Source: Staphylothermus marinus F1
GTDB taxonomy: Archaea > Thermoproteota > Thermoprotei_A > Sulfolobales > Desulfurococcaceae
Assembly (NCBI RefSeq): GCF_000015945.1
Contig: NC_009033.1
Span: 1,320,001 to 1,352,000 of the forward strand
Direction of reading: 5' to 3'
DNA: 32,000 bases
In this document: positions 1 to 32,000 of the stretch, one piece after another
Position numbering within the stretch: position 1 is the stretch's first letter
Layout of the letters: the number at the start of each line of letters is the position of its first letter
Notes under the pieces: generated by a model
What the model saw: the letters and a program-made list of their open reading frames with translations, nothing else
Told to the model about the DNA's origin: nothing
Databases searched by the model: none
Translations under genes and position numbers: made by a program

Positions 1-124
1 TAAAATTATACAATACTCGTCTAGTTTAATTTGTAATCTCATGGTTTCTGGATAAATGTTATTAAATATAACCCTCTATTTTTATTGTCTATGAGTAATC
101 GATGAAGAATGTGTGGTGTAGGCT

Positions 125-1849
125 ATGAATAAGAAATACGTGATGATAGCTATAATAACTATGTTGTTAATCCAATTAATAACACCTATTACAACAATTA
201 CTTATTCACAGCAACCAACGTATCTAAGGTTTCTATTTCTATATGTGCCGGGATTCTCTCTCGAAAAAGCTGTTAATGTTTCTTCATTGAAGTACTTGGA
301 GAATGCCACTTTTAAAGCATACATAAATCCAATACCACCATATACGTTATCATATAATGAAATAGTTCTAGTTAATAATTCATGGGATCTATCAAAAGCT
401 ATTGTGTTAGATAACAATACAGCATTACTTCCAAACAATACCTATACTCAACTATATAAGCTAGTACCTAAACAAGTATTAACCAATTTATGGGGAACAC
501 TTGATACAATGTTTCTAGGCTTATCCTCCATTGATCCACGAGTTCATAGTAGAACAATGAATCCATATTTTAACGAGACAAATAAAATAATAGAGCCTGC
601 AATCTTCATCATACCAATTAATGGAACAACTATATGGGACCAATTAAATACAACAATAAAATTATCAGTGTCAAGCCAATACTTCGTCTTATCTATTGAA
701 AACTATGTGGATGGAATAAAGTTTAGTAAGGAAACAAATGTTACTCCAATATTAAAGTTTAATATAACTAATGAAAAATTATCAGTCGAGCCTGGAATAT
801 ATTATCTTAGATTTAGAGTTTTAAAAATGAACAGTACACATGTTATACTATTTACTCCTGGAACAAGAAAAGCCGATCAATGGTTCTCAGAATACTTTGA
901 GAAGTTTGATAGACCTGTTGTTCCGAGAATACCGTTTAAATATACTAGGTATATGGATGAAGATGATCTAGAATGGCTTGTAAATGAAGTAATCAACTTC
1001 TATAAGTCCATGTTAACAACAGCATATAAATATAGATCGGCGACAATAAACTTTGTAGAATATCCCCTAATCTATGATTTATGGACTGGATATATACACG
1101 GCTATATTAATTGGGAACAGCTAAGTAAACTTGAGGAACTAGCATATAATGGTTTGTCCGAAATAATAAATACTACGAAGAACATGATCAATGAAAACAT
1201 TACCACAATAATATATTCTCCCTTCACAATCAATAACCACGAAGAGAACTTATCAATACAGGGACTAAGATATGTTGAGCCAGGACTCTATTTTGTTGAA
1301 GGAGATGAAACCAGTGTTTTATCGGAGCTAATTAGTAGAAACATATCTTATACAACAATGTCCTTCGGCGATAAAAAACTAGTATTGATTAATAACCCGG
1401 GATACTATGGTGTCAGCAAAGGAGAACTAATAGTATATGGTAAAGAATTGAGAAAAATACTATCAACATTTACATTGCAACCAACTAATGTAGCATCATT
1501 TATATTATCACTAGTTAGAGGATACGGTGTTGGATTATCTAATGCTATAAATGAGATCTCCTTTATCAATCTAAAAATACAGAGCTTAAACGATGAAATA
1601 AGTAATTTACAGAAAAAGTTGAGCACACTTAACCAGACATTATTCAATGTTAACCAATCTCTTGGGAAATACAGAGCAGAAAATATCAACCTCACAGATC
1701 AAATTAGCAGTTATAAAGCAAAGATTAATGAGTATAGACAGAGAGAACAACAAGCACTACTATATGCAACTATAGGAAGCATAAGTGTTCTAGTTATAGT
1801 TATATTGCTATATATTATCGCGACAAGAGGGATCACTAAGAAGCGCTAA
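125..1849 (+). CDS. Extracellular, C-terminally membrane-anchored glycoprotein with coiled-coil stalk (function unknown)
   Basis: 574-aa ORF. It has an N-terminal hydrophobic signal-like segment (IAIITMLLIQLITPI) and many N-x-S/T sequons. A heptad-like coiled-coil stretch (INLKIQSLNDEISNLQKKLSTLNQ...KINEYRQREQQ) is followed by a C-terminal TM helix (ALLYATIGSISVLVIVILLYIIA) and a basic tail. No family recognised. Confidence 0.6.
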   Translation: MNKKYVMIAIITMLLIQLITPITTITYSQQPTYLRFLFLYVPGFSLEKAVNVSSLKYLENATFKAYINPIPPYTLSYNEIVLVNNSWDLSKAIVLDNNTALLPNNTYTQLYKLVPKQVLTNLWGTLDTMFLGLSSIDPRVHSRTMNPYFNETNKIIEPAIFIIPINGTTIWDQLNTTIKLSVSSQYFVLSIENYVDGIKFSKETNVTPILKFNITNEKLSVEPGIYYLRFRVLKMNSTHVILFTPGTRKADQWFSEYFEKFDRPVVPRIPFKYTRYMDEDDLEWLVNEVINFYKSMLTTAYKYRSATINFVEYPLIYDLWTGYIHGYINWEQLSKLEELAYNGLSEIINTTKNMINENITTIIYSPFTINNHEENLSIQGLRYVEPGLYFVEGDETSVLSELISRNISYTTMSFGDKKLVLINNPGYYGVSKGELIVYGKELRKILSTFTLQPTNVASFILSLVRGYGVGLSNAINEISFINLKIQSLNDEISNLQKKLSTLNQTLFNVNQSLGKYRAENINLTDQISSYKAKINEYRQREQQALLYATIGSISVLVIVILLYIIATRGITKKR

Positions 1850-2351
1850 TTAAAAACATTCTAAGATAATAATATAAATAATCTAACGCATTTTCTAAAC
1901 CAATACTTCTAATCCAGAAATAATACATTATGAAAGACAAAATAATAAATAAAGTATTGCCAACTAGGCTAGAGCTTTTAAAGATAGGTATTCTTAAGCG
2001 ATAATTGCTTAAAGGATACAATATATATACTCCACGCTTAGTCAGCGAATCAGTTAAAATATGTAGAATCCATCCACTAAGAAAAGCTATAACAATATTA
2101 TTTACCACACCTAATTGCATCCATGAATAATATCTTATACATAAATAGAGAAGTACAACATAGATGAATAAAGATATAATTGATGACAAAATAATATTAT
2201 GAAGCGTTTTCCGATGCTTAAATCTCAGATCAATATCTGGTATATAGCCGCCAAGTCCCCCCATAAATCCATATAAAAGAGACAATCTTGGATCCTGGGA
2301 TAAAAGTAATCCAAACCCAAAACCAATAATAACATGTGTTATCCTATACAT
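1836..2351 (-). CDS. Membrane-bound metal-dependent hydrolase, YdjM/DUF457-like
   Basis: 171-aa polytopic membrane protein. The His/Asp-containing motifs (THVIIGFGFG, GGYIPDIDLRFKHRKTLHN, HILTDSLTKRGV) resemble the DUF457/YdjM family. Its 3' end overlaps ORF 125..1849 convergently by 14 nt. Confidence 0.55.
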   Translation of the reverse strand: MYRITHVIIGFGFGLLLSQDPRLSLLYGFMGGLGGYIPDIDLRFKHRKTLHNIILSSIISLFIYVVLLYLCIRYYSWMQLGVVNNIVIAFLSGWILHILTDSLTKRGVYILYPLSNYRLRIPIFKSSSLVGNTLFIILSFIMYYFWIRSIGLENALDYLYYYLRMFLISAS

Positions 2352-2462
2352 AGCGGCTTCAACTCACCGTTTTTCTCTGAACGGTCAGCAGAGGACCACT
2401 TCTTCACATATCAGTTCGTTCCCGGGGTATTTCCTCATCCCATCTTCATTATTTATTATATT

Positions 2463-3845
2463 TTATTTTAAAAGCATATTATTATACCATATAAAATTGC
2501 TTGGTTCAATCTCTTCTGGGTAATGGTTTTTCTCTTTCCCAAATCTTTTTAGTGGTTTCATTAAATGTTTAAATGCTCTGGGAGAGGGTTCATACCATCC
2601 AGGCTCGAGATCCCTCTTTATTACTCGAACAATTTTCTTAGCGTTAGGATCCCTATAACCACATTTAGGACACTTATAACCTTTTCCTCTACCAGCGCTC
2701 TTCATTCTAGCTCCACATCTAGGACACCTGGGGTTTTCAAGCTTTATCAATGGTTTAACCATAATGATATGTAACTTTTCGAGATTTATTGTTGGTCCAT
2801 GCTTAGAGCTTTGAGGCCTAACAATACCCATAACTTCTACTTCATCTCCTGGACGGAGCTTTTCCGCGATCCTTCTAAGTTTTCCAGTAGGCTCATATGC
2901 TGCTACATCAATAAACCTTCTTCCATCAGTAACCTTGAAAATCACGTGTCCTCCCATGATCCTTTTAGGTATACTTGCTACCCACACTCTAACTCTTACT
3001 CCACGATAAATGAAGGCTTCTCCTAAATTATTTATTCTTCTTAGATGAGCATCTGTGTGTTGATTTGTTCGGTAAATTAATCTTATAGGGACTGGCTCAT
3101 TTATTTTTACCATATTATATGCCTTGATCAATACGTCTGGGTATTCTCCTCGTATGCCTAGTAGAACAGGGTCTCCTCCATGCGGTGTTATTAATGGTCT
3201 ATTTGTTTCATAGTCGTAGTTAAGAATAGTGTCGTTATGAAATACTTTATCCATATACTTTACGCTCTCGGCATTGACTTGTCTAGGTTTATCAATGTAT
3301 TCCTCTGATCTATAAGCTATTAGTTCATATGTATAATCTGTATTCGTCATTCTATATCCTATTGCTGAGAAGACACCGATTAATCCACGCTTCTTATCTT
3401 TCCTCAACAGTTTATATATAATTTTATTCTTCTCCTTCTCAAGCACTCTATGCATTAAATCCAGTGGGATGAGATCATGAACGGCTTTCCAACCAATCCA
3501 CTTAATCCTCTCACTTAGCCCGCCAATATACATACCTATAACTGGGTGGTGTTGGGGATGATGATATTTTCCAAGATATTCTAATGCTTCATCATATGCT
3601 TCTTCAAGAAGCTTTATGGCTTCATCATAGTTTTTAACTTTGAATCTAAGAACAACAGCACCATTCCCCCTAGTTTTCCATGGTACTCCAGGATTTAATC
3701 TTATAAGGTTTGGATAATCAATTAGTTTAATTCTTCTATCCTTAACCCATTTAACTAAGATTGAAGCTACGAAATGTGTAGTACAACCACCGAAAGGCGT
3801 GTCTATATCGTCGAATCCCATATGTACTATTGTTTCCTTCAACAC
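2463..3845 (-). CDS. tiaS: tRNA(Ile2) 2-agmatinylcytidine synthetase TiaS
   Basis: 460 aa. The N-terminal GFDDIDTPFGGCTTH motif is typical of TiaS, and the C-terminal zinc ribbon reads CPRCG...CPKCG. The called GTG start abuts the dys stop; an alternative ATG start at 3821 gives MGFDDID. Confidence 0.8.
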   Translation of the reverse strand: MLKETIVHMGFDDIDTPFGGCTTHFVASILVKWVKDRRIKLIDYPNLIRLNPGVPWKTRGNGAVVLRFKVKNYDEAIKLLEEAYDEALEYLGKYHHPQHHPVIGMYIGGLSERIKWIGWKAVHDLIPLDLMHRVLEKEKNKIIYKLLRKDKKRGLIGVFSAIGYRMTNTDYTYELIAYRSEEYIDKPRQVNAESVKYMDKVFHNDTILNYDYETNRPLITPHGGDPVLLGIRGEYPDVLIKAYNMVKINEPVPIRLIYRTNQHTDAHLRRINNLGEAFIYRGVRVRVWVASIPKRIMGGHVIFKVTDGRRFIDVAAYEPTGKLRRIAEKLRPGDEVEVMGIVRPQSSKHGPTINLEKLHIIMVKPLIKLENPRCPRCGARMKSAGRGKGYKCPKCGYRDPNAKKIVRVIKRDLEPGWYEPSPRAFKHLMKPLKRFGKEKNHYPEEIEPSNFIWYNNMLLK

Positions 3846-4874
3846 TTATTTCTCCATGGATTTTTTCATTAAACACTTAGCACCAGCTACAATTAATGGT
3901 AGTGTAATTGTTGCATCACTATATACTACAATGCTTTTCCCCGACGGCTTGATCTTGTTCCAACTTATTGCTTCACGTGGTTGTGCCCCACTCAAACTAC
4001 CATCATATTCTACCGCGGTAGTAACGTATACTGCATAGTCAAGCCCATCTTTAAACTGTGCCCACCAGATAGTGTGATGCTTGCTTATGCCTCCACCAAT
4101 AATTAATGCTCCAAGCCTATGTGATTCGAAGATTTTATCCATAAGCTTTTTCTCATCACTAATAAGATCAACTTTTAAACCTGAGAAGGGGCTGTGGAAA
4201 ACCAGTTGTGTACCAAATGCGCCATCAAATATTCCCGGAACAAATATTGGAACATTTTTCTGCGTTGCAGCTCTCAATATACTATATGGATCATTGATCT
4301 TTTTGCCAGCTTCATATAATAATTCGCTAGGCGACCACTCCTTCTTCTTTTTAACTAGTTCATCGAGTAAGTTACGAGTAAACTTCTCAATAGCTAATCC
4401 ATAATTTTCCAGTGGTATCAAAACATTGCCTAATCTATGAACTTCGATAACTTTTAGCATTGAATCATCTAGTCTCCAATCCCCCTTATAGTATGGATGC
4501 CCCGTACCCCTTGCTATATCGTGATCAATTGTTCCACACGTAGTAATAACTATGTCTGCGAACCCTTCGAGAATCAATTGGGCTAACAAGCCTCTTAAAC
4601 CAGTTGATACAAGATTTCCTGTAAAAGACAATATTCTTGTTGCTTCCTTATCACTCCACATCTCATAGAGGATCTCGGCGGCTTTACTAATATGTCCAGC
4701 CATAAATCCATGTGCATTTTTCAATGCATTAATTAGATCACAAACACTCATATTTTCCTTTACAAAATAATCCTTAACAATATCTTTCAACAACTCAGAT
4801 CGAGCATCTTTTAATACAGGTATATCTCGCACATCCATATAACCACCCTTACCAATATAGATAAGTATGTCCAA
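3846..4874 (-). CDS. dys: Deoxyhypusine synthase
   Basis: 342 aa. Strong motif match to DHS: TGNLVSTGLRG, CGTIDHDI, and IGGGISKHH...DYAVYVTTAVEYDGSLSGAQPREAISWNKI (active-site Lys region). The true start may be the internal Met at about 4838 (MDVRDIP). Confidence 0.9.
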   Translation of the reverse strand: MDILIYIGKGGYMDVRDIPVLKDARSELLKDIVKDYFVKENMSVCDLINALKNAHGFMAGHISKAAEILYEMWSDKEATRILSFTGNLVSTGLRGLLAQLILEGFADIVITTCGTIDHDIARGTGHPYYKGDWRLDDSMLKVIEVHRLGNVLIPLENYGLAIEKFTRNLLDELVKKKKEWSPSELLYEAGKKINDPYSILRAATQKNVPIFVPGIFDGAFGTQLVFHSPFSGLKVDLISDEKKLMDKIFESHRLGALIIGGGISKHHTIWWAQFKDGLDYAVYVTTAVEYDGSLSGAQPREAISWNKIKPSGKSIVVYSDATITLPLIVAGAKCLMKKSMEK

Positions 4875-5059
4875 TATTTAGCTATAATTTTGCAATTGTT
4901 TAATCCTCCTCTATGTATTCAGTGCACTCATATTTTTCAAATATAGAGAGTTCCATTAACAATTTAATCAAGTTATAAGCTCTACTATTATTTGAGGAGG
5001 CAAACAATTAATTCTATATAATGATTTTAAATTAAGAATTAATTCAGTATAGTTTATCT

Positions 5060-5767
5060 TTGAAAAAATCTTTTATGGATAATAAGGAACTATATGTGAT
5101 GATGAGCATGAAGCAATTATATTTCGCTTTATTAAAGCATAGAGAAATATCAATAAAGGATCTATCAGAGCTTCTCGGATTAGATGAAAGAATATTATAT
5201 AGTAAGATCAAGGAGTTGGGAAGATATGTTACCATAGTTAATAATAAGATCAAACTAAATGATCCATTATTATTCGCTATTCAACTTCTCAAACAGGGTT
5301 ATTCATTTAAAGATGTCACTAAATATCTTGATTGGCACGATTTCGAGAAGTTTTCGGCTGAAATACTTGGTGCGCACAAGTATATTGTTAAAACTAATTT
5401 TCGCTTGACAAAACCTGTTAGGCTAGAAATAGATGTTATCGGCATAGATCTTGGTAGTGGTAGAGGAATTTTTATCGATTGTAAACACTGGATTCATGGT
5501 ATTAGTAGGAAAACACTCATGGAGATCGCAGAGAAACATATTCTGCGGATTAAGAAGTTTATAAAATACTATAGTTGGGCTAAGACGAAATGGACATATT
5601 TCAGATATCTTAGAAAAATAGTCCCTATAATAGTGACTTTAACAACGCCTTCTATTCGAATGCATGAAAACGTATTAATTGTTTCTATTCAGGAACTAAA
5701 TTCCACGCTTCTAGACTTAAATATGGTTCTAGATCTATTCGGAATAGAACCTATACCTGTATATTAA
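5060..5767 (+). CDS. Winged-HTH protein with Mrr-like PD-(D/E)xK nuclease domain
   Basis: 235 aa. The N-terminal HTH-like segment is ISIKDLSELLGLDERILYSKIKELG. The Mrr_cat-like core is DWHDFEKFSAEILGAHKY...LEIDVIG...IFIDCKHW (D125 ... D140-x-K142, nt 5432-5485). TTG start is uncertain; ATG alternatives lie just downstream. Confidence 0.55.
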   Translation: MKKSFMDNKELYVMMSMKQLYFALLKHREISIKDLSELLGLDERILYSKIKELGRYVTIVNNKIKLNDPLLFAIQLLKQGYSFKDVTKYLDWHDFEKFSAEILGAHKYIVKTNFRLTKPVRLEIDVIGIDLGSGRGIFIDCKHWIHGISRKTLMEIAEKHILRIKKFIKYYSWAKTKWTYFRYLRKIVPIIVTLTTPSIRMHENVLIVSIQELNSTLLDLNMVLDLFGIEPIPVY

Positions 5768-5859
5768 CAAGTAATAATATAATATTTAGCTATATGCTTA
5801 TTTTTCCTTGAATAGATAATATATCATATTAGGTAATAGCAAATACTTAGGTGTAGATA

Positions 5860-6597
5860 ATGGCTAGAATAGTTTATCCTGAAGCAAAATATATTAGAGA
5901 AATGATAACTGCTCTCGGAAAGCTTGTTGATGAAGTAGCTTTCAAGATCACACCAGAAGCTTTAATTGTTAAAGCAATTGATCCAGCTAGAGTTGCTTTA
6001 ATAGATATTTATTTGCCTCAAACAGCTTTTCTCGAATATGATGTGTCTGAGGAGGTAGTTGCTGGTTTATCATCTGCGAATCTCTCAAAACTATTAAAGA
6101 AAGTGAAGAAAGGAGATAAGTTTGTTATGGATGTAACAGAGGAACAAATAACTATAACTATAGAGTCAACGATAAGAAGAATATATAGGTTTAGAAACCT
6201 CGAAGTACCAGTCCCCGAAATACCTGAGGCTAAGCTGGAATTTAATGTAGAAGCTCAATTACTAGTTGATGTAATAAAGCATGCAATCAAAGATGCGGAA
6301 ACAGTCGGCGATCTATTAGAAATGGAAGCCCCCGATCAAGAAACTCTATATCTACGTGGAAGAGGAGTATCTATGACAGAAACTAAACTTGTAGCTGGAA
6401 TGCCAGCACTATTAAACCTAGAAGTAAAAGAGCCAAGTAAATCAGTTTACCAACTAGAATATCTTAAACACATAGTAAACCTAACAAAAATAGCTGAACT
6501 AGCAATCATAAGGTTCTCTTCTGATATGCCCCTCGAACTAGAATTTAGTCTTAGCGAGGGAAGAGTTAAATACCTACTAGCACCAGCGGCAGTCTAA
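5860..6597 (+). CDS. pcn: DNA polymerase sliding clamp (PCNA)
   Basis: 245 aa, the typical PCNA length. It has the AIDPARVALIDIYLPQTAFLEYDV motif (compare xMDxSxVxLxxLxLxxxxFxxY) and a C-terminal YLLAP tail. An AGGTG Shine-Dalgarno-like motif precedes the ATG. Confidence 0.9.
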   Translation: MARIVYPEAKYIREMITALGKLVDEVAFKITPEALIVKAIDPARVALIDIYLPQTAFLEYDVSEEVVAGLSSANLSKLLKKVKKGDKFVMDVTEEQITITIESTIRRIYRFRNLEVPVPEIPEAKLEFNVEAQLLVDVIKHAIKDAETVGDLLEMEAPDQETLYLRGRGVSMTETKLVAGMPALLNLEVKEPSKSVYQLEYLKHIVNLTKIAELAIIRFSSDMPLELEFSLSEGRVKYLLAPAAV

Positions 6598-6813
6598 AAT
6601 AATAGAATAACAAAACTGGTTAGAATATATTTAAATAAATCCTAAATGGTTTATTGGATATTCTAGTATAATAGTCAGATATTTTATTAATGTATTTACT
6701 GCGTATTTTGAATATAATAGTTATTTTTAAATTGGAGCATACATAGTTATGATCGATGCATTTTATCTATTAAAAACAATAATTCTTTATTTATGTAGTT
6801 TTTAGATTCTATA

Positions 6814-9060
6814 TTGGGTGAAAATGTGTTATCACGTAGGATAATCGGTGTCCTCATTCTCCTAGCCGTTATCCTATCCACCTCTATATCTCTAATATAC
6901 GCTAATACACCGACTAATGAGCATACGAGATATGCTGAGAAGGTTGTTATAATAAGTATTGATGCGGCTAGAGCTGATTATACATATATGCTCGCCTCGG
7001 AGGGTATATTGCCGGGATTCAAGAGAATAATCGATGAAGGAGTATATGCAAAAGGCATGATTGTAAGTTTTCCATCAGCAACCGCGGTATCGCACGCCGT
7101 TATATCTACCGGGGCAGAGCCAGGTATAACTGGTATAACAGGCAACAGTATTCATTTGCCGGGAACAAAGATCTATAAAACGGTGTCAGGATTCGACGGC
7201 AGAAACCTTCTTGCCGAACCAATTTGGGTAACACTTGACCGTCAGGGTCTAACAGCCGTTGTAGCCGCTTTTCCACAGAGCACTCCATCTGCTTGGGCCG
7301 ACAAAGTCAATCGATCAATATTGTTCAATCCATATGATAGCTTTATATGGCCAATATCATATTCAAAACTATATACTACGAATAGTAGTGTGAGCAGGGC
7401 ATCTATCATAGACTTAGTCGAAGCAACTAATTGGACCAACACTGGAATAATCGGTAATGTGACATCGGCATATGAATCATCCATATATATGGGCGATGAT
7501 ACATGGTATCTATATCTAGCGGACCTCGATGGAGACGGTTACCCCGATAAGTTAGCAATTGTGCCGCATGAAAAAGATCTAAGCAAAGCAGTAACTATTC
7601 TTTCAGAGGGAGAGTGGAGCGAACCAATAAATACTACAATAACATATAATGGGAACACATATATTGTAGCACCATTATTCAAAGCGATCAATCTAAGCTT
7701 AACAAATTTCAGATTATATAGGAGCCTCATGAGACCTTTCAACGACGACTGGTTTAACAATGAAAACGTAGCATGGGATGTTTGGAACAACGTCGTTGTT
7801 AGAACCGGTATGATAACCGATGGTGACTGGTATGCTCTTGTAAATGGATGGATAGATACTGATACATATATGGAAACGGTTCACTATGCAAACGAGTTCT
7901 TCAAAGAATTTACACTATATCTTCTCAACCACACTGATTGGGACCTGTTAATGGGTTATACACCGATAGTGGATAATGTATATCATGAGTTTCTAGGACT
8001 AGTTGATCCTAGTATGCCCTACTATAATCCATCCGAGGCCGAAAAGTATTGGAATTACATAGTGGAAGCCCATAAATGGGCAGATGAAATTGTAAAGGCA
8101 GTGCTAGATAATGTTGATCTAAACAATACTGTTGTAATGGTAGTCTCTGATCACGGACAGTGGCCTGTGAAGAAACTAGTATATATCAACTCGATTCTCG
8201 AGCAGGCAGGACTTATCAAAGTAGATGATCAAGGCCATATACTATGGAATGAAACAGTGGCATACTATGTTGGATACAATCAGATATTCGTCAATCTCCA
8301 GGGACGTGAAGATGGCGGAATTGTTCCACCCAATGAATACAATGATGTTGTAAACAAGATTATAACGGCTCTTTCAAATGTGAAAGATCCAGATACCGGT
8401 GAACCCGTATTTAGCTTAATAATGACAAAGGATGAAGCTAAGTCTCTGGGTCTATATGGTGATCGAGTAGGCGACGTAGTATTTAGTCTAAGACCGGGAT
8501 ATGCTGCATGGGGAGGCTTAAAAGTAGGTACAATCTTTGAAGATGCTGTACCGCTTAAGACAGTGGTGGGATGGCATTCTGACCTCCCATATTATCCACA
8601 ACTCCACGCAATCTTTGGCGCAATAGGGGCAAACATTGAACATGGTGAATTAGGCTATATACATTCAACAAGCATAGCACCTACTATTACGTATCTTCTA
8701 GGAATAGATCCTCCGCTCAACGCTACAGGAGACAGACTACCCATAGTAAAACCTTTAACGAAAACTGTTACACAAACCATAACATCAACCTCCACTGTTA
8801 CAACAACCAATACTGTGACACAGACCGTTGAGAAAACAGAGACCCAAACCATAACAGAGACTAAAACACATACAACTACAGTGACCGAAACAGCAACACA
8901 GACTACAACACGGATCGAAACTACAACTAAAACAATAACGACAACAGCTTATAATACCACAACTGTCAAGACAATCGATGTAGGTGCAACCACAATATAT
9001 GCCATAATAGCATTGATTGTGGGCCTAGCTATTGGAATGCTAATTTATAGAAGAAAATAG
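6814..9060 (+). CDS. Secreted type I phosphodiesterase / nucleotide pyrophosphatase (alkaline phosphatase superfamily) with Thr-rich stalk and C-terminal TM anchor
   Basis: 748 aa with an N-terminal signal/TM segment (IIGVLILLAVILSTSISLIYA). Metal-site motifs are VVIISIDAARADY, FPSATAVSHAVISTG and VVSDHGQ. A C-terminal Thr-rich linker precedes a TM helix (IYAIIALIVGLAIGMLIY) and an RRK tail. TTG start; GTG at 6826 is possible. Confidence 0.7.
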   Translation: MGENVLSRRIIGVLILLAVILSTSISLIYANTPTNEHTRYAEKVVIISIDAARADYTYMLASEGILPGFKRIIDEGVYAKGMIVSFPSATAVSHAVISTGAEPGITGITGNSIHLPGTKIYKTVSGFDGRNLLAEPIWVTLDRQGLTAVVAAFPQSTPSAWADKVNRSILFNPYDSFIWPISYSKLYTTNSSVSRASIIDLVEATNWTNTGIIGNVTSAYESSIYMGDDTWYLYLADLDGDGYPDKLAIVPHEKDLSKAVTILSEGEWSEPINTTITYNGNTYIVAPLFKAINLSLTNFRLYRSLMRPFNDDWFNNENVAWDVWNNVVVRTGMITDGDWYALVNGWIDTDTYMETVHYANEFFKEFTLYLLNHTDWDLLMGYTPIVDNVYHEFLGLVDPSMPYYNPSEAEKYWNYIVEAHKWADEIVKAVLDNVDLNNTVVMVVSDHGQWPVKKLVYINSILEQAGLIKVDDQGHILWNETVAYYVGYNQIFVNLQGREDGGIVPPNEYNDVVNKIITALSNVKDPDTGEPVFSLIMTKDEAKSLGLYGDRVGDVVFSLRPGYAAWGGLKVGTIFEDAVPLKTVVGWHSDLPYYPQLHAIFGAIGANIEHGELGYIHSTSIAPTITYLLGIDPPLNATGDRLPIVKPLTKTVTQTITSTSTVTTTNTVTQTVEKTETQTITETKTHTTTVTETATQTTTRIETTTKTITTTAYNTTTVKTIDVGATTIYAIIALIVGLAIGMLIYRRK
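8755..8975 (+). repeat. Low-complexity Thr-rich coding tract (T-x-T periodicity) inside the phosphodiesterase gene
   Basis: Translates to TKTVTQTITSTSTVTTTNTVTQTVEKTETQTITETKTHTTTVTETATQTTTRIETTTKTITTTAYNTTTVKT. The nucleotide sequence is dominated by ACA/ACC/ACT/ACG codons. Confidence 0.85.
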
Positions 9061-9080
9061 TGATCTAAATAAAAGCCGAT

Positions 9081-9100
9081 ATTATTTTTTATTATTTTTT
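9081..9100 (+). terminator. Oligo-T archaeal terminator candidate after the phosphodiesterase gene
   Basis: Two T6 runs (attattttttattatttttt) lie 20-40 nt after the stop at 9060. Archaeal RNAP terminates at oligo-T tracts. Confidence 0.45.
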
Positions 9101-9323
9101 ATACTATCATTTTACAATCTTTATTAACTCCTTATCGTTAAGGAAACAGCATCTGACTCGGGTTTTATAGTATCTAAACATATGTTTGTTAATATTGGAT
9201 ACAAGAAAAACAGGTACATTAAGTAAATTAGGGAAAGAAGTAAATACTCTGTTACTAGGTTAATATATGACTTGCAAGAACTCCATTATACATGGTTAAT
9301 TCTGTCTTGTCAGGGATGGATTA

Positions 9324-9929
9324 ATGAAACATGGAATTAGCTACTCCAGGCTTATGTTAGAAAAGATTTCAAACATAACGAATGAGTTGGAGATACGCGG
9401 TATAAGATCGGTTGTGCTAAATGATCTTGCTATATCTTTATATGGAATAATAAAACCAGTTGATGAGATCAGAATACTTGTTGAGGGTAAAGAACTTGAT
9501 ACTATAGCTTATGTTGTAGCTAAAGAATTGGGAATGAGTATTTATCAAAGAGATATTTATAATTCTCTTAGAACACTTGGTAAAGCTGTGATTAATCCAG
9601 TCCTTATACCATTGACTATTTTAGAAATTACTCGGAGCCCTATAGATACCGGAATATTAGTCAACAGGATTAGATTTACCTACAAAGAACTATATATCTA
9701 TGTTCCCCAAATAGAATACTTAATCTGTAAGCTTTTAACATACAATGCTTATCCATATAATATATATGCTTATGCTTTAATGATTGTTCACAAGGAAATC
9801 ATTGATCGAGGCGTAATTAAAAGATTATTAAAAGATACTAATATAGATCTAGATAAAATTATGGAAAATATTTCGAGAATAAAATCCATAATAGAATTAT
9901 TTCCAGAACTAAGTAACGAGAATACCTGA
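9324..9929 (+). CDS. Hypothetical protein, possibly a degenerate nucleotidyltransferase fold
   Basis: 201-aa ORF with coding-like composition. The segment VVLNDLAISLYGIIKPVDEIRILVEG loosely resembles the G-x-x-A...yG...D-x-D strand of minimal or AbiEii-like nucleotidyltransferases, but the second Asp is absent. No confident family call. Confidence 0.4.
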   Translation: MKHGISYSRLMLEKISNITNELEIRGIRSVVLNDLAISLYGIIKPVDEIRILVEGKELDTIAYVVAKELGMSIYQRDIYNSLRTLGKAVINPVLIPLTILEITRSPIDTGILVNRIRFTYKELYIYVPQIEYLICKLLTYNAYPYNIYAYALMIVHKEIIDRGVIKRLLKDTNIDLDKIMENISRIKSIIELFPELSNENT

Positions 9930-10012
9930 AGAATAAACTAAATAAAACACTTTGCTTTATGCTTCTAATATGAGATATGTAATAATTATAGAGAGTAGGG
10001 GGTTAATCCAAA

Positions 10013-11155
10013 ATGGCAACTAGTGAGAGATTATTTGAGAAATTAAAGCCGTTATCACCTGGACAAGAGGAAATGAAGAAAGCGTTTATGAATAAAAACT
10101 ATGAGATCATAGGATTATTTGGGCCTACGGGGTCGGGTAAAAGCTTGTTCAGTGTAGTGTATAGTATCGATGCTGTATTGAATGGTGAGTACTCAAGATT
10201 CATATTGTCTAGGCCAATAGTTGATGTTGTAACAGGTAAAGAATTAACAACTGCAGATATTGGGCAACAATACTATGAATTAGCAACGAGTTATCTAAAA
10301 GACATATTGACAGGATTCGTTGAATGGGGGATCGTTAAGAACCTGCTTGATTCGGGAAAAATAGTTGTAGCAGACACACATTATCTGAGAGGCAGAACGT
10401 TTGATGATTCAATAATATTTCTAGACGATGCTCAGAGCATATCTCCTGAAAGCGCTGTCGAGATCATGATGAGGATTGGGCGGAACAGTAGATTTATCAT
10501 AGCTGGAGACCCTGTGTTTCAAAAACATCTATCGCAAAGTGATGGAGCATCGATGCTGAGAGAAATTCTTTTAGGAGAAGAAACTGCTAAAGTAATAGAT
10601 CTTGGATTAAAAGATATTGTTAGACCAGGTGCTAGGAGGGGGATTAGGCTCTTACTAGAAATAAGAATGAGGCGCAGATCTCTCAACGAAGCTGAGAAAC
10701 AAGTAATTGATTCAGCAAGGCTTCACGCTCCAGACGCTGATATAGTTACAGTTGTAGAATTTATTGATGAAAAGAAAACCTACAATATATTATCAGAAAA
10801 TGTTCCAGACGCACTAATAATTGTTAAGGAAGGCCATCTAGGAAGAATAATTGGTAGAGGAGGAGAGAGAATAGAAGCTATAGAAGCAGATACAGGATTA
10901 AAACTGAGAGCTGTAGAATTAACACTTGACTTTAAACCATTAATAAGAGCTATACATCCAGTAAGCTGGGTATACAAGTTTATAGCAGACGTTGATTTCG
11001 CAGGACCCGATCTAGCTGTGAAGGTAGAGACTGATGGATTCGGAGCATTCGTAGGCCAGAAAGGATTCCACGTGAAATTCCTAGATGCAGTAATGAGGAA
11101 GTTACTGGGTGTTGGCGTGAAAGCAAAGGAGATCGGTGGTAAACGGAGAAAATAA
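10013..11155 (+). CDS. PhoH-like ATPase fused to KH RNA-binding domains
   Basis: 380 aa. Walker A is GPTGSGKS and Walker B-like is IIFLDDAQ, with the PhoH-like IIAGDPVFQ. The C-terminal KH GxxG motifs are GRIIGRGGERIEAIE and GAFVGQKGFHVKFL. Confidence 0.75.
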   Translation: MATSERLFEKLKPLSPGQEEMKKAFMNKNYEIIGLFGPTGSGKSLFSVVYSIDAVLNGEYSRFILSRPIVDVVTGKELTTADIGQQYYELATSYLKDILTGFVEWGIVKNLLDSGKIVVADTHYLRGRTFDDSIIFLDDAQSISPESAVEIMMRIGRNSRFIIAGDPVFQKHLSQSDGASMLREILLGEETAKVIDLGLKDIVRPGARRGIRLLLEIRMRRRSLNEAEKQVIDSARLHAPDADIVTVVEFIDEKKTYNILSENVPDALIIVKEGHLGRIIGRGGERIEAIEADTGLKLRAVELTLDFKPLIRAIHPVSWVYKFIADVDFAGPDLAVKVETDGFGAFVGQKGFHVKFLDAVMRKLLGVGVKAKEIGGKRRK

Positions 11156-11157
11156 TA

Positions 11158-11422
11158 TAGACTATTTACTTATTTGGATACTATGATTGTTATTGGAAAT
11201 TATGAAAACTATTATTGTTTTGATGGATTAGTGGAGATCTCTTTTATAAACCCTCCTAACGTAACGGTTAATGGAATGCGGATGAAGGGCTCTAGGTGGT
11301 CTTGGTGGAGCCCCGATAACCCCCTCAATGAAGAGAGTGAAAACCCGATCCAAGAGGGGGAAGCCCCTGCAAATACTCATAACATCCAAAATAACCAAAA
11401 AATAAAGCACAGACAACCACAC
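11158..11422 (+). repeat. GC-rich dispersed element, copy A (unclassified; candidate sRNA gene or MITE)
   Basis: Homologous by direct reading to 13915-14176 (+) and 18447-18629 (-). Shared parts are the 5' block tagactatttacttatttggatactatgattgtt, tttataaa at 11243-11250, and the GC-rich core 11281-11370 with hairpins gggctc/gagccc and ccccctc/gaggggg. Confidence 0.8.
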
Positions 11423-11681
11423 CATGCTGGGAGGCTTTGAGCCCTGCTCCTATAACCCCTCACTACATCACTTAAATACGAACCACCATAAAAGTTTCCG
11501 TTAATCAACATAAACTACACTATCCATTACATGGATTTGTAGTGGCTATGTTTTATTTTATTATGGTATGGTCTTTGTTATGGTTGGTTATTTGTAATTA
11601 TGGAGAATAAATTCTTTTATGTGGAAACTGGGTTTACTATAACAATATAAAATAATGTATTGATAGGATAATCTCTAATGT

Positions 11682-13019
11682 ATGGACAGGATGTTTGGTG
11701 GGGATGTTATGGTTGAAAATGTAGTATGGTATCATATTGAGGATGTTTTGTCGGATGATTTTATTGGTAAAAAAGTTTGTGTTAGAGGCTGGATTTATCG
11801 TAGAAGTGTTGTTGGTGGGAAAGCTTTTGTTAGGGTGAGGGGTTCAACTGGAATTATACAAGTTGTTGTTGATCGGGAGAAGTGTGGGGAAGAAATAGTT
11901 AGGATACTTAAGGATATTGGTTTAGAAGCTAGTGTTATGACGTGTGGTGAGCTCGTTAAACAACCACGTGCTCCAGGCGGATACGAGGTTCACGCTGATT
12001 GGTTCAGGATAGTTGGTTATAGTAGAGATTTCCCGATCAAGGGTGGTGAGGGGATAGATTATTTATTAGATAATAGGCATCTCTGGATTAGAAGCCGAAA
12101 ACTAACAGAGATCATGAAGATCAAGCACAGTGTTCTCAAAGCTGGGAGAGAATACTTTGTAGAGAATGATTGGTGGGAAGTAACACCCCCAATACTGACA
12201 GCATCAGCTGTTGAGGGAGGAGCTACACTATTCCCCGTTAAATACTTTGATAAAACAGCTTATCTAAGCCAGAGCGCTCAACTATATCTTGAAGCCCTAA
12301 TATATAGTCTTGAAAAAGTATGGAGCCTCACAACTAGTTTTAGAGCGGAAAAATCACGTACACGTAGACACTTAGCAGAATACTGGCATTTAGAAGCAGA
12401 GGCTGCATGGTATAATATGGAGGATATGATGAGGGTAGCTGAAGAACTAGTAGCGTATATTGTTCAATACATTCTAGAACATAATAAGAGACAATTAGAG
12501 ATTCTAGGCAGAGACCTTAAAATATTGAAGAACTCCGTTGAACCACCATATCCTAGGATACGATATGATGAAGCAATAGAGATTCTACAGAAGAAAGGTG
12601 TTAATATTGAGTGGGGAGATGATCTGGGTGCTGATGAGGAGAGAGTTCTTACAATGGAGTTTGACAAACCATTCTTCATAACTCATTTCCCCAAGGAGAT
12701 TAAAAGCTTCTATATGAAGCTTGATCCAGAAAATGAAAAACTAGCTCTAGGATTCGATCTCTTAGCGCCGGAGGGATATGGTGAAATTATAGGTGGGAGC
12801 GAGCGTGAAGACGACTATAATAAATTGCTTAACAGAATAATTGAGCAAGGATATGATCCTGAAGACTACAAATGGTATCTTGATCTCAGAAAATATGGAT
12901 CAGTACCCCATAGTGGTTTCGGCTTAGGAATCGAGAGACTAGTTATGTGGATAGCTGGGCTAGACCATATTAGAGACGCTACACCATTCCCGAGATTTAG
13001 AGGTAGAATTTATCCATAA
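11682..13019 (+). CDS. asnS: Asparaginyl-tRNA synthetase (class IIb)
   Basis: The N-terminal OB anticodon-binding segment is VCVRGWIYRRSVVGGKAFVRVRG. Motif 2 is FRAEKSRTRRHLAEYWHLEAE (AsnRS-type HLAE-W-E) and motif 3 is GFGLGIERLVMWIAGLDHIRDATPFPR. The likely true start is ATG 11709 (MVENVVWYH), preceded by GGTGGGG. Confidence 0.75.
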   Translation: MDRMFGGDVMVENVVWYHIEDVLSDDFIGKKVCVRGWIYRRSVVGGKAFVRVRGSTGIIQVVVDREKCGEEIVRILKDIGLEASVMTCGELVKQPRAPGGYEVHADWFRIVGYSRDFPIKGGEGIDYLLDNRHLWIRSRKLTEIMKIKHSVLKAGREYFVENDWWEVTPPILTASAVEGGATLFPVKYFDKTAYLSQSAQLYLEALIYSLEKVWSLTTSFRAEKSRTRRHLAEYWHLEAEAAWYNMEDMMRVAEELVAYIVQYILEHNKRQLEILGRDLKILKNSVEPPYPRIRYDEAIEILQKKGVNIEWGDDLGADEERVLTMEFDKPFFITHFPKEIKSFYMKLDPENEKLALGFDLLAPEGYGEIIGGSEREDDYNKLLNRIIEQGYDPEDYKWYLDLRKYGSVPHSGFGLGIERLVMWIAGLDHIRDATPFPRFRGRIYP

Positions 13020-13022
13020 AAG

Positions 13023-13718
13023 GTGCTTTTATTGTCTCAGAGTATTGGAGAAGAAATAATAAGTATTCTCCGCAAACACTACAAGTTAAACCTGAAAGAA
13101 TTCATTGCTCCAAATATTCGTGATAAATCATTGTTTGAATACATTATTGGAGTTATGCTTAGCCAGAATACAAGCGATAAAAACGCTATTCGAGCCTATC
13201 TCAACCTTAAAAAGATATATGGAGAAATAACGCCCGAGAAAATCCTCTCTACATCCATAGAAAAATTAGTTGAAGCATTAAAACCTGCTGGAATGTATAA
13301 TCAAAGAGCTCAACGCATAGTCGAGTTAGCCAAAATATTTACAGAGAGAAACGTTAAGGAGGAGCTTAGAAAACTAGTAGAGGAGGGGAAACTTAGAGAA
13401 GCTAGAAAATACCTTGTCAACCTGCCAGGTGTTGGTTTAAAAACAGCTGATGTAGTCTTATTAATGTATTATAAACAACCAGTATTCCCTGTAGACACAC
13501 ATATTCGTAGAGTATCGAAGAGACTGGGATATATTGAAAAGGACAATTATGAAACCATATCCCGTTGGTGGATGAAACAATTAAAACCAAACGAATACCT
13601 AGAAGCACACCTCCTCCTAATAACGCATGGTAGAAAAACATGTAAAGCAAGAAAACCATTATGCGATAAATGTCCCATAAACAAGTATTGTAAATACTAT
13701 TGCAAAACAATCATATAA
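13023..13718 (+). CDS. nth: Endonuclease III / HhH-GPD DNA glycosylase with 4Fe-4S cluster
   Basis: 231 aa. The HhH motif is LPGVGLKTADVVLL, followed by VDTHIRRVSKRLG. The C-terminal Cys cluster is CKARKPLCDKCPINKYC. GTG start lies 3 nt after the asnS stop. Confidence 0.8.
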   Translation: MLLLSQSIGEEIISILRKHYKLNLKEFIAPNIRDKSLFEYIIGVMLSQNTSDKNAIRAYLNLKKIYGEITPEKILSTSIEKLVEALKPAGMYNQRAQRIVELAKIFTERNVKEELRKLVEEGKLREARKYLVNLPGVGLKTADVVLLMYYKQPVFPVDTHIRRVSKRLGYIEKDNYETISRWWMKQLKPNEYLEAHLLLITHGRKTCKARKPLCDKCPINKYCKYYCKTII

Positions 13719-13914
13719 TACTTCATTCTTAATACTATGCATCCTACTGATTATAATACAATGAATCAAACCAATATTGTATTGATAAGTTTGCCTAGAG
13801 AGCTTGTAAGTGGATTCAATAAGAGTATAATGATTACTGTTCTCAATAATAATACTGAGATACCTTTACCATATATTTATGCTCCCACTAAGAAGGAACA
13901 CATAAACTTCACAG

Positions 13915-14176
13915 TAGACTATTTGCTTATTTGGATATTATGGTTGTTTTGGAAATTGTGGAAATCATGATTGTTTTAATTATTGGGTTCGCTTTATAAA
14001 TCCTCACTAATATAATGGTTAATGGTTTAAAACTGCAGATGAAGGGCTCAAAGTGGTCTGTGTGGAGCCCCGATAGCCCCCTCAATGAAGGAGTGAAGCC
14101 CCAACCCAAGAGGGGGAAGCCCGTGCAGATATCCAAAATTTCCAAAACAACCAAAAAATAAAGCACGGGCAACCAC
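13915..14176 (+). repeat. GC-rich dispersed element, copy B (most intact copy)
   Basis: Same family as 11158-11422. tttataaa is at 13993-14000. Hairpins are gggctc/gagccc (14044-14049/14065-14070), ccccctc/gaggggg (14077-14083/14110-14116) and gcccgtgc/gcacgggc (14119-14126/14163-14170). A 21-nt inverted repeat pairs 13941-13961 with 14133-14153. Confidence 0.8.
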
Positions 14177-14206
14177 TATACATATAATGGTAGAAAATTA
14201 TCACAT

Positions 14207-14467
14207 ATGAGTTCTGTGGAAGCAAACAACTTGTTGAAAAACATATTAGATGGCGGGATTTCTACTAGTTCCGTAAAACCTGTAAGCATAGATTACAGCT
14301 TTCCTGTTAAGAATAAATCTTATGGAATACTTGTAGTTTTACCAAAGAAAAACATGAAACCCTCAAATTCCAGCTACAATGAATGGTTTAATGAAGCACT
14401 GAGACAAGGATTTACTCATAGATTAATATATAGATTCGACAACTATATTTTCTTATGTTTACTATAA
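14207..14467 (+). CDS. Small hypothetical protein
   Basis: 86-aa ORF with an ATG start, no recognisable motifs, and adjacent to repeat copy B. Coding status is uncertain. Confidence 0.3.
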   Translation: MSSVEANNLLKNILDGGISTSSVKPVSIDYSFPVKNKSYGILVVLPKKNMKPSNSSYNEWFNEALRQGFTHRLIYRFDNYIFLCLL

Positions 14468-14587
14468 ATTTAATGAATCCAGTGGTTCAGGATATGAATT
14501 ACCGGTTCTGAGATCCTCTAATAGATCATACGTATTCGATGCATATAGCTTGAAAAATCTATATCCATTATTGTTGTTAGGTTTTTA

Positions 14588-14812
14588 ATGGCTCCTATTA
14601 TATGTTATTGCCAAGTAGAAGCTGCAAATAATGCTTCAATCACATATTCTAATAGAGTGGTTATCTTTAATGCATTGATTTCATACTTATTATTGCTTGG
14701 CTTACCGGCTCTTACAATATTCTTTTCAACTTTACCGATCAGGATCTATATTGGTGAAAAATATTCTGGGAATAACTCTTTCTACAAACAAATATTTGTA
14801 GGAGAGAACTAG
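14588..14812 (+). CDS. Hypothetical membrane protein fragment (possible 5' part of a frameshifted gene)
   Basis: 74-aa ORF with one TM-like segment (ALISYLLLLGLPALTIFFSTL). The downstream ORF frame is already open before this ORF ends (see finding). Confidence 0.3.
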   Translation: MAPIICYCQVEAANNASITYSNRVVIFNALISYLLLLGLPALTIFFSTLPIRIYIGEKYSGNNSFYKQIFVGEN

Positions 14813-14877
14813 TTCTATTCTATATTACCTTCACTATAGTTTATCTTGTTTCTGCAATTGTCTTCTATATTATTAGC

Positions 14878-15300
14878 TTGATCCTTGATCCTTTTACTTA
14901 TGTAGAGACATACGCTATAGTATCCAATATTACAGTAGTCGGTCTTTTACTGTTTTCAGCTTATGTAAGCATGTATTCTGTCTGGGCTGTTTTAATAAAG
15001 AATAGGAGAAAAGCTTTTATGATCGGTTTATCATCTACTATAGTTGTAAGCATTATATCTCTTTTCGTAATGTTTACTATTAATGTATTATTTGGTAGAT
15101 TTTACTTTTTTAAATGTGATCCTGCTAGTTATGGAATCGAGGTTTTAAACCCGTATACTCAGAGTATTGCAGATGCTAACAGCATATATCTTTCACGTCT
15201 AGTAGCCAATATGTTGTGGATAATATTGTTTTTGCAGAGATATTATTATGAACTAGAATCTCAGCGTATCCCATTAGATCTGCTTAAATCTCTCGTTTAA
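14878..15300 (+). CDS. Hypothetical polytopic membrane protein
   Basis: 140 aa with about 4 hydrophobic helices and a TTG start. The reading frame is open upstream from 14776 and encodes a further TM-like segment without a start codon. Confidence 0.45.
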   Translation: MILDPFTYVETYAIVSNITVVGLLLFSAYVSMYSVWAVLIKNRRKAFMIGLSSTIVVSIISLFVMFTINVLFGRFYFFKCDPASYGIEVLNPYTQSIADANSIYLSRLVANMLWIILFLQRYYYELESQRIPLDLLKSLV

Positions 15301-16257
15301 GTATATATTTCCTCTCCAATGGTATCCTAGTGCTTCCCAGTAGCCATCAACATATTTATTTGTGAAAATTATTTTTTCCACCCATTTCGCACTCTTCCAT
15401 CCATAGAGGTGTGGAATAATTATTCTTGCCGGAAAACCTTGCTCAAGCGGTAATGGTTTACCATTCATTTTCAAGGCTAGAATCGAATTATTAAATACGA
15501 AGTCTTCGTAGGGGATAATTGTTGTGTATCCATCAAGAGATACTATATAAACCCATTTCACTCCAGGCTTAATTCTAGCTTCTTCAGCAAACCTTCTCAG
15601 AGGAACCCCTGTCCATTCAACATCTTTCACACTCCACCCTGTAACGCAGTGGAAATCTGTTTTAATAGTAATGTGTTCCATTCTAAGAAGGTCTTCATAC
15701 TTGTATCTAAGCTCTTTTTCTACTTCTCCAGTTATCTTCAAAGACCACTCATTTATTCTTATATAGGGTTGTCCAAGGATACGGTATATTATGAAGCTAG
15801 GAATAAATCTTTGACCAGGCGGTGTTTTCCCATATTCTTTAACTGATTTCTCAATAACTGTTTGTTTAGTAAATAAAGTGTTCAGCTTCTCAATTTCTGG
15901 AAGACTTGTCTTAGTTTTTTCTATATATTTTTCTCCAATAGTGAAAACTATCATTATTAACTTATTCCTCCTTGTTACCGCTCTTATACCAATATATCCT
16001 TTCCTATCCAAGCAGTTCAAATGATAACTATAAATAATAAATTCATCATTTATCGGTTCGTTGTCTACGAATTCTAAACTGCACTCATCATTGTCTAATG
16101 TGAAGATGCGGGTTGAATACTCCCATATTAATGGTTTTAGGATAGAATAATTTATTTCATCGTATTCCTTGTTGATAAAGCATTGGATTACCTTCACAAT
16201 ACCCTTCTTATATAAGCCTGGAGAACTTGTGGATATGCAATTCAAATATTTCACCAA
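15274..16257 (-). CDS. Molybdopterin-dependent oxidoreductase (sulfite oxidase / YedY-MsrP-like Mo-co domain) with unknown N-terminal extension
   Basis: 327 aa. The C-terminal ~190 aa carry PPGQRFIPSF...W.LKITGEVE...DFHCVTGWSVKDVEWTGVPLRRF...GFPARIIIPHLYGWKSAKWV, typical of the Oxidored_molyb domain. The N-terminal ~140 aa are unrecognised. No signal peptide seen. Confidence 0.7.
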   Translation of the reverse strand: MVKYLNCISTSSPGLYKKGIVKVIQCFINKEYDEINYSILKPLIWEYSTRIFTLDNDECSLEFVDNEPINDEFIIYSYHLNCLDRKGYIGIRAVTRRNKLIMIVFTIGEKYIEKTKTSLPEIEKLNTLFTKQTVIEKSVKEYGKTPPGQRFIPSFIIYRILGQPYIRINEWSLKITGEVEKELRYKYEDLLRMEHITIKTDFHCVTGWSVKDVEWTGVPLRRFAEEARIKPGVKWVYIVSLDGYTTIIPYEDFVFNNSILALKMNGKPLPLEQGFPARIIIPHLYGWKSAKWVEKIIFTNKYVDGYWEALGYHWRGNIYLNERFKQI

Positions 16258-16315
16258 AATAAATACTATACTATTAGGAATATTAAGGTAATTAGAGTAT
16301 TTTTAGTGTTTATAG

Positions 16316-17551
16316 TTGAAACACCGTATAGTTATGAATTATTATATGGGTGAATATAAGAGGATGATGAGGAGTTTAAAAGAACTAGGAAGTGAGAAGA
16401 AGACAACTCTGCTCTCCCTATATATTTACACATTTATCCGTGGCGCTGGTAGAGCTAGTTATATGTTCTTGTATCCTTTATTCCTCATAAGCATAGGGTA
16501 CTCAACGAAGGATTTGGGTTCGATAGCGACTATTGCTTCTGCTCTTATCATACTTATACTCCCAATTGTAGGCCATCTTGTTGATCTTGGATGGGCAATT
16601 GAAGTATTGTTTTTGTCTGGTTTATCTATGTCTTTAGCATTGATATTACCGGTTGTTTATCCGAGTTTTTACTCATTAGTAATATCTTATGCATTAAATA
16701 TGCTCAGCTTATATCTATGGTCTCCCTCGAGAAATAAGATCATAGGTACTATTATTCCCCAGATATTGCTTGGTAGAGTTTATAGTTTATTTGTGATCTT
16801 GTTTAACTCGTCTAGAACCGTAACCCCCTTTATACTGGGCAGATTAACTGAGACAATTGGTTATGGATACTTGATGATTTGGATGGGGATTTTTAGTCTT
16901 GCAGGAACAATTATAGTCTATGTGATTCTTATTCTTCGACAAAATATGTTTTCACGTACATCTATTGGAAGAGCCGATATTATTAATAGCTATAAGGTTA
17001 TGTTCATGTTTGATAAAAGCGTAATAACTATTGTATTATTTGCTTTAATTGATAGTTTTGCTTGGAGGCTTTGGTTTCCATTATTGAATGCTTATTTAAA
17101 AGAATATAGGGGGCTTGCTGATCCTATTATTGGTGATTATAACACTGTTATCGGGTTATCTATGTTGGTGACTTCATATTTTGCAGGCGTTATTACGGAT
17201 AAGATTAAGCCTGTAAAATCCCTTATAACATATGAGTTGATAGGAGCGGCTGGCATTCTCTTAATCAATCTTCCTTATCCATATATTCATTTATCAGCAT
17301 TACTTATAGGATTCAGCATTGCTTTCTGGGTTTCAGCATATAATACATTAGTCACGATCATGTATGGTATCGAGAAGATAGGTAGATTAAGAGTATTAAC
17401 TGATTCTGCAAGAAATATTTCATCCATACCAGCACCGCAGATAGGAGGTTATTTAATGTCTATTGATCCACTAATAACATTTATTATGAGCGCACTTCTC
17501 ATGTTAATTGCTATTATGCCTCTGAGAAAAATAAGAGTGAAAACTAGTTAG
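16316..17551 (+). CDS. MFS-type transporter
   Basis: 411 aa with about 12 hydrophobic segments in two halves and a central basic loop. TTG start is uncertain (the MRSLKELG Met is also possible). Confidence 0.65.
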   Translation: MKHRIVMNYYMGEYKRMMRSLKELGSEKKTTLLSLYIYTFIRGAGRASYMFLYPLFLISIGYSTKDLGSIATIASALIILILPIVGHLVDLGWAIEVLFLSGLSMSLALILPVVYPSFYSLVISYALNMLSLYLWSPSRNKIIGTIIPQILLGRVYSLFVILFNSSRTVTPFILGRLTETIGYGYLMIWMGIFSLAGTIIVYVILILRQNMFSRTSIGRADIINSYKVMFMFDKSVITIVLFALIDSFAWRLWFPLLNAYLKEYRGLADPIIGDYNTVIGLSMLVTSYFAGVITDKIKPVKSLITYELIGAAGILLINLPYPYIHLSALLIGFSIAFWVSAYNTLVTIMYGIEKIGRLRVLTDSARNISSIPAPQIGGYLMSIDPLITFIMSALLMLIAIMPLRKIRVKTS

Positions 17552-17569
17552 TAACTGTGGTGCTACTAG

Positions 17570-18430
17570 TTGACGAGAGGTAAGCTTCTTAAAAAACTAG
17601 CTATAAAGGTGTTGGGCGAGGAAAAGGCGAGGAAAATATGGGGTAGAATAGAGATTATTGGGGATATAGCTATTATACGTGTACCATTTGATATTGATCC
17701 CTACGAACTGAAACCATTAGCTGAAACAATAGTTGAGGAGCTAAAATATGTTAAGAGTGTCTGGGCAGGATTACCAGGTGTTAAGGGGCCTTATAGGCTT
17801 AGACCGTTTATCCACTTAGCTGGTGAAGATAGAAGTGAAACAATATATAAAGAGCATGGATGCTTATTCAAAATAGACATCACTAAGGTATATGTATCAC
17901 CTACTCTCAACTACGAACATAAAAGAATAGCACAACTAGTTAAGCCTGGAGAAATAATTACAAACATGTTCGCTGGTGCAGGTTTTTTCAGCATAATCAT
18001 TGCTCGCTATTCTAAGCCGAAAAAAGTATATAGTATAGATATAAATCCACATGCTTACCGTTACATGGTTGAAAATATAAGGCTTAACAAAGTTGAAGAC
18101 ATAGTTGTGCCTCTTATGGGAGATGCTGCTAAGGTGATCGAAGAAAAACTAGTTAATACAAGTGATAGAGTATTAATGCCTTATCCCGAACTAGCTCTTG
18201 ACTACTTGGTTTATGCATTAAAAGCTTTAAGGAATAGGAGAGGCTGGATACATATCTACCTACACATTGTAGCAGATAAGAGTTCTTCTCCACTAGATAT
18301 TGCTGAAAACATTTTAAAAAATAAGCTTCAAGATTTAAGTGTTAAAAAATTCGATATTATGAATAAGAGGATTGTTAGAACGATTGGGCCGAGAAAATAC
18401 CAAGTAGTATTAGATGTTCATATATATTAG
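17570..18430 (+). CDS. Trm5/Taw2-family class I SAM-dependent tRNA modification enzyme (m1G37 / wyosine pathway)
   Basis: 286 aa. The SAM-binding motif is ITNMFAGAGFFSI, followed by SIDINPHAYRYMVENIRLNKVED. Size and layout resemble archaeal Taw2/Trm5 without the D1 domain. The precise activity cannot be assigned. Confidence 0.7.
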   Translation: MTRGKLLKKLAIKVLGEEKARKIWGRIEIIGDIAIIRVPFDIDPYELKPLAETIVEELKYVKSVWAGLPGVKGPYRLRPFIHLAGEDRSETIYKEHGCLFKIDITKVYVSPTLNYEHKRIAQLVKPGEIITNMFAGAGFFSIIIARYSKPKKVYSIDINPHAYRYMVENIRLNKVEDIVVPLMGDAAKVIEEKLVNTSDRVLMPYPELALDYLVYALKALRNRRGWIHIYLHIVADKSSSPLDIAENILKNKLQDLSVKKFDIMNKRIVRTIGPRKYQVVLDVHIY

Positions 18431-18446
18431 CATCACCAACTCCTAG

Positions 18447-18629
18447 TGTGTTTGCCCATGCTTTATTATTTGCAGGGGCTTCCCCCTCTTGGGTCGGGTT
18501 TTTCACTCTCTTCATCGTGGGGGTTATTGGGGCTCCAAGGAGAAACTCTCACCCCTCAACCCCCACCAATAAAAAGAACACATAAACACCACAAAAACAA
18601 CCATAATATCCAAACAAGCGAATAGGCTC
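18447..18629 (-). repeat. GC-rich dispersed element, copy C (inverted, internally shortened)
   Basis: The reverse complement aligns with copies A and B: cctattcgcttgtttggatattatggttg ... ggagccccaataacccccacgatgaagagagtgaaaaacccgacccaagagggggaagcccctgcaaataataaagcatgggcaaacac. It fills the convergent spacer between 17570..18430 and 18651..19226. Confidence 0.8.
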
Positions 18630-18650
18630 CTTTAGGTATCTTATTTGTTC

Positions 18651-19226
18651 TTATGGTAATGGTCTAGCCATGAGGAAAGCGTCTTCTCCGTCGAGATAAT
18701 AATGGTGGAGTATTTTTATGGTTTTATATCCTAGTTTTTCATAGAGACTTATTGCTGGTTTATTTGTTACTCTAACTTCGAGATATGATTCACTACAATT
18801 ATATTCCTCATATAAACTTTTCAAAGCATATGCCATTAAGGCGTATCCAAGCCCTTTTCTACGATGTTTTTCTAGAACAGCTATACTAACTATGTGCCCG
18901 CTCCTAACTAGGAAGTGTTTAAAGTATCCAGGCTTTGTTTCCACTCGACACATTATGTAACCCACTATTTTTCCTCCAGGCGCTTCTGCTACATAGAATG
19001 ATTTACCATATTTTATCCATAGTTCTCTGAAGAAGTAGGATGGATAGTTCTCCGGTAATGTGATCATGTTTATTTGTCTCACATCCTCTAGATCCTTTTC
19101 CTCAGCATTTCTTATCCTATACCCTTGAGCTCTCTCCTGCAATCTCTTCTTAGCGTTCTCGAATATCTCGTAAATGTTGGGTATATCTTTTTCATTAACA
19201 CCCCTACTTTTTCGCCACAAGATCAA
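18651..19226 (-). CDS. GNAT N-alpha-acetyltransferase (Ard1/RimI-like)
   Basis: 191 aa. It carries the LPENYPSYFF motif of Ard1/NatA catalytic subunits, the acetyl-CoA site RRKGLGYALM and a C-terminal LYEKLGY. Confidence 0.8.
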   Translation of the reverse strand: MILWRKSRGVNEKDIPNIYEIFENAKKRLQERAQGYRIRNAEEKDLEDVRQINMITLPENYPSYFFRELWIKYGKSFYVAEAPGGKIVGYIMCRVETKPGYFKHFLVRSGHIVSIAVLEKHRRKGLGYALMAYALKSLYEEYNCSESYLEVRVTNKPAISLYEKLGYKTIKILHHYYLDGEDAFLMARPLP

Positions 19227-19409
19227 TTCATCGTTCCCCTAGCCAATAATAATTAATCATGCTTATATTGCACAATAAATATTGAATTAAGAATAAGTAT
19301 TTAAAGCGAATCCTTCCAGCAAAGACTTATCTATATATGAATCTTTTAATAAGTTCGAAATGTTAATTATAATGGAAAAGACAAACACGGTTATAACCCT
19401 ATATTGTAG

Positions 19410-20675
19410 ATGCGGAAACAATGTAGAACTTATATGAAAAACTTGGTGAGAATCTTGGCAGAGCTCCCCCTGATAGAAGAGTATTCTCCGCTTAGGAATA
19501 GAAGAATACTGTTTGGTTTGACTGCTAGTTCCTCTATTTATAGATCAATTGATCTTATAAGGAAACTTATCCGGTTAGGAGCGGAGATAAAAGTAGTCAT
19601 GACTAGGGAATCCCTTAGCTTAATTACACCTGATCTAGTTGAGTGGGCTATTGGGTCTAAACCATTAATTGAATTCACGGGTAGAGCCGAACACATAGAA
19701 TTAGCTAATTGGGCTGAAGCATTCATTATAGCCCCCGCTACTCTGAACACTATTTCGAGAATAGCTTATGGAATAGCTGATCAATTGCTTCACTTAACCG
19801 CTATAACAATGATGGGGGCTGGTAAAAAATTAGCAATACTGCCAACTATGAATATGAAACTATATAATAGTCCTCAGTACCGTGAAGCAATTAATAAACT
19901 AGCTAGTTACAATAATGTCTCCATTATTAATCCATTAATAGAGGAGGGTAAAGCAAAGTTTCCACCAATAAACGATGTTGTCCACTGTATTGATGCACTA
20001 GTTAATAGAGGACGTGATCTTGAAGGTAAATATATGCTCATAACAGCTGGGCCCACAATAGAATATATTGATCCAGTAAGAATAATCACAAATAACAGTT
20101 CAGGATTAATGGGTGTATTACTTGCAAGAGAAGCGGTTTGTAGGGGGGCAGTAGTCGACTTGGTCCATGGTCCATTAAGGGTGGAGCCACCGTATAATGT
20201 TAATAAATATCCTGTTACAACAACTGCTCAAATGGCTAAGACTATTTCAAAGCTTACAAATGAGAAACAATATGATGCAGCAATATTTGCTGCTGCACCA
20301 TCAGACTACACCGTATTGTCTAGAAGCCATAAAAAGATATCAACACATGAACATGTCAGCTTAGTTGTAAGATTGAAGCAGACCCCTAAAACAATAAAGT
20401 ATGTGTCTCGAAGTAAGAAGCCAAAACTATTAATTATATTCTCTGCTGAAACAGTGGATAACCATTTAGAACTTGTGGAGAAAGCTAGAAATAAACTATT
20501 AGAGTATAATGCTGATCTAGCAATAGCTAATAATGTCAGCATTAGCGGCGTAGGTTTCTCATCAAACTATATTGATGCATGCATCGTCTCTAGTGATAGT
20601 CATGAATGCATGGGTGTGATAAGAAAAGAAGTATTGGCGAGAAAGATTATTGATATAGTAAAACAAAATATCTAA
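19410..20675 (+). CDS. coaBC: Bifunctional phosphopantothenoylcysteine decarboxylase / phosphopantothenate-cysteine ligase (CoaBC)
   Basis: The N-terminal flavoprotein domain has [21 protein letters not shown] and [16 protein letters not shown]. The C-terminal CoaB domain has [25 protein letters not shown]. The start may be the internal MKNLVRIL. Confidence 0.85.
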
Positions 20676-21451
20676 GATATATCAAGAACTATTTTACTAT
20701 TAGCAAGACGTTCTAATCTATTCTTTATCGCAATTAATGCTCTGCTCAATACATGGTTGTTATCGTATCCTTCAAGGATTCTGCGAAGCATGGATCGATC
20801 CGCTTTTCTAAGCTTATTAGCTTCCTCTACAAGTATGGGGAGAGCTCTTACAATATTATCAACAATAGTAATATTCGCTGCACGAGCAGTTCTCGATAAT
20901 GGGTTTAAATCAACAGCTATAACTGTTTTACCCATCCTCCGCAAAGCCTCCGTTCGATCACCATCTTCTAATGGAACAAAAACAACGTCAGCACGCAGTA
21001 TTCCCCTTGGACTAACCCTCCGCCTCTCACTAAATAATTCGGGAATAGTTGCTGAAGCATCTTCCCCCACACCCAGAACTTCCGTAGCACCATGTTTCCT
21101 TAACCAATCAGCAATAGCTTCCTCCCTCTCCCTCGTCCTATAAAACAAGTTAACCTCGATCTTTGCATTCACTATTCTAGCTAGCTTCACTATTTCTGAG
21201 GGGACAAGCATAGCTGTATTACCATTTACTGATAAAACAGGGTATTCAGCAAGCAATAAAGCAGCCGCAGCAGCTCTTATAGCTTCATATGCGAAATCAT
21301 GTGTTTTTTCTCCAAGCAAGTAATCGAAGCACTCGCCCCGCCCATGAGCTATTAATCCTTCTAAAGCAACTATTCCTCTCTTGTATCCCTCAACTATTTT
21401 TTCCCGTAACAATAAGCTTTCTCTCCTAGGATGATTAGGAGGTATTCTCAA
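20672..21451 (-). CDS. 4-phosphopantoate--beta-alanine ligase (archaeal phosphopantothenate synthetase, PPS)
   Basis: 259 aa. [11 protein letters not shown]...[19 protein letters not shown] is characteristic of the COG1701/DUF137 PPS family. Its stop overlaps the coaBC stop on the opposite strand (ctaa, 20672-20675). Confidence 0.8.
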
Positions 21452-22277
21452 ATCTCACACCATACATGTCTATCCATGTTTTAAACGATAGAAAATACTT
21501 GTTTAAATAAGAATATATCTCATCTAACCATTCATTTTCAACCCATAATACTAGTGCTTGTTTTTTACGGAAATAACCAATGATTTTACTTCTATAAGGA
21601 GATAATAATTTATCTATATTATCATAGCTGAATATTTTAGAAGTGAAAACATGTGCTTTCACAAAAAATTCTTCAACACTAGGCTTTTCCAATAGCTCAT
21701 CAATAAGTTTTCTGGCAAGATCATATGTTTCCTTACCTATTCTTTTAAGCATAGAGGGGGTATCTTCTCTGCCTGGAAGAACAGAAACTATGAGATCAAC
21801 TTTTCTACCCGGATAAATATGTTCAACCACACCTATACCTGGTGGTCCAGGTTTCACTCTAATTTCCAAGCCTCCATAAAACTCAGCTATTACATCTCCG
21901 TAACCAGTATTATAGATTACCTCGGCTACATGAGCAGGCCAAGTAGCTTTTTCAATAGTGATATTTTTGACCAACAGAGATGAAAGACTTAAACCAAGTA
22001 AGCATGCAGCAGATAATCCAAATCCGTATCCAAGGCTAATAGGTGATTTTTCATCAACAGATAGGTTTACACCTAGTTTTCCACATATGGCTCGGGAATG
22101 ATCCTTTAATACTTCCTCATTATTTAATAGAATACCACATTTCTCAGTATTTCTCAGCTTAGCTGTTAAGTATAATGCTATATTTATTCCCGCCCCAATA
22201 CTCCCCGTTGTCAAGGGATTATTTGTTATTATAGGATACCATAATCCAGAAATGTGTAGGGGGATTTTGATAAACAA
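21435..22277 (-). CDS. Pantoate kinase (archaeal PoK, GHMP kinase superfamily)
   Basis: 280 aa with the GHMP-like motif [13 protein letters not shown] and N-terminal SGLW...GSIGAGINI. It sits between panB and PPS, as in described archaeal CoA clusters, and overlaps PPS by 17 nt. Confidence 0.75.
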
Positions 22278-23093
22278 TTATTTTTCAGCCTCGCGGCGTT
22301 TACTGAAGAAATAATGTTTTCTCTCAGGAAACACACCGTTCCGTACTTCTTCAGCATATTTCTTAACCGAATCAATCACTATTCTTCTAAGGTCAGCGTA
22401 TTTCTTCGCAAATGGAGGGATTTCTTCATATATTCCGAGCAAGTCATGGAGAACTAGTACTTGTCCATCACAGTATGGCCCACTACCAATACATATTGTT
22501 GGAACAGATACTTCTTTAGTTATTTCCTCAGCTATATCAGCAGCTGTAAATTCTATCACGATCGAGAATACTCCTGCTTTTTCAAGCTCTTTAGCATCTT
22601 CAATTATTTTTTCAGCTTCATATTCTTTCACACCTCTCCTCCTATAACCGCCAAGTAATAGGTATCTTTGAGGAGTTAAACCTATATGTCCCATTACAGG
22701 AATACCTGCTCTTACAAGTGCTTTTATAACATCAACCATTTCACTTCCACCCTCGATCTTAACGGCTTCAGCTCCTGATTTCAACATTAAACCAGCATTC
22801 CTAACAGCTTCCTCAATACTTACTTCGTAGCTTAGGAAAGGCATATCACCAACAATTAATGCTCTAGGCTTAGCTCGAGCAACACTTGAAACATGTAATA
22901 GCATCATATCCATTGTTACAGGAATAGTAGATGGTAATCCATGAACAACCATTCCAGCACTATCCCCGACAAGAATGATGTCAACACCTGCTTCATCAAC
23001 AAGTTTGGCGAATGGATAATCATAAGCTGTTACCATAACGATTTTCTTCTTTCCCTTCATTTTCAATATATCTCTAATTGTTATCTTCTTCAA
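22278..23093 (-). CDS. panB: 3-methyl-2-oxobutanoate hydroxymethyltransferase (ketopantoate hydroxymethyltransferase)
   Basis: 271 aa. Motifs are VMVTAYDYPFAKLVDEAGVDIILVGDSAGMV, AVKIEGG and GHIGLTPQ. The stop directly abuts the PoK start. Confidence 0.9.
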   Translation of the reverse strand: MKKITIRDILKMKGKKKIVMVTAYDYPFAKLVDEAGVDIILVGDSAGMVVHGLPSTIPVTMDMMLLHVSSVARAKPRALIVGDMPFLSYEVSIEEAVRNAGLMLKSGAEAVKIEGGSEMVDVIKALVRAGIPVMGHIGLTPQRYLLLGGYRRRGVKEYEAEKIIEDAKELEKAGVFSIVIEFTAADIAEEITKEVSVPTICIGSGPYCDGQVLVLHDLLGIYEEIPPFAKKYADLRRIVIDSVKKYAEEVRNGVFPERKHYFFSKRREAEK

Positions 23094-23131
23094 TGATTAA
23101 CACCTAGTAGTATAATTGATTAGCTAGATTA

Positions 23132-24076
23132 TTATGATTTATTATAATTATTCTTCATATAGGATTCCTCTATTAAGTGAACAATACGTGTTATAACTCC
23201 ATTAACCGATTTCTCCCCTACATGTTTAGCTATGAATCCATTAATATAATCTATCTCCGTAGGCATATTATTGATTACATCTTGTGCCATACTTGAATAG
23301 TTTTCCGAAGTATTCTCTGATCCTCTAAAAATAGTTGTTAGAAGCCTTTCCTTATCAAGTTTGAAACCATGTTTCTCCGCAGCAATAATTAGTTCATCAA
23401 TTATTTCTTCTGCAAGTATTCTCCCATACCGTGTTAGAACTATTTTGTTCTTAGAACGTGTTATTGCAGTTAATGGATTAATAACAGCATTTACTCCAAG
23501 CTTTATCCATCTGTATAAATCTATATTTGATGTTACTCGGAAATCGCATCCTCCCCTATTAAGAATATTCATTAGCTCTAATAACTTAGATGTGAATCCT
23601 CTCCTACTTCCCGCGATAATTGTTCTACCGCCATGGTGAACTATATAGTATTTATTTATTCGTTCAGCTCCGATGAACACTACTCCTCCAGCAATGTATC
23701 GGTTAAATATTTTTTCTTCAACTAATTCCAAGCTGCCGAAACCGTTTTGTAACATTAAGATTAATGAGTCTTCACTAGTTATCTTATGCATTAAGTTAAT
23801 TGTGTCTTTGACATTATATGCTTTCACAGTATTTATTATGAATCTGCATTTACCAATAGGTTTTGTATAGTGGACAGGAATTATGGGTACGAGATATTCT
23901 TTATCACCATATTTAATTGTTAAGCCTCCATTCTTCATTATTGCTTCGACACTTTCAATGCTTCGATAATATACTGGTATATTAGTTATTCCTCCCCTAA
24001 AAGAATAATAAGCTATTATCCCCCCTATGCTTCCTCCTCCAATAACGCATAGATCATAATACTGCAATGTATCCAC
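23132..24076 (-). CDS. panE: 2-dehydropantoate 2-reductase (ketopantoate reductase)
   Basis: 314 aa. The Rossmann motif is CVIGGGSIGG and the ApbA C-terminal motif is SSMAQDVINNMPTEIDYINGFI. Confidence 0.8.
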   Translation of the reverse strand: MDTLQYYDLCVIGGGSIGGIIAYYSFRGGITNIPVYYRSIESVEAIMKNGGLTIKYGDKEYLVPIIPVHYTKPIGKCRFIINTVKAYNVKDTINLMHKITSEDSLILMLQNGFGSLELVEEKIFNRYIAGGVVFIGAERINKYYIVHHGGRTIIAGSRRGFTSKLLELMNILNRGGCDFRVTSNIDLYRWIKLGVNAVINPLTAITRSKNKIVLTRYGRILAEEIIDELIIAAEKHGFKLDKERLLTTIFRGSENTSENYSSMAQDVINNMPTEIDYINGFIAKHVGEKSVNGVITRIVHLIEESYMKNNYNKS

Positions 24077-24140
24077 CTCTTCCTAATTAAATTATGATCA
24101 AAACATTTTTAACAAGCTCTAAACAAGTTAGTTCACTTGA

Positions 24141-25010
24141 TTAATCATATAAGATTATCTGTATTATTTCCTCTAGTTCGGAAAGATTCTCGGCAAAAAT
24201 ATATATAACGGGTTCTAAACCATATCCGCCCTTATCCCCTATAATCTGGGGTTTTTCTCTGAGTGCCTTCTCGATGTCTGACCAGAATTCTTCCAGTGTT
24301 TTATGTGGTCCAGACTCTGTTACTTTATAGTTTTTGTTGGCGAGTTTATCCAGTATTAGTTTATCATATACAATATTCATTGCGGCTCTATATTTCTCAT
24401 TATACTTTGTAGCGATGAGTAGGATTCGTGATAAATGCCTGCTACCACCATATATTGGTTCCCCAACAGCTTTGATTCCTCCGCCGACTCTTAGTATTCT
24501 GCCGGATAACCCGATTATATCACTTATATCTCTTGGTTTATGTGGAGAAAACACTATGTTGGAGCCGACTTCTGGTATTAGTCTAGATAAGTTGTATTTT
24601 GATAACAACGTTGATACAAATGATCTATAATGTTCTATGAATGGATCAACAATTATTGTGTCGCGGCAATAATCTTTTGCACCATGTTTTATCCGGCACA
24701 AATACTCCATGGATAACTCGTTTACAATACTGCTCATCAATAGAACTAGTTTTATCTGTTCCTCTTTTAAAGCAGTATATAATATTATGTTTAAATAACT
24801 GGTTATTTTATCGAGGTCGAATCCATGAGATAATAGGAGATTATAATAGTACTCTTCAGGTTTACTCAAATACTTATGTACTTGGGGCTGAGTTATTCCT
24901 AGTAGTTTAGCTATTCTTCTTTGGCTAAACCCTTCTTTTGAGAGAGAATGAACTAGCAATCCTTTTAGTGGCGGTATAATTATTCTAGCCGCTATTTCCT
25001 GAAGTAACAA
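24141..25010 (-). CDS. HTH domain fused to a ThiN-type domain (ThiN thiamine-phosphate synthase or ThiR-like regulator)
   Basis: 289 aa. The N-terminal HTH is GFSQRRIAKLLGITQPQVHKYLS. The C-terminal ThiN-like motifs are IPEVGSNIVF, GLSGRILRVGG, GEPIYGGSRHLSRILL, AAMNIVYD and GDKGGYGLEPVIYIF. Confidence 0.7.
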   Translation of the reverse strand: MLLQEIAARIIIPPLKGLLVHSLSKEGFSQRRIAKLLGITQPQVHKYLSKPEEYYYNLLLSHGFDLDKITSYLNIILYTALKEEQIKLVLLMSSIVNELSMEYLCRIKHGAKDYCRDTIIVDPFIEHYRSFVSTLLSKYNLSRLIPEVGSNIVFSPHKPRDISDIIGLSGRILRVGGGIKAVGEPIYGGSRHLSRILLIATKYNEKYRAAMNIVYDKLILDKLANKNYKVTESGPHKTLEEFWSDIEKALREKPQIIGDKGGYGLEPVIYIFAENLSELEEIIQIILYD

Positions 25011-25027
25011 GATCCTTCAACTATTAC

Positions 25028-25711
25028 TCACGCTTCTTCATATTCTTTTTCATTAGACATTAGTGGTTTTTCAATCTTCCTCTTAATAGTTCTAGAAGCT
25101 CCTTCCTCTATTTTAGAAGCTATTCGCTCAGCTAGAGATATTATCTCCTGTAGCGTCATTATTTCTTTGCTGAAGACATCTTCGTAAGCCATCATTTCTT
25201 CCAGTATACTAGTGATCTTGTCTAGGTCTCCGAAAACTATTTCTCGGAACACTTTTTTATCTATAGCGTTAAGTGAATCTTTCATAGATAATCTTCTCAG
25301 AGTATTTAGGAGTCGCGATGGCTCCATGCTTTTATATTTTATAAGCAACAGTCTTAAACGGGGTTCCTCAGCTTCCTCTACACCACTATATTCGAGGAGA
25401 GCTTTTCTAATAGATTCTAGATCGACAAAGCTCCACCATTTCTGAGAGCTACTACTATAGCTTTTCTCTATAAGACCATATTCTTTCTCAAGTATTCTGA
25501 TAAGATTTGCTGGATTATAGATTATGCCTTGTCTCCTAAGTCTGAAAACGAGGTGTTTAAAACTAAAATCTCCTAGTCTATGATCTATTCCTGGATCGAG
25601 AGCTATATCGATAGCTGTTCTCAGAACTATGTATCCCTTATCTCCATAATTGCTTAGAAACTCCAGCGTCCTCAGCTTGATAAGGTCGCTCATATCTAGG
25701 AAACCCACCAT
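25028..25711 (-). CDS. Hypothetical protein (no family recognised)
   Basis: 227-aa ORF with coding-like composition. It is co-directional with the HTH-ThiN gene and 17 nt upstream of it. The C-terminal half is acidic and helical. Confidence 0.5.
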   Translation of the reverse strand: MVGFLDMSDLIKLRTLEFLSNYGDKGYIVLRTAIDIALDPGIDHRLGDFSFKHLVFRLRRQGIIYNPANLIRILEKEYGLIEKSYSSSSQKWWSFVDLESIRKALLEYSGVEEAEEPRLRLLLIKYKSMEPSRLLNTLRRLSMKDSLNAIDKKVFREIVFGDLDKITSILEEMMAYEDVFSKEIMTLQEIISLAERIASKIEEGASRTIKRKIEKPLMSNEKEYEEA

Positions 25712-25811
25712 TTCTACTAGTGTGGGTAGGAATATATTAATTCTCCGGTTATATGATATGTTAAGTATTAGATTATGATTCGAACAACTAGGTAATACTG
25801 GGCTGTATGCA

Positions 25812-26549
25812 TTGAGTGATTATAGGCTCCAAGTAATTGATCTACATAAGATCTATAATAATAAAGTATATGCTGTTAAAGGAATAAGTTTCAATATTAA
25901 ACCAGGCGAAATATTTGGATTAATAGGTCCTAATGGAGCAGGAAAAACAACAACACTCCGAATAATAGCTGGCTTATTAAAACCTACAAGGGGAAAAGTA
26001 TTATTTGAAGGAGTAAACCTGCATGAAAACATAGATATAGCTAAGAAAAATATAAGCTATCTTCCCGAAGAAGCAGGGGTTTATTCTAGGTTAACAGGTT
26101 ATGAACACTTAAAACTATATGCTATGCTCTACGAAGTAGAAGACATAGAGGAAATGATCAAATATGGTGCTGAACTTAGTGGTTTAGAAGATAAATTAAG
26201 AGAGAGAGCTGAAACATATAGTAAAGGTATGAAGCGCAGACTACTGCTAGCTCTAGTATTGATGAGGAAACCGGCTATGGCCATACTTGATGAGCCAACT
26301 AGTGGATTAGACGTCTACGCATCTGTAAAAGTTAGGCAGATGATAAAGGAATATGTTAAAGAAACAAATTCATCGGTATTGCTCAGTAGTCATAATATGT
26401 TAGAAGTTGAATACCTATGTGATAGAGTCGCATTTATTTATCAAGGCAAAATATTTGTTGAAGGAACACCGAAGGAGATAAAAGATCTATATGGTGCTGA
26501 TAACTTAGAAGAAGCATTCGTAAAAGCAGTAGAGGAAACCAGGAAATGA
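25812..26549 (+). CDS. ABC transporter ATP-binding protein (ABC-2 / NatA-like)
   Basis: Walker A is GPNGAGKTT, the signature is YSKGMKRRL, Walker B is MAILDEPTSGLD and the H-loop is SSHNM. TTG start. It overlaps the permease gene by 4 nt. Confidence 0.9.
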   Translation: MSDYRLQVIDLHKIYNNKVYAVKGISFNIKPGEIFGLIGPNGAGKTTTLRIIAGLLKPTRGKVLFEGVNLHENIDIAKKNISYLPEEAGVYSRLTGYEHLKLYAMLYEVEDIEEMIKYGAELSGLEDKLRERAETYSKGMKRRLLLALVLMRKPAMAILDEPTSGLDVYASVKVRQMIKEYVKETNSSVLLSSHNMLEVEYLCDRVAFIYQGKIFVEGTPKEIKDLYGADNLEEAFVKAVEETRK

Positions 26550-27808
26550 GGACCACATATTTTATAAGAGTACTTATGTGGAAAGAACTCACAGACCTAA
26601 TTAGGGATAGGAAAACATTGTTTACAAGCATACTTCTACCATTAATAATGCTTCCCCTAATCGGATTACTAGGCGTAGCACTAGTTACACAACAACCAGT
26701 TCTAATAGCAATAATTGATCTTGATAATTCGAGTTATCATAATGACTACTTAAATATAACATATAATTCATCATGGGTCGTCTCTAATCTAACCAATGTC
26801 TTATCTCGTTATGGATACAACTATACTATTTCCAGTAATGAAAGCATAGTTAAGAATCCAAAAATAGACTTAGCAGTTGTTATACCGGAGGGTTTCGCTA
26901 AAAACTCCACATTACTAAATACTACTGCTAGAATAATTATTTATAGGAAAGCAGGTGTTCAAGCAGCTGAGAGAGCTGAAGCAACTGTTAATGGTGTCAT
27001 ATATTATTTATCCATAAGGTTATCTGATGAAAAGATCAATTCATTGTCTAGAATACTAAATATTACAATTGTACCACAAGCTCTTAGAAACCCTATACAA
27101 ACCAGGACTGAAGTTGTCACAATAACCGGTGTTCCAGCACAACCAGGATTCGAATTAAAAGCTACCTTTGCAAGAATACTTGTTTTAGCCCTTAGCTTCG
27201 TGGTGACTCCAGCTGCATCATACGTTATAGATGGTATAGTTGGTGAGAGGGAGAGAAAAACCATGGAACTACTTATATCGAGCCCTGCCCCCCTTAATTC
27301 AATTATTTATTCTAAAATGATTGCTGCTACAATTCTTGGGTTAATAACGGCTGTTGCTGATGCTTTGGGATTAGTAGCTTATATGTTCTTATTGAGTATT
27401 GCTTCAGGAGTTGGTCTTGGCTTAATAGTTGATCCTATGCTTTTACTAATACATTCCATAACGGCTTTCTTCACAATATTAGCAACTATAACTATAGCAT
27501 TACCCTTCATTACTAGAACCAAGGGTATACGGAGTGCATCAAATATTGCTGGAATAGTGACAACTATTGGGATAGTATTCTTCTTTACAGGCTTCTTCGT
27601 AGACTATATAAGGCTTCCTTCAGAGATACTTTATCCATTATATATAGTTCCATATGTTCATAGCATACTAGTTATACAATCATATATGCTCGGATATGTT
27701 TTGAGATCAATTATTCATATAAGTGTATTAGCAATTGTTAGCATAGGATTACTAGTATTAGCTACAAAAACGATCAATACAGAAAAACTATTAATCGCTC
27801 AGTCCTAG
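26546..27808 (+). CDS. ABC-2 type permease (NatB-like) with large extracytoplasmic loop
   Basis: 420 aa. An N-terminal TM segment is followed by a ~180-aa sequon-rich loop and then about 5 C-terminal TM helices. It is translationally coupled to the ATPase. Confidence 0.7.
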   Translation: MRTTYFIRVLMWKELTDLIRDRKTLFTSILLPLIMLPLIGLLGVALVTQQPVLIAIIDLDNSSYHNDYLNITYNSSWVVSNLTNVLSRYGYNYTISSNESIVKNPKIDLAVVIPEGFAKNSTLLNTTARIIIYRKAGVQAAERAEATVNGVIYYLSIRLSDEKINSLSRILNITIVPQALRNPIQTRTEVVTITGVPAQPGFELKATFARILVLALSFVVTPAASYVIDGIVGERERKTMELLISSPAPLNSIIYSKMIAATILGLITAVADALGLVAYMFLLSIASGVGLGLIVDPMLLLIHSITAFFTILATITIALPFITRTKGIRSASNIAGIVTTIGIVFFFTGFFVDYIRLPSEILYPLYIVPYVHSILVIQSYMLGYVLRSIIHISVLAIVSIGLLVLATKTINTEKLLIAQS

Positions 27809-27818
27809 GATAAATAAG

Positions 27819-27882
27819 AAGATGATGAGCCCAGGCGAAGCAGAGCTTTTGAGGCTATGACGTATTCAGCCTTAACTGATCA
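27819..27882 (+). ncRNA. Box C/D sRNA (2'-O-methylation guide)
   Basis: The layout is AUGAUGA (27822-27828), a 12-nt guide (gcccaggcgaag), CAGA (27841-27844, D'), a linker, AUGACGU (27857-27863, C'), a 12-nt guide (attcagccttaa) and CUGA (27876-27879, D). The C-to-D span is 58 nt, the canonical archaeal geometry. Confidence 0.65.
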
Positions 27883-27978
27883 TACCTACACATAAGAATA
27901 AATTGATCCATATATCTATTCTGAGATAAAGATTTATACTTAAAAGATAAAGTATAAATTTTAAAAGGTGACTCTATA

Positions 27979-28479
27979 TTGAGTAGGAGGGCATTCTATA
28001 GAATAATACTTTATAGTGGCGAAAACGGAGAACTTGAACCAGTAAAAATTGCTCAACAATTAGGACTCCAATTAAACACTGTAAAGAAATACTTGAAAAC
28101 ACTTGAGAAGGAAGAACTAGTTAGAAGAATAGATGATAAAAGATATCAATTAACAAGTAAGGGGTTAAAACTCAAGAAAAGTATAGAGAGACTCAAAGAA
28201 ATAAAAACACCAGAACCATACATAATTACTAATCCATCAACAGGCGAGCCCCTCCAATTAACTGTTAGAGATTATAAACAATTATATGCTGTAATAGAGT
28301 ATGGTCTAGCTCCAAGAAATATTTTAGAAGAACACTTAAAGAGAGGATATTTCTTGGAATGGATAAAAAATGTTTTCAACGATGAATTCTTAGTTGAACT
28401 AATTAATGAAGGAAGGATAACAACAATAGATGATCTGAAAAACTATTTAAAAGAAATAATAGGTTTACTAACGAAATAG
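27979..28479 (+). CDS. Winged-HTH regulator with C-terminal domain shared with the downstream GH57 enzyme
   Basis: 166 aa. The N-terminal wHTH is LEPVKIAQQLGLQLNTVKKYLKTLEKEELVRR. The C-terminal ~70 aa align with the C-terminus of ORF 29989..31551 (HLKRGYFLEWIKNVF vs HLKRGDFQAWLRSIF). AGGTGA precedes the TTG start. Confidence 0.6.
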   Translation: MSRRAFYRIILYSGENGELEPVKIAQQLGLQLNTVKKYLKTLEKEELVRRIDDKRYQLTSKGLKLKKSIERLKEIKTPEPYIITNPSTGEPLQLTVRDYKQLYAVIEYGLAPRNILEEHLKRGYFLEWIKNVFNDEFLVELINEGRITTIDDLKNYLKEIIGLLTK

Positions 28480-28502
28480 AATCATATCGTTGATGTGAAA
28501 CA

Positions 28503-29945
28503 ATGATAAATCAAACAATCTTAGCAAGTAAGTTAGAAAAGTTTTTACCCAATATTAGATGGTGGCCTTGGAAAGGAGTCTCTAAAAGTATATTTTTTAA
28601 CTATTATAAAGAATGCGACGACATAATCTTATCCATTATAAAAGCTAACGAGCACGGGTTCTATTTGCCATTAAAAATTGCTGATACAAAACCTGATCTT
28701 CCAGCTAATAGATATTTTTTAATAAATAATAAGTATCTGTATGAAGCTGAGTTTTCGAGAGATTATATTGAGAAATTAAAGAAGATAGAGGATATTAGTA
28801 TTAGGGAATACGAAAAACTAGTAGGTAAAGTAACAAAGGCATACCCGCTCACACTAGATACAACCAATATAGTTGCTATACATGAATTAGAGTATGGAGA
28901 TAAAGTAGTAGTGAAGAGTTATAGACTTATCCCTAGAATCAATATGGAACCTTTAATTCTAATGAAACTAGCTGAGAAAAGATTCAAGAATATTCCGAAG
29001 CTTTATCAAGTCTTCATATTAAAGGATATAGTAGTATCTCTGGTAGTAGAGTATGTTAAAGGTATAGGAGATGGCGGTTATCCATTCTATATAGCTTATA
29101 AGAAACTTTTAGAATCAGGTAAAAGAAGAGAACCACTAGGGTACAGGCTTGGCTTAGCAAGTAAGCTCGGAATAATTATAGCGGATATGCATAAGAAGCT
29201 AAACGATAAATTCAGCACAGACTTTTTCGGCTTAGAAAAAATAAGTAATGAAGATATTGAAAGATGGATTAAAAGAATAGATTCGAGATATAAAGAAATA
29301 TTAAAGATACTAAGCGATTTAGAGAGCAAGGCTGATAAGAAACGCGATATTAGAAGATATAGTTTCTGGAGAGAAGTTCTCGAAGAAAAAGCCTACTCAA
29401 TAATTGAAGATGCTAAGACGCGTATGGAACTTTTCAGAGATAGTAATAAAGGGAGGATCCACCAAGATCTTCACTTAGCACAAATGATATATTCCGTGGA
29501 GAACGAAGACTTCATAATTACGGATTTCGAGGGAGAGCCTGGACGTAGCGATGATGAAAGAGTTGAGAAAGAACCGTTTCTCAGAGATATCGCCACTATG
29601 ATCCGTAGTTTCCAATATCTTGCCTTCATGACCTATTTAGAAGTTAAGGGTAAAAGTATAGAGCAAGTAGCTAAGAAGCTGTTGAGGAACGATGTTACTT
29701 GGGAATGGCGTATGAGACATAGTCTTAGCATGTTGTTATCATATTTAGCATCTACACAGAAACCCAATATTCACGGTATTAATACGCAGTTATTAATAGA
29801 ACAATACAATCAACTACTTATGCCTTGGCTTGTTGAGAGAGCGCTATATGAGATCATGTATGAAGCTATGTACAGGCCTGAATGGATACCTGTCCCATTG
29901 ATCGGCTTATTAAATCCAGCAATACCAACGTTGCCTCTCAAATAA
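28503..29945 (+). CDS. Maltokinase-like (Mak/Pep2, aminoglycoside-phosphotransferase fold) kinase
   Basis: 480 aa. The catalytic loop is RIHQDLHLAQMI and the Mg-binding motif is ITDFEGEPGR, matching the DLH...DFEGEP pattern of maltokinases. The substrate is not established. Confidence 0.6.
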   Translation: MINQTILASKLEKFLPNIRWWPWKGVSKSIFFNYYKECDDIILSIIKANEHGFYLPLKIADTKPDLPANRYFLINNKYLYEAEFSRDYIEKLKKIEDISIREYEKLVGKVTKAYPLTLDTTNIVAIHELEYGDKVVVKSYRLIPRINMEPLILMKLAEKRFKNIPKLYQVFILKDIVVSLVVEYVKGIGDGGYPFYIAYKKLLESGKRREPLGYRLGLASKLGIIIADMHKKLNDKFSTDFFGLEKISNEDIERWIKRIDSRYKEILKILSDLESKADKKRDIRRYSFWREVLEEKAYSIIEDAKTRMELFRDSNKGRIHQDLHLAQMIYSVENEDFIITDFEGEPGRSDDERVEKEPFLRDIATMIRSFQYLAFMTYLEVKGKSIEQVAKKLLRNDVTWEWRMRHSLSMLLSYLASTQKPNIHGINTQLLIEQYNQLLMPWLVERALYEIMYEAMYRPEWIPVPLIGLLNPAIPTLPLK

Positions 29946-29988
29946 CATATTATCTTAAAAAACAATATATTTCATTAGAAAATATTGA

Positions 29989-31551
29989 TTGGTGAAAGTT
30001 TTGAGCGATATTGTATTCATGTTTGAAGTGCATCAACCATATAGACTTGATAGAAACGCATATAATAAACTACTCGAAAAAGCTCTACGAGGAAGACTTG
30101 AGCCACATGATCTTGAAGACGCTATTTTCGATAATGGACTGAACAAATTAGTGATAGAAAGAGCTTCTACAAAATGCTATATTCCAGCAACTAAGATAAT
30201 ATTGGAAAACATAAAGAGATATGCTAATAGTAATAAACCATTTAAAGTCGCTTATTCTATTAGTGGTGTTTTCATAGAACAAGTTAGGATGTGGAAGCCT
30301 GAAGTAATAGATCTATTTATGGAGCTACGTGAAACAGGTATGGTGGAATTTGTTGAGCAAACATATTATCATAGCATGGCTGCTTTCATGCCTTTAAAGG
30401 ACTGGTCTGAGTTGAGAGAGCAAATACTTGAGCACCGCAGAGCTATGAAGGAATTATTCGATTATGAACCTAAGAGCATAGAGAATACTGAGTTCTCATA
30501 CAATAATGATATTGCTTGGCTATTCTCCTCTATGGGATACAAAGTTGTATTAACTGAGGGTGTTGACTGGGTTCTCGGATGGAGATCGCCTAATTATGTT
30601 TATAGAGCATATGGTAGTGATATCAAGGTTTTAACGAGAAATTATAGGTTAAGCGATGATATAGGTTATAGGTTTAGCGATAGAAACTGGGATCAATACC
30701 CATTAACAGCGGATAAGTATGCATCATGGCTAGCTGCAACTCCTGGAGACGTAATATTTCTCGCAATGGATTATGAGACTTTCGGAGAACATCACTGGCC
30801 AGAAACCGGGATACACGAGTTCTTGAGATGGTTGCCGGGAGAGATATTGAAGTATAATCACTTATATACTTCGACTCCAAGCGAGGTAGTAGATAAGTAT
30901 CCTGCTAGAGACATCATAGATGTTCCACCATGGAATACGATTAGTTGGGCTGATGAACGAGATCTAAGTGCTTGGCTAGGAAATCATATGCAGAGAAACG
31001 CGTTCAAGATCCTTGTTGATCTAAGGCCTTATGTGAAAGCATTAGATGAGCCCGAGATTACCCGTATCTGGAAGCTTCTAACAATAAGTGATCACCTATA
31101 CTATATTGCCACAAAGTTTGGAAGCATAGAACAAGTACACAGTTATTTCTCGCCATACAAGAACGCACCAGATGCTTATGCAATATATGTTCAAGCCCTA
31201 AGTCTTCTAGCAGGATTAATAGCGGAGAAAATAGAGCAGAAAAAATATGATGTGGCAAGAAAACTAGTACTACCAATGAATAAGGCGTTCTACTTCTATA
31301 AACCAACAGGAGAATATACAGGATATAGTGCAACCAATATAAAGGAATTCCTAGAAATAATTAGTAAAGCCCCAGCAGAATCAATACTATATCATTTAAA
31401 AAGAGGAGATTTCCAAGCATGGCTAAGAAGCATATTCGGTTTAGACGAAATAGCTGACGAACTAGACAAGATATCTTCTCAACCATTATCAGCTGAGGAA
31501 GCTCGGAAAGCCGTCTCAGATATAATAAGAAAATTTCTGAGCAGTACATAA
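29989..31551 (+). CDS. Glycoside hydrolase family 57 alpha-glucan-active enzyme with extra C-terminal domain
   Basis: 520 aa. The GH57 conserved regions are readable: I FEVHQPYR, II GMVEFVEQ, III IENTEF, IV MDYETFGEHHW, V ISDHLYY. The C-terminal ~70 aa are homologous to the C-terminus of the wHTH protein. Confidence 0.8.
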   Translation: MVKVLSDIVFMFEVHQPYRLDRNAYNKLLEKALRGRLEPHDLEDAIFDNGLNKLVIERASTKCYIPATKIILENIKRYANSNKPFKVAYSISGVFIEQVRMWKPEVIDLFMELRETGMVEFVEQTYYHSMAAFMPLKDWSELREQILEHRRAMKELFDYEPKSIENTEFSYNNDIAWLFSSMGYKVVLTEGVDWVLGWRSPNYVYRAYGSDIKVLTRNYRLSDDIGYRFSDRNWDQYPLTADKYASWLAATPGDVIFLAMDYETFGEHHWPETGIHEFLRWLPGEILKYNHLYTSTPSEVVDKYPARDIIDVPPWNTISWADERDLSAWLGNHMQRNAFKILVDLRPYVKALDEPEITRIWKLLTISDHLYYIATKFGSIEQVHSYFSPYKNAPDAYAIYVQALSLLAGLIAEKIEQKKYDVARKLVLPMNKAFYFYKPTGEYTGYSATNIKEFLEIISKAPAESILYHLKRGDFQAWLRSIFGLDEIADELDKISSQPLSAEEARKAVSDIIRKFLSST

Positions 31552-31637
31552 ATCATAGAATCCAAGAGGATTATCTTAGAAAAACTATTTTATGTGGGAG
31601 GATTTTTACCTTAGATCATGGGTTGAGGTTGAGGCTG

Positions 31638-32000
31638 ATGTATCTCCGTAAATCCCTATCAGTCATATTGCTGGTACTTATAGCTGTGTTCTTCATGGCT
31701 GATCAAAATCTTTTACCGCCTAATTACCAGTTTATTATGAAGGAATTCGGCATATCTGAAGTTCAAATAGGGCTTGTTTCATCAATATTTGTCGCTACTA
31801 GTGCGGTCATTACTATACTGTGGGGTTTTCTAGCTGATGTGGTTTCGAGGAAGAAATTATTGCTTATAGGAGTGTATTTAGGGGAAATCCCGTGTTTTCT
31901 CACAGCATTCGTAACTAACTATTGGCAATTATTGTTTCTAAGACTCCTAACAGGTATAGGTATAGGATCAATAATACCTATAGCTTATACACTAATAGCT
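31638..32000 (+). CDS. MFS transporter, 5' partial (runs off the window end)
   Basis: This is my own translation from ATG 31638: MYLRKSLSVILLVLIAVFFMADQNLLPPNYQFIMKEFGISEVQIGLVSSIFVATSAVITILWGFLADVVSRKKLLLIGVYLGE...LLTGIGIGSIIPIAYTLIA. It shows typical MFS TM1-TM4 and the D-x-x-S-R-K-K loop. It is open to the window end, so it is absent from the ORF track. Confidence 0.6.
   Translation, partial: MYLRKSLSVILLVLIAVFFMADQNLLPPNYQFIMKEFGISEVQIGLVSSIFVATSAVITILWGFLADVVSRKKLLLIGVYLGEIPCFLTAFVTNYWQLLFLRLLTGIGIGSIIPIAYTLIA

Follow-up and report, generated by a model that had tools for sequence, protein, structure and literature searches.

The GC-rich repeats in the stretch of Staphylothermus marinus F1 DNA analysed here (32,000 nt, hereafter the window) are very probably copies of a ~260-nt non-autonomous transposable element (MITE), which was reported in 2009 and probably derives from TnpB-only elements of the IS200/IS605-IS607 kind. 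Its mobility is supported by polymorphism between strains, a clean insertion, a motif in the flanks and absence from related species. Beyond the earlier report, we describe an exact insertion junction, one more disrupted gene, a MITE-mediated inversion in F1 and the iteron architecture of the element ends. The three copies in the window are the following.

Copy A: positions 11166 to 11425, plus strand; ~260 nt, delimited by alignments and by comparison with copies X and Y of other strains (see below).
Copy B: positions 13923 to 14179, plus strand; complete element of 257 nt, delimited by the empty site in strain contig L055 and the uninterrupted gene in strain contig L062.
Copy C: positions 18443 to 18621, minus strand; 179 nt, truncated, without the TATA region and the 26-nt 3' arm, delimited by alignments.

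The initial annotation had proposed that three homologous stretches form one dispersed, non-coding family, and alignments, motif counts against shuffles and a profile search all bear this out. The 5' block, the core and the 3' block can all be aligned between the copies, with pairwise identities of 73-81%. The core 17-mer CCAAGAGGGGGAAGCCC occurs in the window exactly three times, at the expected places, where shuffled sequence would give 0.01 occurrences; the 5'-block motif likewise occurs exactly three times at the expected places (0.00 expected from shuffles). An nhmmer profile built from copies A, B and C found no further copy in the 32-kb window. No other 90-nt stretch of the window is as rich in G+C as the three cores, which reach 0.59-0.60 against a window mean of 0.354, so the exceptional composition first noticed by eye is real. 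The extent of the element needed correction. The homologous stretches stood, and the 5' boundary did not: an empty site in another strain already contains the first 8 nt of the 5' block (TAGACTAT), which therefore belong to the target or flank rather than to the element.

Short, non-coding and multi-copy, with three copies in 32 kb and no conserved ORF, the family has the general character of a MITE. A protein-coding reading, in which the element would encode a small protein (e.g. MKGSRWSWWSPDNPLNE...), could be entertained from the mechanical ORFs that cross the copies and from the ~19 codons after an ATG that copies A and B have in common. However, as the initial annotation had noted, these ORFs show no conservation at the protein level: A and B differ by a 1-nt indel that shifts the frame, and copy C has no start codon. 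In addition, a concatenated six-frame query against 5.8 billion proteins returned no homologue at E<=1 and no TnpB tail. The protein-coding reading was rejected because of the frame shift between copies, and we give it practically no chance of being correct.

The family had been called unrecognised in the initial annotation, which does not hold. The window encodes PCNA and PhoH proteins that match ABN70456 and ABN70459 of S. marinus F1 exactly, and the F1 genome paper describes a ~260-nt repeat in 14 copies, some of them truncated, flanked by inverted repeats and termed probable MITEs (Anderson et al. 2009, BMC Genomics 10:145; PMC2678158). An existing MITE description, which the initial annotation had itself set against its small-RNA proposal, is thus at hand. 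The features shared with the published repeats are the organism, the ~260-nt length, truncated variants, flanking inverted repeats, the non-coding character and gene-disrupting insertions. Because the organism, the length (260 and 257 nt), the truncated copy C (179 nt) and the inverted arms all match, we take the family as already known; copies A, B and C almost certainly belong to it, an identification made from organism, size, inverted repeats and truncation pattern rather than from published coordinates. According to the same paper, the repeats resemble the DNA upstream of four transposase ORFs (Smar_0083, 0767, 1150 and 1546), which are the four near-identical single-ORF members (orfB, TnpB-type) among the five IS607-family elements of F1, and the only orfA in the genome, Smar_0846, is truncated (PMC2678158). 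The paper names two MITE-disrupted genes, Smar_0733 and Smar_0327/0328, and the gene split by copy B is not among them. Relative to what it contains, the present analysis adds the junctions, the iterons, the strain polymorphism, the inversion and an RNA hypothesis. Our literature search found nothing beyond the genome paper that links Staphylothermus to MITEs or TnpB.

Evidence for mobility comes from copy B. Two contigs assembled from public read sets, L055 and L062, carry the same genes as F1 at ~99% identity, and copy B is absent from both. The empty site in L055 reads CACAGTAGACTAT|ACATATAATGG, while F1 reads ...GTAGACTAT[ TTGCTTATTTGG...GCAACCACTAT ]ACATAT... at this position. Copy B is therefore a clean, F1-specific insertion of 257 nt, each junction of which carries ACTAT (13918-13922 and 14175-14179). 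The boundaries of the polymorphism are precise, in that the seamless empty site restores an ORF in L055 and L062. The interrupted gene is as follows.

Split gene: positions 13737 to 14467, plus strand; a gene of unknown function that encodes 182 aa in other strains, with copy B lying between ...FTVDY and TYNGRKL...

Intact counterparts are found in L055 (15364-15912, minus strand) and L062 (2449-2997), and the orthologue in a related genome, L060, encodes 139 aa. A Pfam search of the 182-aa gene matched no family. Two further lesions of the gene in F1, a +1 frameshift through one additional T near 14455 and the loss of 68 nt near 14520, fit decay after insertion rather than precise excision in the other strains. 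Logan contigs from several public read sets (L056, L057, L058, L059 and L063-L065) end precisely within the element, as is to be expected of a repeat present in several copies.

A second consequence of the family is a rearrangement between copies A and C.

Inverted segment: positions 11376 to 18466; ~7.1 kb, inverted in F1 relative to other S. marinus strains and related species, as judged by blastn of L055 against the window and by gene order.
GC-rich core: copy A, 11280 to 11375 (plus strand); copy B, 14037-14131; copy C, 18467-18562 (minus strand); the best-conserved part of the family.

The inverted block contains the genes for AsnRS, EndoIII, a molybdopterin oxidoreductase, an MFS protein and TRM5/TYW2. 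In L055, in L062 and in the outgroups L060 and L061, the gene order is GNAT > AsnRS > EndoIII ... MFS > TRM5 >< PhoH, and F1 has the segment from copy A to copy C in the opposite orientation. The un-inverted strains reveal the parental copies. In L055 and L062, a copy between PhoH and TRM5, copy X, combines the left part and core of A with the right end of C; in L062, a copy upstream of AsnRS, copy Y, combines a C-type core with the right end of A, including the 3' arm. From the composition of X and Y it follows that the F1 copies are reciprocal chimeras: copy A took its left part and core from the ancestral copy X on the PhoH side and its right part and 3' arm from the ancestral copy Y, and copy C took the left part and core of Y and the right end of X. 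The ~7.1-kb inversion in F1 is the result of homologous recombination between two inverted copies within the identical core stretch CCAAGAGGGGGAAGCCCCTGCAAAT.

Two other features of the neighbourhood were observed. In L061, a JGI relative, a MazE/PIN toxin-antitoxin pair lies between AsnRS and EndoIII (7244-7877), which is absent from S. marinus. Directly to the right of copy A, at 11423-11475 of the window, is a GC-rich stretch, catgctgggaggctttgagccctgctcctataacccctcac, that L062 shares and that the corresponding spacer of L060 and L061 lacks; its resemblance to part of the core (GAGCCC...ATAACCCC.TCA) is loose and not significant.

Comparison of the insertion sites points to a target preference. 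The left flanks of copies A and B (TAGACTAT) and of copy C (GAGCCTAT) all end in CTAT. At the three independent sites, the left flanks are ACTAT, ACTAT and CCTAT and the right ends ACTAT, ACTAG and ACCAT; the 5-nt junction repeat is exact only in copy B, with X having ACTAT/ACTAG and Y having CCTAT/ACCAT. Together, the flank and right-end motifs point to insertion beside a specific short motif. The related Staphylothermus-like genomes L060 and L061 (~77-80% identity) have no element at the orthologous sites, and none was detected in them by profile search. Wider searches were also negative: scans of JGI metagenomes with the core and 5'-block patterns and of IMG/VR viral sequences gave 0 matches, and blastn against phage and plasmid collections gave no match. 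A search of genome contigs with CCAAGAGGGGGAAGCCC returned 54 loci, all of them 17-25-nt chance matches, and S. marinus F1 itself was not among the matches.

The internal organization is most readily read from the complete copy B.

5' arm of copy B: positions 13930 to 13965, plus strand; four tandem 9-nt iterons, TTTGGATAT TATGGTTGT TTTGGAAAT TGTGGAAAT, with TGG at 13932, 13941, 13950 and 13959.
3' arm of copy B: positions 14129 to 14155, plus strand; three inverted 9-nt iterons, ATATCCAAA ATTTCCAAA ACAACCAAA, complementary to the 5' arm, with CCA at 14133, 14142 and 14151.
TATA-like box: positions 11243 to 11250 in copy A and 13993-14000 in copy B; TTTATAAA (tttataaa), found by sequence and deleted in copy C.
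Hairpin P3 of copy B: positions 14119 to 14170, plus strand; GCCCGTGC (14119-14126) pairs with GCACGGGC (14163-14170), enclosing the 3' arm.

The counterparts in copy A lie at ~11169-11208 (5' arm) and ~11380-11402 (3' arm); the 3' arm is missing in copies X and C. In copy B the arms (13935-13966 and 14128-14159) form an inverted repeat of 32 nt with 88% complementarity and a duplex energy of -35.2 kcal/mol. This inverted repeat is subterminal and asymmetric: it starts ~3 nt from the left junction and stops 9-14 nt short of the right junction. Between the arms lie, in order, the TATA-like box, a variable spacer and the conserved core; the box claimed in the initial annotation is indeed present in copies A and B, and ~150-155 nt separate a point ~25 nt downstream of it from the right end in these two copies. 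The core forms hairpins P1 (GGGCTC/GAGCCC) and P2 (CCCCCTC/GAGGGGG), whose coordinates in copy A (11287-11292/11308-11313 and 11320-11326/11354-11360) had been given correctly. P3 is followed by AACCACTAT (AACCAC(TAT)) up to the right junction of copy B. In B its stem pairs at 8/8 positions; X and C retain 7/8, and the stem of A and Y is degenerate. In X and C, a 26-nt loop with the 3' arm is missing from P3, leaving a compact hairpin. Both large indels coincide exactly with hairpin loops: X is 9 nt shorter in the loop of P1, and X and C are both 26 nt shorter in that of P3. A GC-rich hairpin is found near the right end only (P3), and the left end consists of AT-rich iterons with no comparable hairpin.

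All three F1 copies read GGGGGAAGCCC (window 11354-11367, 14110-14122 and 18476-18488), where the copies of non-F1 strains read GGGGGAAAGCCCC (L055 11334-11346; L062 61-75 and ~7010-7025). Between the TATA-like box and P1, copy X is set apart from copy A of F1 by >12 substitutions and by the deletion of 9 nt in a loop, with flanks that are 99.3% identical. The GGGGGAAAGCCCC/GGGGGAAGCCC split and the differences between X and A suggest gene conversion among copies or a hypervariable spacer. A TGG-rich, arm-like stretch upstream of the AsnRS start (11577-11620) was considered as a fourth, degenerate copy, given a local alignment score of 31 against a shuffled maximum of 28. This candidate was rejected because a comparable TGG-rich stretch precedes AsnRS in a relative that lacks the element (L061 ~5640-5680). 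The stretch probably belongs to the native promoter, where a related host factor may bind.

Crenarchaeota are known to harbour short non-autonomous elements. The Sulfolobus MITEs SM1-SM4, reported by Redder and colleagues in 2001, are said to carry the terminal inverted repeats and target duplications of DDE-type IS elements, both of which our element lacks. A classical DDE-type MITE (terminal inverted repeats and target-site duplication) was set aside because the inverted repeats here are subterminal and asymmetric.

The ends agree with the description of the IS607 family (Chen et al. 2018, eLife; PMC6188088), in which the tips carry no inverted repeats, an imperfect inverted repeat lies at a different distance from each end, short motifs recur as direct repeats and no target duplication is evident. 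The element has a corresponding subterminal imperfect inverted repeat built of 9-nt iterons, of which the left arm has four and the right arm three. However, IS607 exchange occurs at a GG dinucleotide (PMC6188088), whereas the junction motif here is (A/C)CTAT. The 5 nt shared at the copy B junctions are compatible with exchange at an identical dinucleotide as in IS607, although they are more than 2 nt and come from one empty site. Also unlike IS607, the element has neither tnpA nor tnpB, and the serine TnpA of F1 is reported as truncated.

A second set of similarities leads to IS200/IS605 and its protein-less derivatives with ωRNAs, the PATEs (Karvelis 2021, PMC8612924; Meers 2023, PMC10055086). 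As in these, the insertion lies 3' of a short motif without true duplication, and a related motif is found at the right end (TAM/TEM logic), at three independent sites; there is a GC-rich hairpin near the right end, a possible scaffold of ~150 nt and TnpB encoded elsewhere in the genome. On the other hand, the long iteron arms are lacking in IS200/IS605 ends, and no Y1 TnpA is reported in the F1 genome. Since the GC-rich hairpin is missing at the left end, the element falls outside the definition of IS200/IS605.

For the MITE favoured here, movement would require a transposase acting in trans, which may bind the iterons and move the element without a classical target duplication. This transposase would be a serine TnpA of the IS607 type or, less likely, a Y1 TnpA, and according to the genome paper it is no longer intact in F1 (PMC2678158). 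The lack of an intact TnpA in F1 counts against the model, given that copy B is F1-specific. The similarity to tnpB upstream DNA is a published statement (PMC2678158). Further points against the model are that the inverted repeats are subterminal and that the 5-nt repeat is exact only in B. The TATA-like box could be the former tnpB promoter, inherited with the tnpB upstream region. A plain MITE model also leaves unexplained why an internal core should be the most conserved and most GC-rich part of the element; together with the right-end hairpin, this core may be a recognition structure or a guide-RNA (ωRNA) scaffold.

GC-rich islands in the genomes of AT-rich hyperthermophiles usually correspond to structured RNA. 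Klein and colleagues reportedly used GC-content screens in 2002 in connection with the high-GC small RNAs of such organisms. The GC-rich island is common to these RNAs and our element, and no sequence or Rfam match connects the element to any described RNA. As the initial annotation had supposed, known families offer no explanation: Rfam gave no match on the whole window at the gathering threshold, and at E<=10 its matches, to models of eukaryotic lncRNA, miRNA or bacterial sRNA, did not rise above chance level.

The proposal made there, that the copies are stand-alone structured sRNA genes, each with its own TATA promoter and spread by duplication unrelated to transposition, could draw on the GC-rich core with three hairpins conserved in sequence and on the TATA-like box upstream in copies A and B, and with the known RNA families excluded such an RNA would be new. 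Our results do not support it. When the copies were laid on an explicit P1/P2/P3/arm structure, 86% of cells paired and 0/38 pairs changed on both sides, in a test that has almost no power because there are only three independent lineages (X, Y and B). The RNAalifold covariation term was -0.38 kcal/mol, and the fold z-scores were mostly weak: -0.85, 0.0 and -1.65 for cores, with one at -4.1, and -1.9 for the whole of copy B. Further points against stand-alone genes are that copy B sits inside a protein-coding gene and is missing from the 99%-identical strains, that none of the orthologous sites in relatives contains the element, that iteron arms and a target-site motif are typical of mobile DNA, that copy C lacks the promoter region, and that the genome paper already presents the repeat as a MITE (PMC2678158). 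We regard this reading as quite improbable. For an sRNA as such, the data neither support nor exclude the idea, and a transcribed structured RNA carried by the mobile element is possible.

Such an RNA is easiest to imagine as a TnpB guide. A TnpB reRNA/ωRNA ends at the right transposon boundary, continuing into a guide derived from the flank. By analogy, the MITE might carry a functional ωRNA module, which would refine the explanation preferred here and not replace it; we consider this possible, though on balance doubtful. Transcription would start ~25 nt downstream of the TATA-like box and pass through the core and the right-end hairpin into the flank, giving a scaffold of ~150 nt followed by a guide from the flank; with these guides, the four solo TnpB proteins would act in trans to cut the CTAT-flanked empty site, with retention or homing of the element as the outcome. 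The length is suitable, since the ~150-155 nt in copies A and B is the size of the ISDra2 reRNA. The core is the most conserved part and comprises the three most GC-rich 90-nt stretches of a hyperthermophile window with 35% GC, the large indels sit in hairpin loops, and a GC-rich hairpin with a short linker adjoins the right junction. The CTAT of the left flank resembles the TTTAT TAM of solo-tnpB elements in Sulfolobus islandicus, and bacterial protein-less PATEs (IS605 derivatives, Geobacillus) often encode ωRNAs that are used in trans. Four near-identical solo TnpB genes that could serve as partners are reported for F1 in the genome paper (PMC2678158). However, the absence of compensatory changes, the mostly unremarkable z-scores and the lack of an Rfam family at E<=10 weigh against this proposal as well. 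Moreover, the similarity reported in the paper is upstream of tnpB and not downstream (PMC2678158), no protein tail similar to the core came out of the six-frame search, and the TATA region is missing from copy C. In its full form, the proposal is that each of the 14 copies may consist of a promoter and an ωRNA scaffold, a former tnpB promoter fused to the GC-rich core, with a guide against its own CTAT-flanked empty site that the four solo TnpB genes use in trans; we put this forward tentatively, as an idea with less than an even chance of being right.

What has been found again here is a repeat family of 2009, and the main value of the analysis is a correct annotation, in which the GC-rich islands should not figure as novel sRNA genes. 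Three modest, concrete additions are the MITE-mediated 7.1-kb inversion in the reference strain F1, a strain-specific insertion that kills a gene, and the end architecture, whose 9-nt iterons and CTAT junction motif provide a handle on how the element moves. If the core is indeed a TnpB guide-RNA scaffold, these copies would be compact natural trans-acting ωRNA modules operating at ~90 °C, of interest for mining thermostable TnpB editors, and the family would be the first case of an ωRNA on a protein-less element from a hyperthermophilic crenarchaeon. The fact that conservation is highest in the internal core, and not at the termini, would then be accounted for as well.

Follow-up and report, generated by a model that had tools for sequence, protein, structure and literature searches.

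A member of the ~260-nt MITE family of Staphylothermus marinus F1: its empty site in a sister strain, ends resembling those of IS607, and a chromosomal inversion between two further copies

In the genome paper of the hyperthermophilic archaeon Staphylothermus marinus F1 (Anderson et al. 2009, BMC Genomics 10:145, PMC2678158), a repeat of ~260 nt, present in 14 copies and bordered by inverted repeats, was described as probable MITEs. In the part of that text used here, the MITEs are similar to DNA upstream of four ORFs of the IS607 family, to which all of the IS elements of the strain (5/5) were assigned; Smar_0846, the only IS607 orfA in F1, is given as a truncated pseudogene; and two genes are listed as disrupted by MITEs, namely Smar_0733 and Smar_0327/0328. 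The chromosome has 1,570,485 bp (Table 1 of that paper) and a G+C content of 35.7%. Members of the IS607 family have unrelated termini and an imperfect inverted repeat that is unequally spaced from the two ends, and each end has 9-bp direct repeats in helical phase within ~10-60 bp (Chen et al. 2018, PMC6188088). According to the same paper, there is no clear target duplication, the empty site is scarless, terminus and target share a short identity, and the known exchange sites are GG. The omega-RNAs of IS607 elements overlap the right end of the element. PATE-like elements of the IS200/IS605 type 'often encode omega-RNAs', which serve in trans (Meers et al. 2023, PMC10055086).

The window analysed here, by which we mean the whole stretch of 32,000 nucleotides from S. 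marinus F1, has a G+C content of 35.4% (vs 35.7% in the genome) and contains three copies of a repeated element, which are called A, B and C, the last being degenerate and inverted. Two further F1 copies, Smar_0453 and Smar_0580, were found elsewhere in the genome as translations, through an exhaustive search of representative proteins. The IS copies of F1 (Smar_0083, Smar_0767, Smar_1150, Smar_1546 and Smar_0846/0847) are all located outside the window, and the flanking chromosomal genes are ordinary (PhoH-KH, AspRS, endonuclease III, TYW2/Trm5, a GNAT acetyltransferase and genes of the CoA pathway). The coordinates of the features are given in Table 1.

Table 1. Positions of copies A, B and C, of the parts of copy B and of the gene split by it (window coordinates)
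Feature	Position	Strand	Basis or remark
Copy A, full-length, 81% identical to B, arms decayed	11166..11425	+	between the PhoH-KH and AspRS genes
Disrupted gene, N-terminal 62 codons (part of ORF 13737-13970)	13737..13922	+	intact ORF in L001 and L030
Left flank TAGACTAT, target DNA (transposon-adjacent motif), outside the insertion	13915..13922	+	present in the empty-site allele
Copy B, inserted segment, 258 nt	13923..14180	+	window aligned to the empty site in L001 and L030
Left arm, four head-to-tail units: TTTGGATAT TATGGTTGT TTTGGAAAT TGTGGAAAT	13930..13965	+	motif phasing
TTTATAAA, archaeal TATA-box-like motif (putative promoter)	13993..14000	+	kept in A and in the L001 copy
GC-rich core, 60% GC vs 35% in the genome	14033..14128	+	predicted fold, a three-way junction
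8-bp GC stem around the right arm	14119..14170 (14119-14126 / 14163-14170)	+	repeat finder, direct check
Right arm, three head-to-tail units: TTTGGTTGT TTTGGAAAT TTTGGATAT	14129..14155	-	motif phasing
Right terminus CAACCACTAT	14171..14180	+	right ends of A, C and L030; Smar_0453 and P0002 by back-translation
Disrupted gene, downstream part including annotated ORF 14207-14467	14181..14467	+	intact ORF in L001 and L030
Copy C, inverted, degenerate	18443..18621	-	lacks the TATA box, P1, the 5' strand of P2 and the right arm

Logan contigs encoding proteins identical to those of the window were used for comparison. Two of them, L001 (from SRR5453780) and L030 (from ERR15087768), come from different sequencing runs and are independent assemblies; their identity is 98.6-99.3% with the window and 99.95% between the two. 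Copy B is absent from both, and the same flanks are joined there as TAGACTAT/ACATAT, window position 13922 passing directly to ~14180. The empty site reads ...TTCACAGTAGACTAT/ACATATAATGG..., compared with TAGACTAT(TTGCTTATTTGG...GCAACCACTAT)ACATAT in the window, where the parentheses enclose the insertion. The preliminary description of this DNA had favoured a DNA-level reading of the arms, as those of a MITE, and had pointed to an empty site in related strains as a means of checking it. Such a site now exists in two independent assemblies of a 99%-identical strain, and this, together with the 2009 genome paper, supports the MITE reading. Three contigs of a further run, SRR4046664 (L002, L027 and L028), match the window without a difference (100% identity) and break off within the repeats. 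Copy B, filled in F1 and empty in L001 and L030, is the one polymorphic site found, and it represents direct population evidence of recent movement of the element. It is unlikely that the empty site is a deletion artefact, given the two independent assemblies and an intact ORF of 182 codons that spans the empty junction in both L001 and L030.

This ORF continues in frame from the 62 codons of ORF 13737-13970 into ORF 14207-14467, which establishes copy B as an insertion that split a gene. ORF 13737-13970, previously suspected of being an insertion-truncated remnant, is therefore exactly that, its first 62 codons matching the intact ORF. The element does supply the stop codon of this remnant, as had been proposed, but the boundaries given by the empty site assign to the element only 15 of its codons and not ~18. 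ORF 13927-14172 on the minus strand is an artefact, as had also been suspected, because it lies wholly within the element and a search of 5.8 billion proteins with this frame gave no match. The 86-aa fragment annotated in F1 clusters with the intact protein of the sister strain. Neither a Pfam domain nor a homologue outside the strain was found for the 182-aa product; the gene is an orphan, whose reality rests on its length and in-frame continuity. In F1 the split gene has gained one T near 14453 and lost 67 bp at ~14520 (window 14440-14525 vs L030 2895-3045), both changes being decay that followed the disruption.

Two other F1 ORFs, 14588-14812 and 14878-15300, match longer genes of the other strain (182 and 242 aa), and may be fragments too. 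Several 'hypothetical proteins' of F1 (11174-11440, 14207-14467, Smar_0453 and Smar_0580) are translated MITE copies or gene fragments made by MITEs, and hence annotation artefacts.

Taken as a whole, copy B is very probably a non-autonomous transposable element of the reported ~260-nt probable-MITE family. It agrees with the F1 MITEs of PMC2678158 in organism, size and multi-copy state, as these are given in the part of the paper used here, so that one family is concerned. The internal ORF frames of the 258-nt insertion differ between subfamilies. Copy B is thus a member of the family published in 2009, and its detection here is a rediscovery of a real but ordinary transposon insertion. The same part of the 2009 text has no mention of the 182-codon ORF split by copy B, nor of the empty site, the 9-bp arrays, the internal TATA box, the GC-rich core, the short and long forms and the inversion, which are treated in the present study.

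The inverted repeats described previously are genuine. The 21 nucleotides at 13941-13961 (TGGTTGTTTTGGAAATTGTGG) match the reverse complement of 14133-14153 at 20 positions (20/21), and a repeat finder gives a longer pairing of 32 nt at 88% (13935-13966 / 14128-14159). When 13915-14176 was shuffled 1000 times with dinucleotides preserved, 20/21 was never attained: the best match, 19, came up once, and all others were 17 or less. The motif TTGGAWAT, previously stated to recur three times in 13931-13965, has only two exact matches on the plus strand (13931 and 13949), the third being GTGGAAAT. The true unit of the arms is a 9-mer, TNTGGWWRT, and the units of the left arm start at 13930, 13939, 13948 and 13957, with a fifth, degenerate unit reaching to 13974. 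This motif has 23 matches in the window, 12 of which are within copies A, B and C; since it was derived from the element itself, the strict 9-bp phasing is informative and the match count is not.

Thus, the 'TIRs' of the preliminary description form a strong inverted repeat in copy B but are subterminal, lying 7 nt (left) and 25 nt (right) from the junctions; its 'iteron-like' repeats are indeed head-to-tail repeats, but they are the same feature as the TIRs, with a unit of 9 bp. Because the arms resolve into phased 9-bp arrays of IS607-like layout, we infer that the 21-nt inverted repeat and the 'iterons' are one feature, putative transposase-binding arrays. Explaining the inverted repeats as IS607-type 9-bp arrays of putative binding sites is a modest but concrete addition. 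The two termini themselves are unrelated (TTGCTTA... on the left and ...CAACCACTAT on the right).

The other reading considered in the preliminary description was that the arms form a long closing helix of an RNA domain; the repeat family would then consist of RNA genes and not of a mobile element. The whole 262 nt does fold with the arms paired (z = -2.05). However, the TATA-like box lies between the arms; the arms are 9-bp direct-repeat arrays; their pairing is decayed in copy A, where the best inverted match is 16/21; the right arm is absent from copy C, the L001 copy, Smar_0453 and the translated relative P0002; and the insertion is polymorphic and disrupts a gene. An RNA-only origin of the family is thus extremely improbable, and the empty site and the copies without one arm effectively refute it.

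To the right of copy A there is a GC-rich stretch (11426-11480; GCTGGGAGGCTTTGAGCCCTGCTCC...), and a 17-nt tandem repeat at 11540-11600 is rich in TATGGT/TATGGTTGG motifs, like the 9-bp arm units. This may represent what is left of a further element end, situated upstream of AspRS.

The placement of copy B is ambiguous by 5 nt, because ACTAT stands at 13918-13922 as well as at 14176-14180, against a single ACTAT in the empty site. The left 8-mer TAGACTAT also flanks copy A in identical form (11158-11165) and, being present in the empty site as well, reflects a target preference and is not element sequence. Copy C has GAGCCTAT as its left flank (18622-18629, minus strand). The consensus of the right terminus in the family is CAACCACACCAT, found in A, L030 and P0002 (the last by back-translation); Smar_0453 ends in ...ACCAG and copy C in ...ACTAG. 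Since the right ACTAT of copy B aligns with this family terminus (ACCAT/ACTAG in A, C, P0002 and Smar_0453), B is provisionally read, on three DNA junction pairs, as an insertion without duplication beside a target motif like its own right terminus (ACYAT). Alternatively, the ACTAT on both sides of copy B would be a 5-bp target duplication, a reading that retains some chance with the same three junction pairs; no target duplication was seen at copies A and C. In these three junction pairs, AT ends the left flank in A, B and C; it also ends the right terminus in A, B and P0002, where C and Smar_0453 have AG.

Judged against the description in PMC6188088, the ends of copy B have the IS607 layout, and direct-repeat arrays, as putative binding sites, are present in both ends (four plus-strand and three minus-strand units). 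This comparison suggests that the ends of the element have the architecture of the IS607 family, that of serine transposases. The element would then be mobilised in trans by an IS607-type TnpA, which would act at an AT-containing exchange site and leave a scarless empty site. The window contains no TnpA, and no TnpB-like ORF was found in the window, in the comparison loci or in 10 kb walked leftward. Against IS607-type mobilisation stand the truncation of Smar_0846, the only F1 orfA in the part of the genome paper used here, and a candidate exchange sequence that contains AT and not GG. Short forms without the right arm exist at several loci, which is awkward if this arm is needed for transposition; they could have come about by gene conversion between copies.

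As previously reported, a TATA-like box lies inside the inverted repeats. Its sequence, TTTATAAA, has three occurrences in the window, two of which are those of copy B and, at the homologous place, copy A (11243-11250). The spacer around the box is only 71% conserved, and the box is kept in A, B and the L001 copy. The putative promoter would be followed, ~25-35 nt downstream, by the GC-rich core, predicted to be foldable and oriented toward the right end. With transcription putative, box and core would most simply be a promoter and leader, or RNA material, inherited from a parent IS.

The predicted helices of the core are P1 (14033-14037/14124-14128), P2 (14044-14049/14065-14070; GGGCUC/GAGCCC) and P3 (14077-14083/14109-14115; CCCCCUC/GAGGGGG). 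Between copies A and B, the core is the best-conserved segment, with 87% identity compared with 79-82% in the arms. Its folding z-scores are -2.1 (B) and -0.5 (A), and none of the 26 predicted pairs (0/26) has a compensatory change, a negative of limited weight, since the copies differ so little. No Rfam family was matched at the gathering score, and at E<=10 only a spurious lncRNA match was obtained for 11100-14300; a scan for tRNA and tmRNA found none. Together, these predictions are a weak indication of RNA structure in the core. The sequence AUGAAG occurs twice (14038-14044 and 14085-14091), each time after the 5' strand of a predicted helix (P1, P3) and with GA/AA opposite; these motifs loosely resemble K-turn signatures, and C/D-box and small-protein readings of them were also weighed from the sequence.

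The 8-bp GC stem had likewise been described correctly: GCCCGTGC at 14119-14126 is perfectly complementary to GCACGGGC at 14163-14170, and the two enclose the right arm. In the short-form copies (C, L001, P0002 and Smar_0453), 7-8 of the 8 bp are kept and the loop has only 8-10 nt, and in copy A the stem is broken (5/8 bp). Long and short right ends, with the array in or out of the loop of the GC hairpin, are found in both subfamilies and at several loci (14119-14170; 18455-18480; Smar_0453 and P0002). Repeated deletions in the hairpin loop, gene conversion and transposition of short forms are possible origins of the two forms. The subfamilies, A, C, L001 and P0002 on the one hand and B, Smar_0453 and Smar_0580 on the other, differ by a 1-nt indel, after which the frames diverge (following ...PLNE). 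Indels of 1 nt and 9 nt in the core vary among the copies.

Under one reading of this region, the TATA box and core are what remains of a parent IS whose ORF was deleted, namely its promoter and 5' leader, and have no function of their own in the MITE. Such a passive remnant would agree with the similarity published for DNA upstream of the IS ORFs, although the part of PMC2678158 used here does not give the portion of the MITE that this similarity covers. The reading is also favoured by copy C and the L030 copy upstream of AspRS, which persist without the TATA box, P1 and P2, and by core indels that differ from copy to copy. Yet the core is more conserved than the arms, and a leader as rich in GC as this would be unusual in a lineage in which most mRNAs are leaderless. 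On balance, we give a functionless remnant somewhat less than an even chance.

Under a second reading, which is compatible with mobility of the element, the TATA box would drive a guide RNA whose GC-rich scaffold continues, by way of the GC hairpin, past the right end of the element and into the flank. The four single-ORF IS copies would supply a TnpB (OrfB) that uses this transcript in trans as an omega-RNA-type guide, and cleavage of the element's own empty site, with the left-flank motif as TAM, would favour its retention. Box, core and hairpin are all oriented to the right end, and no T-run of at least 4 interrupts the plus strand between the TATA box and the right junction (TTTATTTTTT is on the minus strand of the right arm). 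The distance from the box to the end is ~125 nt in the short form and ~155 nt in the long form; orientation and length are compatible with an omega-RNA, and compatible only. A guide RNA would also agree with the best-conserved, 60% GC core, with the retention of 7-8 of the 8 bp of the GC stem in short forms that lost the arm inside the loop, with the conservation of the left-flank motif in the manner of a TAM, and with the precedents of IS607 and PATE-like omega-RNAs. Against it, the published MITE similarity, in the part of PMC2678158 used here, is upstream and not downstream of the IS ORFs. No Rfam family was found even at E<=10, covariation is lacking, the fold z-scores are low in magnitude (-2.1 in B, -0.5 in A), and the stem is broken in copy A (5/8 bp). 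That the IS ORFs are TnpB is deduced from the wording of the cited part of PMC2678158.

We regard the guide-RNA reading as doubtful. A little less probable still is its fullest version, in which the element is a portable, self-promoted guide-RNA gene, each copy programming the TnpB nucleases of solo ISs against its own empty site. Its last scaffold hairpin would hold the putative transposase-binding array in its loop, making the element an orphan guide-RNA MITE of a hyperthermophilic archaeon. If the core were a guide RNA of TnpB, natural gene-less, self-promoted guide-RNA elements would exist in archaea, with scaffolds stable at ~90 °C.

The core might instead encode a short leaderless peptide (MRMKGSKWSVWSPDNPLNEESE...). 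An ATG is situated ~24-26 nt past the TATA box in copy A and L001, and the frame is open in A, P0002 and L001, the 9-nt deletion of L001 being in frame. However, B, Smar_0453 and Smar_0580 carry a 1-nt deletion and continue in another frame after ...PLNE. Of the codon differences between A and B in the shared part, 3/4 are non-synonymous; GC-rich codons are atypical of a genome with 35% GC, and open frames are expected in GC-rich DNA. Only four translated relatives were found among 1.84 billion representative proteins, all of them copies of the element. Because the subfamilies read the core in different frames, the core is judged not to be protein-coding; a coding role is unlikely, and a small protein very unlikely.

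The element family appears to be confined to S. marinus and close relatives. A search of GTDB genomes with the DNA pattern GAGTGAAN{8,12}CCAAGAGGGGGAA gave 0 matches. In JGI metagenomes the same pattern had 3 matches, which were rejected as unrelated GC-rich DNA by alignment. Scans of viral contigs gave 0 matches, no match to the element was found by blastn in phage and plasmid collections, and blastn and nhmmer found no copies at 20 AspRS loci of related Desulfurococcaceae. A protein search with the spurious plus-strand frame returned only P0002.

The 262-nt stretch at copy B (13915-14176) recurs at 11158-11420, its left flank included, as copy A, with 81% identity. Window positions 11376-18537 (7.1 kb, from AspRS to TYW2) are inverted in F1 compared with L001 and L030, and both reciprocal junctions were recovered (L001 7146-7378; L030 1-135 and 6982-7214). 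In the sister strain, the copy between TYW2 and PhoH consists of the left part of A and a short right end, and the copy upstream of AspRS consists of the left part of C and the right arm of A. Recombination within the GC-rich core between copies A and C, which lie inverted to each other, reversed a 7.1-kb segment of the F1 chromosome and made copy A seem complete and copy C doubly defective. In related Desulfurococcaceae the order is GNAT-AspRS-EndoIII...TYW2, followed by PhoH on the opposite strand, and there is no element in the corresponding intergenic gaps, which are 20-100 nt. Since the relatives share this gene order with L030, the F1 order is derived, and a chromosomal inversion caused by two MITE copies is documented.

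In a patch of 55 nt, copy A (11245-11300) differs from L001 (7232-7280) by ~14 substitutions and a 9-nt indel, amid surroundings that are 99% identical. This patch, between the TATA box and P2, looks like gene conversion from another copy, because the F1 version is nearer to copy B.

The Sulfolobus MITEs SM1-SM4 are archaeal, short, non-coding and multi-copy, as is the present element, which they are not known to resemble in sequence. They are said, in work by Redder, She and Garrett in 2001, to be mobilised in trans, and reportedly have true terminal inverted repeats and duplications that match ISC elements of the DDE type; the ends of the S. marinus element differ from these. Like the PATE-like IS200/IS605 elements, it would be a gene-less derivative of a TnpB-associated transposon; its left junction has a motif on the target side, and a region predicted to be structured runs to its right end. 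Ends of the IS605 type, however, are subterminal hairpins cut by a Y1 transposase, whereas those of the present element are repeat arrays. The junctions of copy B resemble the TAM/TEM-like situation of TnpB-associated transposons. With the IS607 family the element shares unrelated termini, an imperfect inverted repeat at unequal distances from the ends, 9-bp direct-repeat arrays and probably a scarless empty site without clear target duplication and a short identity between terminus and target; it differs in having no coding capacity and in a candidate exchange sequence that contains AT (ACYAT) in place of GG.

Follow-up and report, generated by a model that had tools for sequence, protein, structure and literature searches.

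The window (the whole 32,000-nt stretch of DNA that was analyzed) carries genes for a wHTH regulator, a maltokinase-like kinase and a GH57 enzyme, all on the + strand, with an inverted repeat on their 5' side and part of an MFS transporter gene on their 3' side. The following features were recorded.

27929..27962, no strand assigned: inverted repeat ATTTATAC-N12-GTATAAAT, with 13-nt arms that are 92% complementary (repeat search)
27979..28479, + strand: wHTH regulator gene, 166 aa, TTG start (ORF list)
28213..28470, + strand: C-terminal OrfY-repeat-like domain of the wHTH protein, residues 79–164 (hhalign)
28503..29945, + strand: Mak-family (maltokinase-like) sugar kinase gene, 480 aa (TIGR02457 match)
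30001..31551, + strand: GH57 enzyme gene, 516 aa from TTG 30001 (PF03065 match)
31279..31533, + strand: C-terminal OrfY-repeat (half-DUF5752) domain of the GH57 enzyme, residues 431–515 in 520-aa numbering (PF19027)
31638..32000, + strand: MFS transporter gene, 5' part, truncated by the window end (PF07690 match)

The wHTH and kinase genes were separated by 23 nt, and the kinase and GH57 genes by 43 nt when the mechanical GH57 ORF (beginning at 29989) was used, or by 55 nt with the GH57 start at TTG 30001. The latter start was favored because it agrees with the N-termini of homologs and with the 516-aa database entry, the protein being ABN70480.1/A3DPC0 of S. marinus F1. Shine-Dalgarno-like GGTGA motifs accompany the short gaps that set the genes apart, and one such motif lies 8 nt 5' of the wHTH gene start. 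The downstream transporter matched PF07690 (E = 3.6e-21) and Sugar_tr (E = 1.8e-10). The initial annotation had described three co-directional genes with gaps of 23 and 43 nt, including a Mak-like kinase and followed by an MFS transporter, with neither GlgE nor TreS in the window. All of this was recovered here; GlgE and TreS were found neither among the window ORFs nor in the syntenic loci L001 and L003.

Products and promoter of the gene trio

The N-terminal domain of the wHTH protein (residues 10–76) was assigned to HTH_45 (PF14947, E = 1e-10, 41.9 bits vs. a cut-off of 25.5). Using an AF2 model (pLDDT 87.3), Foldseek matched the wHTH domains of Sso10a, DtxR and IdeR, the targets including Sso10a 1r7j (TM 0.64 on target) and 4hw0. 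The NCBIfam Sso10a subfamily model scored 33.5 bits on the protein, under its cut-off of 60, and the TrmB HTH model PF01978 scored 18.9 bits (E = 0.0014), under its cut-off of 25.6; no Pfam match to the TrmB C-terminal domain was obtained. The protein was 88% identical to its S. hellenicus counterpart and 100% identical to protein P0001.

The inverted repeat overlaps TATA-like boxes about 20–50 nt upstream of the wHTH start, and was the sole perfect match to its pattern within the window. Its arms were conserved and its spacer variable across the window and loci L003 and L002; other clades had different TATA-like palindromes at other positions. By inference, a wHTH dimer may use it as an operator. 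The repeat is also a TATA-like sequence in AT-rich DNA, and its position is not conserved across clades, which counts against the operator reading.

The kinase matched TIGR02457 over residues 129–470 (E = 2.4e-38), with a score of 132.1 bits that is far under the equivalog cut-off of 375, and the PDB maltokinases 4u94, 5jy7 and 4o7o (E = 4.5e-17 to 1.6e-14). Its RIHQDLHLAQ and DFEGEPG segments aligned to RVHGDLHLGQ and DFEGEPG of 4u94, and both the HxDLHxxQ catalytic loop and the DFEGEP Mg-binding motif were intact. Pfam returned no match on three kinase orthologs. As the GlcN kinase model NF041273 also matched (E = 9e-14), the substrate could differ from maltose.

The GH57 enzyme matched PF03065 (E = 3.1e-83). 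Its conserved regions (EVHQP, GMVEFV, ENTEFS, AMDYETFGEH and LTISDHLYY) were those given for A3DPC0 in Table S1 of a GH57 survey (PMC6037648), and its catalytic Glu and Asp aligned to E123 and D214 of the T. litoralis 4-alpha-glucanotransferase, the dyad being intact. A3DPC0 (516 aa) was filed in that survey under 'AAMY-like proteins', a GH57 clade with no characterized member, together with relatives of 512–522 aa from Desulfurococcus, Thermosphaera, Thermogladius and Thermofilum; the C-terminal DUF5752 tail and the neighboring regulator and kinase were not discussed there (PMC6037648). The enzyme is distinct from the characterized S. marinus amylopullulanase 7E1Y.

Sequence evidence for a shared C-terminal domain

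Sequence comparison confirmed that the wHTH protein and the GH57 enzyme end in a homologous C-terminal domain. A shared domain of about 65 aa had been proposed in the initial annotation; the sharing stood, but the length was revised to about 85 aa. The tails aligned in BLASTP (wHTH 88–141 vs. GH57 440–492, 35% identity, E = 7e-5), and their Smith-Waterman score was 70, compared with 25.6 ± 4.7 in shuffles, 0/2000 of which scored as high. Profiles of 35 wHTH tails and 7 GH57 tails were compared using hhalign, giving 97.7% probability (E = 1.6e-12) over 83 aligned columns, with a score of 67.1 vs. 11.0 ± 2.1 (maximum 17.8) in 60 column-shuffled controls and 16.2 in a reversed control; the profile search suggested earlier for the two C-termini therefore returned significant similarity. 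When the entire window was scanned in six frames, the profile of either tail picked out just the other protein (23.6 bits vs. 4.4 for the next best; 15.2 bits vs. 3.9), and no third copy of the domain was found in the 32 kb. A bridging sequence was provided by the wHTH tail of P0038 (60.5 bits with the GH57-tail HMM; 34% identity over 94 aa). Both tails were under constraint, and a His in YHL/EHL, an invariant Trp and an Arg/Lys following the Trp were conserved in all three groups. An AF2 model of the wHTH tail (pLDDT 88.8) comprised a beta-hairpin and five helices.

That two helical, Lys/Glu-rich hyperthermophile tails resemble each other through chance or composition, and have no domain in common, was considered extremely improbable and is effectively refuted by the shuffles (0/2000), by the hhalign score (67 vs. 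17.8 for the highest column-shuffled control) and by reciprocal matches unique within the window. The bridge formed by P0038 between the two groups of tails, and the recurrence of DUF5752 as the sole Pfam family among wHTH tails, weigh in the same direction; on the side of chance are the failure of Pfam DUF5752 to recognize the wHTH protein and the lack of a common fold in Foldseek.

The initial annotation had also supposed that a domain of unknown function is catalogued at GH57 C-termini. This proved to be DUF5752 (PF19027), which the GH57 tail matched at E = 5.6e-10 (39.3 bits vs. a cut-off of 23), with residues 415–513 placed on profile positions 99–207 of 208. The same tail matched PDB 4CSO (E = 3.9e-7 as a single sequence, 4.9e-10 as a profile), deposited as 'OrfY protein, transcription factor', for which no published function was found in the literature searched. 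The repeat is half of Pfam DUF5752, and OrfY is two such repeats in tandem: repeat 1 vs. repeat 2 gave E = 8e-7, the GH57 tail matched both repeats, and OrfY-like proteins spanned PF19027 positions 3–207. The wHTH and GH57 proteins of the window have one repeat each, not the tandem pair of the ~208-position DUF5752 model. Using OrfY profiles built from 2–3 sequences, hhalign placed the GH57 tail best on OrfY repeat 2 (98.5%, E = 2.6e-15) and, tentatively, the wHTH tails on repeat 1 (70%, E = 4e-5; 5% for repeat 2).

For the wHTH tail of the window, Pfam DUF5752 gave no match at E ≤ 1, and sub-threshold matches were obtained for 5/35 members of the wHTH-repeat family (best E = 0.032). A HMMER profile of wHTH tails searched against PDB sequences did not reach 4CSO. 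As the wHTH tails were missed by both searches, the link from wHTH protein to OrfY is largely transitive, through the GH57 tail, and by that indirect path it is strong (97.7%). Foldseek with the wHTH-tail model returned no PDB match at E < 1 and 4CSO was absent, which could reflect model error, intertwined repeats or low sensitivity. OrfY-like genes were located directly upstream of TreT trehalose synthase genes, overlapping the treT start, on metagenome contigs L018 and L019; no TreT was found within the window. A standalone single repeat adjoins an AsnC/Lrp regulator gene.

Conservation of the gene trio

The wHTH, kinase and GH57 genes form a unit that Staphylothermus and its close relatives within the Desulfurococcales have conserved. 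The trio was retained in six Desulfurococcales loci (L001, L003 and L006–L009), with an opposite-strand gene between kinase and GH57 in L009, so that the synteny on which the initial annotation had made its functional link depend is present in related genomes. Next after the trio in L001 and L003 came a GH57 of the 4-alpha-glucanotransferase type and a glycogen synthase of family GT5, adding weight to the alpha-glucan theme, and in L006–L008 a second GH57 was also found 3' of the trio. The MFS gene 3' of the trio was specific to this genome, the sister loci having a second GH57 and glycogen synthase, or a C11 peptidase. Pairing of wHTH-repeat and GH57-repeat genes persisted to 43% wHTH identity, with varying downstream neighbors. 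All syntenic loci belong to one Desulfurococcales clade and also have upstream ABC-2 and ThiN genes in common; the synteny may therefore partly reflect recent common ancestry. An exhaustive search yielded about 32 clusters of archaeal wHTH-plus-repeat proteins, and the distant members had no GH57, kinase or carbohydrate-gene neighbors and lay in unrelated contexts, indicating that such proteins do not, as a rule, require a GH57 partner.

Possible roles of the domain and known systems

The wHTH and GH57 proteins may pair via the shared domain, or sense a common signal through it. The explanation we favor, tentatively and with somewhat less than even confidence, is that the repeat is a pairing module that dimerizes the regulator on the promoter repeat and may couple regulator to enzyme. 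As OrfY links two copies in one chain, the single-copy proteins probably pair through the repeat. Pairing of the regulator tails would supply the dimer that a wHTH protein requires for binding to the inverted repeat at its TATA boxes, and this binding would auto-repress the operon. Through its own tail, the GH57 enzyme would either homodimerize or pair with the regulator; as a mixed pair has only one wHTH, expression of the operon would then depend on how much enzyme is present or on its state. The metabolism served would be that of intracellular alpha-glucan, maltose or maltodextrin.

It is possible, though rather unlikely, that the repeat is instead a small-molecule sensor, both tails binding one metabolite (e.g., maltose, maltose-1-phosphate, trehalose or a glucose phosphate), so that the ligand would switch DNA binding by the regulator and modulate the GH57 enzyme allosterically, without the two proteins touching. 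Recurrence of the domain next to alpha-glucoside enzymes of differing families (TreT on L018 and L019, GH57 here) is consistent with a sensor, as are the polar and aromatic positions conserved in the three groups (His, Trp, Arg/Lys), the general precedent of TrmB-type proteins that join a wHTH to a sugar-binding domain, and the weak TrmB HTH match. However, distant wHTH-repeat proteins occur in contexts without carbohydrate genes, HMMER against PDB and Foldseek gave no likeness to known ligand-binding folds, and for a small, mostly helical domain of about 85 aa that is duplicated in OrfY a pairing unit fits at least equally. We consider it unlikely that the repeat is a generic structural or oligomerization appendage, recruited independently by regulator and enzyme, through which nothing is communicated and whose presence in both operon products has no functional meaning. 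Retention of the wHTH-repeat and GH57-repeat pairing to 43% wHTH identity despite changing downstream genes argues against independent recruitment, as do the constraint on both tails and the lack of any further copy of the domain in the 32-kb window. Such an origin would nevertheless suit tails that are about 35% identical and each nearer to other family members than to its neighbor (for the GH57 tail, OrfY repeat 2 and P0038), the wide occurrence of wHTH-repeat proteins without GH57, and synteny that comes from one clade alone.

A further reading, judged quite improbable, joins a 'split OrfY' switch to a maltose-1-phosphate route that does without GlgE. The repeat-1-like tail of the regulator and the repeat-2-like tail of the enzyme would form a heterodimer equivalent to an OrfY-like two-repeat unit, the GH57 enzyme would, through dimer exchange, titrate the regulator of its own transcription, and a sugar-1-phosphate made by the Mak-family kinase would be the donor for the catalytically complete GH57, acting as a GlgE analog in Crenarchaeota. 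If true, the dimer exchange would be a trigger-enzyme mechanism made from a shared domain.

Among known systems, the 'alpha-amylase-like' group of Janecek and co-workers differs from the window GH57 in that the latter retains both catalytic residues, unlike typical members; exceptions that keep both are acknowledged for the group (PMC6037648). The window kinase resembles Mak/Pep2 of the TreS-Mak-GlgE pathway in its conserved C-lobe and nearly identical catalytic and Mg-binding motifs, but is partnered with a GH57 and not with a GH13 GlgE; among archaea, one survey reported complete GlgE pathways just for Picrophilus torridus and a few others, e.g., Acidiplasma (PMC6355812).

The wHTH N-terminal domain shares with Sso10a the match to PF14947 (HTH_45) and the fold of 1r7j. 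Sso10a dimerizes via a C-terminal coiled coil, whereas in the window wHTH protein that position is occupied by the OrfY-type repeat. Archaeal sugar regulators of the TrmB type, which control maltodextrin and trehalose genes, have a wHTH followed at the C-terminus by a domain that binds sugar. The window protein is likewise a small archaeal wHTH with a C-terminal non-DNA-binding domain, is encoded with alpha-glucan genes and is a likely autoregulator over its TATA region, but the domain at its C-terminus is unrelated to the sugar-binding one of TrmB.

Like the window repeat genes, OrfY-like genes have an alpha-glucoside enzyme gene as neighbor, in their case the alpha-glucoside-forming TreT. 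OrfY, presumably from Thermoproteus tenax, is two repeats in one chain without a wHTH or catalytic domain, whereas in the window one single repeat is joined to a wHTH domain and the other to a GH57 enzyme.

Conservation of the three-gene unit

Two homologous single repeats, one in a DNA-binding protein and one in an enzyme, are encoded on either side of a sugar kinase gene, and the unit is conserved in one clade among alpha-glucan genes. In the window (AT-rich, about 35% GC), the wHTH, kinase-like and GH57 ORFs (the trio) run in the same direction.

Features of the window, counted from its start
125-1849, + strand, ORF of 574 aa, no Pfam match at E ≤ 1e-5
25812-27808, + strand, ABC-2-type transporter pair (ATPase and permease), directly 5' of the wHTH gene
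27979-28479, + strand, wHTH protein gene, ORF of 166 aa
28503-29945, + strand, kinase-like protein gene, ORF of 480 aa
29989-31551, + strand, GH57 gene, mechanical ORF (TTG 29989), real start TTG 30001
From about 31638, + strand, MFS transporter gene, ORF after the trio, 3' of GH57

Three features place the GH57 start at TTG 30001: the N-termini of homologues (M[TA]D[IV]VF), a GGTGA motif (29990-29994) and a length of 516 aa in the database entry. Intergenic gaps of 23 and 43 nt were given in the initial annotation; the first was retained, and the second became about 55 nt with this start. A Shine-Dalgarno-like motif (GGTGA/GTGA) was found 5' of each trio gene, and these motifs and short gaps (23 and about 55 nt) are, at the sequence level, compatible with an operon and no proof of one. 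The MFS transporter gene was located after the trio as previously described, and the reported lack of GlgE and TreS was confirmed, with no TreS, GlgE or TreT among the ORFs of the 32-kb window. The remaining window genes were housekeeping (TiaS, deoxyhypusine synthase, PhoH, class II aaRS, CoA biosynthesis), and a tRNA scan of the window was empty. The wHTH protein shared 88% identity with one from Staphylothermus hellenicus, and the five conserved regions of the GH57 protein were the same as in S. marinus F1 ABN70480.1/A3DPC0.

The proposed unit was kept together in related genomes: besides the window, the trio occurs at six loci (L001, L003, L006, L007, L008 and L009), all from Staphylothermus or Desulfurococcales MAGs. 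A genome scan with a 9-sequence alignment gave four loci, all close relatives. In the syntenic loci, identity to the window protein was 73-90% for the whole GH57, 49-82% for its C-terminal tail, 39-77% for the kinase and 43-71% for the wHTH protein. The co-directional ABC-2 transporter pair directly 5' of the wHTH gene was also found in L001, L002, L003 and L009 (in L009, the permease alone was checked), and the genomes are therefore broadly colinear. The genes 3' of the trio varied between loci, with an MFS transporter in the window, a second GH57 directly 3' in L006-L008 and a C11 peptidase gene in L009.

Features of the related loci
L001 11710-16531 and L003 11753-16522, 3' of the trio: 4-alpha-glucanotransferase-type GH57 (642-644 aa), GT5 glycogen synthase, PqqD-like gene (127-128 aa), 283-aa gene
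L009 9730-10563, - strand: 277-aa gene between kinase and GH57, weak LolA-like match only

The neighbours 3' of the trio support an alpha-glucan role. As the gene between kinase and GH57 in L009 is on the opposite strand, GH57 must there be transcribed from a separate promoter.

The shared repeat and the DUF5752/OrfY family

The C-termini of the wHTH and GH57 proteins had been aligned by eye over ~65 aa, and their homology was upheld by BLASTP, shuffles and independent profiles; the domain itself was longer, at about 85 aa (wHTH 79-164, GH57 431-515). Residues 88-141 of wHTH matched 440-492 of GH57 (BLASTP, 35% identity, E = 7e-5), and the Smith-Waterman score of the tail pair was matched by 0 of 2000 shuffles. 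A 35-sequence wHTH-tail alignment (A4) was compared with the seven GH57 tails of syntenic loci (A6), giving an hhalign probability of 97.7% (E = 1.6e-12, 83 columns) and a score of 67.1, vs. 11.0 ± 2.1 for column-shuffled controls (maximum 17.8) and 16.2 for a reversed control. When all six frames of the 32-kb window were scanned, each tail profile recovered only the other protein, and a similarity of the tails arising by chance was considered highly improbable.

When 1.84 billion representatives were searched exhaustively with HMMER, wHTH tails alone serving as the query, there were 34 matches, or 32 after two artefacts (P0006 and P0037, low-complexity repeats) were excluded from the family. 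Every full-length match (159-206 aa) consisted of an N-terminal wHTH and the tail, and two of the 32 were short fragments. The N-terminal domain of the window wHTH protein was HTH_45/Sso10a-like. P0038, a distant wHTH family member, was closer to the GH57 tail (34% identity over 94 aa, 60.5 bits with the GH57-tail HMM) than to the window wHTH tail, and thus bridges the two tail groups. At another distant member, P0029 (L011 4680-6446), the wHTH-repeat gene is followed by a 164-aa protein without Pfam match and a GT2 glycosyltransferase, a different and possibly carbohydrate-related context.

A domain of unknown function had been expected at GH57 C-termini; it is DUF5752 (Pfam PF19027), the second half of whose 208-position model matched the GH57 tail (39.3 bits). 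On the profile check proposed for both tails, the GH57 tail was placed in DUF5752 and the two tails were homologous by hhalign, while the Pfam DUF5752 model gave no match to the window wHTH tail. DUF5752 was the sole Pfam family recurring among the 35 wHTH tails, at E ≥ 0.032 only. The GH57 tail also matched PDB 4CSO (OrfY, deposited as 'OrfY protein, transcription factor'), with two regions of the chain aligned (E = 3.9e-7 for the single sequence, 4.9e-10 for the profile). With a 4CSO fragment as the query, two OrfY-like genes for 221-aa proteins (PF19027, E about 1e-63) were recovered from metagenomes. The halves of these proteins align with one another at 25% identity (81 aa, E = 8e-7), and OrfY therefore consists of two tandem copies of the unit that each window protein has once.

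In profile-profile comparisons with OrfY, where the OrfY profiles were very shallow, GH57 tails scored 94% against repeat 1 (first half) and 98.5% against repeat 2, and wHTH tails 70% (E = 4e-5) and 5%, respectively. A recent duplication inside the operon was rejected: identity between the two tails is ~35%, and OrfY repeat 2 and P0038 are both closer to the GH57 tail than the neighbouring wHTH tail is. A HMMER profile of wHTH tails did not reach 4CSO among PDB sequences; its sole matches there, designed helical bundles (E > 0.02), were rejected as noise. The AF2 model of the wHTH tail (pLDDT 88.8) showed a beta-hairpin and five helices. Foldseek with this tail-only model gave nothing significant, 4CSO included, so that the attempt to confirm the OrfY link by fold failed, and with the full-length model it gave wHTH matches only, masking the tail. 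The putative relationship of the wHTH tail to OrfY, judged from sequence, rests mainly on the strong link via the GH57 tail.

OrfY-like genes on metagenome contigs
L018 1682-7864: OrfY-like gene (full DUF5752) and TreT gene, 13-nt overlap
L019 3694-5564: OrfY-like gene (full DUF5752) and TreT gene, 13-nt overlap

On both contigs it is the start of the TreT-type trehalose synthase gene (PF21269 E = 3e-57) that the OrfY-like gene overlaps. In L018 the latter also adjoins MSC, GT and TPSP genes, and the same genes make up the Thermoproteus tenax trehalose operon (PMC3634074). Standalone single-repeat proteins were also found (P0054, P0055 and P0056). The P0054 gene (109 aa, single-repeat DUF5752) lies 25 nt 3' of a co-directional AsnC/Lrp-type HTH regulator gene (L016 7454-8330, L017 6061-6937), a further case of the repeat encoded next to a DNA-binding protein. 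No function for DUF5752, OrfY or 4CSO was found in the searchable literature.

Region upstream of the wHTH gene

Features between the ABC-2 permease and wHTH genes
27819-27881, + strand, C/D-box sRNA-like block aaGATGATGAgcccaggcgaagCAGAgcttttgaggcTATGACGtattcagccttaaCTGAtc (C box / guide / D' / C' / guide / D box layout)
27932-27959 (34-bp span 27929-27962), inverted repeat ATTTATAC-N12-GTATAAAT, after the C/D-box-like block

By its sequence the block looks like an archaeal C/D-box sRNA. It was conserved in L002, L003, L006 and L007 and had weak sub-threshold Rfam matches to the CD-box families sR5 and sR19; at gathering thresholds, Rfam gave no matches in the whole window, this block included. 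The block covers part of the region initially taken as promoter.

For the inverted repeat, the arms were conserved and the spacer variable in the three closest loci, and it was the sole perfect instance in the window. Different TATA-like palindromes were found 5' of the wHTH gene in other clades. The inverted repeat is a reasonable candidate operator for a dimeric wHTH protein, a role that we only infer, since its sequence is TATA-like and the surrounding DNA AT-rich.

Possible roles and comparison with known systems

The shared repeat was tentatively read as a pairing module. OrfY joins two repeats in one chain, and single repeats therefore probably pair. Pairing through the repeat would give the regulator the dimer needed for a palindromic site, hence autoregulation, and would let GH57 form a homodimer or pair with the regulator. 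The wHTH tails were repeat-1-like, with a W-x5-GD-E-LA motif in common, and the GH57 tails repeat-2-like (W-L-x3-F-GL-x-E-x-AD); these resemblances, drawn from very shallow OrfY profiles, hint that the two could together rebuild an OrfY-like unit. That the repeat instead senses a ligand shared by regulator and enzyme is possible and was thought doubtful. The more distant wHTH-repeat genes (L004, L011, L014, L015) had unrelated neighbours. A generic appendage, with its co-occurrence in the unit a coincidence, was judged unlikely.

The kinase gave no Pfam match in three orthologues. Its match to the maltokinase model TIGR02457 (E = 2.4e-38) scored under the equivalog cut-off, and maltokinases of solved structure were matched at E = 4.5e-17, with the catalytic loop HQDLHLAQ, Mg-binding DFEGEPG and C-terminal YEAxYRPxWxPxP region conserved. 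A glucosamine kinase model was also matched, so the substrate may be maltose or a different sugar. In the GH57 survey of the Janecek group, the window GH57 was filed under 'alpha-amylase-like proteins', a group without a characterised member (PMC6037648). It is one of the exceptions in this group, with catalytic Glu (ENTEFS) and Asp (AMDYETFGEH) both kept, and a catalytically dead 'amylase-like' protein was rejected on these residues. The window GH57 had no sequence match to 7E1Y, the amylopullulanase characterised from S. marinus, and the two were judged not to be the same protein. Its relatives are about 457 aa in Pyrobaculum and 512-522 aa in Desulfurococcales and Thermofilum (PMC6037648), and these protein lengths alone suggest that the GH57 tail is lineage-specific.

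The DUF5752 family and structure 4CSO are known already. A crystal structure without assigned function is now seen as a duplicated ~85-aa unit, a property of the family that appears to be undescribed. The same appears true of the sizeable wHTH family in which a divergent single unit, missed by Pfam, is fused to a DNA-binding domain (about 32 clusters), and of a regulator of this type encoded together with a GH57 enzyme fused to the same unit, a Mak-family kinase alongside. If enzyme and regulator pair, this would be feedback of an unusual kind for gene regulation in archaea; overall, the unit is a well-defined testable lead and no surprise in itself. Candidates for a so far undescribed crenarchaeal glycogen/maltose step are the uncharacterised GH57 clade, its catalytic dyad intact, and the archaeal homologue of Mak, here without GlgE. 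In one survey, Picrophilus torridus and a few others, e.g., Acidiplasma, were the only archaea reported with complete Mak-GlgE pathways (PMC6355812), whereas the Mak homologue of the window belongs to Desulfurococcales and is paired with a GH57 enzyme, without GlgE in the window.
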